Positions 1 through 62,519 of a DNA stretch of 62,519 nucleotides are shown piece after piece. The notes beneath the pieces are model-generated. The model searched no databases, was not told the DNA's origin, and was given only the letters and a program-made list of their open reading frames with translations. The stretch spans positions 1 to 62,519 of the forward strand of contig JAGCVQ010000070.1 of NCBI GenBank assembly GCA_017962275.1, in the 5' to 3' direction. The first letter of the stretch is position 1, and every line of letters starts with the position of its first letter. Both the position numbers and the translations under genes were made by a program. This DNA comes from Bacteroidales bacterium (GTDB taxonomy: Bacteria > Bacteroidota > Bacteroidia > Bacteroidales > WCHB1-69).

Positions 1-239
1 GCGAGATGGAGGTTCCGCCGCCCGGTGCGTTCTCTGGCGAGATGGAGGTTCCGCCGCCTCCTATCGTCGGCGGCGGAATGACGCGCGCTGTCGTGTGTGC
101 CAAAAGGGGAAAACAGATGGGCGGCAGTAAAAGAGTGCCGTAGCCAGATCATGTTACTGCCGCCCATCTGTTTTCCCCCTTTTCTCCCCTGTGCGACACG
201 TCATTCCGCAAAACGCGACAGCGTTGAGCGGAATCTCCA
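1..239. repeat. Composite palindromic element: GTCATTCCG...CGGAA(C/T)CTCC REP-like units in inverted orientation around a ~28-bp-arm hairpin
   Basis: revcomp of 37-82 = GTCATTCCGCCGCCGACGATAGGAGGCGGCGGAACCTCC; 200-238 = GTCATTCCGCAAAACGCGACAGCGTTGAGCGGAATCTCC; inner arms GGGGAAAACAGATGGGCGGCAGTAA / TTACTGCCGCCCATCTGTTTTCCCC (~105-179); same unit recurs at ~60634-60680. Confidence 0.8.
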
Positions 240-410
240 ACGATGTAACACTGTTTTGTTAATAAAATCATTCGAAACCGTACTGGCGCGGCCTTTTTTC
301 TTTAAAACGTAAAAACGAAGCGGACTGTTTAAATGTTTTTGTATTCTTGCGGCGAAATAAAGTTCACCGATTGGTGGTCCACTAACTGGTGAACCGATTA
401 AAACGTTAAT

Positions 411-788
411 TCACAATATTTTGCAGTTTTCTTGAAAGAAATTGAGAGGTCTTTCACTTGTCTTCAGAATGACAACTCCGGATTGTTCAACAACACGTCC
501 ACGATCTGATGGTAAACCTGACGATCGGCGACTTCGAATCAAGACTTTGCTCTGCTCCGTCGCCAGGTCTTCTTTCAGGACAGTCATGAGCATATAGATG
601 CCTTGCTCTGTGAAAACGAAAGGAAGGTGTTGCCGACCACCTCGCTTTTCCGTTTTTGATATCAAATTTTTTGATGTCAAAACTTCCGGATTATCATAAT
701 CAACTATTCCACAATTAGTTGTCAGGATTTTTGAGGTCAAATGAATATCAGTAATGTATAACAAAAAAAAAGATTGCCACAATTTCAA
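411..788 (-). pseudogene. Truncated ORF6N-domain DNA-binding protein fragment
   Basis: GGRQHLPFVFTEQGIYMLMTVLK resembles the C-terminal motif of ORF6N domains; N-terminal half missing, weak start. Confidence 0.6.
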
Positions 789-826
789 AGAATATTCGTT
801 ATACAGACGTAATAAAAGGAAACTTT

Positions 827-904
827 TTCCTTAAACAGTCCCGAAGGGACAAGACGCACGAAGTGCTAATAACCCCACACAAGGCTTTAGCCGCAGTGTG
901 GGGC
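827..904 (+). repeat. REP-A element (~80 bp, GTCCC.GAGGGAC plus CCCCACA..TGTGGGG hairpins)
   Basis: TTCCTTAAACAGTCCCGAAGGGACAAGACGCACGAAGTGCTAATAACCCCACACAAGG...GTGTGGGG; about 10 related copies in the window. Confidence 0.85.
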
Positions 905-931
905 TTATATGAAACAAAAAAAAACTATAAT

Positions 932-3900
932 ATGAAAAGAATCAAATTACTCAGATTGTTAGCCGTCGTTTTCGCGCTGCAGATGACCTTCGGGAGCACA
1001 GAAGCTTCAGCAAAGGTCACGGACGACTGTCTCCCGCCCCAATTCTATATCACAGACTGGCCCACGTTCCGGGTGGTGGTGGATTTCCCAGCCCCGAACA
1101 CCCACCTGCTCTATTATAGCCAAACGGGCGACACAGCAACGGTTTGCGTGGCGTTCACGGGCAGCTATTACGAACTCCCGACGCTGCCGCCGAACACGGA
1201 CTACACGTTCTGGATGGCGGACATCTGCAACGGGGACACGTCGGCCCTCTCTTCGCCTTACCCCTTCACCACACCTTGTGGCACCCAAACAGCCCCCTAC
1301 ACGGAAACGTTCACCACGGATGCCAACTGCTGGTCGTGGGACAACGACTTCTTCTCCTATCAAAGCGGATATATTTACACCACCTCGTATGGTCTATACT
1401 ATCCCATTTTGGCGGTCTCTCCGGTAATCAATGCCTCTGGACTGCAACATCCTTACTTGCGTTTTTCCCACTACCAACCTGAGTTCCAAGGGAATTATAA
1501 GAACGTGGCGGTCTATTATCGTGACAGTAATCAGGATTCCTGGCACAAGTTGGGGACGTACGTAACGCCCACCACGGATTGGACGACTGACTCGTTGTCG
1601 CTGCCCTCCAACTCCGCCACGCTCCAAATCGCCTTCGAAGGGGTGGGCAGTGCCTACAACACCCGCGCCCAATTCGACAACATCAGTGTGTATGAGGGAC
1701 CGGCCTGTCCGGTGGTCTCCGAAGTGGTGATGGCGCATGAGGAAAACGGCAATGCGCTCATCACGTGGATAGGTGCGGAAAACGGACAGTATGCGGTGCG
1801 CTACCGCGAGTTGGCGGACACGGCATGGGTGGACTTGGGATACGACAACGCGGATTCCACCCTGCTGACCGGCCTGAATCCGTTGACTAACTACGTGGTG
1901 GAAGTGGCCATTCTATGCGACTCGGGAATGCAGTATATCCCGGGCGAGTTCACCACGGGCATGGCCCCAGTAAGCCTCCCCTACTCCACGGACTTCGCCG
2001 ACACTTCCGACCAAGCGTGGATATTGGACAACGGCAACTGCTCAAACCATTGGATGATGGGCGTTCCCGGTGTCGGCACGCTTGATAACGCGCTTTTTAT
2101 CGCACAACATTACACAACGACGGCGGGCTATAACGTGCAGGCCACCACCAACGTCTGCGCGTACAAAACCTTCCACACGGATGCCGGCCCCTTCGTCTAT
2201 CTCGAATTCGACGTGCAGGTGGGCGGCGAATCCTACAACGACTACCTGAAGGTCTTCTGGGCACCCGACAGCGTGGAGTTTCCCGCTTCCACCGGCACCC
2301 CGAATTACAGCCAGGTCGCCTACATGACGAACGCACTGAATTTCAGCGACTATCTCAGCCAAACCGGGAACACGTCCTTCCCTTACAAGTTGAACCTCAC
2401 CAACGGCAATGTGATCCACGTAAGCATGGAGTTGGACAACATTACCCCGAACGGTGTATCGAAGTTGGTGTTCGCGTGGCGCAACAACTATGGTTCCGGC
2501 ACGCAGCCCGGCGCCATCGTCTCGAACGTACACATCTGGCAACAAGATTGTTATGCTGTGAATGACCTTGCCCTTTCCAGCACATTTATGGACACGGCGG
2601 TGGTTACGTGGAGCACCTATTTGCCAAACGCTACCTATACGTTGCAATACAAGCCGCAAAACATGTCCTGGACCGATCCGACGGTGACCAGCATGACGGT
2701 GACCGACACCTTTGCAGTGCTCGCAGGACTGCTCCCCCAGACCGCCTACGACCTCCGCGTGGCCACGAACTGCGACACCTCCCTGTCGGAGTGGCGGAAC
2801 ATCAATTTCATTTCGGGTTGCGACGTGGTCACGGTCACCGATCAGACATCGTATCTGGAGACCTTCCCGACGGAGCCGGAATGTTGGAAATTAGCCACCA
2901 ACCCGTGGCACGCGTGGACATGGACAAACGGGAAACTCTACCACAACCATCTCTATCCCGGGACAGACACCTGCGGCATCATGTCGCCCGTGTTCGACAT
3001 CTCCGCGGTCACGCGCCCGTACGTCTCCGTCAAGCATTCGTCCAACAGCGGCTCCAACAATTCCGATGACTTCGGTGTCTATTACCGGACGAGCGCGACC
3101 GACAGTTGGCACAAGCGGGGACTGTTCACCCAGTCGTCTTCCTCGCTGCAGAACGACTCGATACCGTTCCCGTCGGGTTCTGATTACATCCAGCTCGCCT
3201 TCTTCGCCAAGGAGGCCGGAGGCGGCACCATCACGGTGGATGACATCGCTGTGTTCAACGGTCCGGAGTGCGCCCCCGTCTATTACCTCACCGCCGACGG
3301 CATCACCGCCGATTCCGCCACCATCACGTGGGTGGGCTTCTCCGACAACGGTTACGCCATCCGCTACCGCATTCTGCCCGACACCACCTGGGTCTATTAT
3401 GACACCACCTACGACTGTTATTACATCTTCGACGGCTTGCAAGGCAGCAAGAATTACCATGTGCAGGTCTCATCCGTCTGTTCGGGCTCGGCCTACAAGT
3501 CGGTGAATTTCTCCACCCCGTTGGGCATCGAGGATCTGCCCTACTACACCGATTTCTCGCCCGAGATGGACCAAGACTGGAAACTCAACAACGGTGTTTG
3601 CAACAACTATTGGATGGTCGGCAAGGTCGATACGACTGCCGATGCCGACTACGGGCTGTTCATCTCTAACAACGGAATGACCCCGAACTACGGCAGCGGC
3701 CAATCCACGGTGACGGCCGAGAAGCTCTTCCGTATCGGCACAAACCCCGAAATATCCATCGATTTCGATGTCAAGGTCGGAGGCGAAAGTCGGTACGATT
3801 TCTTAAAATTACTCCTGTCCGGCCCGACGGTGGAATACGCGGCCTCCACCGCCACGGAAAACAGTTCCGGGTATCCGTTGTATATGCTTTACAACGTGAA

Positions 3901-5578
3901 TTGGTCAGGCTACAGTTATGATTTCACAAACTACAAACCGCTCACCGGAAATCAACAATACCCATATATTTTCAACCTGACCAACGGCAATGTCGTGCAT
4001 ATTACGGCCACCATGACCAACCCATACTATAACCCGGATGCGAACTCCACCATCAAAGTTGCATTTGCTTGGACAAACGACAATGCGGTCCATAACCAGC
4101 CTGGGGCCATCATCTATAATGTCTCCGTACACACCAACAATTGCGACCCTGTGAACAACTTGGCGATCACGGAAATGCATCCCACCTCGGCTACACTTTC
4201 CTGGACGGCCGGCAATGTAGAGACTGCCTGGAATGTGGACTACAAGGAGGCCAGTGCCACCTCGTGGATTTCCGACGCAGTGAATAGCCCGACTTACACC
4301 TTGACAAATTTGCAGCCCGAGACCGAGTACTTTGTGCGTGTGCAGGCCGACTGCGGCAACGGGGACGTCTCTACATACGAGATAATTTCGTTCTATACGC
4401 CCTCCTGCGAGGCGATAGACCAGTGCGAATACACGTTCATCCTGACCGACACTTATGGCGACGGCTGGAGCGGCGGACACTTGTATGTGCGCCAGAACGG
4501 TGTGCAGATTGCGGACTTGGAGGCCGTTGACCATGCCGGCCAGCACGGCACGATGTCCTACGACACCATTTCGGTGATGTTGTGTGACGGGGCGGATGTC
4601 CAGCTGGTTTGGGACAACGGCAACATGTTCAACCAGTGCGGGTTCATCTTCCAAAGCCCGGAAGGGGTCACGCTGTACCAAATCGCTCAATTGTTCAACC
4701 ACTATCCGGACACCACCCTTTACGCTTTCACGGCCGACTGCCCGTTGGTGCCGCCCGTGGTGGTCACGGACTCCGTATCGCAGATCGGGACGACCGATGC
4801 CACGTTCCACGGCCATCTTGCCGATTTGGGCAACCAACCCATTATCAGCCAAGGATTTGAATGGAAGGAGTTCTCGAACGGAATCTACAACCATTCCGTG
4901 AATGTGGTAGGGAATCCGATGGTTCACACCGTCACGAATTTGCAGCACTCAACGCAGTACGTGTTCCGGACGTTTGTGTCCACGGACACCGCCATCTATT
5001 ACGGGACGGAGATCTCCTTCACGACCGAGCAGGGACCCTGTCCCACCCCCTCCGACCTGCACGTCACCGATTCGTCGGAGAGCACTCTCGCCATCGCTTG
5101 GACCGAGAACGGCGATGCGGAGCAGTGGAACATCCAGTACCGGGCAGGCAGCGGCGAGATGAGCTCCGCCGTCTCCTACGCGACCTCCTACCTTATCACC
5201 GACCTTCAACCCAACACCGAGTACCAGATCCAGGTACAGTCGGTCTGCGGCATCACCTCCAGCGACTGGACCCCGGTGGTGACCGGCAAGACCACCTCGT
5301 CAGACTCCATCGGCATCGCGGATTACGACCGGTACATCAGGGTTTACCCGAACCCCGCAGGCGACGTGATCAATGTAGAATGTACAATGAACAATGTACA
5401 ATTAGGTGGGGAGCTCGAGGTGGTGGATGTCTATGGGAAGGTAATCGCCGTGGTAGGGGCGAATAATTATTCGCCCCTACGGACCCGCATCGACGTTTCG
5501 GGCCTCGCCGCCGGCGTCTATTTCGTGCGGGTGGACACCGAGCAGGGCGTTGTGACGAAGGCGTTCGTGAAACAATGA
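932..5578 (+). CDS. Large secreted fibronectin type III repeat protein with T9SS type A C-terminal sorting domain
   Basis: Signal peptide MKRIKLLRLL... at ATG 932 (ORF-track start 863 lies in a REP); multiple FN3 motifs; C-terminus YPNPA...DVYGK...GVYFVRV...KAFVKQ. Confidence 0.9.
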   Translation: MKRIKLLRLLAVVFALQMTFGSTEASAKVTDDCLPPQFYITDWPTFRVVVDFPAPNTHLLYYSQTGDTATVCVAFTGSYYELPTLPPNTDYTFWMADICNGDTSALSSPYPFTTPCGTQTAPYTETFTTDANCWSWDNDFFSYQSGYIYTTSYGLYYPILAVSPVINASGLQHPYLRFSHYQPEFQGNYKNVAVYYRDSNQDSWHKLGTYVTPTTDWTTDSLSLPSNSATLQIAFEGVGSAYNTRAQFDNISVYEGPACPVVSEVVMAHEENGNALITWIGAENGQYAVRYRELADTAWVDLGYDNADSTLLTGLNPLTNYVVEVAILCDSGMQYIPGEFTTGMAPVSLPYSTDFADTSDQAWILDNGNCSNHWMMGVPGVGTLDNALFIAQHYTTTAGYNVQATTNVCAYKTFHTDAGPFVYLEFDVQVGGESYNDYLKVFWAPDSVEFPASTGTPNYSQVAYMTNALNFSDYLSQTGNTSFPYKLNLTNGNVIHVSMELDNITPNGVSKLVFAWRNNYGSGTQPGAIVSNVHIWQQDCYAVNDLALSSTFMDTAVVTWSTYLPNATYTLQYKPQNMSWTDPTVTSMTVTDTFAVLAGLLPQTAYDLRVATNCDTSLSEWRNINFISGCDVVTVTDQTSYLETFPTEPECWKLATNPWHAWTWTNGKLYHNHLYPGTDTCGIMSPVFDISAVTRPYVSVKHSSNSGSNNSDDFGVYYRTSATDSWHKRGLFTQSSSSLQNDSIPFPSGSDYIQLAFFAKEAGGGTITVDDIAVFNGPECAPVYYLTADGITADSATITWVGFSDNGYAIRYRILPDTTWVYYDTTYDCYYIFDGLQGSKNYHVQVSSVCSGSAYKSVNFSTPLGIEDLPYYTDFSPEMDQDWKLNNGVCNNYWMVGKVDTTADADYGLFISNNGMTPNYGSGQSTVTAEKLFRIGTNPEISIDFDVKVGGESRYDFLKLLLSGPTVEYAASTATENSSGYPLYMLYNVNWSGYSYDFTNYKPLTGNQQYPYIFNLTNGNVVHITATMTNPYYNPDANSTIKVAFAWTNDNAVHNQPGAIIYNVSVHTNNCDPVNNLAITEMHPTSATLSWTAGNVETAWNVDYKEASATSWISDAVNSPTYTLTNLQPETEYFVRVQADCGNGDVSTYEIISFYTPSCEAIDQCEYTFILTDTYGDGWSGGHLYVRQNGVQIADLEAVDHAGQHGTMSYDTISVMLCDGADVQLVWDNGNMFNQCGFIFQSPEGVTLYQIAQLFNHYPDTTLYAFTADCPLVPPVVVTDSVSQIGTTDATFHGHLADLGNQPIISQGFEWKEFSNGIYNHSVNVVGNPMVHTVTNLQHSTQYVFRTFVSTDTAIYYGTEISFTTEQGPCPTPSDLHVTDSSESTLAIAWTENGDAEQWNIQYRAGSGEMSSAVSYATSYLITDLQPNTEYQIQVQSVCGITSSDWTPVVTGKTTSSDSIGIADYDRYIRVYPNPAGDVINVECTMNNVQLGGELEVVDVYGKVIAVVGANNYSPLRTRIDVSGLAAGVYFVRVDTEQGVVTKAFVKQ
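5453..5480. repeat. 28-bp GTAG-type palindrome inside the CDS (read as VGANNYSPL)
   Basis: GTAGGGGCGAATAA/TTATTCGCCCCTAC perfect palindrome. Confidence 0.9.
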
Positions 5579-5640
5579 AAATGAAGAATGAAGAATAAAT
5601 ATTCTGCATTCTTCATTCTACATTCTTAATTCTTAATTAA
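5574..5640. repeat. Heptamer arrays (AATGAAG)n / (CATTCTT)n in inverted arrangement
   Basis: Begins at the TGA stop of the T9SS gene; similar array at 11201-11294. Confidence 0.8.
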
Positions 5641-5679
5641 AAAAGGGTCGTTGCCAGCACTGGCGCGGCCTTTTTTTTT
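5641..5679 (+). terminator. Probable intrinsic terminator
   Basis: GGTCGTTGCCAG-CA-CTGGCGCGGCC stem followed by a T run. Confidence 0.65.
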
Positions 5680-5713
5680 GTGGATGGGGAATTAGTCACT
5701 TTTTTCTTTTTCG

Positions 5714-5740
5714 TGTAACGAAATCCGAGAGGCGTGCGAC
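5714..5740 (+). promoter_or_regulatory. Possible ECF-sigma promoter (TGTAAC-N17-CGAC)
   Basis: Motif matches SigX-like ECF consensus, ~65 nt upstream of ATG 5804. Confidence 0.35.
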
Positions 5741-5803
5741 AGAGTGCAGTGAAGGGGAGGATTCGCAATGAAGAATTCACGAGACAACTAAAACACCAAT
5801 AAT

Positions 5804-8800
5804 ATGAAAAAGAAACTTTACACCATCATCACGCTGCTGCTGCTCTGCGGATGGGCGCAGGCGCAAACCGACAGTCTGCAGGTTGATTCGACGGCGTGTG
5901 TCGCTCCGCAGTTCACCGTGTACACAACCGGAACCGATGCCGTTTTCAACTGGTACGAAACCGACACCATCACGGAAACCGACACCTTCCTGATCATCTA
6001 TCGTCTCCTTTCCGGGACACCACAAGACAATGTGTACGAGATGGTTACCGGGAATAACGGGGAGTTCGGCGAAGCGGTCATTTCGGGACTCCTTCCCCTG
6101 ACGGAATACCTCGCATGGATGGCCAAGATTTGCAGCGGCGACACCTCTGCTGTGGATTCGGCCACGCTCTTCACCACAGGCTGCGGCACGTTTATGACCC
6201 CATTCGAGGAACATTTCAGTTCGAGCCAGCACTGCTGGACCCTCGACCCTGCCTTCTCTTATTCAATTGACTACGTTTACACCACAAATTACACTTACTC
6301 TTCCGGATATTTCGACACGGTGCGGGCGGTATCCCCTGTGATTGATGTCTCCGGACTTAGCCATCCATATCTGAAATTCTCCCGCATTCAGAACGATGCG
6401 AATGGAATGCATAAGGATCTGGCTCTGTATTATCGTGAATATGAAGAAGATGAGTGGCATGATTTAGGAACGTTCTTCTCAACGACAAGTTCCACCGATT
6501 GGAAGACCGACTCGCTGGCGATTCCTTCGCAATCGGCCACGCTGCAGCTCGGATTTTTCTCCATAGCACATGAAAACCAGCAGTTTCCACGCATTTCGTT
6601 GGACGACATCTACGTCTATGACGGCACGGACTGTCCGCCTGCCACCGACCTGATGTTGTCCGAAATCAGCACGGACACCGCTTTCATTCGCTGGATCAAC
6701 TGCGACACGGTGGACTATCAAGTGCGGTACAGGATTCTTCCCGACACGAACTGGATTTACACAAATGGGATGGATGGAACTGCCATTATCACCCCGGTCG
6801 AAATCCTCTCCAACTATGAGGTTCAAGTGTCGCCGTTATGCGATCTGGTAGAATGGGTCTCTTGCACGTTCAGCACGGGCTGCGGCACGTTTCTGGCCCC
6901 CTTTGAGGAACATTTCGGTTCGAGCCAGCACTGCTGGACCCTCGATCTGGCGTTCTCGAATGGGGTGGACCACATCTACACCTCGAACTACGTGTCTCCC
7001 ACCGTCAGCACGAACTACGGCTATATCGACACGGCGCGGGCCATTTCGCCGGTCATTGACGTATCCGCACTGGCCAACCCTTATCTGAAATTCTCCCGAA
7101 CTCAGACTGAATCCAACGGAACGCACAAGGATTTGGCTTTGTATTACCGTGATTATGAAGAAGATGAGTGGCACTACTTGGGAACTTATATCACGCCGGC
7201 AGGATCATTGAATTGGAAAACCGACTCGTTAGCCATTCCTTCGCATTCCGCCACGCTGCAACTCGGTTTCTTCTCTATACAGCGCGAAAACGCCCAACAG
7301 ACCGCTATCCATTTGGACGACATCTATGTCTATGACGGGCCGGAATGTCCCCCCGCCTCCGACCTGGCATTGTCCGGCTTCAGTGACGACACCGCCTTCA
7401 TCCACTGGATTGCAGACGCCAACACACCTTACCATGTGCGCTACCGCACACTCCCCGGAAACAACTGGGTTAATGTCAACGACTTAGACGGCATGGCGCT
7501 TATTGAGCCCCTCGCTCCGCACACGAATTACGAAGTGCAGGTCTCGCCCTTCTGCGACTTGGAGACGTGGTCATCCTGCACCTTCACCTCTCCCGCCGGT
7601 GCGGTCAATCTGCCCTACTCCACCAACTTTGCCGGAAGTGCCGACGAGGGCTGGGAATTCAACAACGGCACGTGTCTGAACCATTGGAAGATTGGTGATC
7701 CCGGCGACTACCTACAAATACCCAACGCGCTGTTTGTCACTTTCAATGACACGGTGGCAGGCTATGGACAGGACAACTTCTACACCACTATCACAGCGTT
7801 CAAGAGGTTCAATATGAGCGACATATCCACGGTGAACATCGAGTTTGATGTCCTCTGCGGCGGCAACATCCAGAGTTATACTCCGAAGGATTACCTGAAA
7901 GTCTTTTTTGCGCCCGCTACAGAAGAATACCCCTCTTCCGAAAACAGCCTTGCGTATGCGGAACCCACTGCCTCACTTTACGCAATGGATTTCCAAGATT
8001 ATTTGAGCCAAACGGGCGATACAAATTACCGTTACAAGCTGAATCTGACGCAAGGTAACGTACTGCATATCAGCGTGGAGATGCCCAATCCAACGCCTAA
8101 CGGCGAGTCGAAGCTGGTGTTTGTGTGGCACAACGACCACAGTTACTACAGCGATGTTCAACCGGCCGCCATCATCACCAACCTGCACGTGTGGCAGAAC
8201 GACTGCGATGTGGTTTCCCAGCTCAATGTGTTTGATATTGTTGGGCAATCTGCTCTGGTCTCCTGGGTGCCGCCGGCAAACGCCCCGACCATCGAGCTTC
8301 AGTACAAACTGTACGCCATGGATTGGTCTGATCAGAGCGTGACCACCATCCTGTTGGACTCCAACTACCTGATTCTGCAAAATCTGCTGAACGACACCGC
8401 TTACGATGTGCGGGTCCGGGTGGATTGCGGAGACACGCTGGGCGTGGGCACTTGGCGCTATGTCTCGTTCATCACAAGCTGTGGTATCGTGGTCACGGAC
8501 AGTACCCCTTACATCGAAAATTTCAACTATGTAGGTCTGGCACCGGAATGCTGGAACCTCACGGTAAACCCGTTGCATTCCTGGTATAAGGCATGGTATT
8601 CCCAAGCCCTGGCCCATGACAACCACGCCAACAATGATTGGGGAGAGGAGTGTCCGGCGCTAACCCCGACGATGGATATTTCCGCGGTGTCCAACCCCTA
8701 TCTTAAATTCAAACACGAACTGGGTGGCATTCGGGTGGCTTCCCGGACGAGTGCCCTGAGCCCGTGGCAGGAGTTGGCCACTTTCTCTGGAAACGCCATC

Positions 8801-11197
8801 GATTCCGTGCCGTTGCCTTCTTCCAACATCGTACAGATTGCCTTTTATCCCGTGAATAACGGCCATGTATATTTGGATGACGTGACGGTCTATAACGGCC
8901 CGTCGTGTGTGCCGATGGGCAGCGTGACGGTGGAAGATGTGACCGCCCATGCCGCGGCGATTTCCTGGGTCGGCAACCACGATAACGGGTATGTAATCCG
9001 CTATCGGGATATTTCGGACACGGCATGGACGTACTTCACCACGACGGATACCACCTACATTATCAATGGGTTAGAGGATTCGCACACCTACATCGTGGAG
9101 GTTTCGGGCGACTGCAATGAGCCGAACTGGATGGCGGTTCAGCTCTCCACGTCGCTATCTACAGCCACATTGCCCTACTTCACGGACTTTGCGCCCACTT
9201 CCGACCGCGGCTGGCTGCTCAACAACGGCGACTGTGCCAACTATTGGACCATGGGCACCTACAACGCCGCCGATAATGTGCATGCCCTGTTTGTGACCAA
9301 CGACGGCAGCACCCCGGGATACAACATCTCGAGCTCCTCGGTGGTGACGGCGGAAAAGCTCTTCGAAGTGGCTGGCGTTGACTCCATCACCGTGGAATTC
9401 GACGTGCGCATCGGAGGGGAGAAGGATTATGATTACATCAAGTTGTTTGTGGCACCGGAATACGTTGAATATCCCGCCTCATCCGTAGTAAACAGTTACA
9501 ATCCGGGATATCCGGAATACGCTTCAAGGACTTACTCATTCTATGCATTCAACTTCTCCCCGTTCTACAGCCTTATGTCCGAACAGAACTATTTGTCCCC
9601 ATACATTTTCAACAGAACAGCGGGTGACGGTTTTGTACACATTTCCGCCGTGATGCCCAATCCGATTGCCAACAACCTGGTTTACACCCGCGCCAAGGTG
9701 GTCTTCCTTTGGAAAAACGACTATTCGGAGGGCAGCCAACCCGGCGCGATCATCACCAACGTCTCGGTGCGGGACAACTCGTGTACACCCGTGAGCAATC
9801 TGACCGTCTCAAACGTACTTTCCACCACGGCCGACATCACGTGGACACCGAGCAGCGGCGGCGAAACCGACTGGGTGGTAGAGTGCAAAGAGAGCTCGGC
9901 CCTGACCTGGAACCAGATTCTGGTGTCCGGAACCCCGGCCCTCTCGCTGTCGGGTCTCAACCCCTCCACGGAGTATGAAGTCCGCGTGAAGACCGACTGC
10001 GGCAACAGCCAGTCGATTCCGCAAAGTGTCACCTTCACCACCACGCACTGCGACTATTACTGTCCCTACACCTTCATCCTGTATGACAATCGCGGTGACG
10101 GGTGGAATGGCAACGCGGCGGTGCATGTGATGCAACAGGGGTCGGACATTGCCACCTTGGTCGCCATCAACCACCATTTGCAGAACACGCCGACCTATGA
10201 CACAGTGATGGTGGATCTGTGTCACGGCGAAGACATCACCTTGCAATGGACATGGGGCATCTGGTGGATGGAAGATGGGGTGACCGTGCTCGATCCCGAC
10301 GGCAACCAGATCTATTCGGTTTTCGGAATGACCAACCACGACTCCACGCTGACAACGTTCACAGCGAGTTGCCCGTTCGTCTCCCCGACGGTCGTCACCG
10401 ACAGCGCGAGCAACATCACGCAGACGGGGGCGGTGCTGCACGGGCACATCGAGGACTATGGCGATTTGCCCATCCTCGACCGCGGCTTCGAATGGAAACC
10501 GCTCTATGCCAGCAACTTCACAGCAGTGACAGCCACGGGAGACACCCTGTCGCATCCGCTCAGCGGTCTCTCTCCGAACACCGATTACGTCTATCGTGCC
10601 TTCGCAACCACCCTGTCGGGCACCACCTACGGCGACGACCTCGCATTCACCACGTTGAATGGGGCGACGACTTGTCCCGCGCCCACCGACCTGCATGTAA
10701 CGGATTCATCCAGCAACACCCTCGCCATCGAGTGGACCGAGAACGGCGACGCGGAGCAGTGGAACATCCAGTACCGTGCCGGCAACGGCGTGATGAGTTC
10801 CGACGTCTCCTACGCCACCTCCTACCTCATCACCGACCTTCAACCCAACACCGAATATCAGATTCAAGTACAATCGGTCTGCGGTGTCCAGACCAGCGAA
10901 TGGACACCCGTTGCAACAGCCTCCACGACCACAGGGTTGCGCAACCACGACCGATCCATCATCGTATATCCTAATCCCGCAAACAATGTGGTCTGTGTAA
11001 AATACCTAGTGAATAATAATGAATTTAGTGGCGGGATTCAGGTATGCGATGTATATGGGAAGACCGTTGTAGAGACGGGGCACGCCCCGTCTCTACCGGA
11101 AACCCGTATTGACATTTCGGGATTGTCCGCCGGCATGTATTTCGTGCGGGTGACAACGGAAGAAGGGGTTATCACAAAGGCGTTTGTGAAACAATAA
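5804..11197 (+). CDS. Large secreted FN3-repeat protein with T9SS type A sorting domain (paralog of 932..5578)
   Basis: Signal peptide, FN3 repeats, internal tandem duplication, YPNPA...GMYFVRV...KAFVKQ C-terminus. Confidence 0.9.
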   Translation: MKKKLYTIITLLLLCGWAQAQTDSLQVDSTACVAPQFTVYTTGTDAVFNWYETDTITETDTFLIIYRLLSGTPQDNVYEMVTGNNGEFGEAVISGLLPLTEYLAWMAKICSGDTSAVDSATLFTTGCGTFMTPFEEHFSSSQHCWTLDPAFSYSIDYVYTTNYTYSSGYFDTVRAVSPVIDVSGLSHPYLKFSRIQNDANGMHKDLALYYREYEEDEWHDLGTFFSTTSSTDWKTDSLAIPSQSATLQLGFFSIAHENQQFPRISLDDIYVYDGTDCPPATDLMLSEISTDTAFIRWINCDTVDYQVRYRILPDTNWIYTNGMDGTAIITPVEILSNYEVQVSPLCDLVEWVSCTFSTGCGTFLAPFEEHFGSSQHCWTLDLAFSNGVDHIYTSNYVSPTVSTNYGYIDTARAISPVIDVSALANPYLKFSRTQTESNGTHKDLALYYRDYEEDEWHYLGTYITPAGSLNWKTDSLAIPSHSATLQLGFFSIQRENAQQTAIHLDDIYVYDGPECPPASDLALSGFSDDTAFIHWIADANTPYHVRYRTLPGNNWVNVNDLDGMALIEPLAPHTNYEVQVSPFCDLETWSSCTFTSPAGAVNLPYSTNFAGSADEGWEFNNGTCLNHWKIGDPGDYLQIPNALFVTFNDTVAGYGQDNFYTTITAFKRFNMSDISTVNIEFDVLCGGNIQSYTPKDYLKVFFAPATEEYPSSENSLAYAEPTASLYAMDFQDYLSQTGDTNYRYKLNLTQGNVLHISVEMPNPTPNGESKLVFVWHNDHSYYSDVQPAAIITNLHVWQNDCDVVSQLNVFDIVGQSALVSWVPPANAPTIELQYKLYAMDWSDQSVTTILLDSNYLILQNLLNDTAYDVRVRVDCGDTLGVGTWRYVSFITSCGIVVTDSTPYIENFNYVGLAPECWNLTVNPLHSWYKAWYSQALAHDNHANNDWGEECPALTPTMDISAVSNPYLKFKHELGGIRVASRTSALSPWQELATFSGNAIDSVPLPSSNIVQIAFYPVNNGHVYLDDVTVYNGPSCVPMGSVTVEDVTAHAAAISWVGNHDNGYVIRYRDISDTAWTYFTTTDTTYIINGLEDSHTYIVEVSGDCNEPNWMAVQLSTSLSTATLPYFTDFAPTSDRGWLLNNGDCANYWTMGTYNAADNVHALFVTNDGSTPGYNISSSSVVTAEKLFEVAGVDSITVEFDVRIGGEKDYDYIKLFVAPEYVEYPASSVVNSYNPGYPEYASRTYSFYAFNFSPFYSLMSEQNYLSPYIFNRTAGDGFVHISAVMPNPIANNLVYTRAKVVFLWKNDYSEGSQPGAIITNVSVRDNSCTPVSNLTVSNVLSTTADITWTPSSGGETDWVVECKESSALTWNQILVSGTPALSLSGLNPSTEYEVRVKTDCGNSQSIPQSVTFTTTHCDYYCPYTFILYDNRGDGWNGNAAVHVMQQGSDIATLVAINHHLQNTPTYDTVMVDLCHGEDITLQWTWGIWWMEDGVTVLDPDGNQIYSVFGMTNHDSTLTTFTASCPFVSPTVVTDSASNITQTGAVLHGHIEDYGDLPILDRGFEWKPLYASNFTAVTATGDTLSHPLSGLSPNTDYVYRAFATTLSGTTYGDDLAFTTLNGATTCPAPTDLHVTDSSSNTLAIEWTENGDAEQWNIQYRAGNGVMSSDVSYATSYLITDLQPNTEYQIQVQSVCGVQTSEWTPVATASTTTGLRNHDRSIIVYPNPANNVVCVKYLVNNNEFSGGIQVCDVYGKTVVETGHAPSLPETRIDISGLSAGMYFVRVTTEEGVITKAFVKQ
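11069..11096. repeat. 28-bp GTAG-type palindrome inside the CDS (read as VETGHAPSL)
   Basis: GTAGAGACGGGGC-AC-GCCCCGTCTCTAC. Confidence 0.9.
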
Positions 11198-11278
11198 AAA
11201 AATGAAGAATGAAGAATGCATAATGAAGAATAAATATTCCGCATTCTTCATTTTTCATTCTTCATTCTACATTATGCA

Positions 11279-12028
11279 TTATGCATTTTGCATTAAAACG
11301 TATCCCACCTCCTTGAACCCATACGCCTCCATCGAACCATCCTCATGTTCCAGCACCAGCCGTCCGAAACGGTCGATATCGCGGATAATTCCGGTAATCT
11401 GCTCTCCTTGAACGAGATACGGATGAAGTTCATTGAGACGGTAAAGGTGGGACAGGTACTCTTCGCGGAGGGCGGAAGCGTGCTCAAAACTCAGCAACGG
11501 ACGGCGTTCGCGCAAGACGCCGAGATACTCCTCCATCAGCGCAACGACATCGTGACGTTGGCCGGTTTCGAGGAACAGGGAGGTCGGATTCGGGATGTTT
11601 TCGGGAAACTTTTCCTCGTTGACGTTGATGCCGATGCCCGCGACGGTGAAGTCGAGGCGACCTCCGGAAACAGAATGTTCGGTGAGGTCGCCGGCAAGTT
11701 TGCGGTCGTGGACGTACATGTCGTTCGGCCACTTGATGAGGACTTCGGGAACGTACTTGGCGAGGAACTGGCGGGTGGAAGTCGCGAACCAGAGGTTGAA
11801 GACGAACTGGTCGGCGGCGGCGAGTCCTGTCTCGAAATAGATGCTGGTCAAGATGTTACAACCTCGCGAGCTATGCCACGTGTTCGTGCCCGCACCACGC
11901 CCGGCGGTCTGGAAGTCGGCACGGACAACGTAGAGGTCCGGCAGCGACTGCCCGTCAATCCGTTTTTCTCTGGCGAAATTCATCAGCCAGGCGTTGGTGG
12001 ATTCTGTTTCGATTAGATGTTGATTCAT
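11279..12028 (-). CDS. birA: Biotin--[acetyl-CoA-carboxylase] ligase (monofunctional, no HTH)
   Basis: ESTN, QTAGRG, KWPND, KLAG, GIGINV motifs; start at MNQHLI (12028). Confidence 0.9.
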   Translation of the reverse strand: MNQHLIETESTNAWLMNFAREKRIDGQSLPDLYVVRADFQTAGRGAGTNTWHSSRGCNILTSIYFETGLAAADQFVFNLWFATSTRQFLAKYVPEVLIKWPNDMYVHDRKLAGDLTEHSVSGGRLDFTVAGIGINVNEEKFPENIPNPTSLFLETGQRHDVVALMEEYLGVLRERRPLLSFEHASALREEYLSHLYRLNELHPYLVQGEQITGIIRDIDRFGRLVLEHEDGSMEAYGFKEVGYVLMQNA

Positions 12029-12031
12029 TCG

Positions 12032-12050
12032 GCAAAAATAGTATTTTTGC
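12032..12050. promoter_or_regulatory. Back-to-back TAnnTTTG (-7) promoter boxes for birA and the divergent gene
   Basis: GCAAAAATA-G-TATTTTTGC palindrome contains TATTTTTG on both strands. Confidence 0.7.
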
Positions 12051-12080
12051 AGCTTGAATTTGAAAATCGAAAAAAGAGAC

Positions 12081-12776
12081 ATGAAAAAGCTGAGCATCAT
12101 ATTGGGAATAGCCCTGATTTCTGCGGTGACGCTGTTTTCCTGCAAGGACGAAAGCGGCATTTATGTGGAGCAATTATACACCAACGCACAAAAAGAGTTG
12201 GCCATCAAGGAATGTTTGAGGACCTCTGCTGATTCTGCAGTGAGCCACCTCTGTGTGGACGACGGCTTTTACAGCTACCACGATGCGGACTACCGGATCG
12301 ATTATGATTTGCTGCAGGCTTCCCTCTTCGACACATTAGAGAACCATGGTTACGGCTACCTGTCCGACACGCTGATCCTCCGTACCAACCGTCTGGCCGA
12401 AAGCTGCGGCGGACAGGTGCTCTCCGCCTTGAAGACAGCCATCGATTCATTGACGATCTCTGACCTCGACGCATTGGTGAAGGGCAGTCCCGACGCCATC
12501 ACCCGTTATTTCACGCTGATGAAGTACACCGAGCTCAAGTCCGCCTTCCAGACCCCGGTTTCCATCCGCATGAGTCTTTACGGCGTGAACGCGACTTGGA
12601 ACGAGATGGTGCAGCATTACGCACAATACACCACGACCCCGCTGAACTTCGACATCCAGAACTACATCGTGGAGGAGATGTTGGACGGCATCCTGACGGA
12701 GATGACCATTGAAGAAGGGCTCATCCGCACCGATTCCACGCACCGCAGCGAGAAGACGAAGATGCTGGGGGAATAA
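12081..12776 (+). CDS. DUF4197-like lipoprotein
   Basis: Lipobox LFSC; AIKECL..SADSAV, NRLAE, LDGIL..M..EE..IR resemble DUF4197. Confidence 0.65.
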   Translation: MKKLSIILGIALISAVTLFSCKDESGIYVEQLYTNAQKELAIKECLRTSADSAVSHLCVDDGFYSYHDADYRIDYDLLQASLFDTLENHGYGYLSDTLILRTNRLAESCGGQVLSALKTAIDSLTISDLDALVKGSPDAITRYFTLMKYTELKSAFQTPVSIRMSLYGVNATWNEMVQHYAQYTTTPLNFDIQNYIVEEMLDGILTEMTIEEGLIRTDSTHRSEKTKMLGE

Positions 12777-12785
12777 TCCGAGTTT

Positions 12786-12813
12786 GTAGAGACGTTGCGT
12801 GCAACGTCTCCAC
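12786..12813. repeat. GTAG-type palindrome
   Basis: GTAGAGACGTTGC-GT-GCAACGTCTCCAC. Confidence 0.8.
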
Positions 12814-12856
12814 GGTGGAAAAAACAGACAATTATTAACATTTAAAAATCATCCAT

Positions 12857-14089
12857 ATGAGAAAAGACAAACTCTTCAACGGCAAAACGTTAGCGATTCT
12901 TTCCGGCGGCGGCGACACCCCGGCCATCAACTCCAGCATCGAGGCGGTGCGTAACCGCGCCTCCATGCTCGGCTTCCGCGTCTATGGCGTGCTCAAAGGC
13001 TGGAAAGGCCTGCTCGGCGACGGCGATATCGTGGATCTGACCAATATCCCTTATAACGGTCTCTACGGCGGCACCGCGCTGCTCTCTTCCCGCACCAACC
13101 CCTTCCCGAGCAAGAAGAGTCCCGAAGACCGCTCCCAACAAATCCTCCGCAACATCGAGCGCTACAAAATCGATGTGCTCGTGACCATCGGCGGTGACGA
13201 CACCAACGGAGCGGCCAAGAAGATGTACGAAACTTACGGCATCCCCGTCATCGGTTTCCCGAAGACCATCGACAACGACCTGCGCACCCGTACGTATCAC
13301 CACTACAACGGCCAGCAGCACGAGACCGTGCTCTGTCCGGGATTCCCGTCCGGCGCCATGGCCGTGAAGAAGCTCACCAGCAAGCTGCACACCACAAACG
13401 AGTCGCACCAACGCATCATGGTGCTTGAAGTGATGGGGCGCGATGCAGGTTGGCTCACCGGTTCTGCCTCCTTCGGCGGTGCCCAGATGGCTCTCGTTCC
13501 CGAAGTGGAGATGACCAAAGAGCGCAAGGAGTTCTTCTTCGAATCCGTGAAAGAGATGTACATGCGTTCCCCGAAACACAGCCTCATCATCGCCGTCTCC
13601 GAAGGCGTGCGTTGGTGGGATGACGAGAAACAGGAACTCGGCATGGTGTATGCCAGCTCTGACCTCGACGAGTACGGTCACCCGCGCTTCGGCGGCGTGA
13701 GCGGTGTCATCGCTTCCGAAATCAACAAGCGCCTCGGCATCGAGGCCCGCGGTCAGATTTCCGGCTACATCCCGCGTTCCGGCAAGTGCTACGAGTACGA
13801 CCGTCGTCTGACCTCCACCCTGGCCGACAAGGTGGTCGATCTGCTGCTCCGCGAGGACTACGGCAAGATGCCCGTACTGCGCGACATCGTGCCTTACGAC
13901 GAGCTTGAGGAGTTCCACACCGACGCCATCGAGATGGGCAACATCGGCAACTTCCCGCTGCCCGCCGCCTACTACGACCCCAACAAGTTCATGTTCACCG
14001 ATCAATATACCGACTTCCTGAGCAACATCATCGGTGCCCCGTACCGCATGGAGTTCACGCAGAAGTTCCCGATCGTGATTCCGGAATAG
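12857..14089 (+). CDS. pfkA: 6-phosphofructokinase family protein, probably PPi-dependent
   Basis: SGGGDTPAIN, IGGDDT, PKTIDND, EVMGRDAGWL. Confidence 0.9.
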   Translation: MRKDKLFNGKTLAILSGGGDTPAINSSIEAVRNRASMLGFRVYGVLKGWKGLLGDGDIVDLTNIPYNGLYGGTALLSSRTNPFPSKKSPEDRSQQILRNIERYKIDVLVTIGGDDTNGAAKKMYETYGIPVIGFPKTIDNDLRTRTYHHYNGQQHETVLCPGFPSGAMAVKKLTSKLHTTNESHQRIMVLEVMGRDAGWLTGSASFGGAQMALVPEVEMTKERKEFFFESVKEMYMRSPKHSLIIAVSEGVRWWDDEKQELGMVYASSDLDEYGHPRFGGVSGVIASEINKRLGIEARGQISGYIPRSGKCYEYDRRLTSTLADKVVDLLLREDYGKMPVLRDIVPYDELEEFHTDAIEMGNIGNFPLPAAYYDPNKFMFTDQYTDFLSNIIGAPYRMEFTQKFPIVIPE

Positions 14090-14158
14090 GACGTAAGATG
14101 TGTGACGTAAGACGTGTGATGACTTTTTCCAACGTCACACGTCATACGTCACACGTCA
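14090..14158. repeat. Inverted heptamer arrays (GACGTAA/GACGTGT ... CACACGT)
   Basis: Starts immediately after the pfk stop; can form a hairpin. Confidence 0.75.
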
Positions 14159-14171
14159 AAATATTGAAAAC

Positions 14172-15479
14172 ATGGCAGAATTCCTAATACAAGGCGGTCA
14201 CCGCCTGCACGGCGAAATACACCCGCAGGGCGCGAAAAACGAAGCTCTGCAGGTGCTTTCCGCGGTGCTGCTGACCAAGGAGCCCGTCACCATCTCCAAC
14301 ATTCCCGACATCCTCGACACGCGCCGCTATCGCGAGATTTTGGCGCTGATGGGCGTGAAAATCACAGAGGTGGATGCGCATACGTTCACTTTCCAGGCGG
14401 AGAACGTGGATTTCGAGATGCTGCACACCGACGAATTCGAACGACTATCGACGAAGATCCGCGCCTCCATTATGGTGCTCGGTCCGCTGTTGGGTCGCTA
14501 CGGCAAGGCCTACTCCGGCAAGCCCGGCGGCGACCAGATCGGGCGACGCCCGCTGACCACCCACTTCGAGGGGTTGGAGAAGCTCGGCGCAACCATTTCC
14601 ACCTCGCCCGACGAGAAGTTCTTTGAACTGGAAGCCAAGCAGTTAAAAGGTTGCTATATGCAGCTGAACGAACCTTCCGTGACCGGTACCGCCAACATCG
14701 TGATGGCCGCCGTGCTCGCCGAAGGGGAAACCACCATCTTCAACGCAGCATGCGAACCGTACCTCTACCAGCTCTGCACCATGCTCAACAAGATGGGTGC
14801 GAAGATTTCCGGCATCGGCTCGAATCTATTGAAAATTCAGGGTGTCAAGGAGTTGCACGGCTGCGAGCATCGCATCTTCCCCGATATGATCGAGGTGGGC
14901 AGCTTCATCGGCATGGCCGCCATGACCCAGTCGGAGCTGACCATCAAGAACTGCGCCTGCGACCATCTCGGGCTTATCCCCTACACTTTCCGCAAGATGG
15001 GCGTGAAGATGGAGCAGGTGGGCGACGACCTGATTGTACACGGCGAGCAACCCTACGAGATCTACTCCAACCCGAGGGAGGCCTCCATCCTGACCATCGC
15101 CGACGCGCCGTGGCCGGGATTCACCCCCGACCTCATCAGCATCGCCCTCGTGACTGCCATCCAGGCCAAGGGCAGCGTGCTGATTCACCAGAAAATGTTC
15201 GAAAGCCGTCTCTTCTTCGTAGATATGCTGCAATCCATGGGTGCGCAGATTGTGTTGTGCGACCCGCACCGTGCCATCGTGATTGGCTTGGCCCGCGAGA
15301 AGAAGCTCCGTGCCACCAAGATGTCCTCCCCCGATATCCGCGCCGGTATTGCCCTGCTCATCGCGGCTTTGTCCGCCGAAGGCACCAGCGTAATCCAAAA
15401 CGTGGAGCAGATCGACCGCGGCTACGAAGGGATTGTGGAACGGCTGAACGCATTAGGCGCGAAAATTGAGCGGGTGTAA
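14172..15479 (+). CDS. murA: UDP-N-acetylglucosamine 1-carboxyvinyltransferase
   Basis: GAKN, RASI, PGGDQIGRRP, SVTGT, PDIRAG, IDRGYE. Confidence 0.95.
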   Translation: MAEFLIQGGHRLHGEIHPQGAKNEALQVLSAVLLTKEPVTISNIPDILDTRRYREILALMGVKITEVDAHTFTFQAENVDFEMLHTDEFERLSTKIRASIMVLGPLLGRYGKAYSGKPGGDQIGRRPLTTHFEGLEKLGATISTSPDEKFFELEAKQLKGCYMQLNEPSVTGTANIVMAAVLAEGETTIFNAACEPYLYQLCTMLNKMGAKISGIGSNLLKIQGVKELHGCEHRIFPDMIEVGSFIGMAAMTQSELTIKNCACDHLGLIPYTFRKMGVKMEQVGDDLIVHGEQPYEIYSNPREASILTIADAPWPGFTPDLISIALVTAIQAKGSVLIHQKMFESRLFFVDMLQSMGAQIVLCDPHRAIVIGLAREKKLRATKMSSPDIRAGIALLIAALSAEGTSVIQNVEQIDRGYEGIVERLNALGAKIERV

Positions 15480-15522
15480 TCTCCGCGTATCGCGCGTATC
15501 TGCACGTAAAATGAATTATGTT

Positions 15523-15556
15523 GCGCCGCATTTGAACAGATGCGGCGCTTTTTTTT
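15523..15556 (+). terminator. Intrinsic terminator
   Basis: GCGCCGCAT-loop-ATGCGGCGC + T8. Confidence 0.8.
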
Positions 15557-15604
15557 CGGGTTATACTGAATCGCTTGTCACACGAAGGAGTCCGTTTCGG
15601 GCAA

Positions 15605-15919
15605 CTACTTTTCCCAGCAGGTCACCACAGGATGGAGCACGAGGCCGACATTCGTATAATCGAGGCCGACAGGATCGTAATAGTTCAACGATGCGCAGTC
15701 TCCCGTTGCGGAGACGGTATCTTTGTAATACGTTTTCTCTTGCGGGATGACAGATCCCGACTTGAGGTAGATCGGCTGTCCGGCCGCATTCCACAGTACG
15801 GAATCCACCACTTCATTTTCGAGGTCGTATGCACAGGTGCAATTCACATAATTGGTGCAGTTCGCCGCGAAAAGGGCGAGCGAAACCAAAATATAAACGG
15901 AAACGATAATCCTTCTCAT
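15605..15919 (-). CDS. Small Cys-rich exported hypothetical protein (possible lipoprotein)
   Basis: Hydrophobic N-terminus ending AANC; TATTTTTG box ~30 nt upstream. Confidence 0.6.
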   Translation of the reverse strand: MRRIIVSVYILVSLALFAANCTNYVNCTCAYDLENEVVDSVLWNAAGQPIYLKSGSVIPQEKTYYKDTVSATGDCASLNYYDPVGLDYTNVGLVLHPVVTCWEK

Positions 15920-16061
15920 CTTTTTGAATGTTTTTATTCAGCCGCAAAAATACATTTTTTTTGTGGTTAAGAGGTGTTGAACTTGAACCTTGAACTTTGA
16001 ACTTGAAACCCTAAACCAAATATTTTGTACCTTTGCCGCCGAAACCCAAGTGCAGTATGAT

Positions 16062-16847
16062 ATGAACATCACCGGCATCATCACCACCCTGAACGAATCG
16101 AAAAACATCGAGGCGTGCATACGCTCGCTGCAGCGCGTGTGCGACGAGGTCATCGTGACTGACTCGTGCAGCAAAGACGACACCGTGGCGTTGGCGGAGA
16201 AGGCCGGGGCGCGGGTGTTCGTGCATCCCTACATCGGCGACGGTCCGCAGAAGAACCTGCCTTTGGAGCACGCCAAGAACGATTGGGTGCTCAGTCTCGA
16301 TGCCGATGAACGGCTGACGGACGAGCTCGTGGCGGCCATCCAAAAGCTGGATTTGGAGCACACTCCGTATGACGGCTTCGCGATTCGTCGCCGGAACTAC
16401 ATCGGCGAACGGTGGGTGAAAGCCTGCAACTGGTATCCTGACTGGCTCGTGCGTCTCTACCGAAAGGACAAGCTCCGCTTCCTCGACCGCAAGCAGCACG
16501 CCTTCGTGCCCGAGAAAAACACGAAACGCCTCAAAGCCGACATCATCCACTACCGTTACAAGAACTACGACAGCCTCTTCTCGAAACCGGAGCGCAACTA
16601 CAGCTCCCGGGGCGCAAAAATCCTCTACCTGCAAGGGAAAAAGGCCAACGCCTTCTCGCCCTTCTTCCATGGATTGGCGGCCTTCGTCAGCAACTACTTC
16701 TTCCGGGGCGGCATCCTCGGCGGCCTTGATGGCTACGTCCTCTCGCGCGCCGTCGCCCACAACAGCTTCCTGAAATACGCGAAACTACTGGAATTCCAAC
16801 GCGACAAATCGGTGAGGGATGCCGAAGATTGGGATTCGGTGTGGTAG
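16062..16847 (+). CDS. Glycosyltransferase family 2 (KdtX/WaaE-like)
   Basis: ITTLNE..NI..C, DSCSKDDT, LSLDADE. Confidence 0.9.
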   Translation: MNITGIITTLNESKNIEACIRSLQRVCDEVIVTDSCSKDDTVALAEKAGARVFVHPYIGDGPQKNLPLEHAKNDWVLSLDADERLTDELVAAIQKLDLEHTPYDGFAIRRRNYIGERWVKACNWYPDWLVRLYRKDKLRFLDRKQHAFVPEKNTKRLKADIIHYRYKNYDSLFSKPERNYSSRGAKILYLQGKKANAFSPFFHGLAAFVSNYFFRGGILGGLDGYVLSRAVAHNSFLKYAKLLEFQRDKSVRDAEDWDSVW

Positions 16848-16876
16848 TTAGTAGTTAGTAGTTAGTAGTTAGCAGT
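16844..16876 (+). repeat. (GTTAGYA)n heptamer array starting at the stop codon
   Basis: TAGTTAGTAGTTAGTAGTTAGTAGTTAGCAG. Confidence 0.85.
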
Positions 16877-16970
16877 GGGAGCGGAAGTGTTTTAGTTTTT
16901 CGATTCATTCTCCAAGTTCCAAGTTCCAGGTTCCAGGTTCAAAGTTTAAGGTTCAAAGTTACAAACAAAC

Positions 16971-17624
16971 ATGGCAAGAAAAATCATCATCTTATCCGTT
17001 CTAATCAGTTTGTTCATGACCGCTTTTGCGCAGGAGCAGGAGAAGCCCGACCACTCCCGCTTCTACGGCGGAGTTCGCGTGGGGTTCACTGCCTCGCAGA
17101 TTTCCGGCGATGACCTGGCCGGGTTCCACAAGGTGGGCGCTGCGGCAGGACTTTTCATCAACCACACCATCATCCCGTCAGGAAAGCTGAAAATGCAGTT
17201 AGAGCTGGACTTCATGATGAAGGGCAGTCACTCATACACACCGAAAAACGTGATTACCGACAACTTCTATTCCCTCACGCTCGGATACGTGGAGATGCCC
17301 ATATTGGTAGTATGGACGGCGGGGAAATGGACATTGTGGGGGAAAGCGTTCCAATTTGAGTTGGAAGCCGGGCCCGTGTTCGGGGTGAATGTCTTCAGCC
17401 GCGAACGCGAAGCCAACGGACTGATTGTAGGCCGACCGCCGTTCCGTTGGTACGAATTCTCCGCATTGGCAGGCATCTCCCTCATGATCGCCGACCACCA
17501 CAGCGTGAGCTTCCGCTACGAAAACTCCATCGTGCCCGTGCGCATCCCCACGTGGGTCTACGGCCGCGTCATCAACAAGCAGTTCAACTCCCTGATGACA
17601 TTCAGTTACTGCTATCAGTTTTAA
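16971..17624 (+). CDS. Outer-membrane beta-barrel protein (PorT/porin-like)
   Basis: Signal peptide, amphipathic strands, YVEMP motif, C-terminal YQF. Confidence 0.75.
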   Translation: MARKIIILSVLISLFMTAFAQEQEKPDHSRFYGGVRVGFTASQISGDDLAGFHKVGAAAGLFINHTIIPSGKLKMQLELDFMMKGSHSYTPKNVITDNFYSLTLGYVEMPILVVWTAGKWTLWGKAFQFELEAGPVFGVNVFSREREANGLIVGRPPFRWYEFSALAGISLMIADHHSVSFRYENSIVPVRIPTWVYGRVINKQFNSLMTFSYCYQF

Positions 17625-17705
17625 GGGGTTACACGGTTAAAGGGTTACACGGTTAACGATTAGAAAAAGCAACCCCGAAATCGAACAATTACTCATTACT
17701 AATTT

Positions 17706-19361
17706 CTAATTACTAATTGCGAACGTCTCTTCGCTGTCCCAGTAGGCGCGGATGTTGATGTTGGTCGGGAAGTTGAACATCGTTTCCGGCTGGCGTTTGG
17801 TGCGGTAGTCGCCGGGGTCCCAACGGCAATTCCCATTCTCGTCGCAGAAGACACTGACGCGGTAAGTTCCAGGCTCCAAAAACGGGTAAGTGATTGTTTT
17901 TGAAAAGGTAAGGATATCCTCTTTCACAATTTTGTCGTTGCTCCACAAGGTCGCCACGTACTGTTTCCCATTGTCGGGAAGCTGGTAGTTCATGATCAGC
18001 GTGCCGTAGTCCTTCTCCGACTTGGTGGTGAATTGCGTTTTCAAGGTGTCATTCGTAAGATTATTATAACCGTAAAACACCGAATCGGGAATCATCACCG
18101 AGTAGCTCTTCTTTTCCGTAACCGTCATCGGCAAAGGCAGTTGCATCGTAAACGTATCAGGAACAGCATAATGATATACGGAGGTATCCTTGCGGTCCTG
18201 TTGCTGCGAATAGACCCACACGCTGAAGGTGTCGGTCGGGCGGACAGGATACGAAAACTGCAATGTCAGCGGCAGATGGTACTCGCCGGCATTCGCGAAA
18301 CTCACCGTCAATTTAGGTGCTTTCTGCTGACCACGACGACCGCCGGACGACTTTTCCTTATACGGCGTGATTTTCACCGTATCAACGTGATTATCAGCAT
18401 TAAAAAAGTAAACCACCGTATCCGACAATGGGCTTTTGAGATACCACGTGACGGTATCGCGAGTACTGTTTATCTGCTGAAAATAATCCAAAGAGGTTGA
18501 CTCCGGGGTAGCCGAAAAATCAATGAAACGATGTTTATAGGGGAACTTATAGACCCCTGCCGCGGGATTCTCAAAGCGGGAAAGCACCTGCACGGAATCC
18601 TCGCCGGCAAACGCCATGAGGGTGACGAACGGCAACTCCGCCTTCAACGAATCGGCTGCGGTGTCCGGCAAGGCACGGACGGCTGTGACCAACTCCTCCT
18701 GGAACGCAACCTCCTCGTTGGGCAGGTCGAAACGGAAGTTGGCGTTGATGTCCTTGAGGGCGAAAATCTTGTAGTCGCCAGGGGCGATATTCTTCAGCAG
18801 AAAACTGCCGTCCGCAAGGGATTTGGTGACATAATTCGGCAATGTGGTCAGCGGAAGCGAGTCTTCATTGTCCCGGAAGAGCAGCACAAAGAAGTCCTTG
18901 GCGGGCGCGAGCGTCTTGGCATCGAGGATGGTGCCGCGAATCATATAATCGTCCAAGCTGTCGCCCGTGGAAAAGCCGTAGTGGAAATAGTTCAGCACAT
19001 TGCCCTCGTGGAAATCCTTGATGCAATCGGAGAAGACCATGTTGTAGGTAGTATTCGCCCGCAACGTGTCTTTAAACTTGATAACCAGCGACTTGCCCTT
19101 GACGGTGTATTCCGGTTTCTCAGCCAATGGCGGCGAGATGAGTACATTTTCCGTCGGGTTGTTCACCGTGACGAACTCATCGAACCAGACACGGATGTGC
19201 TTCTCATTAAAGTTCACGGTACCATCGGCCGGCTCCACCTTCAACACCTTCGGCGGGGTCGTGTCCTTCGGTCCCCCCGTCGGGGTGGTGATTTTTGCGC
19301 ACCCAACACCCAGGAGTCCCAGGACAAACACTGTAATTGTCAAAAAGACGGTTTTTCGCAT
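17706..19361 (-). CDS. Ig-like (Big_5) domain lipoprotein
   Basis: Lipobox GVGCA..PTGGPKDTTPP, FDEFV; conserved Bacteroidota family; start MRKTVF. Confidence 0.8.
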   Translation of the reverse strand: MRKTVFLTITVFVLGLLGVGCAKITTPTGGPKDTTPPKVLKVEPADGTVNFNEKHIRVWFDEFVTVNNPTENVLISPPLAEKPEYTVKGKSLVIKFKDTLRANTTYNMVFSDCIKDFHEGNVLNYFHYGFSTGDSLDDYMIRGTILDAKTLAPAKDFFVLLFRDNEDSLPLTTLPNYVTKSLADGSFLLKNIAPGDYKIFALKDINANFRFDLPNEEVAFQEELVTAVRALPDTAADSLKAELPFVTLMAFAGEDSVQVLSRFENPAAGVYKFPYKHRFIDFSATPESTSLDYFQQINSTRDTVTWYLKSPLSDTVVYFFNADNHVDTVKITPYKEKSSGGRRGQQKAPKLTVSFANAGEYHLPLTLQFSYPVRPTDTFSVWVYSQQQDRKDTSVYHYAVPDTFTMQLPLPMTVTEKKSYSVMIPDSVFYGYNNLTNDTLKTQFTTKSEKDYGTLIMNYQLPDNGKQYVATLWSNDKIVKEDILTFSKTITYPFLEPGTYRVSVFCDENGNCRWDPGDYRTKRQPETMFNFPTNINIRAYWDSEETFAISN

Positions 19362-19396
19362 CTCGTAATTTTTGAGGCGGCAAAGGTACAAAAATT

Positions 19397-19445
19397 GTAG
19401 AGACGCAATTTTTTGTTGTAGAGACGCAAAATTTTGCGTCTCTAC
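19397..19445. repeat. Partial plus full GTAG palindrome
   Basis: GTAGAGACGCAAAATTTTGCGTCTCTAC at 19418-19445, half copy at 19397. Confidence 0.85.
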
Positions 19446-19573
19446 AACACAGGGGTAAGTCTGACAACGGCTTGTGAAAGTAAAATAGAAAAAAAAAGGA
19501 TGTGATTGTCTGAATTAGAAATAATTGTGTAATTTTGCCGCATGAATTATGGAAAATGATGCCTATACCTATT

Positions 19574-20251
19574 ATGGACGAAATAAAAGTCATCGAAATC
19601 AAGAAAAGTGTCTTTGCAGACAATGAAAAGGATGCAGATGCATTGCGTGCAGAACTGAAACAGAAAGGAGTGTTTCTCCTGAACCTGATGTCCGCGCCCG
19701 GGAGTGGCAAGACGACAACGCTTATCCAACTGATTAACAGAATTAAGGACAAAGTCCGCGTGGCCGTTATGGAGGCCGACATCGACAGCGATGTGGATGC
19801 CGTGAAAATCAAGGAGGCCACTGGCGTGCCGTCCATCCAACTCCATACCGGCGGAATGTGCCATTTGGATGCGGAGATGACCCGGCAGGGACTCGACAAC
19901 ATAAAGACCGGGGATATGGACCTGGTGATTCTCGAAAATGTCGGCAATCTCGTCTGCCCTGCCGAGTTCGACACGGGAGCTACCCGCAACGCCATGATTC
20001 TCTCCGTTCCCGAAGGCGACGACAAACCCCTCAAGTACCCTCTCATGTTCACCGTCTGCGACCTCGTCATCATCAACAAGACCGACACCCTACCCTACTT
20101 CGATTTCGACATGGATAAATGTCGCACGAACATCCTCAAGCGCAACCCCAACGCCGAAATCATCCCCATCTCCGCTAAGACCGGCGACGGTCTCGACACC
20201 CTCGCCGAATGGCTCCTTCACGAAGTCAACTCCTTAAACCCTAAACTATAA
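19574..20251 (+). CDS. hypB: Hydrogenase/urease nickel incorporation GTPase HypB
   Basis: SAPGSGKTT, GGMCHLDA, ENVGNLVCPAEFD, EGDDKPLKYP, NKTD. Confidence 0.92.
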   Translation: MDEIKVIEIKKSVFADNEKDADALRAELKQKGVFLLNLMSAPGSGKTTTLIQLINRIKDKVRVAVMEADIDSDVDAVKIKEATGVPSIQLHTGGMCHLDAEMTRQGLDNIKTGDMDLVILENVGNLVCPAEFDTGATRNAMILSVPEGDDKPLKYPLMFTVCDLVIINKTDTLPYFDFDMDKCRTNILKRNPNAEIIPISAKTGDGLDTLAEWLLHEVNSLNPKL

Positions 20252-20262
20252 ACCACAAGCCC

Positions 20263-23109
20263 ATGCCTGAAATGTCCACCAAGTTTGTCCCGAAGCACAA
20301 AGGAGACAAGAACCCGAACCCCAAGTTAATCAAATTCGTCCGTCACGTCACGGACCGCGTCCCCGGTAAAATCAAGATGACTACCGATGCCCCAGAATAT
20401 TGGGGGCTCGCCTGCATCTTCGAGGATGAGATGGACGCTGTAACCCGAGAGGCCTCGCTGGATCTGCTCCTCGACATGCTCCCGGGCAATTTCTTCAAGG
20501 TGAGAGAGCATCACAGTTATGCTGAGCTCCATGAGTGGAACGCCAAGAAACATTATACCCCAGACGACAAGTCATTCGATGAACTGCTCGACAGATTAGC
20601 GTTCTTCGGCATGCTGGAATACGACTACGGTGACAAATACACCAAAGAGGGTCCTGTCCCCGGCACCTCGTTTGAGCGCGAGGCCCGCATCTATTGGGTG
20701 CCGATGTTCGTGCCTGGAAGTGCCGAATACACCAATATGAACGTGGAACTGATGGACAAGCATCCTGAATTGGCCATGTTCTTCGAAAGGATGACGTTCC
20801 TGCCATTGGAGAAGGTCACCCCGATGGTTCCGATGGGTGGTTCCGGTATCGGCATGCACGTCATTCCTGTAGAGAAAGCCATCTCCATGGAAAACCAAAC
20901 GGCTGACATTGAGCATATTTCCTACTGGCTCAAACGCTACGAGGGTCATTTGGCGGTCGGCATCTGCAGTTGCCGATATGGCCGCAAGAAACTCGAAGAG
21001 GGATGTGCCGATGACTACCGCGACTGGTGTATCGGCGTGGGCGACATGGCCGAATACTTGGTTGAGACCAACCGCGGCCACTATATCACCTATGACGAGG
21101 CGATGGCCATCTTAAAAAAGGCTGAGGATCACGGCTTCGTGCATCAGGTGACCAACATCGACGGCGAGGGCAAGATTTTCGCCATCTGCAATTGCAACGT
21201 AAAGATCTGCAATGCCTTACGTACTTCCCAACTCTTCAACACTCCAAACCTCTCGCGTAGTGCCTACGTGGCGAAGGTCGAACCCGCAAACTGCGTGGCT
21301 TGCGGTCGTTGCGTGGAATACTGTCCCGCCGGAGCCGTCCGTTTGGGACAAAAACTCTGCACCAAACATGGCGAGCAGACCTATCCCAAACAGGAGTTGC
21401 CCGATGCCAAGAAGTGGGGGCCGGAGAAGTGGGACGAAGACTACCGCGACAAGAACCGCATCAACTGTTACCCGACGGGGACGGCACCCTGCAAGACGGC
21501 TTGTCCGGCGCATATTGCCGTGCAGGGTTATCTAAAGAAGGCTGCGGAAGGCAAATATACGGAGGCTTTGGAGCTGATCAAGCGAGAGAACCCGTTCCCA
21601 GCCGTGTGCGGGCGCGTATGCAACCGACGCTGTGAGGATGCCTGCACGCGCGGCACCATCGACCAGCCCATTGCCATCGATGCGGTGAAGAAGTTCATCG
21701 CCGAACAAGATCTGAAGGCAGAGACCCGCTTCGTGCCGGAGGTGAACATCTGCTCCAACGTGCAGCAGCACTGGGAAGAGAAAATTGCCATTATCGGCGG
21801 CGGCCCGGCCGGGCTGAGCTGCGCATACTACCTCGCCACGATGGGTTACAAACCCACTGTTTTCGAAAAAAACGAAATTCCGGGCGGTATGCTCCAATAC
21901 GGTATTCCGTCTTATAAACTGGACAAAGCGGTCGTCAAAGCCGAAATTGACATCATGCGCGAAATAGGCGTGGACATCCACACCGGCGTGGAAGTCGGCA
22001 AAGACATCACCATACAACAATTGAGAGAACAGGGCTACAAAGGATTCTACGTAGCCATCGGCTGCCAGGGCAGCAAATTGCCGGGTATCACGGGCGAAAC
22101 GCTTCCGGGCACCACCACCGCCATCGATTTCCTACGAAAGGCGAATTGTGGTGAGTTGTCCGTAGAGACGCAAAATTTTGCGTCTCTACACGTGGTCGTG
22201 GTCGGTGGCGGCAACGTAGCCATTGACGCGGCCCGCGTGGCCAAACGCGGCGGTGCCACAACCGTCACCATGCTCTCATTGGAGACCGAAGACATCATGC
22301 CCGCATCGTTGGAAGAGCGCCGCGAAGCCCGCGAAGACGGTGTCGTCATCAATCCCGGCTGGGGCCCGAAAGAGGTGCTGGGCACCGACAAGGTCTCCGG
22401 CATCGTCTTCAAAAAATGTACTACCGTGTATGACGCGGAGAAACGATTCTCCCCGCAATATGATGAAAACGAGACTATCACACTTGACGCCGATTTGGTC
22501 ATCTTCGCCATCGGGCAGACAGTGGTGCTCAAAGATTTGCTCAAAGAGACCAAGGTGGAATTCGTGCGCGGGGTCTATCCGGTAGCTGACAAGCTGACGT
22601 ATCAGACTGCTGAGGAGGACATTTTCGTGGGCGGCGACTGTTTCACCGGCCCGAAATTCGCCATTGACGCGATTGCTGCCGGCAAAGAGGCCGCTGAATC
22701 ATTGCACCGTTTCGTCCAACATGGTCATCTCACCATCGGGCGCAACCGCCGCGATTTCATCGAACTCGACAAGGACGACATCGTGGTGGAGAGTTACGAC
22801 AATTCATCCCGCCAAATAGAGGGCATAAGCGAGCTGGAGGACAAATTCCGCGAATACACGCTCACGCTCACCGAAGAGCAAGTGCGCACCGAGACCGCCC
22901 GCTGCCTGGGTTGCGGTGCGTCGGTGGTGGACGAGAACCGCTGCATCGGCTGCGGCATCTGCACCACCAAATGCGCCTTTGATGCCATCCACCTCTTCCG
23001 CGAACATTCCGAAGCCAGCATCATGCGTACCTCCGAGGATAAGTTCAGCGGAATCCTTCCGTATATGCTCAAACGTACCGGAAAGATTATTTTTGGCAAG
23101 AATAAATAA
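20263..23109 (+). CDS. Multi-[4Fe-4S] FAD/NAD(P)-dependent oxidoreductase (GltD/NfnB-like core with ferredoxin domains)
   Basis: CVACGRCVEYCP; PCKTACP; CGRVCNRRCE; GGGPAG; GGGNVA; CIGCGICTTKC. Confidence 0.88.
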   Translation: MPEMSTKFVPKHKGDKNPNPKLIKFVRHVTDRVPGKIKMTTDAPEYWGLACIFEDEMDAVTREASLDLLLDMLPGNFFKVREHHSYAELHEWNAKKHYTPDDKSFDELLDRLAFFGMLEYDYGDKYTKEGPVPGTSFEREARIYWVPMFVPGSAEYTNMNVELMDKHPELAMFFERMTFLPLEKVTPMVPMGGSGIGMHVIPVEKAISMENQTADIEHISYWLKRYEGHLAVGICSCRYGRKKLEEGCADDYRDWCIGVGDMAEYLVETNRGHYITYDEAMAILKKAEDHGFVHQVTNIDGEGKIFAICNCNVKICNALRTSQLFNTPNLSRSAYVAKVEPANCVACGRCVEYCPAGAVRLGQKLCTKHGEQTYPKQELPDAKKWGPEKWDEDYRDKNRINCYPTGTAPCKTACPAHIAVQGYLKKAAEGKYTEALELIKRENPFPAVCGRVCNRRCEDACTRGTIDQPIAIDAVKKFIAEQDLKAETRFVPEVNICSNVQQHWEEKIAIIGGGPAGLSCAYYLATMGYKPTVFEKNEIPGGMLQYGIPSYKLDKAVVKAEIDIMREIGVDIHTGVEVGKDITIQQLREQGYKGFYVAIGCQGSKLPGITGETLPGTTTAIDFLRKANCGELSVETQNFASLHVVVVGGGNVAIDAARVAKRGGATTVTMLSLETEDIMPASLEERREAREDGVVINPGWGPKEVLGTDKVSGIVFKKCTTVYDAEKRFSPQYDENETITLDADLVIFAIGQTVVLKDLLKETKVEFVRGVYPVADKLTYQTAEEDIFVGGDCFTGPKFAIDAIAAGKEAAESLHRFVQHGHLTIGRNRRDFIELDKDDIVVESYDNSSRQIEGISELEDKFREYTLTLTEEQVRTETARCLGCGASVVDENRCIGCGICTTKCAFDAIHLFREHSEASIMRTSEDKFSGILPYMLKRTGKIIFGKNK
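22162..22189. repeat. 28-bp GTAG palindrome inside the oxidoreductase CDS (read as VETQNFASL)
   Basis: Identical to intergenic copies at 19418, 25721 and 42522. Confidence 0.92.
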
Positions 23110-23136
23110 GATGAAATCGTACCTTAAATATTAGGA

Positions 23137-23484
23137 ATGCACGAATTAGGTATCGTCTTTTACATCATCCGCGATGTCAAGAAAGTGGCGGAGGAAAACC
23201 ACGTGGAGCAAATATCCACGGTGGTGATGGATATCGGGGAGGTGTCAACGGTGGTGCCGCACCTGCTCACCGACTGCTGGAGATGGGCCGCCGACAAGGA
23301 GGAGATGCTCAAGGGCTGCGAACTGAAAGTAAACACCATCCCCGCCGTCACCTGGTGCGACGACTGCCACACCCAGTACGAAACGATAAAATTCGGCAAG
23401 ACCTGCCCGAATTGCCACAGCGAAAATACTTGGCTGCTGCGGGGCAATGAAGTCGAAATTCGCGAGATTCGTGTCGCAACGTGA
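23137..23484 (+). CDS. hypA: Nickel metallochaperone HypA
   Basis: MHE N-terminus, CDDC...CPNC zinc finger, GNE. Confidence 0.92.
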   Translation: MHELGIVFYIIRDVKKVAEENHVEQISTVVMDIGEVSTVVPHLLTDCWRWAADKEEMLKGCELKVNTIPAVTWCDDCHTQYETIKFGKTCPNCHSENTWLLRGNEVEIREIRVAT

Positions 23485-23547
23485 TTGTCTGTTTAACCCT
23501 TTAACCCTATAACCCTTTAACCCATAAACCTTAAACCCTAAACCAAT

Positions 23548-23892
23548 ATGTCCTGTTTTATAGTACCCATGGCGCAGGCGATAGTGACCAGCGCATACAG
23601 AAAAGTCAATGAAAAAGCCATTGAGACCACAGATTCGGCATTAAAAAAGCAGATTCCTGCACTAGAGAAGATGCTCTGGGGCGGCACCGTGTTGCTCATC
23701 GTGGATCACATCCTCAACGGCGAACTCACATGGCAGTACCCGTTCTTTACCGCATTAGACAGTTCAGGCGGCTTCTCCGTCATGCTCCGCGAAATGCTCA
23801 CCGTGGGTGTGCCTATGTCCCTCGTGCTCACAGGCATCTGGGCGGTCTGGGCCATTGCAAAGGCACGCAAAGCAATGAGCGGTTCATACTGA
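23548..23892 (+). CDS. Small membrane hypothetical protein
   Basis: Two hydrophobic segments; LWGG...DH...PFFTAL motif; operonic position. Confidence 0.7.
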   Translation: MSCFIVPMAQAIVTSAYRKVNEKAIETTDSALKKQIPALEKMLWGGTVLLIVDHILNGELTWQYPFFTALDSSGGFSVMLREMLTVGVPMSLVLTGIWAVWAIAKARKAMSGSY

Positions 23893-23926
23893 TCACTCAT
23901 TATTATCAAACCAAATAATAAGCACT

Positions 23927-25018
23927 ATGTTTTTCCAAGTTTATGGGGCTAACGCCCTGGCTCAGTGGGGAATGCTGCTCGTCGTCCTCGTGGGTCTCAT
24001 CCTGTTCAACGAGTTTGCCCGCCGCACCAAATTAGGCGGTGCCATCACCTTCTTCGTCATCCCAGTGATTCTGACGGTCTATTTCGTGGCCATCGCCATC
24101 GGGGCACGGACAGGCGCTGAGTGGGCCTTGACAAACCAGACGCATGTCTATATGAACGGTTGGTTCCACTATGCCAAACTCTACGCTGCCCTCACAGGCT
24201 GTATCGGCTTTATGATGATCAAATACAAATGGGGCATCGGTGCCAAGCACTGGTTCAAGCCGTTCCCGTTCATCATCGTGGCCATCAACATTCTGATTGC
24301 AGTCGCCTCCGATTTCGAATCGGCCATCATGGGCTGGAACAAGTGGTGGCTCTCCAGCGAAGGCGTGTGGCTCTACGGCGGCTGGCACAACGTGATGAAC
24401 GGCCTTGCCGGTATCCTCAACATCTTCTGTATGACCGCTTGGTGGAACGTTTTCCCGTCAAAAGACAAGAAAGACATGATCTGGGCCGACATGACCTGGG
24501 TTTTCATCGTGGTCTATGACATCTGGAACTTTGCCTACACGTACAACTGCCTGCCCACGCACTCATGGTACTGCGGTGTGGCATTGCTGCTCGCCCCCAC
24601 CATTGCGGCTCTGTTATGGAACCGTGGCGGCTGGATCCAGAACCGTGCCAACACACTGGCCATCTGGTGCATGTTCGCTCAAGTGTTCCCGCTCTTCCAA
24701 GAGACCTTCAAGGACGGTTTCCAGGCCTTTAAGTGGGCTGTGCTGCCTGTTCAATATCCCAACGGCATCGAGACCATCACGGAAATTTATGCCGCAGCTG
24801 GGGGAGAAGCCGCAGCTGTGGGTACCACTGTCGATACCGTGGCCGGCAATCCGACCATGATGACCGTAATAAGTGCCTTGGCTCTCATCACCAACATCAT
24901 TGCCCTGGGCTACATCATCGCCCAATCTAAGAAACGCCACATCAACCCGTACAAGGAGGATGTCTTCATCAACCAGAAGTACTACAAGGATGCTGTGGCA
25001 CGCGCTGACATGGAATAA
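23927..25018 (+). CDS. Polytopic Trp-rich membrane protein (DUF5692-like)
   Basis: WFHYAKLY, INILIAVASDFE, YDIWNFAYTYNC, WIQNRANTL recalled from DUF5692. Confidence 0.7.
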   Translation: MFFQVYGANALAQWGMLLVVLVGLILFNEFARRTKLGGAITFFVIPVILTVYFVAIAIGARTGAEWALTNQTHVYMNGWFHYAKLYAALTGCIGFMMIKYKWGIGAKHWFKPFPFIIVAINILIAVASDFESAIMGWNKWWLSSEGVWLYGGWHNVMNGLAGILNIFCMTAWWNVFPSKDKKDMIWADMTWVFIVVYDIWNFAYTYNCLPTHSWYCGVALLLAPTIAALLWNRGGWIQNRANTLAIWCMFAQVFPLFQETFKDGFQAFKWAVLPVQYPNGIETITEIYAAAGGEAAAVGTTVDTVAGNPTMMTVISALALITNIIALGYIIAQSKKRHINPYKEDVFINQKYYKDAVARADME

Positions 25019-25035
25019 TTGATTTACGGATTTTA

Positions 25036-25063
25036 GTAGAGACGCAAAATTTCGCGTCTCTAC
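25036..25063. repeat. GTAG palindrome
   Basis: GTAGAGACGCAAAATTTCGCGTCTCTAC. Confidence 0.85.
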
Positions 25064-25082
25064 GACACAGTACAAAACAAAT

Positions 25083-25117
25083 GCGAGCGTACCAATGTGG
25101 CACGCTCGCTCTTTTTT
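25083..25117 (+). terminator. Intrinsic terminator
   Basis: GCGAGCGT...ACGCTCGC + T run. Confidence 0.7.
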
Positions 25118-25136
25118 GTATAATCTCAAACCAGAT

Positions 25137-25646
25137 TTACCAATTCACAAACGCCTTGTTGAAGATGTCATCGGTAAGGGCGTCGGTGATGTCCGCGACA
25201 AGGCCGGCCTCCACGCTGCTGAGGTTCTGCGAACTGTAATAGTCGGCATAACGCGAGAAACTCTGGTCGAAGTTCAGACTCTCGTCGAACTTGTTATAGA
25301 AGCGCACCCGCACCGTGATGGTCAGACGGTTCATAGCGGGCGTGTCGTTGCTCTGGATGGCCGCCGGATTCACCGTGTAGCCCGTAATCTCACCCTCCAT
25401 GGTGTAATCGCCGTCATTGTCCACGATGGTGAGCGGCGTCTGACCCTGGATCTTGTCTTTGAGCGCGGTGGTGAATGTCTGGCTCAGCGTCGGGTTGATG
25501 AGCGTGGCGTTGTTCGGGAAGGTGGTGATGGCCACGGTCTTCGCCCGCGCATCCACCGTGCCGCCGGTCAGGGAGACGGACATGCGGCAGCCGGCCAATA
25601 ATATCGCCAAGGTCACTATGCCATATTTAATGTGTCTATGCATCAT
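25137..25646 (-). CDS. lptE: LptE-family lipoprotein
   Basis: Lipobox LAGC; EGEITGY, RLTITVRV, DIFN...NW; downstream of a sigma54 activator as commonly seen in Bacteroidota. Confidence 0.75.
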   Translation of the reverse strand: MMHRHIKYGIVTLAILLAGCRMSVSLTGGTVDARAKTVAITTFPNNATLINPTLSQTFTTALKDKIQGQTPLTIVDNDGDYTMEGEITGYTVNPAAIQSNDTPAMNRLTITVRVRFYNKFDESLNFDQSFSRYADYYSSQNLSSVEAGLVADITDALTDDIFNKAFVNW

Positions 25647-25687
25647 TCTTACGTATCTTTGTCATTCTTCGCTGTCTTCGGAATCCT

Positions 25688-25862
25688 CCCCATGGCGGCC
25701 TTCGGCCTTATGGGGGGCTTGTAGAGACGCAAAATTTTGCGTCTCTACCCCGTGCGTCTTGCCTCTCCGAGGAGTGCTCACGCCCCACATTACGCTCCTA
25801 CGTCGCTCATGTGGGGTTAATTGCACTTCGTGCGTCTTGTCCCTCCGGGACTGCTCAAGGAA
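25688..25862 (-). repeat. Tandem REP-A units with nested GTAG palindrome (25721-25748)
   Basis: Sequence similarity with 827-904 (reverse complement). Confidence 0.85.
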
Positions 25863-25935
25863 GTGGTTTAGATTATAATTGGGTCTTACGTTTCCCATAC
25901 TTAACTGCTAACTGCTAACTGCTAACTACTAACTG

Positions 25936-27159
25936 CTAACTAATTCCGTATTCCTTGATTTTCCGATACAGTGTCCGTTCCGAGATGCCCAGTTCCTGCG
26001 CGGCGAGCTTGCGATTGTCCTTGTTGCGGCGGAGGGCGGCGATGATGGCCTGCTTCTCCAAGCCTTCCATGGAATAGTCCGCATCCTCGATAACCTCGGA
26101 GTCGTCATATTGCTCGGGTTCCGGACCGTGGTGCTCGTGGGCCGTCACCAACGGGTACTGCCCGTCGGCAGGGACGGCGTTGTCGGGAAGCACGTGGTGA
26201 TGGTGCGCACCCGAAACGTACATCTGCGGATTCTGGGTCAGCTGCGCGACCGTGACCTTCAATTCCTGCACCTCGCGCTGGAGCTCAGCAATGAACTTGA
26301 AGACGATCTCGCGCTGCATGTTGTCCTGACGCTCGCTGTCGGTGGGCATCACCGCCGGCAGATTCGAGCCGACGGGACCGGTAAGATAGGGCTTCAACGT
26401 CTCGGCATCTATCAACCGTTCTTTCTCTATGATGGAGATCTGCTCAGTGACGTTCTTAAGTTGGCGCACGTTGCCAGGCCAGCGGTAGGCACGCAACATG
26501 GCCTGCGCCTCCTCGGTGAGGGAGATGGTCGGGACGTGGTACTTGTCGGAGAAATCGGCGGCGAACTTGACGAACAGGGGGTAGATGTCGCCGGGACGCT
26601 CACGCAGCGCGGGCACGCGGATCGGCACCGAGTTGAGACGGTAGTAGAGGTCCTCGCGGAACTTGCCCTTGGCGATGCGGTCGGCAATGTTGACGTTGGT
26701 GGCGGCCACCACCCGCACGTTGGTCTTCATCACCTTGGAGGAACCCACACGGATGTACTCTCCCGTCTCCAGCACGCGCAGCAGACGCACCTGCGTGGAA
26801 AGCGGCAGGTCGGCGACCTCGTCGAGGAAGAGCGTGCCGCCGTCAGCCTCCTCGAAATAACCTTTGCGGGAATCGACAGCTCCCGTGAACGCACCCTTCT
26901 CGTGACCGAAAAGCTCCGAATCTATCGTGCCCTCCGGGATGGCTCCGCAGTTCACCGCGATGTAGGTTTTCGTCTTGCGCGGCGAGTAGGCGTGGATGAT
27001 CTTCGGCACCGACTCCTTGCCGGAACCGCTCTCACCGGTCACCAGCACCGACAGGTCGGTCACGGCCACCTGCATGGCCACGTCGATGACATGATCCAAC
27101 GCGGGGTCGAACCCGATGATGCCGAAACGGCGCTTGACATTATTGATGTTTTCGTTCAT
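25936..27159 (-). CDS. Sigma-54-dependent Fis-family transcriptional regulator
   Basis: GESGSGKE, ELFGHEKGAFTGA, LFLDE, WPGNVRQL, C-terminal HTH. Confidence 0.93.
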   Translation of the reverse strand: MNENINNVKRRFGIIGFDPALDHVIDVAMQVAVTDLSVLVTGESGSGKESVPKIIHAYSPRKTKTYIAVNCGAIPEGTIDSELFGHEKGAFTGAVDSRKGYFEEADGGTLFLDEVADLPLSTQVRLLRVLETGEYIRVGSSKVMKTNVRVVAATNVNIADRIAKGKFREDLYYRLNSVPIRVPALRERPGDIYPLFVKFAADFSDKYHVPTISLTEEAQAMLRAYRWPGNVRQLKNVTEQISIIEKERLIDAETLKPYLTGPVGSNLPAVMPTDSERQDNMQREIVFKFIAELQREVQELKVTVAQLTQNPQMYVSGAHHHHVLPDNAVPADGQYPLVTAHEHHGPEPEQYDDSEVIEDADYSMEGLEKQAIIAALRRNKDNRKLAAQELGISERTLYRKIKEYGIS

Positions 27160-27181
27160 ATCTCTATCTTCTTTCGTCTAT

Positions 27182-27306
27182 GCCCCCACACTGCAGCTTC
27201 GCCTTGTGTGGGGTTATCTTACCACCCCGCCCTTCGGGCACCCCTCCAAAGGAGGGGAATTGGGGTTACCCGTAACTGCTAACTACTAACTGCTAACTGC
27301 TAACTA
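27182..27306 (-). repeat. REP-A half, CCCCTCC..GGAGGGG element and (GTTAGYA)n array
   Basis: CCCCACACTGCAGCTTCGCCTTGTGTGGGG; CCCCGCCCTTCGGGCACCCCTCCAAAGGAGGGG (similar at ~29777); TAACTGC/TAACTAC repeats. Confidence 0.8.
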
Positions 27307-28431
27307 CTTCACTCTCAACTTTCTCCCGATCTGCAAGATCGTCGTCTCCTTGATCTTGTTCAGCTTGCATATCTTGTCCACCGTGGTGTGGTACTTCTTC
27401 GCGATGGCGTAGAGGGTATCGCCCTGTTTCACGGTGTGGTATTTCGCGGTGGAGGCAGGCTTGTTGGCAGGCTGCGTGCTCGCGGCCGGTTTCTGCACCG
27501 TCTGCGTGTTGGCGGGAGCCTCGGGCTTCACGTCCGTTTTTGCCCCATCGTTATTGCCCACCTCATCGTCGTCATCATCGGCGCGGCGCATGTCGGTGGT
27601 GTCCTGAATCTTCTTTCGGGTGTAATTCTTTACCGTAATCACATTGGAGCCGCGAGTGATGTCCTTGTAGGCACGGGACATATCCTCTTTCACTAATTTG
27701 ATCTCCTTGTTGACCTGACGCGGATTGTCGGCCTTTGAGTGCGAAAAGAGCCAGTCGTAGGTCTCCTTGAGGTAGAACAGACGGGCCAAGTCGCCGTGGT
27801 TGACGCCCGGCCATTTGTCAAGACGCAGCAGGTCGGTAGGACCGCACTTCTTCATCGACTCGTAGATTTCTTGCGCACGGGAAACGGGTACGGCCTTGTC
27901 GGCGGTGCCGTGGATGATCCACAGCGGCACCAGATTCAGCTTGCAGAGGTCTTTGCGGATGGTGCCGCCGCACAGTTCCATCGAAGCGGCTATCTTTTCC
28001 GCATGGTTGGCCAAGAACTCAATCGTACCGAAACCGCCCAAGCTCATGCCTATCAGATAGATACGGTTGGTATCGACGGCGTATTGCTTGCACACCCAGT
28101 TGAGGATATCCAACACCTTGTAGGAGTTCCACGCGCCGCCGGGATTCTGCGGGGCGATGATGATGGCGTTGATGTCGCGGCCCATCGAGATGGCATCCAG
28201 CGGACCGTATCGGCGCACGCGGTTGAGGTCGGTGCCGCGCAGACTCGCGCCGTGCAGGAACAGCACCACCGGCATGTCCCCAGCCTTCTCGTCATACGTG
28301 TCCGGCACGGAAACCCAAAAGTTGTAGCTGTCTTTCACCACGTTGTGGTGCGTGATGAAGGTGTAGTTGGTTTGGGCCGTTGCAGCGATGCAGCAACATA
28401 CTATCATTAGTGTTTTTAGGATCTTTCTCAT
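27304..28431 (-). CDS. Secreted alpha/beta-hydrolase (esterase/peptidase) with C-terminal LysM domain
   Basis: LFLHGA, GMSLGG nucleophile elbow, HGTAD, H; YHTVKQGDTLYAIAKKY. Confidence 0.88.
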   Translation of the reverse strand: MRKILKTLMIVCCCIAATAQTNYTFITHHNVVKDSYNFWVSVPDTYDEKAGDMPVVLFLHGASLRGTDLNRVRRYGPLDAISMGRDINAIIIAPQNPGGAWNSYKVLDILNWVCKQYAVDTNRIYLIGMSLGGFGTIEFLANHAEKIAASMELCGGTIRKDLCKLNLVPLWIIHGTADKAVPVSRAQEIYESMKKCGPTDLLRLDKWPGVNHGDLARLFYLKETYDWLFSHSKADNPRQVNKEIKLVKEDMSRAYKDITRGSNVITVKNYTRKKIQDTTDMRRADDDDDEVGNNDGAKTDVKPEAPANTQTVQKPAASTQPANKPASTAKYHTVKQGDTLYAIAKKYHTTVDKICKLNKIKETTILQIGRKLRVK

Positions 28432-28446
28432 AATTTCGTTCTTTTT

Positions 28447-28669
28447 GCCCCCACACTGCGGCTTCGCCTTGTGTGGGGTTACTGAGATATGTTTCCTTCC
28501 TCGTCTTTCGGCCCCACACTGCGCTCCTTCGTCGCTTGTGTGGGGTTATTAGCACTTCGTGCGTCTTGTCCCTCCGGGACTGCTTAAGGAAGTAGTATAA
28601 TATTATTTTGGGGTTCGTTATAACTGCTAACTACTAACTGCTAACTACTAACTGCTAACTGCTAACTAC
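28447..28669 (-). repeat. REP-A units plus (GTTAGYA)n array
   Basis: Two CCCCACA..TGTGGGG hairpins; TAACTGC/TAACTAC array at 28621-28669. Confidence 0.85.
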
Positions 28670-29666
28670 TCATTGCCAGCGCGGCCGCTCTCGCGTCCTG
28701 AATCGTGTCGTTGATGCTCATCGGGCGTTTGCAGGCGCCGGCGACGAACAGATTCGGCTGGGTGGTGAGGTTGTCCTCGGTGTGCGGCGAGAGGCTCTGC
28801 GCGAAACGGTAGAGACCGTCGATGCCGGCGGATTTCGACAGGGTGGCGGTGCCCTCGGAGGCGCACATACCGACCATCAGCACCAGGAGGTCGCTGTTCA
28901 TCGTCATCGGATTGCCCATCAGCGTGTCCTCGGCCTTGATCTGCACGCGGTTATCGAAGGTGGAGGCCGCCTCGGAGATACGTCCGCGCACGAAGTTGAC
29001 GCCGTACTTCTCCTGCGCCTCGCGGTACATCTCCTCGAAACCCTGGCCCCACATGCGCAGGTCCATGTAGAAGATATAGACATCCGTCTCGGGATGCTGC
29101 TTCTTCACCTCGATGGCCTGCTTCACGGCGGTCACGCAGCAGACTTTCGAACAGTAGTGGTTGCCCGATTTCTCGTCGCGGGAGCCCACGCACTGCAGGA
29201 AGACGATCTGCTTCGGAACCTCGTTCATGATGTTGCGCACCTGGTTCTCCTTGATCATCTTCTCCATCTCCAGCGAGGTGATCACACCCTTGTAGATGCC
29301 GTAGCCGAGCTCCTCCTTCTGGTGCGCGTCGAAGACCTTGTAGCCGGTGGTCAGCAGCACCGCATCGAAGGGGTACATTTCCCCTGCCGCAGTGGAGACC
29401 ATCCATTGGTTCTCGGCGCGATTCAATGTCGCCACGGGAGTGGACATCTTCAACGTGATGTTAGGATGCTGCAACTTGGCTTCCAGCTTGTCGGCCAGCT
29501 CATCAGCGGAGCTGAAGTCCGGGAAGAGGAAGGCCTTGTCGCGGATATTGCACAGCGGTTTCTCCTCTTTCTCGAAGAGGGTCACCTGATGTTGTTTCGC
29601 CAGCACGGAGGCGGCTTCTATGCCGGCCGGGCCGGCGCCGATGATTGCGATGTTTTTCATATTCAT
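28662..29666 (-). CDS. hdrA: Heterodisulfide reductase subunit A-like FAD protein (short form)
   Basis: GAGPAG, FLQCVGSRD, YCSKVCC, YMDLR, FVAGAC. Confidence 0.8.
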   Translation of the reverse strand: MNMKNIAIIGAGPAGIEAASVLAKQHQVTLFEKEEKPLCNIRDKAFLFPDFSSADELADKLEAKLQHPNITLKMSTPVATLNRAENQWMVSTAAGEMYPFDAVLLTTGYKVFDAHQKEELGYGIYKGVITSLEMEKMIKENQVRNIMNEVPKQIVFLQCVGSRDEKSGNHYCSKVCCVTAVKQAIEVKKQHPETDVYIFYMDLRMWGQGFEEMYREAQEKYGVNFVRGRISEAASTFDNRVQIKAEDTLMGNPMTMNSDLLVLMVGMCASEGTATLSKSAGIDGLYRFAQSLSPHTEDNLTTQPNLFVAGACKRPMSINDTIQDARAAALAMSS

Positions 29667-29683
29667 TTTGTTTTTTCCTGATG

Positions 29684-29860
29684 ACCCCACATTACGGCTT
29701 CGCCTTATGTGGGGTTAATTGCGCTTCGCGCGTCTTGCCCCTACGGGGCTGCTCAAGGAAGCTGTTTTATATTACTACCCCGCCCTTCGGGCACCCCTTC
29801 TAAAAGAAGGGGAATTGGGGTCGCTCGTAACTGCTAACTGCTAACTACTAACTGCTAACT
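29684..29860 (-). repeat. REP-A, CCCC..GGGG element and heptamer array
   Basis: Same composite as 27182-27306. Confidence 0.8.
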
Positions 29861-29862
29861 CG

Positions 29863-30918
29863 TTACACCTTCAGCACTTCCGGTTTCTCCGGCGCTCTCA
29901 GCACCTTGCCGGAGGCGCCGCGGTATTTGTCGTCGGGGTTGTAGGCGATGCCGATCTTGTCGAGGAGGCGTTCACACTGCACCTGGTGCATCTGCAGACC
30001 GAGCACCCACGGATCGTAGCCCAACAGCAGGCCGGTCAGTTCCTCGTAGGTGAAGACGGGGATGCCGTAGCCGTCCTTGTCGTAGGTCTTGTGCTCCATC
30101 TCGGCGATGGTGTACTGCCACTTGTCGAGGAACATGCCACAACCCGGACAGTTGGTGAGGATGAAGTCGGGCTCGTAGGGCTCCATCGACTCGAACTTCT
30201 TCTTCGAATTGGCGATGGAGTAGCCGCGGTTCTCCTGTACAAGGTACTGGCGGAAGCCGAAACCGCAGCAGTGACGGCGTTCGGGGTAATCGACCACCTC
30301 GCCTCCCCAAGCCTCGATCATGCCGGCCAGCACGTAGGGGAACTCCGCGTTGCCGATACCGTGCTTCGGGAAAATCTTGGCGTAGTGGCAGCCGATATGC
30401 TCCACGCCACGCAACGGTTTGCCCGTGAAGCGGTTAACGAGCTGGTACTTCATCTTCTCCTTCAAATCGAAGCGGAATTTGAAGATGAGGTCCGACGGGT
30501 GGACGATGTTCTCTGGAATCTCGAACGTGCGCCCCGTGGCTTTCATCAGATACTCGCGGGCCTTCTCCAAAATCTCCGGCTGCTCGTGCCATTTCTCCAT
30601 CAGCTCGGTCATCACGCCGAAGGAGGTGACGCACGAGGGCACATAATTCTTGTAGCCGCGCTCGGTCATCAGCGAGAAGAGCCGCGCCACGATGGTCATG
30701 GTCGTCTCGAACGGCACCACGTCAGAGTGGTAACCGATGCCCGAACAGGTGTGCTGGTGCGAGGAGTCGTAGATGTCCTTCCCGAGGTCATTGCGCATGA
30801 TGTTCAGGAAGGCCGCCTCCGAACCGGGGAAGAAGGTCTGCCGGATGCAGCTCCGCTCGTAGAAGAAGTGGTCGTCTGCAATCTCTTTCTGATATTCGTT
30901 CCAAAAACGTTTTTCCAT
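29863..30918 (-). CDS. hdrB: Heterodisulfide reductase subunit B-like CCG-domain protein
   Basis: HIGCH, HCCGFG, TNCPGC CCG motifs. Confidence 0.8.
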   Translation of the reverse strand: MEKRFWNEYQKEIADDHFFYERSCIRQTFFPGSEAAFLNIMRNDLGKDIYDSSHQHTCSGIGYHSDVVPFETTMTIVARLFSLMTERGYKNYVPSCVTSFGVMTELMEKWHEQPEILEKAREYLMKATGRTFEIPENIVHPSDLIFKFRFDLKEKMKYQLVNRFTGKPLRGVEHIGCHYAKIFPKHGIGNAEFPYVLAGMIEAWGGEVVDYPERRHCCGFGFRQYLVQENRGYSIANSKKKFESMEPYEPDFILTNCPGCGMFLDKWQYTIAEMEHKTYDKDGYGIPVFTYEELTGLLLGYDPWVLGLQMHQVQCERLLDKIGIAYNPDDKYRGASGKVLRAPEKPEVLKV

Positions 30919-31153
30919 TCTAATGGTTATTGGTTATGGGTTATAGGTTATTGAAGTTAGTGGGTTAGTTCAACATCAATTCTGCGATTTTAATCAAAAC
31001 GGCAAAGATACAATTTTTTTCGGGTTACTCGGTCAGATGGTTACACGGTGGTATGCCTAAGGCGGTTCGACCTCTCAGGATAATTATCAATTATCCATTA
31101 TCAATTCAAAAAATGTGTATCTTCGCGGATTCAATTTGAAAAAAAACACCTAT

Positions 31154-33211
31154 ATGAGAAAAACATACCTATTTCTGATTTGTCTGACCCTTAGTCTGTT
31201 GGCTGTCGCGCAGCCCGTTTCCCAACAGGAGGCCGCCACGGTGGCGCAGAAATTCCTCGCGAGCCAGGGCAAGACCCTCGTGAATTGTGCCAAGACCATC
31301 GGCGATGTGCACAACCCCGCGCTCTACATCTTCAATGCGGAGAACGGCTTCGTGGTGGTTTCCGGCGACAAGAACGTGATGCCGGTGCTCTCCTTCTCCG
31401 ACCACCAACTCTACAACGACAGCGACGTGGTGCCGCCGTTCGAGATGTGGATCAACCACTACGCAAACCAAATCGAACAGATACGGAGAGACCAAATCTC
31501 TCAGCCACAATATGTTGAATACTGGCAAGACATCCTTTCCGATGCCCCCGCGTTCCGCTCTGGCGACGAGGTGGAACCGCTGATGCTCTCGCAATGGGAC
31601 CAGGGTGAATACTACAACTACTACTGTCCCCGAGACCTGAACGGACAGAACGGCCGCACGGTGACCGGTTGCGTGGCCACGGCCATGGGACAGCTTCTCT
31701 ACTACTTCCGTTTCCCCCAGACCGGCACCGGCAGCTACTCCTACACCGATGCCAACTATGGCGTTCAGTCGGCTGATTACGGCAACACCACTTATGACTA
31801 CAACGCCATGTGCGACAAGCCCAGCCAAATCAACCCGGAGATATGCAAGCTCATCTACCACTGCGGCGTGGGCGTCGATATGGTGTACGGCCCTAACGGC
31901 TCCGGCATGTACAACCACAGCGCGGCACGGGTACTGCGCACCTACTTCAAATTCTCCCCCGAAACCGAGTACCTCTACCGCGACTCCACCGACCTCAACT
32001 GGGACAGCGTGATTGTCAGTCACTTGAGCCGCCGGATTCCGATGTATTACGCCGGCTGGAGCGTGCCCAACATCAACGGCCACGGCTTCATCTGCGACGG
32101 CTACAGAACGGTCGATAGCAACTACTTCTTCCATTTCAACTTCGGATGGAGCGGCTATATGGACAACTACTACTACACCAACTCGCTGTTCGTGGGCAGT
32201 AGCAACTTCAATCTCGCGCAGGAGCTGATCATCAACGCCTATCCCGACACCACGCAGTACACCTACCCCACCCCGCAGCCGCTGACCGACACGCTGATGC
32301 TGACCGCCGACGAGGGCACCTTCACCGACGGCAGCCAGACGTGGGAGACCTGCGCGCCCGGCATGGACTACACGTGGGTTATCTCCCCTGAATCGTACAA
32401 CTTGGAGAGCATCTCCCTGAAGATTGACTACAACATTGCTGCCGGCGACACCCTGTACGTCTCCAGCTCCGCCGACATGACAACACCCCAAGCAATCACC
32501 GCCGACACCGGCTCCTTATCCCTCAACCAAAACACCCCCAGCTACACTGTCCGGCTCGTCACGCACACTACCGCCAGCGAAGGTTTCCGGGCGCACTACA
32601 CGGCACACCGGACGGTATTCTGCGACGGCACGAACATGTTCTCCGCCGCCACCGGCAATCTCTCCGACGGCAGCGGCGACGCCCTCTATAACAACTTCAC
32701 TTCCTGCAAGTTCCGGTTAATGCTCAACTCCAGCTACTCCGCCACCCACTTCCATATCAACTCGCTTGATCTGGAAGAGGGTCACGACTACCTCCACTTC
32801 TACAACAACCTTGTCACGAACGCCAACTACATGTTCTCGCTCACGGGCCACATCAGCGACTCGAACTTCGTCGTTGACACGCGCCGGCTGTGCCTCGTGT
32901 TCGAGACCGACGAAGCCGGCCGGGACGCCGGATTCGACATCGACTATTCCGCCGGACATGTCGGCATTGACAGCCACAACAGCGATGCTCTCTCGCTTTG
33001 GCCGAACCCCGCCTCCGACCACGTGTCCCTATCCTGCACCGAGCCCATCCAATTCGTGGAGATACGTAACGCGGAAGGCCGGATTGTACATTCTGAATAC
33101 AATGACAACCAAGAAGTCACCATCCAGACAAGCCAACTTTCCGCCGGCATCTATCTCATGACCGTACACACTCGGTCGGGAGTCTTCACGCGAAAAGTAG
33201 TGAAACTTTAA
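31154..33211 (+). CDS. C10-family (streptopain-like) cysteine peptidase with prodomain, CUB-like domains and T9SS sorting domain
   Basis: QWDQ, GCVATAMGQ, GHGFICDGY, HFNFGWSG; WPNPA...GIYLM...RKVVKL. Confidence 0.9.
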   Translation: MRKTYLFLICLTLSLLAVAQPVSQQEAATVAQKFLASQGKTLVNCAKTIGDVHNPALYIFNAENGFVVVSGDKNVMPVLSFSDHQLYNDSDVVPPFEMWINHYANQIEQIRRDQISQPQYVEYWQDILSDAPAFRSGDEVEPLMLSQWDQGEYYNYYCPRDLNGQNGRTVTGCVATAMGQLLYYFRFPQTGTGSYSYTDANYGVQSADYGNTTYDYNAMCDKPSQINPEICKLIYHCGVGVDMVYGPNGSGMYNHSAARVLRTYFKFSPETEYLYRDSTDLNWDSVIVSHLSRRIPMYYAGWSVPNINGHGFICDGYRTVDSNYFFHFNFGWSGYMDNYYYTNSLFVGSSNFNLAQELIINAYPDTTQYTYPTPQPLTDTLMLTADEGTFTDGSQTWETCAPGMDYTWVISPESYNLESISLKIDYNIAAGDTLYVSSSADMTTPQAITADTGSLSLNQNTPSYTVRLVTHTTASEGFRAHYTAHRTVFCDGTNMFSAATGNLSDGSGDALYNNFTSCKFRLMLNSSYSATHFHINSLDLEEGHDYLHFYNNLVTNANYMFSLTGHISDSNFVVDTRRLCLVFETDEAGRDAGFDIDYSAGHVGIDSHNSDALSLWPNPASDHVSLSCTEPIQFVEIRNAEGRIVHSEYNDNQEVTIQTSQLSAGIYLMTVHTRSGVFTRKVVKL

Positions 33212-33234
33212 AAGGCAAAAGGCAAAAGGCAGTC

Positions 33235-33262
33235 GCAGAGACGCAAAATTTCGCGTCTCTAC
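33235..33262. repeat. GTAG-type palindrome flanked by heptamer arrays
   Basis: GCAGAGACGCAAAATTTCGCGTCTCTAC; (AAAGGCA)n on the left. Confidence 0.8.
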
Positions 33263-33297
33263 ACCCCGAAATCTCGAACCCTAAACCATAAACCCAA

Positions 33298-33951
33298 CTA
33301 CATAAACGGCGCATCGTGGATTTCGGTGAGGCGCTTATAGTCGGTGGTCGGCTGAATCTGAAACACCTGGCGGTCGCTTTGCAGATAATAACGGTTATTG
33401 TAGTGGATAACATAAGCGTTATCCATCTTCAGCCCTTTGATTTTCAGTACATTATTATCAAACTGATAGACAATCTTGTTTTGGATGGGGGTGCTCCAGA
33501 ACTGCACTTCGATGGATTTCGGGGCGTTTTCAGGAGCCTCCATGGCGTTCTTGTGGGAGTCGAAATAGAGGATGGGGGCTTCGTGGCGGGAAATCAATTT
33601 CTCGGATGACACGGTGGTGCTGCGCAAATCCTCATACGCCTCATCCTCCTCGTCCAGCATCAGATTCATAGCACTTTCCTCCATAAACAGCGAGTCCGTT
33701 TGCAAGGAATCGACGAAAGCCTCGCCCTCCGCCGCGTCAGGACTATTCTGATATTGGTGTACAATATATTTATACACCGTATCCTTGTCGCCCGACGGCT
33801 CAGAGGGAACCACTTTCACCACTGAAGTGGACTTGGGCCGGATTTTGCTTTCCACGATGAAGGCCACCAGCACACCGGCCAGCAGCCCGATAATAATCCC
33901 GAGCAGCAGGATGATCCCTTTTTTGGTGGCTTGGTTGGATTGGTTTTCCAT
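33298..33951 (-). CDS. Hypothetical single-pass membrane protein
   Basis: N-terminal TM helix; upstream TATTTTTG box. Confidence 0.7.
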   Translation of the reverse strand: MENQSNQATKKGIILLLGIIIGLLAGVLVAFIVESKIRPKSTSVVKVVPSEPSGDKDTVYKYIVHQYQNSPDAAEGEAFVDSLQTDSLFMEESAMNLMLDEEDEAYEDLRSTTVSSEKLISRHEAPILYFDSHKNAMEAPENAPKSIEVQFWSTPIQNKIVYQFDNNVLKIKGLKMDNAYVIHYNNRYYLQSDRQVFQIQPTTDYKRLTEIHDAPFM

Positions 33952-34028
33952 CGTCTAAACTTGTTAAATCAGACGGCAAAAATACAAAAATTCACAATGC
34001 ACAATTCATAATTCCAAAGATGGCTTTC

Positions 34029-34075
34029 TCTAAACTCTAAACTCTAAACTCTAAACTCTAAACTCTAAACTCTAA
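34029..34075 (-). repeat. (GAGTTTA)n heptamer array at the patatin stop codon
   Basis: About six perfect TAAACTC units on the + strand. Confidence 0.9.
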
Positions 34076-36393
34076 AAATCGTATCCTACACTGAAATAGA
34101 ACCCCACCTTGTTGAAGGCACTGTTCCAATGGAGGTTCGCCATGATCGGCCCTCTTTTGCCATTGTATCCGAATTGCAAACCCGCCGCATAAACGGGAGA
34201 TGCCATTTTTTTGAGGGAGGCGCCATCATGCATGGCCGCCCCAATCATCGACAAATATATCTTCTTACCTACCTTGAAGCGCAATTCCAAATCAATGGTG
34301 GTCAACAATCGTTCGCAAGCCCGCACAGTATTATAACCGATGAATTGTATCTGTTGGTCGTAATATCGACCGGGCATAGTCCCGCCAGCATAGTTGGCCA
34401 TAAAGGAGTTTTCGTTTTCCTCGCCGAAGATATAACGCCCGTTGGCCGAAGCCAGGATGGCGAAGAAGTTACAGCACGGTATGACGCCATGCACACTGGC
34501 CGCCGCATAGTGGGTCCTGTCGAAATCATAGTCGTACGAGGCCTTCACCCGAAAGCCGTTGTCGGGGAAATAGCGGCTATTCTCATGGTCGTAGATAAAT
34601 CTCAGATAGACGTACGGGAAAATGTTCTTCCAATTCCAGGGCGAGGGTTGGACGGGGTCCATCTTCGGACGTATTTCCTTTCGGTAGGGCATGTATTCCA
34701 AGCGGACTCCCATATTCAAATCGACTTGGCTCCACCGCGTGCCCGCGATATAGACCTTCAGTTCATTGCGCCAAAGTTGCTCATGATATTGGAAATTGTA
34801 CTGATGGTCCTCGGTGCCGAGCATATTGCGATAGAGGGTTTTGAAAGATGCGCCGAACTTGGGACCCCTCTTCGGCAAGTAGTACCACTCCACTTTCAAG
34901 TATGGCGACATGGAGAGCCGTACCGTGGCGTCGAACAGGGAGCCGAAAAGCTTGTTCCTGCCAATACCCAGGTTAATGAGGGCAGAGAACCACTCCTCCG
35001 AATCGAGCCGCAGTCCGACGCCAATGGAGTTGGGCGGACGTTTCTCGCAGTGGAAGATCACTTTGTAGCCATCGGACCCGTCGCTTTCCAACCGGTAGGT
35101 CACCTTCGAAAAGGCCATGGTACCATAAACGATGGCTTGGAAGAGTTCCAAGTCCTTCTTGTCATAATACTCGTTTAATTTGACGCGGACCTTCCGGTCG
35201 ATGTAGTCCTCTTCCACCTCCCTCACACCTTCGTAATCCACACCCGTGATTTTCACCTCCGTCTCGCCTGTATTGACGGCCTTTGGTTTGTGTAACTCGC
35301 GGCCGGTGTTGCCCACGAGTTGCACGATACTGTCCAGCTCGCGCTCGTGCTTGGTAGCCTCTTTATATCCGCGCTGAATCAGTGTGGCAATCTCCTCCGT
35401 GCCGAAACTCAGCATCCCGAAGCCCGAGATGTCGGGCGTGATATAGACCGTGGCGTTCCCCACATTGCGGTTGTGCGCTTCCAAACCGCCCGAATACTGA
35501 GCCGTCTGCATCAGAATGTCGGCCACATTGTTCACTTTCTGATAGTCGCGGGGCATGGTCATCTCCACTCCGATAATGATGTCGGCGCCGGCGGCCACCG
35601 CCACGTCCGTCGGGAAATTGTTCTTCGTGCCGCCGTCGGAGAGAATCATGGAATCGACACGCACCGGCTGAAAATAGCCCGGGATCGACATGGAAGAACG
35701 CATCGCCTCGATCAGCGGTCCCGATGTCCAATGCTTCTCCTTTTGGGTCACGATCTCCGTGGCCACACAGCAATAAGGCGTCGGCAGATCCATGAAGTCC
35801 ATGTCTTGCTGATAATTGACCGACAACGCACTCAGCATATTATAGATGTTAAGACCATAGAGGAAACCTGACGGAAGGCTTTTCAGAAACTCCAGTTCCG
35901 TAAAAGGGACATCAATACAGTAGGTTCCCTTGTACATCTTGCGGGTGTAGGTGTAGAAGTCCATGGGGATGTTGTCGCTCATCATGACGTTCCAGTCGAT
36001 GGAGCGCACGATGGAGTCGATTTCCATGGACGAATAACCCATGGCGTAGAGACCGCCCATGAGTGCCCCCATGCTGGTGCCTGCCACGAAATCAATCGGG
36101 ATACCCTTCTCCTCGATGTACTTCAGCACCCCGATGTGCGAAGCCCCTTTCGCGCCGCCGCCCGCCAGCACGAGCGCCACCGTCGGGCGATGCTCCTTCC
36201 GGCGAATATCGGCCATCCGTTCCTGCATCTTCGCAAAGAAAACCGAATCGGACTTCGGGTCGTAGCTGATGTTGACCAACCGGTCTGTTTGAGCGAACAA
36301 ACCGCCTGCCGCCCAAGCCATAAAAAGAGCGATAAGAGCACTTTTCATAATGCTCGCCGTCCACTTCTCTCGCGTTATCTTCCGTTTTTTCAT
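34072..36393 (-). CDS. Patatin-like phospholipase with POTRA-like and C-terminal beta-barrel domains (PlpD-like)
   Basis: GGGAKG, GTSMG, DGG; C-terminal SVGYDF; start may be 36348. Confidence 0.88.
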   Translation of the reverse strand: MKKRKITREKWTASIMKSALIALFMAWAAGGLFAQTDRLVNISYDPKSDSVFFAKMQERMADIRRKEHRPTVALVLAGGGAKGASHIGVLKYIEEKGIPIDFVAGTSMGALMGGLYAMGYSSMEIDSIVRSIDWNVMMSDNIPMDFYTYTRKMYKGTYCIDVPFTELEFLKSLPSGFLYGLNIYNMLSALSVNYQQDMDFMDLPTPYCCVATEIVTQKEKHWTSGPLIEAMRSSMSIPGYFQPVRVDSMILSDGGTKNNFPTDVAVAAGADIIIGVEMTMPRDYQKVNNVADILMQTAQYSGGLEAHNRNVGNATVYITPDISGFGMLSFGTEEIATLIQRGYKEATKHERELDSIVQLVGNTGRELHKPKAVNTGETEVKITGVDYEGVREVEEDYIDRKVRVKLNEYYDKKDLELFQAIVYGTMAFSKVTYRLESDGSDGYKVIFHCEKRPPNSIGVGLRLDSEEWFSALINLGIGRNKLFGSLFDATVRLSMSPYLKVEWYYLPKRGPKFGASFKTLYRNMLGTEDHQYNFQYHEQLWRNELKVYIAGTRWSQVDLNMGVRLEYMPYRKEIRPKMDPVQPSPWNWKNIFPYVYLRFIYDHENSRYFPDNGFRVKASYDYDFDRTHYAAASVHGVIPCCNFFAILASANGRYIFGEENENSFMANYAGGTMPGRYYDQQIQFIGYNTVRACERLLTTIDLELRFKVGKKIYLSMIGAAMHDGASLKKMASPVYAAGLQFGYNGKRGPIMANLHWNSAFNKVGFYFSVGYDF

Positions 36394-36442
36394 ACCAACG
36401 CCGCTATAGATGAAACAATGTGCAAAAGTATACTTTTTTCGG

Positions 36443-36562
36443 CTAAAACGTAGTGTAAAGACAGGAAATGTCGCCCTCGGAACGGACCGTGAGCAACAGC
36501 AGCATCAACGCAAACACCGCCGTGACTATCAACACTTTAACGATTCTCTTTTTCCAAAACAT
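36443..36562 (-). CDS. dltX: 39-aa DltX-like acyl-shuttle membrane peptide
   Basis: MFWKKRIVKVLIVTAVFALMLLLLTVRSEGDISCLYTTF: single TM helix, C-terminal xxYxxF; AAGGAG upstream; overlaps the dltD-like 3' end. Confidence 0.7.
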   Translation of the reverse strand: MFWKKRIVKVLIVTAVFALMLLLLTVRSEGDISCLYTTF

Positions 36563-37646
36563 ACTCCTTGATTTTCTGATAGATAAAAGTCGCCCCGTAA
36601 CTGGTGTGATGCTGCCAGTCCTCAAACACGCCCGGCACGGTCGAAAGATCCGAACAGTCGATGTATTGCGCATTCTCTTCTTCCAAAATGCGGAGAATGT
36701 TCGCCGGAATCTGCTGGATTTTCGGCAAGTCCTCCGGATGCACTTTCGCGAAAGCAATTTGGTTGTACGGTCCGACCACGAACGTGATGTCCACCTGCCG
36801 CACCTTGCACAGACGAATCATCGTGCGCAGCTCCTCGTAGCGGTACTCCTCCTCGGGATGCGGATGCAACGTGTAGGAATGGACATCAAAACTTTTCGCG
36901 ACATTGAGGGCATATTGGTAACGGCTACTGTCCGGTTTCGGCACGGAAGCGGCGGAAACATACGCCTTCTGCGGTTGTATCAACGTCAGACCAGCGTAAA
37001 ATCTCGAAGAATCGAAGTCAAAAATCAGATCCTGATAGTATTTTCTGCGGATCCGGTCCACCCAGTATTCCAACCCATCGTTCAGTTTTTCCGTCCAGAT
37101 CACTGGCTTCAGATTGGTCTTCAAGACACTGTTAACTTCTTGATTGTCATCCTGATTCGCTTTCCGATAGGCGGTATAGGAAACATAACGGTGGAAATAA
37201 TCCAGATTGCCCGTGGCGAGTTTCCCGCACCAATACGAAGGGTTGATATAGTACAACACCTTGACATTCTTGATATTGTCATTCCCCAGAATCAACGGAA
37301 AGTACGTACACGCGGTTCTGCCGGCACCGGCAATCACCGAAAAGCGGCAAGACAGTGAGGTGTCGGCATTCAGAAAATCGTAGTAGTTGCCTTTGTTGCG
37401 GGGATTGCTCTCGGACGTGCCCAACACCAAATAACCGTCGTTCTCCTTAATACTATTCAGCAACAAATTGGTATATAGCGGGTTATTGTCCCGAAGATCC
37501 TGATGACGAATCGTGTAGAGCTGTCGGTCCGGCCCTGAAGCATGGAACGACGGGATGAGACAGGCAACCGTCATCCAGAAAAGGAGCGCCACGAGTGCCG
37601 TCACCCCTATCCACGCCAGATTCTTCAATGTATAGAGCTTTTTCAT
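36537..37646 (-). CDS. dltD: DltD-like extracytoplasmic SGNH-type acyltransferase
   Basis: N-terminal TM, LGTSE (cf. GSSE), INPSYW (cf. SPQWF), DWQH (DxxH); ATGA overlap with the MBOAT stop. Confidence 0.7.
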   Translation of the reverse strand: MKKLYTLKNLAWIGVTALVALLFWMTVACLIPSFHASGPDRQLYTIRHQDLRDNNPLYTNLLLNSIKENDGYLVLGTSESNPRNKGNYYDFLNADTSLSCRFSVIAGAGRTACTYFPLILGNDNIKNVKVLYYINPSYWCGKLATGNLDYFHRYVSYTAYRKANQDDNQEVNSVLKTNLKPVIWTEKLNDGLEYWVDRIRRKYYQDLIFDFDSSRFYAGLTLIQPQKAYVSAASVPKPDSSRYQYALNVAKSFDVHSYTLHPHPEEEYRYEELRTMIRLCKVRQVDITFVVGPYNQIAFAKVHPEDLPKIQQIPANILRILEEENAQYIDCSDLSTVPGVFEDWQHHTSYGATFIYQKIKEYVLEKENR

Positions 37647-38842
37647 CCGAACAACAACTTGAACATTATCCACAATTTATCGAGAGGATAGTTGAAAAAC
37701 ACCCAGCCGACAGTCACGAAAAGGAACGTGCCAACGATGCCGGACACCTTCCGCAGTTTGGTCATCCCCTTGACGGGTTTTCCGTACGTAAAGAGCTTAT
37801 ATACAGAGAGTCCCACGCCATGCCAGAGACCCCAGATCACAAAGTTGACGGTGCTGCCGTGCCAGAGGCCGCAGACGAGGAAGGTGACGAGGTAGGCTGT
37901 GACCGAGACCACCATCCGGTATCGGGCAATCGGCAGTCGGTTCAGCAGCGAAATCACCGGTTTGAAAACATAAATCCGCAAAAAAGTGGAGAACGTGATG
38001 TGCCAACGCTTCCAAAACTCCGAGATATTGGTGGAAAAGTACGGATTGTCGAAGTTCTCAGGGGTTCGAACGCCCATCATGTAGGCCATGCCGATGGCCA
38101 TGTCGCAATAGCCGGAGAAGTCGATGTAGATGTAAAGCGAATAGAGCAGCGCCGCCGAGCAGACTGCGCCCCACGGCCCGAGATTCGGCAGAAGCACCTC
38201 ATAGTCAATCGCATACGGCTTTATCAACGGCACGATCAGCAGGGCTTTCACCGCCCCGATGAAGATTCTGCCCACGCCGGCCATCAGCATCCGCCGGTTG
38301 AAACGCACGCGGGTCGTGGTCAGCCAGTAGTGGAAGTTGTTGAACGTGTCGATGGGACCGGCCATGAAGGTCGGGAAGAAGAAGAGGTAGTTGAGGAAGG
38401 TCAGGAAATCACGGCTGCGGAGGGTGCCTTTGTAACTCTCCACCAGCCAGTGGACGAGGCGGAACAGGATGTACGACAGCCCGATTTTCTCCACCGAAAG
38501 GAAGTGCTTGCCAAGAATGTCCGTCCACCAGCTGCCAAGCCACGACTGCACCAGCGAGTAGTTGCGGACGGAGAAGAGGAGAATCAGCAGGGAGAGCGCC
38601 ATCGCCAGCACCCATCCGGATTTGCGTTTCTGGAGCAGGAGCCCCGCGCCGTAGGCCAACAGGGCCAGCAGCGAGAGCAGGAACAGCGACTTCCAAGAGA
38701 CGATATGCGTCAGTATCAGGATGTTGCCCCCAACCAGCAGCAAATTGTCGAGCCAACTCCTCTTGATCATCCACCTGCAGAACACAAACAGGAGGACGAA
38801 GAGGATAATGGTGAAAAAGAGTTCGTAGCTGGTGAACAACAT
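37643..38842 (-). CDS. dltB: MBOAT family O-acyltransferase (DltB/AlgI-like)
   Basis: GLSY, FFPTFMAGPID, DFSGY.DMA, PENFDNPY, FWKRWHIT, GLWHG. Confidence 0.85.
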   Translation of the reverse strand: MLFTSYELFFTIILFVLLFVFCRWMIKRSWLDNLLLVGGNILILTHIVSWKSLFLLSLLALLAYGAGLLLQKRKSGWVLAMALSLLILLFSVRNYSLVQSWLGSWWTDILGKHFLSVEKIGLSYILFRLVHWLVESYKGTLRSRDFLTFLNYLFFFPTFMAGPIDTFNNFHYWLTTTRVRFNRRMLMAGVGRIFIGAVKALLIVPLIKPYAIDYEVLLPNLGPWGAVCSAALLYSLYIYIDFSGYCDMAIGMAYMMGVRTPENFDNPYFSTNISEFWKRWHITFSTFLRIYVFKPVISLLNRLPIARYRMVVSVTAYLVTFLVCGLWHGSTVNFVIWGLWHGVGLSVYKLFTYGKPVKGMTKLRKVSGIVGTFLFVTVGWVFFNYPLDKLWIMFKLLFG

Positions 38843-38916
38843 ACAGACAAATTACATCTACACGGCAAAAATACAAAAAATGTCTCTTTGCACACTGAAA
38901 TCAATAATCTTTGTGA

Positions 38917-39003
38917 GGCCGCCGACAGTTCCGGATGTCATCTGACCGGGGCCAACTTGGTTGATTCTTGCCATCGCTATCTGTTTTAGAACTGTTCACG
39001 GCC
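38917..39003 (-). ncRNA. Candidate ~90-nt structured small RNA or leader
   Basis: Begins right after TATCTTTG box (39005-39012); ends pair GGCCG..ACAGTTC / GAACTGT..CGGCC. Confidence 0.35.
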
Positions 39004-39060
39004 GCAAAGATACATTTTATTCCCTACGTTCCATCGCCCTTGGCAAGGGGTTCCCAAGGA

Positions 39061-39184
39061 GATGCCATACTGTTGCCATACTGTAGCCATAGTGTAGCCA
39101 TACTTAAGAGTATGGCATCAGTATGGCATCACTATGGCAACACTATGGCAACACTATGGGTATGGCGATACATCAGTATGGCAC
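39061..39184. repeat. Inverted arrays of 11-bp units (GCCATACTGTT-like x4, then ATCAGTATGGC-like x5)
   Basis: Direct reading; centre TAAG at 39105-39108. Confidence 0.85.
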
Positions 39185-39360
39185 CGGGGAGGGAGTAAAG
39201 GTTGACCTCTTCCCCAGCTCCTCTCCAAAATGGAGAGTGGTGGTCCCGATTACCCCTAACAGTTCCTCACATTGCAGTCGGTGGACTCCTCCCCCATTTG
39301 GGGAAGGCGGGGTGGGGGTAAAATAACATAGAGAAGGGGAGGCCGGGTGGGGGTAACACC

Positions 39361-40602
39361 TCACCCCCCGAAGTCATCGTAATGGATCATCTCCTTCGGG
39401 ACGCCCAGACTGTCGAGCATCTTCAGCACGGCCTGCAGCATGAGGGGCGGACCGCAGATGTAGTATTCGATGTCTTCGGGGGCGGGGTGCGACTTCAGGT
39501 ACTGCTCGAAAATCACGTTGTGGATGAAGCCGGTGGGACCGGTCCAATTGTCCTCGGGAAGCGCGTCGGAGAGGGCGATGTGGAACTCGAAGTTGTCGTG
39601 TTCCGCCGCGAGTTGCTCGAACTCGTCCATGTAGAACAGCTCCTTGCGCGAGCGACCGCCGTACCAAAAGGTGGTCTTCCGCCGCGTGCCCTTCACCTTG
39701 AACTGGTCGAAGATGTGCGAACGCATGGGCGCCATACCCGCGCCGCCGCCGATGAACATCATCTCGCGGTCGGTGTCCTCCACGAAGAAGTCGCCGTAAG
39801 GTCCCGACACAAAGACCTTGTCGCCGGGCTTCAGACTGTAGATGAACGATGACGCCACGCCGGGATTCACCTTCTCCATGCGGCCTTTCTTGCGGTTGAA
39901 CGGCGGGGTGGCGATGCGCACGTTGAGCATCACGATGCCGTTCTCCGCCGGATAGTTGGCCATCGAATAAGCCCGCACGGTGGGACTTCCGTTCTTCATC
40001 CGCAGGTCGAAAAGCCCCATCTTCTGCCAATCGGCGCGGTAGGGTTCCTCAATGTCCATATCGCTGAAATTGACCGTGCAGGCGGGGATGTCGATCTGGA
40101 TGTAGCCGCCGGAACGAAAATCCATCACCTCGCCGTCGGGCAGTTGCAGCACCAACGCCTTGATGAAGGTGGCCACATTGCGATTGGAAACGACGGTACA
40201 CTCCCATTTCTTGATGCCGAAGAAGCTCTCGGGAATCTCAATCTCCATGTCCTCGCGCACCTTCACCTGGCAGAAAAGCCGGTAATGGTCGGCGGCCTCC
40301 TTGCGGGAGATGTGCGCCAACTCGGTGGGCAGGATCTCGCCGCCGCCGGAAAGCACCTTGCCCCGACACGTACCGCACGATCCGCCCCCGCCGCACGCCG
40401 ACGGCACAAACACCTTCCCGTCGGCCAACGCCTGCAACAACGTACATCCGCGCTCATGTTCAATCTCCTTCTTCCCGTTGATGCTGATCTTCACCGATCC
40501 CCCAGGAATCATCTTCTTACGGGCGAACAACAGCAAACCCACTAATAACCAGATGATTACCAGGAAGATCACGATGGCCGCTATGATTGTCAGTATGGTC
40601 AT
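39361..40602 (-). CDS. nqrF: Na(+)-translocating NADH:quinone reductase subunit F
   Basis: [39 protein letters not shown]. Confidence 0.95.
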
Positions 40603-40627
40603 TTCATTTTTCTTTCTTATTCTTCCG

Positions 40628-40754
40628 ACCCCACACTGCGCTCCTCCGTCGCTTATGTGGGGTTATTAAAATGTTGTCCCTCCGGGACTGCTCAAGGAAT
40701 TATTCTATCATTTCTTCATCTCAACTACTAACTGCTAACTACTAACTGCTAACT
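40628..40754 (-). repeat. REP-A plus (GTTAGYA)n array
   Basis: Same composite spacer as elsewhere. Confidence 0.8.
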
Positions 40755-40760
40755 TACGAA

Positions 40761-41363
40761 TTACATTCCGAGGAAGGCCATAAATCCCATCCCCAAGAGT
40801 CCCGTGATGATGTACGCGATGCCGTTGCCTTGCAGTTTGGGCGGGATTTTCGCGTACTTGAGCCGTTCGCGGATGGCGGCGAAGGCGGTGATGGCCAATA
40901 GCCAACCCACGCCCGAACCGACCGCGTAAGAGAGACTGTGCGCCACGGTGGGGAAGTTCCGTTCCTGCATGAAGAGCGAACCGCCGAGGATGGCGCAGTT
41001 GACGGCAATCAGCGGCAGGAAGATGCCCAGCGCCATGTTCAACGCGGGGAGATACCGCTCGAAGACCATCTCCAACAACTGCACAATGCCTGCAATCACC
41101 GCGATGAAGATGATCAGCGACAGAAACGAGAGATCGGTGGTCGCAAAGCGCCCGCTCAGCCACGTAAGCGCCCCCTCGCGAAGCAGATACTTGTCAATCA
41201 AGTAGTTGACGGGCACGGTGACCGTCAACACAAAGCACACCGCCAAGCCCAGCCCGAAGGCGGTCTTCACGTTCTTGGAGACGGCCAGATAGGAACACAT
41301 CCCCAGGAAGTAGGCGAAGATCATGTTGTCGATGAAGACGGAGCGGACGAATAGTTCTATCAT
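40761..41363 (-). CDS. nqrE: Na(+)-NQR subunit E
   Basis: [33 protein letters not shown]. Confidence 0.92.
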
Positions 41364-41395
41364 AGGGGTTAAGGGGTTACACGGTTACAGGGTTA

Positions 41396-41473
41396 GGCCC
41401 CACACTGCGGCTATCGCCTTGTGTGGGGTTATTAGCACTTCGTGCGTTTTGTCCCTTCGGGACTGTTTAAGGA
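41396..41473 (-). repeat. REP-A element
   Basis: Near-identical to revcomp of 827-904. Confidence 0.85.
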
Positions 41474-41497
41474 AAAAGGTTCTAATAATATCTTTCA

Positions 41498-42451
41498 TTA
41501 TACATTCTTCATTTCTTCATTCTTCATTGTGTTTCTTTCCCAAAATACGCCGTCGCGATACCCTTGAATGGCGGGGTTCGATTCGGCGAGGAGGAGACGT
41601 TTGGCGGACCAGAGGCAGTATTCGGGGTTGATTTCGATGCAGCAGAAGTGGCGGTTGAGCTTTTTGGCGACGACGGCGGAGGTGCCGCTGCCGGAGAAGG
41701 GGTCGAAGATGCGGTCGCCAGGGTTGGAGGAAGCCAGCATCAACTTGGCGTAAAGCTTTTCGGGCTTCTGCGTGGGGTGGTCGGTGTTCTCGGGCATCGA
41801 CCAGAATGGGATGCTGATGTCGTCCCAGAAGTTCGAGGGATGCGTCATCCGGAACTTGCCGGCGGCAGTGTCGTCCCAATCTTTCGGCTGACCGTCCACG
41901 CGGTACGGAGCCAGCACTTTCCGTTTCATCATGACGGCATCCACGTTGAAGGTGTAGTGTTTCGGGTCCTTCACGGCGAACCAGATGTCCTCCATGCCGT
42001 TCTTCCAGTTGGACTTCGCCCCCCTACCCTTCTCGCGCTGCCAGGTGATGCGGTTCAGAATCGTAAGCCGCTCTTCGACAACCCGTTGCATGGACGAAGA
42101 GCATTTCCAATCGCCGCACATATAAAGCGAACCCGTCGGACTGAGTTTGTCGCAAACCTTGCCGAACCAACTGCGCAGAAACGCTTCGTAATCGTCGGGC
42201 TTCATGGCGGAAAACTTCCGGCCGTGGAAGTCCTTGTCGAGATTGTACGGAGGATCAATGATGACGAGATCGAAGTAGCCATCGGGGATAAGGTCAAGAC
42301 AATCATAGAGGTCGCCGTTGACGAGCAGGTCGTCACGGAAGCCGGAACGCAGATCGTCGGCCGCGGTGATGAGCGGTTCCAGCTGCGCACGGTCGTCCTC
42401 CCGGACGGTGATCGTCCGGTTTCGATTTGCCCTATGTTTCTCTGTTTGCAC
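41498..42451 (-). CDS. Orphan site-specific DNA methyltransferase (N6-adenine/N4-cytosine, beta class)
   Basis: DPPY precedes DPFSGSG; HPTQKP; GTG start. Confidence 0.9.
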   Translation of the reverse strand: MQTEKHRANRNRTITVREDDRAQLEPLITAADDLRSGFRDDLLVNGDLYDCLDLIPDGYFDLVIIDPPYNLDKDFHGRKFSAMKPDDYEAFLRSWFGKVCDKLSPTGSLYMCGDWKCSSSMQRVVEERLTILNRITWQREKGRGAKSNWKNGMEDIWFAVKDPKHYTFNVDAVMMKRKVLAPYRVDGQPKDWDDTAAGKFRMTHPSNFWDDISIPFWSMPENTDHPTQKPEKLYAKLMLASSNPGDRIFDPFSGSGTSAVVAKKLNRHFCCIEINPEYCLWSAKRLLLAESNPAIQGYRDGVFWERNTMKNEEMKNV

Positions 42452-42479
42452 GTTTGTTTATTGTCTTTCTTCGTCTCTC

Positions 42480-42668
42480 GCCCCACACTGCGCTCCGTAC
42501 GTCGCTTATGTGGGGTTAATTGTAGAGACGCAAAATTTTGCGTCTCTACGACGCGCGTCTTGTCCCTCCGGGACCCCCTCTTACAGACCCCACACTGCGC
42601 TCCTCCGTCGCTTATGTGGGGTTATTAGCGCTTCGCGCGTCTTGTCCCTCCGGGACTGCTTAAGGAAT
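42480..42668 (-). repeat. Two tandem REP-A units with nested GTAG palindrome (42522-42549)
   Basis: Direct reading. Confidence 0.85.
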
Positions 42669-42723
42669 ATTTTTTAATATTATCACCATCATACATCCTT
42701 AATTCTTCATTATGCATTCTTCA

Positions 42724-43323
42724 TTATGCATTCTTAATTGCAACACTGTTTTTTGCCCAGATAATCACTCCTATCAGAATCAGCGCCATGGGCGGGAGGA
42801 TCATGAGGCCATTGTTGAGGTAGCCGGCGGCGTACCAGCTGTCCGGGACGACTTGGTGGTTCCAGAGGGTGCCGGAGCCCAAAAGTTCCCGGAAAAAGGC
42901 TACCACGACGAGCACCAGCCCGTAGCCGAGACCGTTCATCAGTCCGTCCATGAGCGAGGGCAACGGCTTGTGCGACAGCGCGAAAGCCTCCAGACGACCC
43001 ATGATGATGCAGTTGGTGATGATGAGTCCGACGAACACCGACAGCAGCTTGCTCACATCGTAGAGATACGACTGCAGGAGGAGATCGACGAGAATGACGA
43101 AAAAGGAGACCACGAGCAACTGCACGATGATGCGGATGCGGGAGGGTATCGTATTGCGTATCAACGAGATGATGAAGTTCGAGCAGGCGCACACCACCGT
43201 CACGGAGAGGGCCATGACCACCGCGGGCTTGAGCTGCGCGGTGACGGCCAACGCCGAGCACACACCGAGTGTCTGCACGAGAATCGGGTTATCCTTGCTG
43301 AGGGGTCCGAGGTATTTCTTCAT
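42724..43323 (-). CDS. nqrD: Na(+)-NQR subunit D
   Basis: NPILVQTLGVCSALAVT, GLIITNCIIMGRLEAFA; start MKKYLG. Confidence 0.9.
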   Translation of the reverse strand: MKKYLGPLSKDNPILVQTLGVCSALAVTAQLKPAVVMALSVTVVCACSNFIISLIRNTIPSRIRIIVQLLVVSFFVILVDLLLQSYLYDVSKLLSVFVGLIITNCIIMGRLEAFALSHKPLPSLMDGLMNGLGYGLVLVVVAFFRELLGSGTLWNHQVVPDSWYAAGYLNNGLMILPPMALILIGVIIWAKNSVAIKNA

Positions 43324-43427
43324 CTTGATAATTACGAGGCGGCAAAGGTACACAAAATACGAATACAGACCGATATTCAACTATAACCAAAAATTTTGTA
43401 TCTTTGCCCCGTAAAATTTTACGTAAA

Positions 43428-44537
43428 ATGTACAATAACGACCCGCGCACCGTCATCACATTGGACGCCGGCGGCACGCATTTCCGGTTCTCGGCAATGC
43501 GCGGCTGTGAGGCTGTCACCGACACTTTCGAACTGCCCACCCACCCCAACGACCTCCCTCAGCTTTTGGAGGATTTGCGGACTGGCTTCCAGCATATTAT
43601 CGACCAGCTCCCGGAGAAGCCCGTGGCCATCAGCTTCGCCTTCCCGGGCCCGGCAGACTATCCCAACGGTGTCTTTCCCGACCGGCTCACCAACTTCCCC
43701 TGCTTTGAGGGCGGGGTCGCACTGGGAGCCTTTCTGGAACGTCAGTTCGGGTTGCCCGTCTTCATCAACAACGACGCCGACCTGTTCACCTACGGCGAGG
43801 CGCTGGCGGGCGCACTCCCAATGCTCAACGAGAAAATCCGTTCTGCCGGCGGCGTGAAGGAGTACCACAACCTCATCGGCTTCATCCTCGGCACGGGCTT
43901 CGGCATCGGCATCACCACCCACGACCAGATGTTCATGGGCGATAACTGCTGCTCGGAAATCTACTGCTCGCCCAGCAAATGGGGACAGGAACTCATCGCC
44001 GAGGAAGGCGTTTCGCTCCGCGCCGTGCTGCGCTACTACCGCGAATTGGCGAAGGATGACAATGCCGGCGGTTACAAAGATTCCTATGACATCTACCGCA
44101 TCGCCGACGGCACCCTCGAAGGTGACCGCGAGGCCGCGCTGAAGGCCTTCGAACGTTTCGGGGAGGCAGCAGGTTACACCATCGCGCATGCCGCCTGCAT
44201 GTTGGACGGTATCATCGTGCTCGGCGGCGGGGTCAGCAAGGCCGCGAAATTCTACCTGCCCGCCCTGCTGAAGGAACTCCGCACCGAAATGCACACCCTC
44301 GGCGGACAGACCCTTCCGCGTGTGCCCTCTTATATCTACAACCTTGAAGACCCGCAGGAGTTCGAACAATTCGTCCACGGCAAGACCAAGGAGATCGAAA
44401 TCTTCGGCACCGGCGAGCGCGTCCGCATCGACACGCAGAAACGTCTCGGCATCACCCTCTCCCAGCTCGGCACCTCCCGCGCCACCGCCATCGGCGCATA
44501 TTGCTTCGCTTTGCATGCGCTGGACTCCCGCAGTTAG
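43428..44537 (+). CDS. ROK family sugar kinase
   Basis: TLDAGGT, AFPGPADY, INNDAD, LGTGFGIG. Confidence 0.88.
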   Translation: MYNNDPRTVITLDAGGTHFRFSAMRGCEAVTDTFELPTHPNDLPQLLEDLRTGFQHIIDQLPEKPVAISFAFPGPADYPNGVFPDRLTNFPCFEGGVALGAFLERQFGLPVFINNDADLFTYGEALAGALPMLNEKIRSAGGVKEYHNLIGFILGTGFGIGITTHDQMFMGDNCCSEIYCSPSKWGQELIAEEGVSLRAVLRYYRELAKDDNAGGYKDSYDIYRIADGTLEGDREAALKAFERFGEAAGYTIAHAACMLDGIIVLGGGVSKAAKFYLPALLKELRTEMHTLGGQTLPRVPSYIYNLEDPQEFEQFVHGKTKEIEIFGTGERVRIDTQKRLGITLSQLGTSRATAIGAYCFALHALDSRS

Positions 44538-44638
44538 TAGTTAGTAGTTAGTAGTTGCACTGGCGAGAACCTATTGACCTTGAACTTTGAACCTTGAACC
44601 ATGGAACCTGAAACTTGGAACTAAAAATATCACCCAAT

Positions 44639-46366
44639 ATGGCAAAAGACATCACCCAAATGAACATCGATTCCTGGCTGACCGGGAAATTCGACCAAAA
44701 CACGAAAAAAGAGATCCTGCGGATGCAGGAGGAGGAGCCGGCAGCCTTGTCGGACGCCTTTTACAGAACCCTGGAATTCGGCACCGGCGGCATGCGCGGC
44801 ATCCTCGGCGTCGGCACCAACCGCATGAACAAATACACAGTCGGCTTCGCCACGCAAGGTCTGGCCAACTACCTCATCAAGTGCTTCAAGCAGGACATCA
44901 AGGTGGCCATCTCGTTCGATTCACGGAACTTCAGCTCCGACTTCGCGAGCATCGCCGCCAACATCTTGGCCGCCAACGGAATACAGGTCTATCTGTTCGA
45001 TTCGCTCCGCCCCACCCCGGAGCTCTCGTTTGCGGTGCGCCACCTGCAGTGCAACGCCGGCATCATGATCACCGCGTCGCATAACCCGAAGGAATACAAC
45101 GGCTACAAGGTCTATTGGAACGACGGCGGTCAGCTCGTGCCCCCGCACGACAAGAACGTCATCACCGAGGTCAACAAGATCAAGGATGTCGATCAGGTGA
45201 AATGGGACGGTCGTCCGGATCTCATCCGTTCCATCGGCAAAGACGTTGACAACGTGTACCTTACGCTGATCAAACGACTGTCGCTGAATCCCGAAGTGGT
45301 GGCCGAGAACCCCGACCTCTGCATCGTCTATACCCCGCTGCACGGTACCGGCATCTCCGTGGTACCGCAAGCATTGTCGGACTTCGGCTTCAAGAACGTG
45401 CACATCGTGAAGGAGCAGGCCGTCACCGACGGCAACTTCCCGACGGTGAAATCCCCGAATCCGGAGGAGCACGCCGCGTTGGAGTTGGCTATCAAGGAAG
45501 CCAAGAAAGTGAAAGCCGACATCGTGTTGGCCACCGATCCCGACGCCGACCGCGTGGGCATCGCCGTGCGCGGCAAGGGCGGCAAATACCAACTCTTCAA
45601 CGGCAACCAGACCGCCACGTTGCTGTTCCACTATGTGCTGTCGCAGACCAAGATCAACCCGCTGGAAAACAACAACTTCGTGGTGAAGACTATTGTCACC
45701 ACCGACCTCATCGAACAGGTTGCCAGCGATTTCAACGTGGAATGCTTCAACGTGCTGACCGGTTTCAAATACATCGCCGAGAAGATCCGTGAGTTCGAGG
45801 GCGTGAAGAACTTCCTCGTCGGCGGTGAGGAGAGCTACGGCTACCTCGTCGGCGACTTCGTGCGCGACAAGGACGCGGTTTCGGCTTGCTGCTTGATTGC
45901 CGAGATGGCCGCCTACTACAAGAGCGTCCACAAACGCACACTGATCCAGCAATTGGAGGCCTTATATCGTCAGTATCAATACTTTAAGGAAGACATGGTC
46001 TCCCTGACGGAACCCGGCGAAGAGGGAATGCAGGCCATCCAGAAACGGATGAGCGACCTGCGCGAGAACATGCCCATGACCCTCGGCGGCCAGCAGGTGC
46101 TGAAAGCCTACGACTACAAGGCACAGCACTCCTGCAACATGATCTCCACCACCCGCGACCGCATCGAACTGCCGATGTCCAACGTCCTGCAGTTCGTCAC
46201 CGCCGACGGCAGCAAGGTCACCGTGCGTCCCTCCGGCACCGAGCCCAAGATCAAGTTCTACTTCAGTGTCCGCGAGACCCTCGAAGCCGACCAAACCCTC
46301 GAAGAGGCCGAAACGATCCTGACCGACCGCATCGCCGCGCTGAAGAAAGACCTGGGACTTTGTTAG
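44639..46366 (+). CDS. pgm: Phospho-sugar mutase (phosphoglucomutase/phosphomannomutase)
   Basis: FGTGGMRG, TASHNP, DPDADR, GEESYG, RPSGTEPK. Confidence 0.93.
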   Translation: MAKDITQMNIDSWLTGKFDQNTKKEILRMQEEEPAALSDAFYRTLEFGTGGMRGILGVGTNRMNKYTVGFATQGLANYLIKCFKQDIKVAISFDSRNFSSDFASIAANILAANGIQVYLFDSLRPTPELSFAVRHLQCNAGIMITASHNPKEYNGYKVYWNDGGQLVPPHDKNVITEVNKIKDVDQVKWDGRPDLIRSIGKDVDNVYLTLIKRLSLNPEVVAENPDLCIVYTPLHGTGISVVPQALSDFGFKNVHIVKEQAVTDGNFPTVKSPNPEEHAALELAIKEAKKVKADIVLATDPDADRVGIAVRGKGGKYQLFNGNQTATLLFHYVLSQTKINPLENNNFVVKTIVTTDLIEQVASDFNVECFNVLTGFKYIAEKIREFEGVKNFLVGGEESYGYLVGDFVRDKDAVSACCLIAEMAAYYKSVHKRTLIQQLEALYRQYQYFKEDMVSLTEPGEEGMQAIQKRMSDLRENMPMTLGGQQVLKAYDYKAQHSCNMISTTRDRIELPMSNVLQFVTADGSKVTVRPSGTEPKIKFYFSVRETLEADQTLEEAETILTDRIAALKKDLGLC

Positions 46367-46656
46367 TTAGCAGTTAGTAGTTAGCAGTTGTGACGGAAAA
46401 GGCAATGTGATATTGAAAATAAATCCTTGAGCAGTCCCGGAGGGACAAGACGCACGAAGTGCTAACAACCCCACATAAGGCGACAGCCGCAATGTGGGGT
46501 GGCAACGAAACGAATGAACATTACCGAAGAAGACATCCGAAGAATAGTTAGCAGTTAGCAGTTGCACTGGCGAGAAACCACAGACCTTGAACCTTGAACT
46601 TTGAATCAGTAAACAGTAAACAGTAAACGGTAAACGGTAAACAGTAAACAGTAAAC
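46362..46656 (+). repeat. Composite spacer: GTTAGYA array, REP-A (46423-46500), mini-ORF, GTTAGCA, TTGAACY and GTAAACR arrays
   Basis: Direct reading. Confidence 0.8.
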
Positions 46657-46660
46657 CAAT

Positions 46661-48733
46661 ATGATCAACCCCAAATTATTAGACCCGAAAAGCATCGTGA
46701 TATGCGGTGCATCCAGTGACATTCACAAACCCGGCGGAAAGGCCTTGAAGAACCTCTTGGAGAGTGCGTTCAAAGGCGATGTCTATGCCGTCAACCCCAA
46801 GGAGTCCGAAGTGCAGGGCGTGAAATGCTACGCCAAGGTCGATGACCTCCCACAGGTCGATTGTGCCATTCTCTGCATTGCGGCCAAGTTCTGTGCCCAG
46901 ACAGTAGATGTGCTGGCCAAGGAGAAAGGCTGCCGAGGTTTCATCATCGTCAGCGCTGGCTTCTCAGAAGAGAGCCACGAAGGTGCCGAAATCGAAAAAC
47001 ACATTGTGGACACCATCAACAGTGTCGGTGGCTCGCTCATCGGCCCCAACTGCACGGGCTTCCTCAACACCAACTACAGCGGCTGCTTCGACACGCCGAT
47101 CCCGAAACTCGACCCCAAGGGTGTCGATTTCATCACCGGTTCCGGTGCCACGGCTGTGTTCATCAAGGAATACGGCATGAGCAACGGTCTGAAGTTCAAC
47201 AGCGTGTGGGCCGTGGGCAACAGCGCGCAACTCGGTATCGAGGATGTGCTCGAGCATTTGGACGAGACCTTCGATCCTGAGAAGTCCTCACACGTCATCA
47301 TGCTCTACATGGAGAAGATCGGTGATCCAATGCGTCTGCTGAAACATAGCCGAAACCTTATCAACAAGGGTTGCCACATCGCCGCCATCAAGAGCGGTGG
47401 TAGTGCCGCTGGTTCCCGTGCCGCTTCTTCACATACCGGCGCATTGGCCACCAACGATGCTGCCGTGGATGCCCTTTTCCAAAAGGCGGGCATCGTGCGC
47501 TGTCAGAACCGTCAGGAGCTGACCACCGTCTGCGGTGTCTTCATGCACCCTGAAATCAAGGGCAAGCGTTGCGCCGTCATCACGCACGCCGGCGGTCCGG
47601 CCGTGATGCTCACCGACGTGCTGTCGAACGGCGGCATTGAAGTTCCCCCGTTGAAGGATCACCCCGCCAGCCCCGCCCTCTTGGCGAAGTTGTTCGGCGG
47701 CTCCTCCGTGGGCAACCCCATCGACTTTTTGGCTACCGGCACGGCCGAACAGCTCGGCTACATCATCGACACGGTCGAGAACGAATACGACGAGATCGAC
47801 TTCTCCGTGGTCATCTTCGGTTCCCCCGGATTGTTCAGCAACAAAGAGGTTTACGACCTGTTGGACGAGAAGATGAAGACCTGCAAGAAGCCCATCTTCC
47901 CGGTTCTGCCGTCTATTATCAACGTGAAGCAGGAAATCGAGGACTTCATCGCCAAGGGCCGCATCAACTTCCCCGAGGAGTGCGTCCTGGGCAATGCCCT
48001 CGTGAAAGTCTATAACACCCCGAAACCGCAACCCGAGCATGTGGAGCTGCCGCAGGTCGATGTGGCCCGCATCCGCGCCACCGTCGATCGCTGCAAAGAC
48101 GGTTACATGGAAATTGCCGACTACAACGAGCTTTTGGACGCCGCCGGCATCAGCCGCAAGAAATCTGTGGAGGTCTCCAAGAAGGAGGACGCCCTGGCAT
48201 TCGCCAAGGAGGTCGGCTGCAGCAAGGACGTGCCGTTGGTGATGAAGGTTGTCGGCCCGTTGCACAAGAGCGACGTGGGCGGTGTGACCCTCGGAGTGAA
48301 AGACTTGGACACTGTCGCCAAGGAGTTCGACCGTTTGATTGTCATCCCCGAGACCTACGCCGTGGAGATGTACCCGATGTTGGACGGCACGGACGTCTAT
48401 ATCGGTGCCATCCGTGACGACAAGTTCGGTCATCAGATTTTCTTCGGCTTGGGCGGCATCTTCATCGAGGTGCTGAAGGACGTGCAGAGCGCGTTGGCAC
48501 CCATCACCGCTGCCGAGGCCAAGGAGATGCTCACGAAGCTTCGTGGTTACAAGATCCTGCAGGGCGTGCGCGGTCAGGAGCCTGTGAATCTCGACCTTTA
48601 CGCCGACCAGATCGCCCGCGTGAGCGCGCTGGTGCAGGCCGCTCCCGAAATCGCGGAGATGGACCTCAACCCGCTGTTAGGCAACCCGCGCTACGTCACC
48701 GCCGTGGATGCCCGCATCCGACTGGAAAAGTAA
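46661..48733 (+). CDS. Acetate/acyl-CoA ligase (ADP-forming), fused alpha-beta
   Basis: GPNCTG, SHTGALA (phospho-His), NPID, HKSDVGGV, DLNPL, DARI. Confidence 0.9.
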   Translation: MINPKLLDPKSIVICGASSDIHKPGGKALKNLLESAFKGDVYAVNPKESEVQGVKCYAKVDDLPQVDCAILCIAAKFCAQTVDVLAKEKGCRGFIIVSAGFSEESHEGAEIEKHIVDTINSVGGSLIGPNCTGFLNTNYSGCFDTPIPKLDPKGVDFITGSGATAVFIKEYGMSNGLKFNSVWAVGNSAQLGIEDVLEHLDETFDPEKSSHVIMLYMEKIGDPMRLLKHSRNLINKGCHIAAIKSGGSAAGSRAASSHTGALATNDAAVDALFQKAGIVRCQNRQELTTVCGVFMHPEIKGKRCAVITHAGGPAVMLTDVLSNGGIEVPPLKDHPASPALLAKLFGGSSVGNPIDFLATGTAEQLGYIIDTVENEYDEIDFSVVIFGSPGLFSNKEVYDLLDEKMKTCKKPIFPVLPSIINVKQEIEDFIAKGRINFPEECVLGNALVKVYNTPKPQPEHVELPQVDVARIRATVDRCKDGYMEIADYNELLDAAGISRKKSVEVSKKEDALAFAKEVGCSKDVPLVMKVVGPLHKSDVGGVTLGVKDLDTVAKEFDRLIVIPETYAVEMYPMLDGTDVYIGAIRDDKFGHQIFFGLGGIFIEVLKDVQSALAPITAAEAKEMLTKLRGYKILQGVRGQEPVNLDLYADQIARVSALVQAAPEIAEMDLNPLLGNPRYVTAVDARIRLEK

Positions 48734-48780
48734 TCGCGGAAATATTCGCGGAAACGCGGAAAAACGCGGAAACCATGCGT

Positions 48781-48816
48781 GTAGGGCTGTCGCAATGCGG
48801 CAGCCCTGCGTTTTTA
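48781..48816 (+). terminator. GTAG-like palindrome followed by a T run (probable terminator)
   Basis: GTAGGGCTGTCGCAATGCGGCAGCCCTGC GTTTTT. Confidence 0.55.
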
Positions 48817-48835
48817 TATGCGGCGGGACCACATA

Positions 48836-49852
48836 TCATTCCATCATATTCTGGATTTCGTCCATCCCGACACCGGTTATGTCAGCCACCCGCTCGGGAG
48901 CGAGACCGTTTTCGAGCATTTTGCGTAGGATTTCTTGACGTCCCTGCACAAGTCCTTGCTGCATCCCCTGCCGCATCCCACGTTCAAAACCGTCATGTTC
49001 CGCGTCTTCGCGCTCACATTCGACCATCTCCTGAACATCTTCGTGCTCCAGCAAACTTTTGACATAGACCTGCTTTTCCATAGCGGTAAAATTTGTAATT
49101 TGACATTCCTCATAGAAACGCAATTGCATGGGCGTCAGTACTTCAATCTCCTTTTTCGGCATATACACCACATTTGTGAACATGTAAAGCAGACGATTGC
49201 GTTCGTCGCTCATGTCAAGCGTCTCCAATTGCGCGGCAAATTTACTTAATTCAACGAAATAATAAACAATATTTTTCGATAAAATTTTGTTGTCATCATC
49301 TTTATGGTATATTTTCCAGAAAAACCTCTTGCGCCCTTTGAACTCCTGCATGTTATAACTCATTAAATTGAAGGAATATACATGTGGTACATGCTTGTAA
49401 TGCCTGTCTTTTTTGTCCCAGTTCTGCACGGTGGCAAGACTAGTATATACACGCAACCTGTCAACATAATGTTGCTGCTTGCCGTTCTGCATCTCTACGA
49501 TGAAGCGACGGCCATCCTGATTTTTACAGTAAAGGTCGAACCGCACGTACTTATCCTCTTCACTGATGCCAAGCAACTCGGTAGGCAGGTATGTGATGTC
49601 GGTGATGATGCCAGTGTCCTCGGAAATGAAGGCATTGAGAAGGTGGATGAGGATGTCCTTGTTTCGCTCGGAGGCAAGCAACCGTTTGAACCCGAAGTCG
49701 GAGAGCGGATTAATGACCTCCAAGTTGTACTTCTTGATGTATTCTTCGGTCTCTTTCAGGCTTGGGAGACCCTTTTTGCTTTCATTTGTTGCTTTCGCGG
49801 ATTGCTGCAACTTCGCTTTCTTTAATTTTTGTCTTCTTGCTTTTTTTGCCAT
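48836..49852 (-). CDS. Rpn family PD-(D/E)XK nuclease (recombination-promoting nuclease / putative transposase)
   Basis: NPLSDFGFKRL, FDLYC, IVEMQ, ELSKF, C-terminal GMRQGMQQG...ADITG. Confidence 0.88.
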   Translation of the reverse strand: MAKKARRQKLKKAKLQQSAKATNESKKGLPSLKETEEYIKKYNLEVINPLSDFGFKRLLASERNKDILIHLLNAFISEDTGIITDITYLPTELLGISEEDKYVRFDLYCKNQDGRRFIVEMQNGKQQHYVDRLRVYTSLATVQNWDKKDRHYKHVPHVYSFNLMSYNMQEFKGRKRFFWKIYHKDDDNKILSKNIVYYFVELSKFAAQLETLDMSDERNRLLYMFTNVVYMPKKEIEVLTPMQLRFYEECQITNFTAMEKQVYVKSLLEHEDVQEMVECEREDAEHDGFERGMRQGMQQGLVQGRQEILRKMLENGLAPERVADITGVGMDEIQNMME

Positions 49853-50209
49853 GACTTTTTTGTTTTTGATTTGTTATTTTGTTTGTTGTGATTTGACGGT
49901 TGCCCGTAGAGAGGATGCTTCATCGTCTTTACAACAGCGTGTTGCCACACTCCTGCGGACAACCGTTTTTTCCATCTGCAAATATACAACAGGAAAAGAC
50001 TTTTGTCAATAGTTTCATAAAATTTATTTGTCGCTGGTTCTCAACAAACTATGATTATCATATTAACAATTCGAGACCGAATAGTTAATTTTCGGATCGG
50101 ATTTTCGCAGAAAATGTTTGGGTCACACTCGCGAATGCAATGAGTGGAATCGCTGACTCGCCATGGCGCAATATTTTTTCATCCCAACATGTCGCAATGT
50201 AAAAAATGT

Positions 50210-50548
50210 TATTTTTGCAGTGTCGTTTCGTCCGAAGCCCAAGGGTGCGATGTTTCCAAGCGTCGTACTATTTTTGGCGAGTACGCGGGCGGGCGACGGA
50301 CATATAAAAGGCGTTGAGTCAACGTCTTATCTGCGGCGTATCGAACTTCGCAAATTCAATATCCATCCGCATGATAAGGCAATGGTCAATGTCCATGGTT
50401 TGTATATTCATAAAACGGATATTCCCCAATATTCGTTTCGATATACATACAGCGTGGGCTTCGGCATTGCTTATCCTCGGATGGAAGGCAATGCGAAGGC
50501 CTGATACGCGGGATGAGCGATGAGTTCAGATTCCCGCGCTTTTTTTAT
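50210..50548 (+). promoter_or_regulatory. TATTTTTG promoter followed by a long structured leader ending in a terminator-like hairpin
   Basis: CGCGGGA..TCCCGCG + T7 at ~50507-50547; further hairpins at 50221-50302 and 50456-50502. Confidence 0.5.
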
Positions 50549-50619
50549 GTCGCGATTGGGAAATCAACAATCAAGGTTCCGTGCAGGGAGTCCGCGGAAC
50601 GACATAAAAAAGAACAAAA

Positions 50620-51300
50620 ATGAGAAAGTTAGCGATTGTTTTCATGAGTTTGCTCGTGTTCGGTGCTGCCAGTGCCCAGAATGCAGACGACTACAAAGCT
50701 TTCATCAAAGAGCGCAAAGCCATTCAAAAATTGGTGAAGCAGGAACGCGATGAGAAGGTTTCGAAAGAGGTCAAAAAGATGGCCAAGAAGTATGCCAAAG
50801 AGGGTTGGAAAGTCTCTGTTGGCGCGCTACCCATCGAAAAGCAGCTTGAGAAATCCTTCCAAATGCAGTATGAGTTTGACATCGAGAACGGAATGCCCAA
50901 ATACATCAAAGGTGAGGGCAAAGCCATCAGTACCAGTTATGATGCCGCGAAAATGCAAGCCATGGCGGATGCAAGAGTTGATCTTGCGGGCAATATCCAA
51001 ACCGAGGTAGCAGCCATTATTGAAGAACGGTTAGCCAACCAAGAATTGGGGAAAAACGAAGCCGTGGCTGTCTCCAATGCTATACAGGTTTCCAAACAGT
51101 ACATTGTCCAGTCCATAGGTCGAGTAATAACGGTTATCGAATGTTACAGAGAACACAAGAACAAAAATTATGAAGTAAGGGTGATGATTATGTACAACGG
51201 AGAAATGGCTTACCAAACCGTAAAGAAATCCGTGAAGGAAGAGTTGGAAAAGAGAGGGGACGAATTGTCGAAAGAACTGGATAAGTTGTTGGGATTCTGA
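50620..51300 (+). CDS. Secreted LPP20-like hypothetical protein
   Basis: Signal peptide; AKMQAMADARVDLAGNIQTEV pattern. Confidence 0.7.
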   Translation: MRKLAIVFMSLLVFGAASAQNADDYKAFIKERKAIQKLVKQERDEKVSKEVKKMAKKYAKEGWKVSVGALPIEKQLEKSFQMQYEFDIENGMPKYIKGEGKAISTSYDAAKMQAMADARVDLAGNIQTEVAAIIEERLANQELGKNEAVAVSNAIQVSKQYIVQSIGRVITVIECYREHKNKNYEVRVMIMYNGEMAYQTVKKSVKEELEKRGDELSKELDKLLGF

Positions 51301-51321
51301 TAATTAATGGATGATAATGGT

Positions 51322-52623
51322 ATGAAAAGAGTATTCTTTTTCATCTTCGTGTTATCCCTCATTGGGCACACTTTATGTGCGCAAAACGTGAATGGCTATC
51401 GTCACAAACTCGCCGTATATGTAACGGTCACGGGAATTCAGGATGAACTGAGTACTATTATGTCCATCGCACAAAGCACAGCTGCCAACAAATTGATCAA
51501 TAGTGGCAAGTATGTAATGATTGAGCGTTCCGATGATTTTCTGGAACAGATCAAAAATGAGCAACTATTTCAGGGTTCAGGCGATGTGCGTGATGACCAA
51601 ATTTCACAAATCGGTGCCAGTTATGGTGCGGAAAAAATATGTGTGGTGGGCATTTCCATTAGTGGCAGTTACTTGTATGTTGCAGCCCGCATTGTGGATG
51701 TGGTCACTAAAACTGCCTCCGAATCCGGGGAAGCGGACAACAACAGTTACAGCGTTTCGGAAATCAAACCCACAGTGTCCATTGCTATTGACCAATTACT
51801 TGGCGCAAATGCTTCCGATGTGTATAGAAATCAAGCACCGGCGGCTTTTTCACCTGCTATCAATCCTTCCGTCAGTTCCGATAAGAGCTTTGAAGTGAAG
51901 GATGTTACATTCAAGATGGTTTTTGTACAAGGAGGCACATTTCAGATGGGCGATGAGAATGGCAGCGAGGATCAGAGACCTGTTCACAGTGTCAAGGTGA
52001 GCGATTTCTATATAGGGGAGTTTGAGGTGACTCAGGAACTATGGAAGGCGGTGATGGGGACCTCCATTATACAACAGCGGGACAAGGCATGCACCAAATG
52101 GTCAACGTATGGTGTCGGGGCACATTATCCCATGTACTATGTGAACTATTACGAAGTAACCGAGTTCTGCAACCGGCTCAACAAATTGTTGCGCAAGAAA
52201 CTCCCATCCAGCTATCAGTTTGCTCTGCCGACAGAGGCACAATGGGAATATGCGGCACGAGGCGGCAACAAAACGAAGTCGTGTAAGTATGCTGGCAGCA
52301 ACATCATTTTGGACGTGGCCTATTATAAGGATAATTCCGACAAATCCACACAACAAGTCGGCACCAAGCAGCCAAATGAGTTAGGGGTGTTTGATATGAG
52401 CGGTAACGTTTGGGAGTGGTGTGCAGACTGGTACGACAAAAACTACTATATTGTTTCCCCCACTCAAAACCCTCGTGGTGCTTCCTCTGGCTCGTTCCGT
52501 GTGCTTCGTGGCGGTGATTGGCGCAGCTACGCAACAGAATGCCAAGTGTCACACCGCAACTGTGACAGTCCTGGCAACTACGACGAACGTTACGGTTTCC
52601 GTATTGTTTTAGTCCGTCGTTAG
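51322..52623 (+). CDS. Formylglycine-generating-enzyme (SUMF1/FGE-sulfatase) domain protein with N-terminal CsgG/TolB-N-like domain
   Basis: GGTFQMG, EVTQ, LPTEAQWEYAARG, NELGVFDMSGNVWEW, RGGDW, GFR. Confidence 0.88.
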   Translation: MKRVFFFIFVLSLIGHTLCAQNVNGYRHKLAVYVTVTGIQDELSTIMSIAQSTAANKLINSGKYVMIERSDDFLEQIKNEQLFQGSGDVRDDQISQIGASYGAEKICVVGISISGSYLYVAARIVDVVTKTASESGEADNNSYSVSEIKPTVSIAIDQLLGANASDVYRNQAPAAFSPAINPSVSSDKSFEVKDVTFKMVFVQGGTFQMGDENGSEDQRPVHSVKVSDFYIGEFEVTQELWKAVMGTSIIQQRDKACTKWSTYGVGAHYPMYYVNYYEVTEFCNRLNKLLRKKLPSSYQFALPTEAQWEYAARGGNKTKSCKYAGSNIILDVAYYKDNSDKSTQQVGTKQPNELGVFDMSGNVWEWCADWYDKNYYIVSPTQNPRGASSGSFRVLRGGDWRSYATECQVSHRNCDSPGNYDERYGFRIVLVRR

Positions 52624-52681
52624 AAAACACTTGCTTTACGATTATTGACTACGATTTATAATTGATAAGATTTCAACTGAT

Positions 52682-53788
52682 ATGAACAAGAAATGTATAA
52701 TCACAAGTGTGTTTATCTTAATAGCCCTCTTATTGACGAGTTGGACAGACTCTGCTTCCGCCCAAGCCACTGGCGACAACGAGCGTTACAACCTGGCTGT
52801 ATATGCCACTGGTATTCAAAACGACCAGCCGCTTTCCACATCATTGCTAACAGTGGTGCAAAACAAAACCATCACTAAGCTTACAGGAGAAGGTAATTAT
52901 CGGCTAATTGAACGTTCCGGTGAGTTTCTGAAAGAAATCCAAAACGAGCAGAACATGCAGCAGTCGGGAGAGGTGGCGGATGGCCAGATTGCAGAACTTG
53001 GTGCAGGGTATGGCGCACAAAAAGTGTGTGTGGTAAGTGTCACAATCATAGACCACTATCTTTATATTGCCACCAGAATTGTAGATGTGACCACCAAAAC
53101 TTCTTACGAATCCGGGGATGCGGAAGACAACAATTTTACTTCCATTCCAATTCTGACAGGGACATTGGATAAGGCACTAAACAAGATGTTATCCTTTGCA
53201 AAAAAAACAATCAGTGCCGACACGCCTACACAACCTAAAGAGAGCATTGAATCCGCCAATCTCCCGTCCACAGCACTGGTCCAGCCTCTAACCCCACAAT
53301 TATCAGAGAACAATATATCTCGGCAAACCGAGGATCCTGCAGGGGACGTGTCCAAAGCAGAGGTGGCCAACGACAAGGCCAAGGTAGACTTATACTTAAA
53401 AGCTTACGAAGAATGGGTTGTAGAGGAAAACGGAAGTTTTTTGGATGTGAATAGTATGGCATATAAAGAATATCGAAAATATCGTGCAAATTTATTCTCA
53501 GGGCTGGTTCTTGTATCAGCAGGAATTCCTTTAAGTGCTATAGGTCTTGCCATCAACAGTTCATGGACCAAAGACTTTGAGGGTGGTTTGGTGTTTATGT
53601 CGATGTGGGGTACAGGACTAATAATGACGACAGTGGGAATAATACAGCTGTGTTGTATGAACAACCATTTGAAGAAGAGTTATTACTACTTCCTTAAGGG
53701 CGATCAGTACAGCGTTTCCTTACAGTTCTATCCCTATTATTATTGTGGGAACAACACGCTAGGTGCAGGTCTTTCGCTTCGGTTTTAA
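52682..53788 (+). CDS. Secreted protein: shared CsgG-like N-terminal domain plus hydrophobic hairpin and C-terminal beta-strand
   Basis: IERS..EQ..SGEVADGQIAELGAGYGAQKVCVV; ends GLSLRF. Confidence 0.75.
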   Translation: MNKKCIITSVFILIALLLTSWTDSASAQATGDNERYNLAVYATGIQNDQPLSTSLLTVVQNKTITKLTGEGNYRLIERSGEFLKEIQNEQNMQQSGEVADGQIAELGAGYGAQKVCVVSVTIIDHYLYIATRIVDVTTKTSYESGDAEDNNFTSIPILTGTLDKALNKMLSFAKKTISADTPTQPKESIESANLPSTALVQPLTPQLSENNISRQTEDPAGDVSKAEVANDKAKVDLYLKAYEEWVVEENGSFLDVNSMAYKEYRKYRANLFSGLVLVSAGIPLSAIGLAINSSWTKDFEGGLVFMSMWGTGLIMTTVGIIQLCCMNNHLKKSYYYFLKGDQYSVSLQFYPYYYCGNNTLGAGLSLRF

Positions 53789-53815
53789 TCAGACAGAAAT
53801 CATAATTCGAAAAAG

Positions 53816-55186
53816 ATGAAACGTATTTTACTTCTAAATCCCATATTCATCACAATCACTTTTTTATTGGTCTGTTTGCATATTAGGGCGCAAGTTCAGA
53901 ATACTGAAAACGAGCGCTATAACTTAGCCGTTTATGCTACCGGCACTCAAAATGCTCAGCCACTCTCTACTCCGTTGTTGACCATTGTGCAAAATAAGAC
54001 CATCACAAAACTCACAAGTGAGGGGAACTATCGCCTAATTGAGCGTTCCGAAGAATTCTTGCAGCAGATTAAAAAAGAACAGACAACGCAGCACTCAGGT
54101 GATGTTGCAGACGGGCAAATTGCAGAAATTGGCGCAGGATACGGAGCACAAAAGGTATGCGTGGTAAGTGTCACAATTCTTGATCAATATCTTTATATTG
54201 CCACAAGGATTGTTGATGTAGTCACTAAAACCTCCTACGAGTCTGGAGACGCGGAGAACGAAAGTTACACCTCTTTTTCCATACTTACGAAAACACTGGA
54301 GACGTCTCTAGAGAAAATGTTGTCTGTGTCAAAGAAAACTCACAATACGTCTGAAATTCCTGTGAAACCCATTCAACAAGAGCAGTCCAAAGAATCTGCA
54401 CAAATTGCAGAATCAAACAGATCCTCCAAGGAATCTACTACAACAATTGACCAAGCTGTAACATCTCAAAGATCAGATAATCATCAATCCTACCAAAACA
54501 ATTCCACGGTGGTCGAAACTTCTAACATTAAATCAGAATCAGTTCCTGGACTCAATGCTTATCAAAAACGGGAGATACCAGATCGCAATGTGTTCCTTGG
54601 GTTTAATTTGTCAGTTGGAATGCCAATGACGATGCCTTCCCATGATTCTTATTATGATGATTGGGAAGATTCAGATGGTCTTTATCATTCTCATGGGGAA
54701 AGGGATTTTTCTTTTGGGAAAGGATTGTGTCCTGAATTGGGGATGGATGTTGCATGGCCTGTTTCTAATAGATTTGCCATAGGATTTTACATTAATGTTG
54801 GTTTTACTTATACTTGGTGCAGAGAAATAGGTTATTATTATACTTCCATTGACTATTATTACTATAACGATCTTCATGATTCTGGTTCTTGGTTCCGTGA
54901 TCGTCATGGCGGTTTTGACGTGAAAATAGGTTTGTTAATGCTCGCAGGCAATCTTAATGCCCGACCGTTTATTATTGGCTTGGCACCTTGTTCTGGGTTC
55001 AATTACACATCCGACCAAATTTTTCTTCCTCTCGAATTGCGTTTTGGCAGAGTGCTGAGCAAACATTTTTACATGACGGGAAACATAAATGTCGGGTTTG
55101 GTTTAGATGATGTTCCTTTTATGGTTGAACCCAGCCTGACGATTGGCTGTCATTTTGGTGATAAAATCAAGATGAAGAAGAAATAA
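53816..55186 (+). CDS. Secreted protein: shared CsgG-like N-terminal domain plus putative beta-barrel
   Basis: N-terminal ~140 aa nearly identical to 52682 ORF; amphipathic C-terminal strands. Confidence 0.75.
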   Translation: MKRILLLNPIFITITFLLVCLHIRAQVQNTENERYNLAVYATGTQNAQPLSTPLLTIVQNKTITKLTSEGNYRLIERSEEFLQQIKKEQTTQHSGDVADGQIAEIGAGYGAQKVCVVSVTILDQYLYIATRIVDVVTKTSYESGDAENESYTSFSILTKTLETSLEKMLSVSKKTHNTSEIPVKPIQQEQSKESAQIAESNRSSKESTTTIDQAVTSQRSDNHQSYQNNSTVVETSNIKSESVPGLNAYQKREIPDRNVFLGFNLSVGMPMTMPSHDSYYDDWEDSDGLYHSHGERDFSFGKGLCPELGMDVAWPVSNRFAIGFYINVGFTYTWCREIGYYYTSIDYYYYNDLHDSGSWFRDRHGGFDVKIGLLMLAGNLNARPFIIGLAPCSGFNYTSDQIFLPLELRFGRVLSKHFYMTGNINVGFGLDDVPFMVEPSLTIGCHFGDKIKMKKK

Positions 55187-55252
55187 AGGGCAACAGAAGA
55201 GTAGTATTCGTAGGTATTGGTTCTGTAGATTAACAGTTTAACGACAAAATAC

Positions 55253-56332
55253 ATGACTAAAAATATCACAATCTTCATTTTAGTGCTAATGAGCTGGTTT
55301 TCATTAGAGTTGTTAGCACAGACTCCGCAGCCTACTTGGATTGTGGCCTCCATGCGTGATATTGAATACCCAACAAGCACCTACTTCTCGGAGTATACCG
55401 AAGGAAATCTCCGCTCCAATGAGAATGTTTCCAACTTGTTGGACAGACTCAAATCGGATGCACGACGCGGGGCGGCGGGTAGCATTCGCACTTTAATCCA
55501 TTCGGTGGTGGAGAAAACGGATCGGCAGGATACCTACGGCCACGATTTTCGGTTTACTTCAGTGTATCAAGACTATACACGTCAAATAGTTGATGCCGAC
55601 ATTGCTGGAATTCATATCGAAAGTTACTATGACGCGGGGCGAAAGTGGGGTTGTGCTTTCGCCTATGTGAAGAAAACAGAGCTTGCAGCTTACTATAGAG
55701 CTCAAATTGCCTTGCAACTCCAGCAGTTGGAAAATACTTTAATATTATCTGCCTCTCTTGTGAATAACGGAGAGAAAACAAAGGCGCGGAAGGTGTGCGA
55801 AGAGGCTTTGCAACCGTTGGCCCAAATCGAATTTGCGCAAGACCTGCTCACAGCCGTCTGTCCCGATGACACGACAGGAATGCAATTGTCCCAACTCTTT
55901 CGTCTCAAGAACGAACTATTGCAAACCCTTATCCGTCTGGAGCAAAGCATCTACATCTGTCTTCAATGCACCGAAACCAACTTCGGAAAAGCAGTTCGCA
56001 TCCTAGAGCCTGTGTTGAAGGACAGCATCACCACTAATCAATGTAGTCTCACCGACGATTCTTCTGAAGCCGATTACAGGATAACGGTCACGGCCTCCAC
56101 ACGAGAGCACGACGGCAACGTGGCGTTCGGCAACGGAGTAATGAAATATTCCTACGCCGATGCGGAAATAGAGGTTTATAGCAACCTTAAACGAAAAGTG
56201 ATCTACAACAATGTTATCTCAGTGAAAAACAGCCGTGACGGAGCCACCTACGACAGTGCAGGTCGCAACGCCTTGAAGATGGTTGCAGGTAAGGTGTGGG
56301 AGGAAGCAAAACCGTTTGTGTTAGGACAATAA
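55253..56332 (+). CDS. Secreted LPP20-like hypothetical protein
   Basis: Signal peptide, PTWI, ARRGAAGSIRTLI pattern. Confidence 0.65.
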   Translation: MTKNITIFILVLMSWFSLELLAQTPQPTWIVASMRDIEYPTSTYFSEYTEGNLRSNENVSNLLDRLKSDARRGAAGSIRTLIHSVVEKTDRQDTYGHDFRFTSVYQDYTRQIVDADIAGIHIESYYDAGRKWGCAFAYVKKTELAAYYRAQIALQLQQLENTLILSASLVNNGEKTKARKVCEEALQPLAQIEFAQDLLTAVCPDDTTGMQLSQLFRLKNELLQTLIRLEQSIYICLQCTETNFGKAVRILEPVLKDSITTNQCSLTDDSSEADYRITVTASTREHDGNVAFGNGVMKYSYADAEIEVYSNLKRKVIYNNVISVKNSRDGATYDSAGRNALKMVAGKVWEEAKPFVLGQ

Positions 56333-56386
56333 AGCGTGCCCTTTGTTGCGTGCCTCCGGCACGCCGCCACAGCACCCGCGTTCACC

Positions 56387-56445
56387 ACCCCACACTACGG
56401 CTGTCGCCTTGTGTGGGGTTATTAGAATGTCGTGCTTTCAGCACG
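56387..56445 (-). repeat. REP-A variant
   Basis: CCCCACACTACGGCTGTCGCCTTGTGTGGGGTTATTAG. Confidence 0.75.
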
Positions 56446-56503
56446 GTTCGACAACCATTTCTGCCCACATGCCTAACAAGTCCGCAGGCATCCTCTTGTC
56501 AAC

Positions 56504-57772
56504 CTAATCCAAAGTTTTCCCGCAGCAATGCTTGTATTTCTTGCCGCTGCCACAGGGACACGGGTCATTTCGTCCCACTTTCCCTCCTGCAGGGATAAAC
56601 GGAGGTGCCGTGATCCTCATATCGGGGTTTCCCCAGCCGGCATCGAGCTGGGACTGAAATTCTGGGTTCATTTCGTAGCCGGCAGCAGTAAGATTAGGAC
56701 CAAGTGTCAACCTGGGTGCCCTGTCATTTTGCGGCATCATCTGGAGCACCTCGTCAGGAGAATACCCTTTGAGCCGCCAAAGTGGAAGGGAATTTAAATA
56801 ATCTGTGCAAACGGACATCCCTTGGTTCAGCACCTTTTCGGAAGCAGCCGGCTGCGGAATGAAGTAGGTGACCAAATTGAACATATCAACGCCGTGCTGA
56901 TCCATCATCCACATATCAAGCAAAGTGACACGGCTTGCATCTTCGTCTTTGTAGTGTTTGTTGAGAAAGTTAAATGCCTTATTATAACCCTTGCAAGGGA
57001 ACTCATGCATCGGTATCTGTCCGGCAGCCATAAACTCCTCAACCGTGAACGGCTTGTAGTCAAGGATCGGACGCGCCTCCACTTCATCCAATAAATCATT
57101 AAAGTCTTCCAAAGCAGGGGACACGAAAATCGACACTATATTCTTTTGGTCATCACTCCAGTATCTTTTCGAGCCAAAACGCACAAAAACCGAGTGGAAC
57201 AGCTTGTTTCCAAGAGTTTTACGCATCTTTGGGTCAATATTATGCTGGTCAAAATAGGTTTTCAACGCTGCAATGAAAAGTTCTTCCGGGACAGCTCCAT
57301 ATAGCATCAACACCCCCAAAGCGTATTGCTGGAGATCGAAAAACTGTTGGTTGACCGGATCAGCAAGAACCTTGTCGATGTGAGGAGCAATGGCTTCCCG
57401 AAGGTCATCGGGCATAGTGAAATGGAATAGCTGGCGGTCATCGAAGTCCCGCTCGAAATCCATCATGCCCAAATCCATAGAGGCGAGATGAATCTGGTGG
57501 ATTCTGTCGGTCACGTCGCCACCCTTTCCAGCTTTGACAAGCATTTGGAACATCTCCAATTCGTATCGGGTCAGACGTTCCAGCCACGCCTCCGGGTGCA
57601 ACAAAATCATTTCTTCCAGTTTGTCGGCGTAATCCGCCTTATTCAACTTGGAAGGGATTTTGAGTCCCAAGGCGTCAGCCCACCATTCCATGCGCCACTT
57701 GGTGTCTTTCCTCACTTCGTCCGACAAACGAAACGTCGTGTCACCCCTTTTCACATTATTATTATTTGCCAT
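56504..57772 (-). CDS. SEC-C metal-binding domain protein
   Basis: [10 protein letters not shown]; [21 protein letters not shown]. Confidence 0.85.
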
Positions 57773-57948
57773 AGCACTATCCTAAATGAACCTGTTTAAT
57801 TTAATGTGCAAAAATAAGAAATATTGTAACAAAGTACTGCGCACTGTATTTTTTGTATTTTTGCGGCGTTAAACAATTCGATTGAATGATTTATTGGCAA
57901 AATCAAACATTAAACCATCTAATCAGATGATTTATAAATAATACAAAG

Positions 57949-58272
57949 ATGACCGATTATTATGAATATTCCATACCGGAACTGGTACTGGAGCTTGGCA
58001 TTCGTTTCAAAGAGTACCGCATGCGGTCGAACATGACCCAAAAGGATGTGGCGGAACAGGCCGGCCTCACCGTGAACACCATCCACAAGTTCGAGAATGG
58101 CAGAGTGCCCAACCTGTCGCTCAGCACATTCCTGCTGCTGCTGAAAGCCATCGGCTGTATTAACGGCCTCGACGAGTTGATGCCCAAGCTGCCGGAATCG
58201 ACATACCTCGTAAAAAACGACGGAAAGAAAGTGCAACGCATCAGGCATTCTTCTCAAAAAAAACAAAAGTAA
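57949..58272 (+). CDS. XRE-family HTH regulator (HipB-like antitoxin)
   Basis: MTQKDVAEQAGLTVNTIHKFENG. Confidence 0.85.
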   Translation: MTDYYEYSIPELVLELGIRFKEYRMRSNMTQKDVAEQAGLTVNTIHKFENGRVPNLSLSTFLLLLKAIGCINGLDELMPKLPESTYLVKNDGKKVQRIRHSSQKKQK

Positions 58273-58505
58273 CTCATAAGAAGAATTGCATCCGTAAAGC
58301 AGAAAACATCATCCATATTGAAAACATCCGCATTGAACAACAGTTCAAGGGCAACTACCACCTTTTAGCCACGATTGACGGCAGAAAACGTAAATTCGTG
58401 ATTCGCAAGAAAACTATTGAGCACGAAGAAATCAGTCGCATAGGCATTTCTCACCTATCTGTGGATTATCTAAAGGAGCTTGTTTCAAAGTTTATGTCGC
58501 TATAA
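58272..58505 (+). pseudogene. Start-less ~77-codon open frame, possibly the C-terminal remnant of a HipA-family toxin
   Basis: Open frame ...ENIRIEQQFKGNYHLLATIDGRKRKFVIRK...*; resembles from memory the C-terminal extension of some Bacteroidales HipA proteins. Confidence 0.45.
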
Positions 58506-58573
58506 CTCTCCGAGCATCGCATATTTTGTGTATCTTTGCCCCCTTGTTTATTTTGGATAAAAAACACCTAAAT

Positions 58574-60619
58574 ATGAAGAACATACGCACTCTTTTGACG
58601 ACCTGCCTGATGGCGTGTCTGTCCGTTTTTGTGTTCGCACAGACCGTCGCTCCCGTGAAATGGGCTTATAAGACGGTGAAAGTCAATGATTCCGTGGCGG
58701 AGCTGCAGTTCACCGCCACCATCGAGCCCAACTGGCACCTCTACGCCCAGAAGCCCGGCCAGAACCAGATCGAGCAGCCCTTAGTGTTCAACTTCACCAA
58801 ATCGCCCAAATACGAGCGCATCGGCAAGGTGACCGAACCGACCCCGCAGAGCGACTACGACGACCTGCTGGACGCACACTCCAACTTCTACTCGAAGCAG
58901 GTGACGTTCAAACAGCGCGTGAAAGTGAAGGACGACCAGCCGTTCACTGTGCAGGGCAAATTGGAGGGACAGGCCTGCATCGAGGGCCGTTGCACCCCCA
59001 TCGAGGAGAAGTTCTCCTTCGACATCAAGGATTTCCATCCCGCAGTGGCCGCTGTTGCGGAAGAGAACACCGAGCCGGAAGAGGCGGACAGCGAGGTCGC
59101 TGAAGCCGATGCGAATGCGCAAATCGCCCCCGCCGCTGAGGAACCCGCAGCCAACGCCGAAGAGGAAGAATCCCTGCTGATGTACTTTTTAGGCGCGGTC
59201 TTGGGCGGTCTCGTCGGTCTGCTGATGCCCTGCGTCTTCCCGATGATCCCGATGACCGTCTCCTACTTCTCGAAAGACGGCAACACGGGCAAGCGCAACG
59301 CCATGCTCTACGGCTTCTTCATCATCCTGATTTTCGTGATTTTCGGTTTGGTGCTCTCGCTGATTTTCGGCGCGGACCTCGGCAACGTCCTCAGCACCCA
59401 CTGGATCCCGAACATCCTCTTCGCGGTCATCTTCTTCATCTTCGCCCTCTCGTTGCTCGGCTACTTCGAAATCACCCTGCCGAGCTCTTGGGTGAATGGT
59501 TCCGCCAAGCGTCAGAACGCGGGCAGTGTGGCCGGCATCTTCTTCATGGCCCTGACCCTCGTGCTGGTCTCTTTCTCCTGCACGCTGCCCATCGCGGGCG
59601 CGGTGGCCCTCAACGCCGCCGGCGGCTCCTTCCTGAAGCCCGTCATCGGCATGTTGGGCTTCTCGCTCGGCATCGCCGTGCCGTTCACGCTCTTCGCGCT
59701 CTTCCCCAACATGCTGAAGAAGCTGCCGAAGTCCGGCGGCTGGATGAACACCCTCAAGGTGGTGCTCGCCTTCGTGGAATTGGCCTTCGCGCTGAAGTTC
59801 ATCAACGTGCCCGACCAGACCTACCACTGGCGCATCCTCGACCGTGAGGTCTATCTCTCCTTGTGGATTGTATTGTTCTCACTGTTAGGTTTTTACCTGC
59901 TCGGCAAAATCAAATTCCCGCACGATGACGACTATCCCGTGCAGAAGAGCTGGTTCCGTTTCCTGCTCTCCGTGGCGGTCTTCTCCTTCGTGGTCTATAT
60001 GGTTCCCGGTCTGTTCGGCGCCCCGCTGAAGGCCATCTCCGGCTGGCTCCCGCCGATGACCACCCAGGACTTCGACATCGCCAACATCGTGCGTACCGAG
60101 AGCGGTGCCGGCGGTGGACAAGCGGCCACTTACCAATGGACGGAGGAACCGATGTATGCCGACAAGTTAGAGATCCCGTTCGGCATCAAGGGCTACTTCG
60201 ACTACGACCAGGCGCTGCGCGTGGCCAAGAAGGAGGGCAAGCCCGTCTTCCTCGACTTCACCGGACACGGCTGCACCAACTGCCGTAACGTGGAGAACGC
60301 CGTCTGGATCGATCCCGAGGTGCGCCGCATCTTCGCCGAGGAGGTCATCGTCTGCACCATGTACGCCGACGACAAGGTGATTCCGCTGCCCGACGAGGAG
60401 AAGGGCAAGCTCACCGACGCCAACGGCGACCCCATCACCATGCTCGGGGCCAAGAACCGCTACATCGAGCAGAACATCTACAACGAGAATTCCCAACCTT
60501 GCTATTTCGTGGTGGATCCCACCGGAAACGTCCTTTCCGGCCCGACCTATTACGAACGCGACAAGGACAAATACATCGCGTTTTTGCGGAAGGGAATTGA
60601 TGCGTATAAAGCGAAATGA
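58574..60619 (+). CDS. dsbD: Thiol:disulfide interchange protein DsbD
   Basis: N-terminal DsbD domain (QACIEGRC), PCVFPMIP, SCTLP, thioredoxin GCTNC. Confidence 0.92.
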   Translation: MKNIRTLLTTCLMACLSVFVFAQTVAPVKWAYKTVKVNDSVAELQFTATIEPNWHLYAQKPGQNQIEQPLVFNFTKSPKYERIGKVTEPTPQSDYDDLLDAHSNFYSKQVTFKQRVKVKDDQPFTVQGKLEGQACIEGRCTPIEEKFSFDIKDFHPAVAAVAEENTEPEEADSEVAEADANAQIAPAAEEPAANAEEEESLLMYFLGAVLGGLVGLLMPCVFPMIPMTVSYFSKDGNTGKRNAMLYGFFIILIFVIFGLVLSLIFGADLGNVLSTHWIPNILFAVIFFIFALSLLGYFEITLPSSWVNGSAKRQNAGSVAGIFFMALTLVLVSFSCTLPIAGAVALNAAGGSFLKPVIGMLGFSLGIAVPFTLFALFPNMLKKLPKSGGWMNTLKVVLAFVELAFALKFINVPDQTYHWRILDREVYLSLWIVLFSLLGFYLLGKIKFPHDDDYPVQKSWFRFLLSVAVFSFVVYMVPGLFGAPLKAISGWLPPMTTQDFDIANIVRTESGAGGGQAATYQWTEEPMYADKLEIPFGIKGYFDYDQALRVAKKEGKPVFLDFTGHGCTNCRNVENAVWIDPEVRRIFAEEVIVCTMYADDKVIPLPDEEKGKLTDANGDPITMLGAKNRYIEQNIYNENSQPCYFVVDPTGNVLSGPTYYERDKDKYIAFLRKGIDAYKAK

Positions 60620-60633
60620 TAACGCCTTTTCTT

Positions 60634-60680
60634 GCGAGTCGGAGGTTCCGCCGCCTCCTATCGTCGGCGGCGGAATGACA
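60634..60680. repeat. GTCATTCCG-family REP unit
   Basis: GGAGGTTCCGCCGCCTCCTATCGTCGGCGGCGGAATGAC, identical to 44-82. Confidence 0.85.
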
Positions 60681-60705
60681 AATCATTATATAGACGGGAT
60701 AAAAG

Positions 60706-62382
60706 ATGAATTGGAACAAATGGTATATTAAATTAGCCCTCAGCGTTTTAAGTGGATTGATATTGTCCCTCGCGTGGTATGTGCGCGGGGCGGCGATTAT
60801 CATCATGTTGGCGTTTGTGCCGCTGTTTTGGTTGAGCGACATCTCGCTGAAGGAGGGCAAACGCAACGCTTTCGGGCGCGGCATCCTGCTGTTCTATCCC
60901 GCGTTCTTCGTCTTCAACCTCATCACCACCTACTGGATCGCCTACTGCACCAAGGAAGGCGCGGCCGCGGCCGTCGTTGCCAACGCGCTACTGCAGACCC
61001 TCACCCTATCCGCATGGCACGCCTGTCGCAAACAAGTGGAAAACAAAGTGTTACAGGCTGTGATGCTCATCGCCTTCTGGATTTCTTTCGAGTACCTGCA
61101 TCTCAACTGGGACCTGACCTGGCCGTGGCTCAACCTCGGCAACGTTTTCGCCAGTATGCCCGGGATGGTGCAATGGTACAGCATCACGGGCACATTGGGC
61201 GGCACAGTGTGGATTCTGATTTGCAACTTCCTTGTTTACTGTGATCCACTAACGAACAGGGAGCAGAAAAAACGTCCGCGCAAGGTCGGCAGCATTGTTA
61301 CCCTTGCCGTTCTTATCGTGCCGATGCTCATTTCCCTTCTGATGTATAGGTTGGCCATGCGGCAAATCGACGAAACCACCCCGATAGAGGCGGTCATCGT
61401 GCAGCAGAACACCGACCCGTGGAACGAGGAGTACCGCCTCACCAACGAGCAGCACATCCAGCGGATCCTCGATGTGGCGAAACCATATATCACGGCAAAG
61501 ACCAACCTCATCATCACCCCCGAATCCGCCGTGTCGCACACCATCGAGATGGGGGCACTGCGGAACCACACCTTTATGGAGGGCGACACCCGTTTCGAAG
61601 GGTTCTCCTTATTCGACAGTGTGATAGCGACTTATCCGAACCTCAACTTCGTGTTGGGACTCTCCACCGTGAGCATTTCCGATCACAAAACCTCTCCTGT
61701 CGCGATAGAGTGCAACCCGGGACAATTCATGGAGTTTTACAATACCGCCGGATTCTACAACAAGAAGGGTTTGGTGAGCCACTACCACAAGAGCCGACTC
61801 GTGCCGGGTGTGGAGAAGATGCCCTTCCCAAAGGTGTTCGGCTTCCTCGAAAAAGCCATCATCGAGTTAGGCGGCTCCAACTCATCGCTGGGCACCGACA
61901 CGGCTCAGCGGGTCTTCGAATTTGATGTTGACGGCAAGAAAGTGCGCGTCGGGACAGGCATCTGCTACGAATCCATCTACGGCGAGCTGATGGGCCGCTT
62001 CGTGAAGAACGGCGCCAACGTGCTGTGCGTCATCACCAACGACTCGTGGTGGGACGACAGTCCGGGGCATGGTCAGCACTTCGAGATGTCGCGGCTGAGG
62101 GCTGTGGAGACACGCCGTTACGTGCTTCGAGCCGCCAACGGAGGCTTTTCCGGTGTCATCTCCCCGACCGGCAGTGTGCTGATGCGGACGAAATACAATG
62201 AGCGGACGGCCATCCAAACGCTCGTATGCGCCCAGACCCGCGAGACCTTCTACGTGAAGCACGGCGACTACCTCGCGCGAATCGCGGTGGTGCTGGCGGC
62301 GTTGGGACTGTTGTGGACGGCGTTGCAGCCTTTCCTCCGAAGGAAACGCACCAAACAGGAGGTGCAGACCTTTGACCGTTGA
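60706..62382 (+). CDS. lnt: Apolipoprotein N-acyltransferase
   Basis: PW..LG, TPESA (E), YHKSRLVPG (K), GICYESIY (C), TNDSWW, RAVETRR, RAANGG.S. Confidence 0.92.
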   Translation: MNWNKWYIKLALSVLSGLILSLAWYVRGAAIIIMLAFVPLFWLSDISLKEGKRNAFGRGILLFYPAFFVFNLITTYWIAYCTKEGAAAAVVANALLQTLTLSAWHACRKQVENKVLQAVMLIAFWISFEYLHLNWDLTWPWLNLGNVFASMPGMVQWYSITGTLGGTVWILICNFLVYCDPLTNREQKKRPRKVGSIVTLAVLIVPMLISLLMYRLAMRQIDETTPIEAVIVQQNTDPWNEEYRLTNEQHIQRILDVAKPYITAKTNLIITPESAVSHTIEMGALRNHTFMEGDTRFEGFSLFDSVIATYPNLNFVLGLSTVSISDHKTSPVAIECNPGQFMEFYNTAGFYNKKGLVSHYHKSRLVPGVEKMPFPKVFGFLEKAIIELGGSNSSLGTDTAQRVFEFDVDGKKVRVGTGICYESIYGELMGRFVKNGANVLCVITNDSWWDDSPGHGQHFEMSRLRAVETRRYVLRAANGGFSGVISPTGSVLMRTKYNERTAIQTLVCAQTRETFYVKHGDYLARIAVVLAALGLLWTALQPFLRRKRTKQEVQTFDR

Positions 62383-62471
62383 CTTTGACCTTTGACTATT
62401 GACTATTGACCGTTAAGGTCAGAATAGGATTTACATTTTTGCAGGTAGGGACGCGAAATTTGCGTCTCTAC
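62370..62471. repeat. (TTGACYW)n heptamer array overlapping the lnt stop, plus GTAG palindrome (62445-62471)
   Basis: Direct reading. Confidence 0.75.
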
Positions 62472-62519
62472 CTTTTTTTATCTAATTATAGGAAAAATAC
62501 AGGGATTCCTTTCACGTTA

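Follow-up and report, generated by a model that had tools for sequence, protein, structure and literature searches.

A putative DltX-type tyrosine acyl relay encoded without a D-alanine ligase or carrier in a Bacteroidales genome

Results and Discussion

Analysis of a 62,519-nt stretch of DNA from an uncultured rumen bacterium of the Bacteroidales (GenBank assembly GCA_017962275.1, contig JAGCVQ010000070.1; the whole stretch is referred to below as the window) revealed three overlapping genes for an MBOAT acyltransferase, a DltD-like transferase and a 39-aa peptide, which on balance probably form a tyrosine acyl relay of the DltX type, working as one inner-membrane complex with a probable acyl-CoA donor and an acceptor in the envelope. 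The analysis shows the genes and how far they are conserved, the folds and motifs assigned to their products and the absence of dltA and dltC; conservation, folds and motifs all support the triad of MBOAT, DltD-like protein and DltX-like peptide that the original prediction had named. The Bacteroidales host is a diderm that is not known to have teichoic acid.

Organization of the locus

The features of the locus, all on the minus strand, are as follows.

38842..37643, minus strand: MBOAT acyltransferase, short, 399 aa (Pfam MBOAT; C-terminus ...KLLFG, without a fused acyl-shuttle motif)
37646..36537, minus strand: DltD-like SGNH-type transferase, 369 aa (Pfam DltD; DltD fold)
36562..36443, minus strand: micro-ORF, 39 aa, single helix (tail GDISCLYTTF; proposed tyrosine acyl shuttle)
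37643..37646, minus strand: ATGA overlap of the MBOAT stop (TGA) and the DltD-like start (ATG), read in sequence
36537..36562, minus strand: 26-nt overlap of the DltD-like gene end and the micro-ORF start, in different frames, read in sequence

The coordinates, strand, ATGA overlap and CLYTTF end that had been reported for the three ORFs were all verified in sequence. The gene order of the triad is B-D-X. In the DltD-like protein, M1 and K2 were invariant in 10 homologues and the start ATG was conserved. The ATG of the micro-ORF fell inside the two codons for Y-V at the DltD-like C-terminus, a position that was the same across rumen loci. The source assembly consists of 105 contigs at a completeness of 94%, and the triad was present in 11 of the 24 searched genomes, about half, of an abundant rumen genus. 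A scan of positions 36200-39500 returned one promoter-like and two terminator-like sites against shuffle means of 2.4 and 3.3, counts that are uninformative because they lie below those of the shuffles and the promoter patterns were sigma-70, ill-suited to Bacteroidota.

Conservation of the micro-ORF

The peptide was found at every testable homologous locus, which had been proposed as the check on its reality: in 11 of 11 loci of the same genus, after the MBOAT/DltD-like pair in 28 of 28 loci on genome contigs, in 39 of 39 testable rumen metagenome loci and in 23 of 23 testable distant environmental loci, one more locus stopping at the contig edge. The triad architecture was identical in all 101 testable loci outside the window (the sum of these four locus sets, which may overlap), down to ~30% identity of the DltD-like protein. 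The frame of the micro-ORF and its 39-codon length were kept across loci, with all three stop codons in use, and in tail codons 28-39 the summed diversity reached 6.44 at third codon positions, against 1.79 at first and 1.41 at second positions. Third positions were thus 3.6 to 4.6 times as diverse as positions 1 and 2, a pattern that points to purifying selection on the tail. At five loci (L071, L076, L077, L081 and L086), the stop-to-stop frame of the micro-ORF opened at the Met itself.

Two features ascribed earlier to the micro-ORF did not fare as well. The AAGGAG noted upstream of it lies 1 nt before its ATG, encodes K-E of the DltD-like C-terminus and does not represent a conserved ribosome site, an SD-like 4-mer occurring within 20 nt upstream in only 10 of 29 sequences. 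The peptide had also been called hidden, yet five of the eight peptides looked up were exact public protein entries, unnamed or labelled 'hypothetical protein'.

At the RNA level, metatranscriptome run X1 yielded a single 289-nt contig with three differences on the MBOAT gene (38336-38624) and further short matches to the conserved segment 38084-38131; none of its contigs lay on the DltD-like gene or the peptide, and the contigs show neither expression nor silence. The probability that these 39 codons stay open by chance, or are a remnant that is not translated, appears negligible. Such an origin would suit a short ORF that overlaps the upstream gene, has no conserved Shine-Dalgarno site and received no RNA contigs (which is no evidence of absence), but it is hard to reconcile with a frame present in all testable loci of two clades, with the third-position diversity of the tail and with the five loci at which the frame starts at Met. 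We regard the micro-ORF as a real gene, its conservation as judged from the aligned loci being far beyond chance.

The peptide tail and its relation to DltX

The peptide begins with a K/R-rich N-terminus, continues as a hydrophobic helix and ends in the tail GDISCLYTTF. Among 30 sequences from both clades, Y36 and F39 were the only invariant residues; the helix sequence varied freely, while the tail kept the pattern D-I-x-[CY]-[LIV]-Y-x-x-F, realized as CLYxxF in the rumen clade, where a Cys two residues ahead of the Tyr (S-C-L-Y) is invariant, and as Y[ILV]YA[NTG]F in distant relatives. The anticipated FxYxxF-type motif is therefore present in part, as the Tyr and the terminal Phe are universal and the first position is Cys or Tyr, not Phe. 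The length of 39 aa, the Tyr at the fourth-last residue and the terminal Phe resemble DltX, the first motif position departs from it, and the topology, one helix with the N-terminus inside, is predicted from sequence only; for comparison, the DltX tail of B. thuringiensis ends FIYNEF, with Y45 of 48 residues (available text of PMC5541007). A profile search, suggested as a means of confirming the kinship, did not recognize the peptide: Pfam DltX (PF12459) gave no matches to it at E values up to 10 and none at the locus in the genome scan, and it matched 2 of 30 relatives (best E 0.03). PF12459 is a weak test in this phylum, since it also misses the 52-aa ORF of a complete dlt operon in another Bacteroidota genome, G147.

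Fold and catalytic residues of the DltD-like protein

The middle protein is predicted to have an N-terminal membrane helix (about residues 7-30) followed by an extracytoplasmic domain. Pfam DltD (PF04914) matched residues 268-363 only, at 33.4 bits (cut-off 22.7), and the DltD equivalog TIGR04092 scored 20.9 bits against a cut-off of 150. For the AlphaFold2 model (mean pLDDT 93.4, pTM 0.91), Foldseek ranks 1-10 were all DltD, and VIA-align gave DltD 6pfx as the best match (Z 23.0, rmsd 4.1, 306 residues aligned), with four DltD entries at Z 21.7-23.0 over 302-308 residues and the best generic SGNH protein at Z 13.0 over 172. The model thus argues for a DltD fold, comprising an SGNH core and the DltD-specific helical insert, so that the SGNH/DltD fold whose absence was to refute the prediction was present. 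The catalytic Ser and DxxH motifs said to be retained were also in place, as GTSE at G76-E79 and DWQH at D343-H346. S78 and H346 were invariant and D343 was at least 90% conserved in 41 diverse homologues, and GTSE, GAG, NP and H346 were invariant in the 41 sequences.

Because most proteins with an SGNH fold are hydrolases, and the generic SGNH matches in VIA-align were esterases, the protein might act mainly by removing acyl groups, in which case the trio would not be a forward relay. We consider this very doubtful, since the gene is always translationally coupled with the MBOAT and the shuttle peptide and the protein is membrane-anchored, with DltD transferases as its closest structures.

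Affinity of the MBOAT

The window MBOAT matched Pfam MBOAT (PF03062) at 88.5 bits (cut-off 27) and the DltB structures 8jem and 6bug at E 7e-35. H281 (RWHITFS) and H328 (GLWHG) were invariant in 30 homologues and aligned with the WH motifs of 8jem_A. On the DltB model TIGR04091 it scored 194.5 bits over its full length, which did not reach the curated cut-off of 375; two fused-motif MBOATs of the same genome scored 161.6 and 141.5 bits and the DltB of G147 scored 251 bits. The genome's four other MBOATs (473-623 aa) all end in PFIYF[RQ]F, whereas the window MBOAT falls short of them by about 73 aa or more and has no such tail. By BLASTP it was nearer to the fused-motif MBOATs of its own genome (128-146 bits) than to G147 DltB (108 bits), an affinity judged by pairwise scores with one bona fide DltB sequence as reference. 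Hence the protein belongs to the MBOAT family but is not DltB-like in particular, and the closer relation to the fused type favours acyl-CoA acylation over aminoacylation. Close homologues of this MBOAT are labelled AlgI by JGI.

Predicted three-chain complex

Models of the three chains together scored 0.75, 0.75 and 0.74 against 0.36 for the best control; the score mark was attained by 58 of 80 solved complexes and by 2 of 110 mismatched pairs, a calibration that holds only roughly here, as we supplied alignments of our own and submitted three chains. Partner pLDDT was at least 73 and the runs shared at least 81% of contacts. The structure prediction recommended as a check of the complex thus placed the peptide between both partners, and from this modelling we infer that a complex forms, although the score may only reflect likeness to solved complexes of the DltB-DltD-DltX type (8jem, 8jes, 8jf2). 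In the model, peptide residues 12-28 contact residues 13-25 of the DltD-like protein and 194-204 of the MBOAT, and tail residues 32-37 and 39 contact MBOAT residues 241-245 and 327-329, that is, the segment of His328.

The most confident predicted contacts were between helices within the membrane (peptide 16-24 with DltD-like 13-24 and MBOAT 194-202), as would be expected if the peptide were a structural subunit only and the MBOAT handed the acyl group straight to the transferase or acceptor. This arrangement seems distinctly improbable to us, because it is the helix that varies and the tail that is conserved, with Y36 and F39 as the sole invariant residues; because the model sets the tail against the segment of His328; and because the same Tyr is a proven acyl carrier in DltX and PatA, according to the available text of PMC12148441.

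Search for a ligase and carrier

The absence of dltA and dltC, noted before for the window, extended to the genome and to related loci. For DltC (TIGR01688), the best matches in the 94% complete genome scored 16.8 and 16.6 bits, below the cut-off of 52.35, and both were acpP, each ORF preceding a fabF-like gene. For DltA (TIGR01734), none exceeded the cut-off of 559.85, the best matches (280.5 and 259.9 bits) being two A domains of a 2439-aa NRPS-like ORF on another contig. No homologue of an ACP or adenylating enzyme was found in 100 related loci (850 kb in total). An unlinked ligase could have been missed in a genome 94% complete and in 105 contigs. There were no conserved neighbours of the triad across loci and no glycan or capsule theme; its flanks varied from locus to locus and held housekeeping genes, namely NqrF-like, nitroreductase, ThiD-like, ThiE-like, DNA polymerase I, LytTR regulator and patatin-Omp85 genes.

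These results bear on whether the triad could carry out Dlt-type aminoacylation with D-alanine or another amino acid, with the ligase and carrier encoded elsewhere or a housekeeping ACP borrowed. The split layout of MBOAT and microprotein and the DltD-specific fold (Z 23.0) are hallmarks of Dlt, adenylation domains do exist in the NRPS-like ORF, and a complete operon in the order dltC-dltD-dltX-dltB-dltA occurs within the phylum:

L133 of genome G147, 7405-11651, minus strand: complete dlt-type operon (DltA 413.5 bits, DltB 251 bits, Pfam DltD 161.3 bits, PP-binding carrier)

Even so, we judge aminoacylation to be quite unlikely, given that DltA and DltC matches in the genome fell below their cut-offs with both carriers beside fabF, that neither a carrier or ligase homologue nor a conserved neighbour accompanied the triad in related loci, that the MBOAT lies closer to the fused type than to G147 DltB, and that the DltD-like protein scored so low on the DltD equivalog. 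The effect on cationic-peptide resistance proposed previously would not be expected if the acyl group is uncharged.

Proposed mechanism and significance

In the acyl relay that we favour, the three proteins would act as one inner-membrane complex that transfers acyl groups from the cytoplasm to the envelope. The MBOAT would accept the acyl group from a thioester in the cytoplasm and pass it, via the conserved His328, to Tyr36 in the extracytoplasmic tail of the peptide; the tail would then swing to the DltD-like enzyme and acylate Ser78 (acting with Asp343 and His346), from which the acyl group would move onto a hydroxyl or amine of a membrane-proximal periplasmic acceptor. The peptide would in effect supply in trans the Tyr hexapeptide that the other MBOATs of the genome carry fused at their C-termini. 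Since the cassette brings along neither a ligase nor a carrier gene, a common acyl-CoA is the likeliest donor, acetyl-CoA being the default; a carrier such as the housekeeping ACP is a possible donor, since the one other setting in which the split design is known, the Dlt pathway, depends on a carrier. We infer the covalent intermediate on Tyr, as well as the donor, acyl group and acceptor. A more specific version, in which a carrier-independent three-protein relay serves a core envelope molecule (peptidoglycan, a lipid-linked glycan, lipid A-core or a membrane lipid) and the Cys of the rumen clade is a second acyl nucleophile or redox switch, is unlikely but conceivable; in the available text of PMC12148441 and PMC5541007, a Cys of this kind on the shuttle tail is not described for DltX or PatA.

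If the proposal is right, a split DltX-style relay operates in diderm Bacteroidota without D-alanine ligase or carrier, in about 100 relatives, which would mean that the split design is not tied to carrier donors or to teichoic acid. It would also give a function to a widespread 'hypothetical' gene of 37-39 aa and to MBOATs now labelled AlgI, and the locus points to a putative envelope modification in the rumen genus.

Comparison with known systems

In literature searched for DltX with Bacteroidetes and for DltD-DltB with Bacteroidota, the triad was not described, and Schultz et al. 2023 may list split non-Dlt systems. An acyl-Tyr relay between MBOAT and SGNH proteins is published for DltB/DltX/DltD and for PatA/PatB, and non-Dlt MBOAT/SGNH pathways are said to lack a DltX-like microprotein and to have the motif fused to the MBOAT (available text of PMC12148441, 2025). 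dltA-D is also listed for Parabacteroides distasonis, in an annotation table only (available part of PMC12996385).

With the DltB-DltX-DltD system by which Bacillota D-alanylate teichoic acid, the window triad shares a short MBOAT that lacks a fused motif, a separately encoded microprotein (~40-50 aa) with a single helix, Tyr fourth-last and Phe terminal, a membrane-anchored transferase of DltD fold with Ser and DxxH, and a ternary membrane complex, here predicted. It differs from dltXABCD in having neither the DltA ligase nor the DltC carrier and in its order (B-D-X rather than X-A-B-C-D), its peptide is unmatched by Pfam DltX and its motif opens with Cys or Tyr, and the equivalog scores of its MBOAT and DltD-like proteins are far below the cut-offs. 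The operon of G147 is likewise from Bacteroidota and has a short MBOAT as well as a DltD, with the 52-aa ORF, which ends NFIYQQF, lying between the two; unlike the window triad, it includes a DltA-like ligase and a PP-binding carrier, and its DltD, which matches Pfam DltD from end to end, has only ~20% local identity to the window's DltD-like protein.

PatA/PatB, which functions in peptidoglycan O-acetylation, and AlgI-type pairs resemble the triad in combining an MBOAT with an SGNH transferase outside the cytoplasm and in relaying the acyl group through Tyr without a carrier protein; the AlgI type is the one to which the window MBOAT is nearest by BLASTP, and the tail YIYANF of the distant clade resembles FIYANF of NgPatA (available text of PMC12148441). 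[quoted passage not shown]

Locus organization and proposed translation of the micro-ORF

The original prediction of three overlapping open reading frames was borne out by reading of the sequence, in which the genes follow one another head to tail on the minus strand, with the following neighbors.

38842..37643, minus strand: MBOAT, ORF of 399 aa
37646..36537, minus strand: DltD-like protein, ORF of 369 aa
36562..36443, minus strand: micro-ORF (DltX-like peptide), 39 codons
39361-40602: nqrF, upstream of the triad
34072-36393, minus strand: patatin-Omp85 gene, downstream of the triad

The MBOAT stop shares an ATGA with the start of the DltD-like gene, and the micro-ORF starts, in a different frame, 26 nt before the DltD-like stop. 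The downstream gene, which has the same orientation and starts 49 nt past the end of the micro-ORF, encodes a 773-aa fusion of a patatin-like phospholipase (Pfam Patatin, 108.6 bits) with an Omp85-type barrel (Omp85_2, 30.1 bits) and was not kept beside the triad in other loci. The AAGGAG noted upstream of the micro-ORF is present, but just 1 nt separates it from the ATG, and it encodes a K-E pair in the C-terminus of the DltD-like protein. Of 29 sequences, only 10 have an upstream SD-like 4-mer, and coupling through the gene overlap is a more plausible route to translation than this motif.

Conservation and selection of the peptide

Rich in Lys and Arg at its N-terminus, the peptide continues with a hydrophobic stretch and closes with the tail GDISCLYTTF. 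A counterpart was present beside the DltD-like gene in every testable locus, as the original prediction had proposed to check: in all 11 same-genus loci (of 24 genomes of this genus, 11 gave the DltD-like protein, and 16 genomes representing 16 further families of the order gave none), in 28/28 loci of species-representative genomes (every one an uncultured Bacteroidales or Bacteroidia MAG, and most labelled ruminant-derived), in 39/39 testable rumen-type metagenome loci and in 23/23 testable loci of a distant environmental clade, where one further locus stops at a contig edge; these sets may overlap one another. Among the 29 sequences of the window and genome loci, the micro-ORF is 39 codons long except in L035, whose Met is one codon further on (38 codons); all end in DISCLY-x-x-F, and TAA, TAG and TGA each serve as stop. 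Over tail codons 28-39 the summed diversity came to 1.79 at first, 1.41 at second and 6.44 at third codon positions, an excess at the third position that is a signature of selection on the protein. The Cys34 codon (window 36455-36457) changes synonymously between TGT and TGC, Cys being invariant in the rumen clade; one rumen metagenome locus carries the variant tail GDIPCLYTTF.

In the distant clade, with DltD-like proteins ~30-35% identical to that of the window, the ORFs encode 37-41 aa with tails such as GDIEYIYANF, SIQYVYANF, DIVYLYANF and DIQYLYAGF, and in five loci (L071, L076, L077, L081 and L086) the open frame begins at the Met itself, so that a longer product is impossible there. When 30 peptides of the two clades are compared, Y36 and F39 alone never vary, and D31 and I32 are almost invariant. 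The micro-ORF is a real, selected gene. It is less hidden than first thought, as five of eight peptides looked up are exact public entries, unnamed or labelled 'hypothetical protein'. In a separate observation, a frameshift near residue 336 of the L021 (G021:C10) DltD-like gene joins it to the frame of the micro-ORF; the resulting open frame of 409 aa has the peptide tail at its end but lacks the DWQH segment, and either a pseudogene or a misassembly may explain it.

The DltD-like protein and its distribution

Sequence models recognized the DltD-like protein in part: Pfam DltD matched residues 268-363 only (33.4 bits, cut-off 22.7), and the DltD equivalog scored 20.9 bits, short of its cut-off of 150. 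The AlphaFold2 model (alignment of 41 sequences; mean pLDDT 93.4, pTM 0.91) retrieved DltD chains at Foldseek ranks 1-10 (E about 1e-8, TM 0.50-0.56), and VIA-align placed 6pfx first (Z 23.0, rmsd 4.1, 306 aligned), followed by the DltD entries 6o93 (Z 22.6), 7dxm (Z 22.0) and 3bma (Z 21.7), with generic SGNH esterases at Z <=13.0 over about 170-185 residues. As modelled, the protein thus has the DltD fold, the absence of which was to have counted against the original prediction. The Ser (GTSE) and DxxH (DWQH) motifs are likewise retained: across 41 sequences reaching as low as 18% identity, G76-T77-S78-E79, G107-A108-G109, N135-P136, N295 and H346 never vary, and D343 is almost invariant.

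The family is small, with 117 clusters at E <=1e-3 among 1.84 billion representatives; 4 of 10 distant representatives have named records, all 'hypothetical protein', and those with NCBI records belong to Flavobacteriales MAGs. In a set of 401 genomes (400 drawn evenly from Bacteroidota, and that of the window), the DltD-like profile picked out the genome of the window and, beyond it, just three weak matches at the C-terminus; Pfam DltD gave hits solely in the window's genome and in G147, a genome of the same class (100% complete) that is one of the three. G147 carries a complete Dlt-type operon (L133 7405-11651, minus strand; G147:C1 about 1675400-1679650), in this order:

carrier, PP-binding 26.8 bits
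DltD, Pfam 161.3 bits full length, TIGR04092 145.8 bits (cut-off 150)
52-aa ORF ending NFIYQQF
short MBOAT, DltB model 251 bits
DltA-like ligase, 413.5 bits

Dlt-type operons therefore do occur in Bacteroidota, to our knowledge a phylum without teichoic acid. Profile searches of the window peptide matched no family, and a genome scan with Pfam DltX gave no hit at the locus; because Pfam DltX also misses the 52-aa ORF of G147, a miss by this model says little in Bacteroidota.

The MBOAT and the predicted complex

The MBOAT scored 88.5 bits against Pfam MBOAT, and its only solved relatives by sequence were the DltB chains 8jem and 6bug (E 7e-35). Against the DltB equivalog model it scored 194.5 bits over its full length, below the 375-bit cut-off and with a modest lead over fused-motif MBOATs of its own genome (161.6 and 141.5). 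The four other MBOATs of the genome, measuring 473, 481, 493 and 623 residues between stops, all end PFIYFRF or PFIYFQF, a fused acyl-shuttle hexapeptide, whereas the window MBOAT, at least about 73 residues shorter, ends KLLFG, which suggests that the peptide supplies in trans the motif that the paralogues carry in cis. Two environmental loci, L079 (3200-5700) and L084 (6288-8700), hold the split and fused designs side by side, with a second MBOAT (472 aa, fused FIYFQF) and a 326-aa ORF directly after the triad.

With the three chains, an author-built alignment for each and the peptide as scored partner, complex prediction gave scores of 0.75, 0.75 and 0.74, against 0.36 for the best control and 0.00 for the other two (partner pLDDT >=73; contact agreement between runs >=81%). 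The pass mark, reached by 58/80 solved complexes and 2/110 mismatched pairs, is only a rough guide for a three-chain job with its own alignments, and the pass may reflect mere likeness, a DltB/DltD/DltX-type complex being already solved. In the model, peptide residues 12-28 lie against helix 194-204 of the MBOAT and the anchor helix (13-25) of the DltD-like protein, and tail residues 32-37 and 39 contact MBOAT 123, 160-162, 238, 241-245 and 327-329, the last segment containing invariant His328.

Proposed donor and acceptor

The absence of dltA and dltC from the window, noted originally, held more widely: neither gene was found in the window's genome, where no match passed its cut-off, or in 100 related loci. 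The best DltC matches (16.8 and 16.6 bits; cut-off 52.35) both lie upstream of fabF-like and rnc-like genes, and the best DltA matches (280.5 and 259.9 bits; cut-off 559.85) come from an NRPS-like ORF of 2439 aa (G000:C45 about 5800-13400), one from each of its two adenylation domains, that is unlinked to the triad; at 94.31% completeness in 105 contigs, an unlinked gene may have escaped. A tblastn search of the 100 loci (849,711 bases), for which the queries were the ACPs and NRPS of the genome itself together with five adenylate-forming enzymes, returned no match at E <=1e-3. Near-identical acpP-fabF-rnc segments occur on two contigs (G000:C71 35600-37800; G000:C38 700-2850), which could be a true duplication or assembly strain heterogeneity.

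By BLASTP the window MBOAT scored 108 bits against the G147 DltB and 128-146 against its own genome's fused-motif MBOATs, and close homologues are named AlgI by JGI and 'MBOAT family protein' by NCBI. Together with the failure to find a carrier, these results make acyl-CoA the better guess for the donor. Gene-cluster comparison found only the MBOAT and DltD-like genes constant, with variable, housekeeping flanks. Since the transferase is membrane-anchored in the modelled complex and the cassette lies among housekeeping genes, a common membrane-proximal envelope molecule is a more likely acceptor than a locus-specific capsule.

Comparison with known acyl relays

An acyl relay through the Tyr of a hexapeptide is described as established for DltB/DltX/DltD and PatA/PatB (PMC12148441). 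By analogy, the MBOAT His would move an acyl group from a cytoplasmic thioester to the Tyr of the extracytoplasmic C-terminal hexapeptide, the SGNH-type partner would receive it from this Tyr on its own Ser, and would then acylate the acceptor. For this locus the genes, folds, motifs and conservation are observed; that the proteins bind, that acyl-Tyr is an intermediate, and which donor, acyl group and acceptor take part are inferred.

We found no description of a triad of this type in the literature searched, on which Schultz et al. 2023 and its supplements may bear, and MBOAT/SGNH pathways other than Dlt are said to be without a DltX-like microprotein (PMC12148441). Bacillus thuringiensis DltX has 48 aa, a basic N-terminus, one helix, the tail FIYNEF and a universally conserved Y45 (PMC5541007), with which Y36 of 39 is in register here. 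The first motif position is Phe in DltX and PatA but Tyr in the distant clade and Cys in the rumen clade, where the invariant Cys is a small twist on a known motif.
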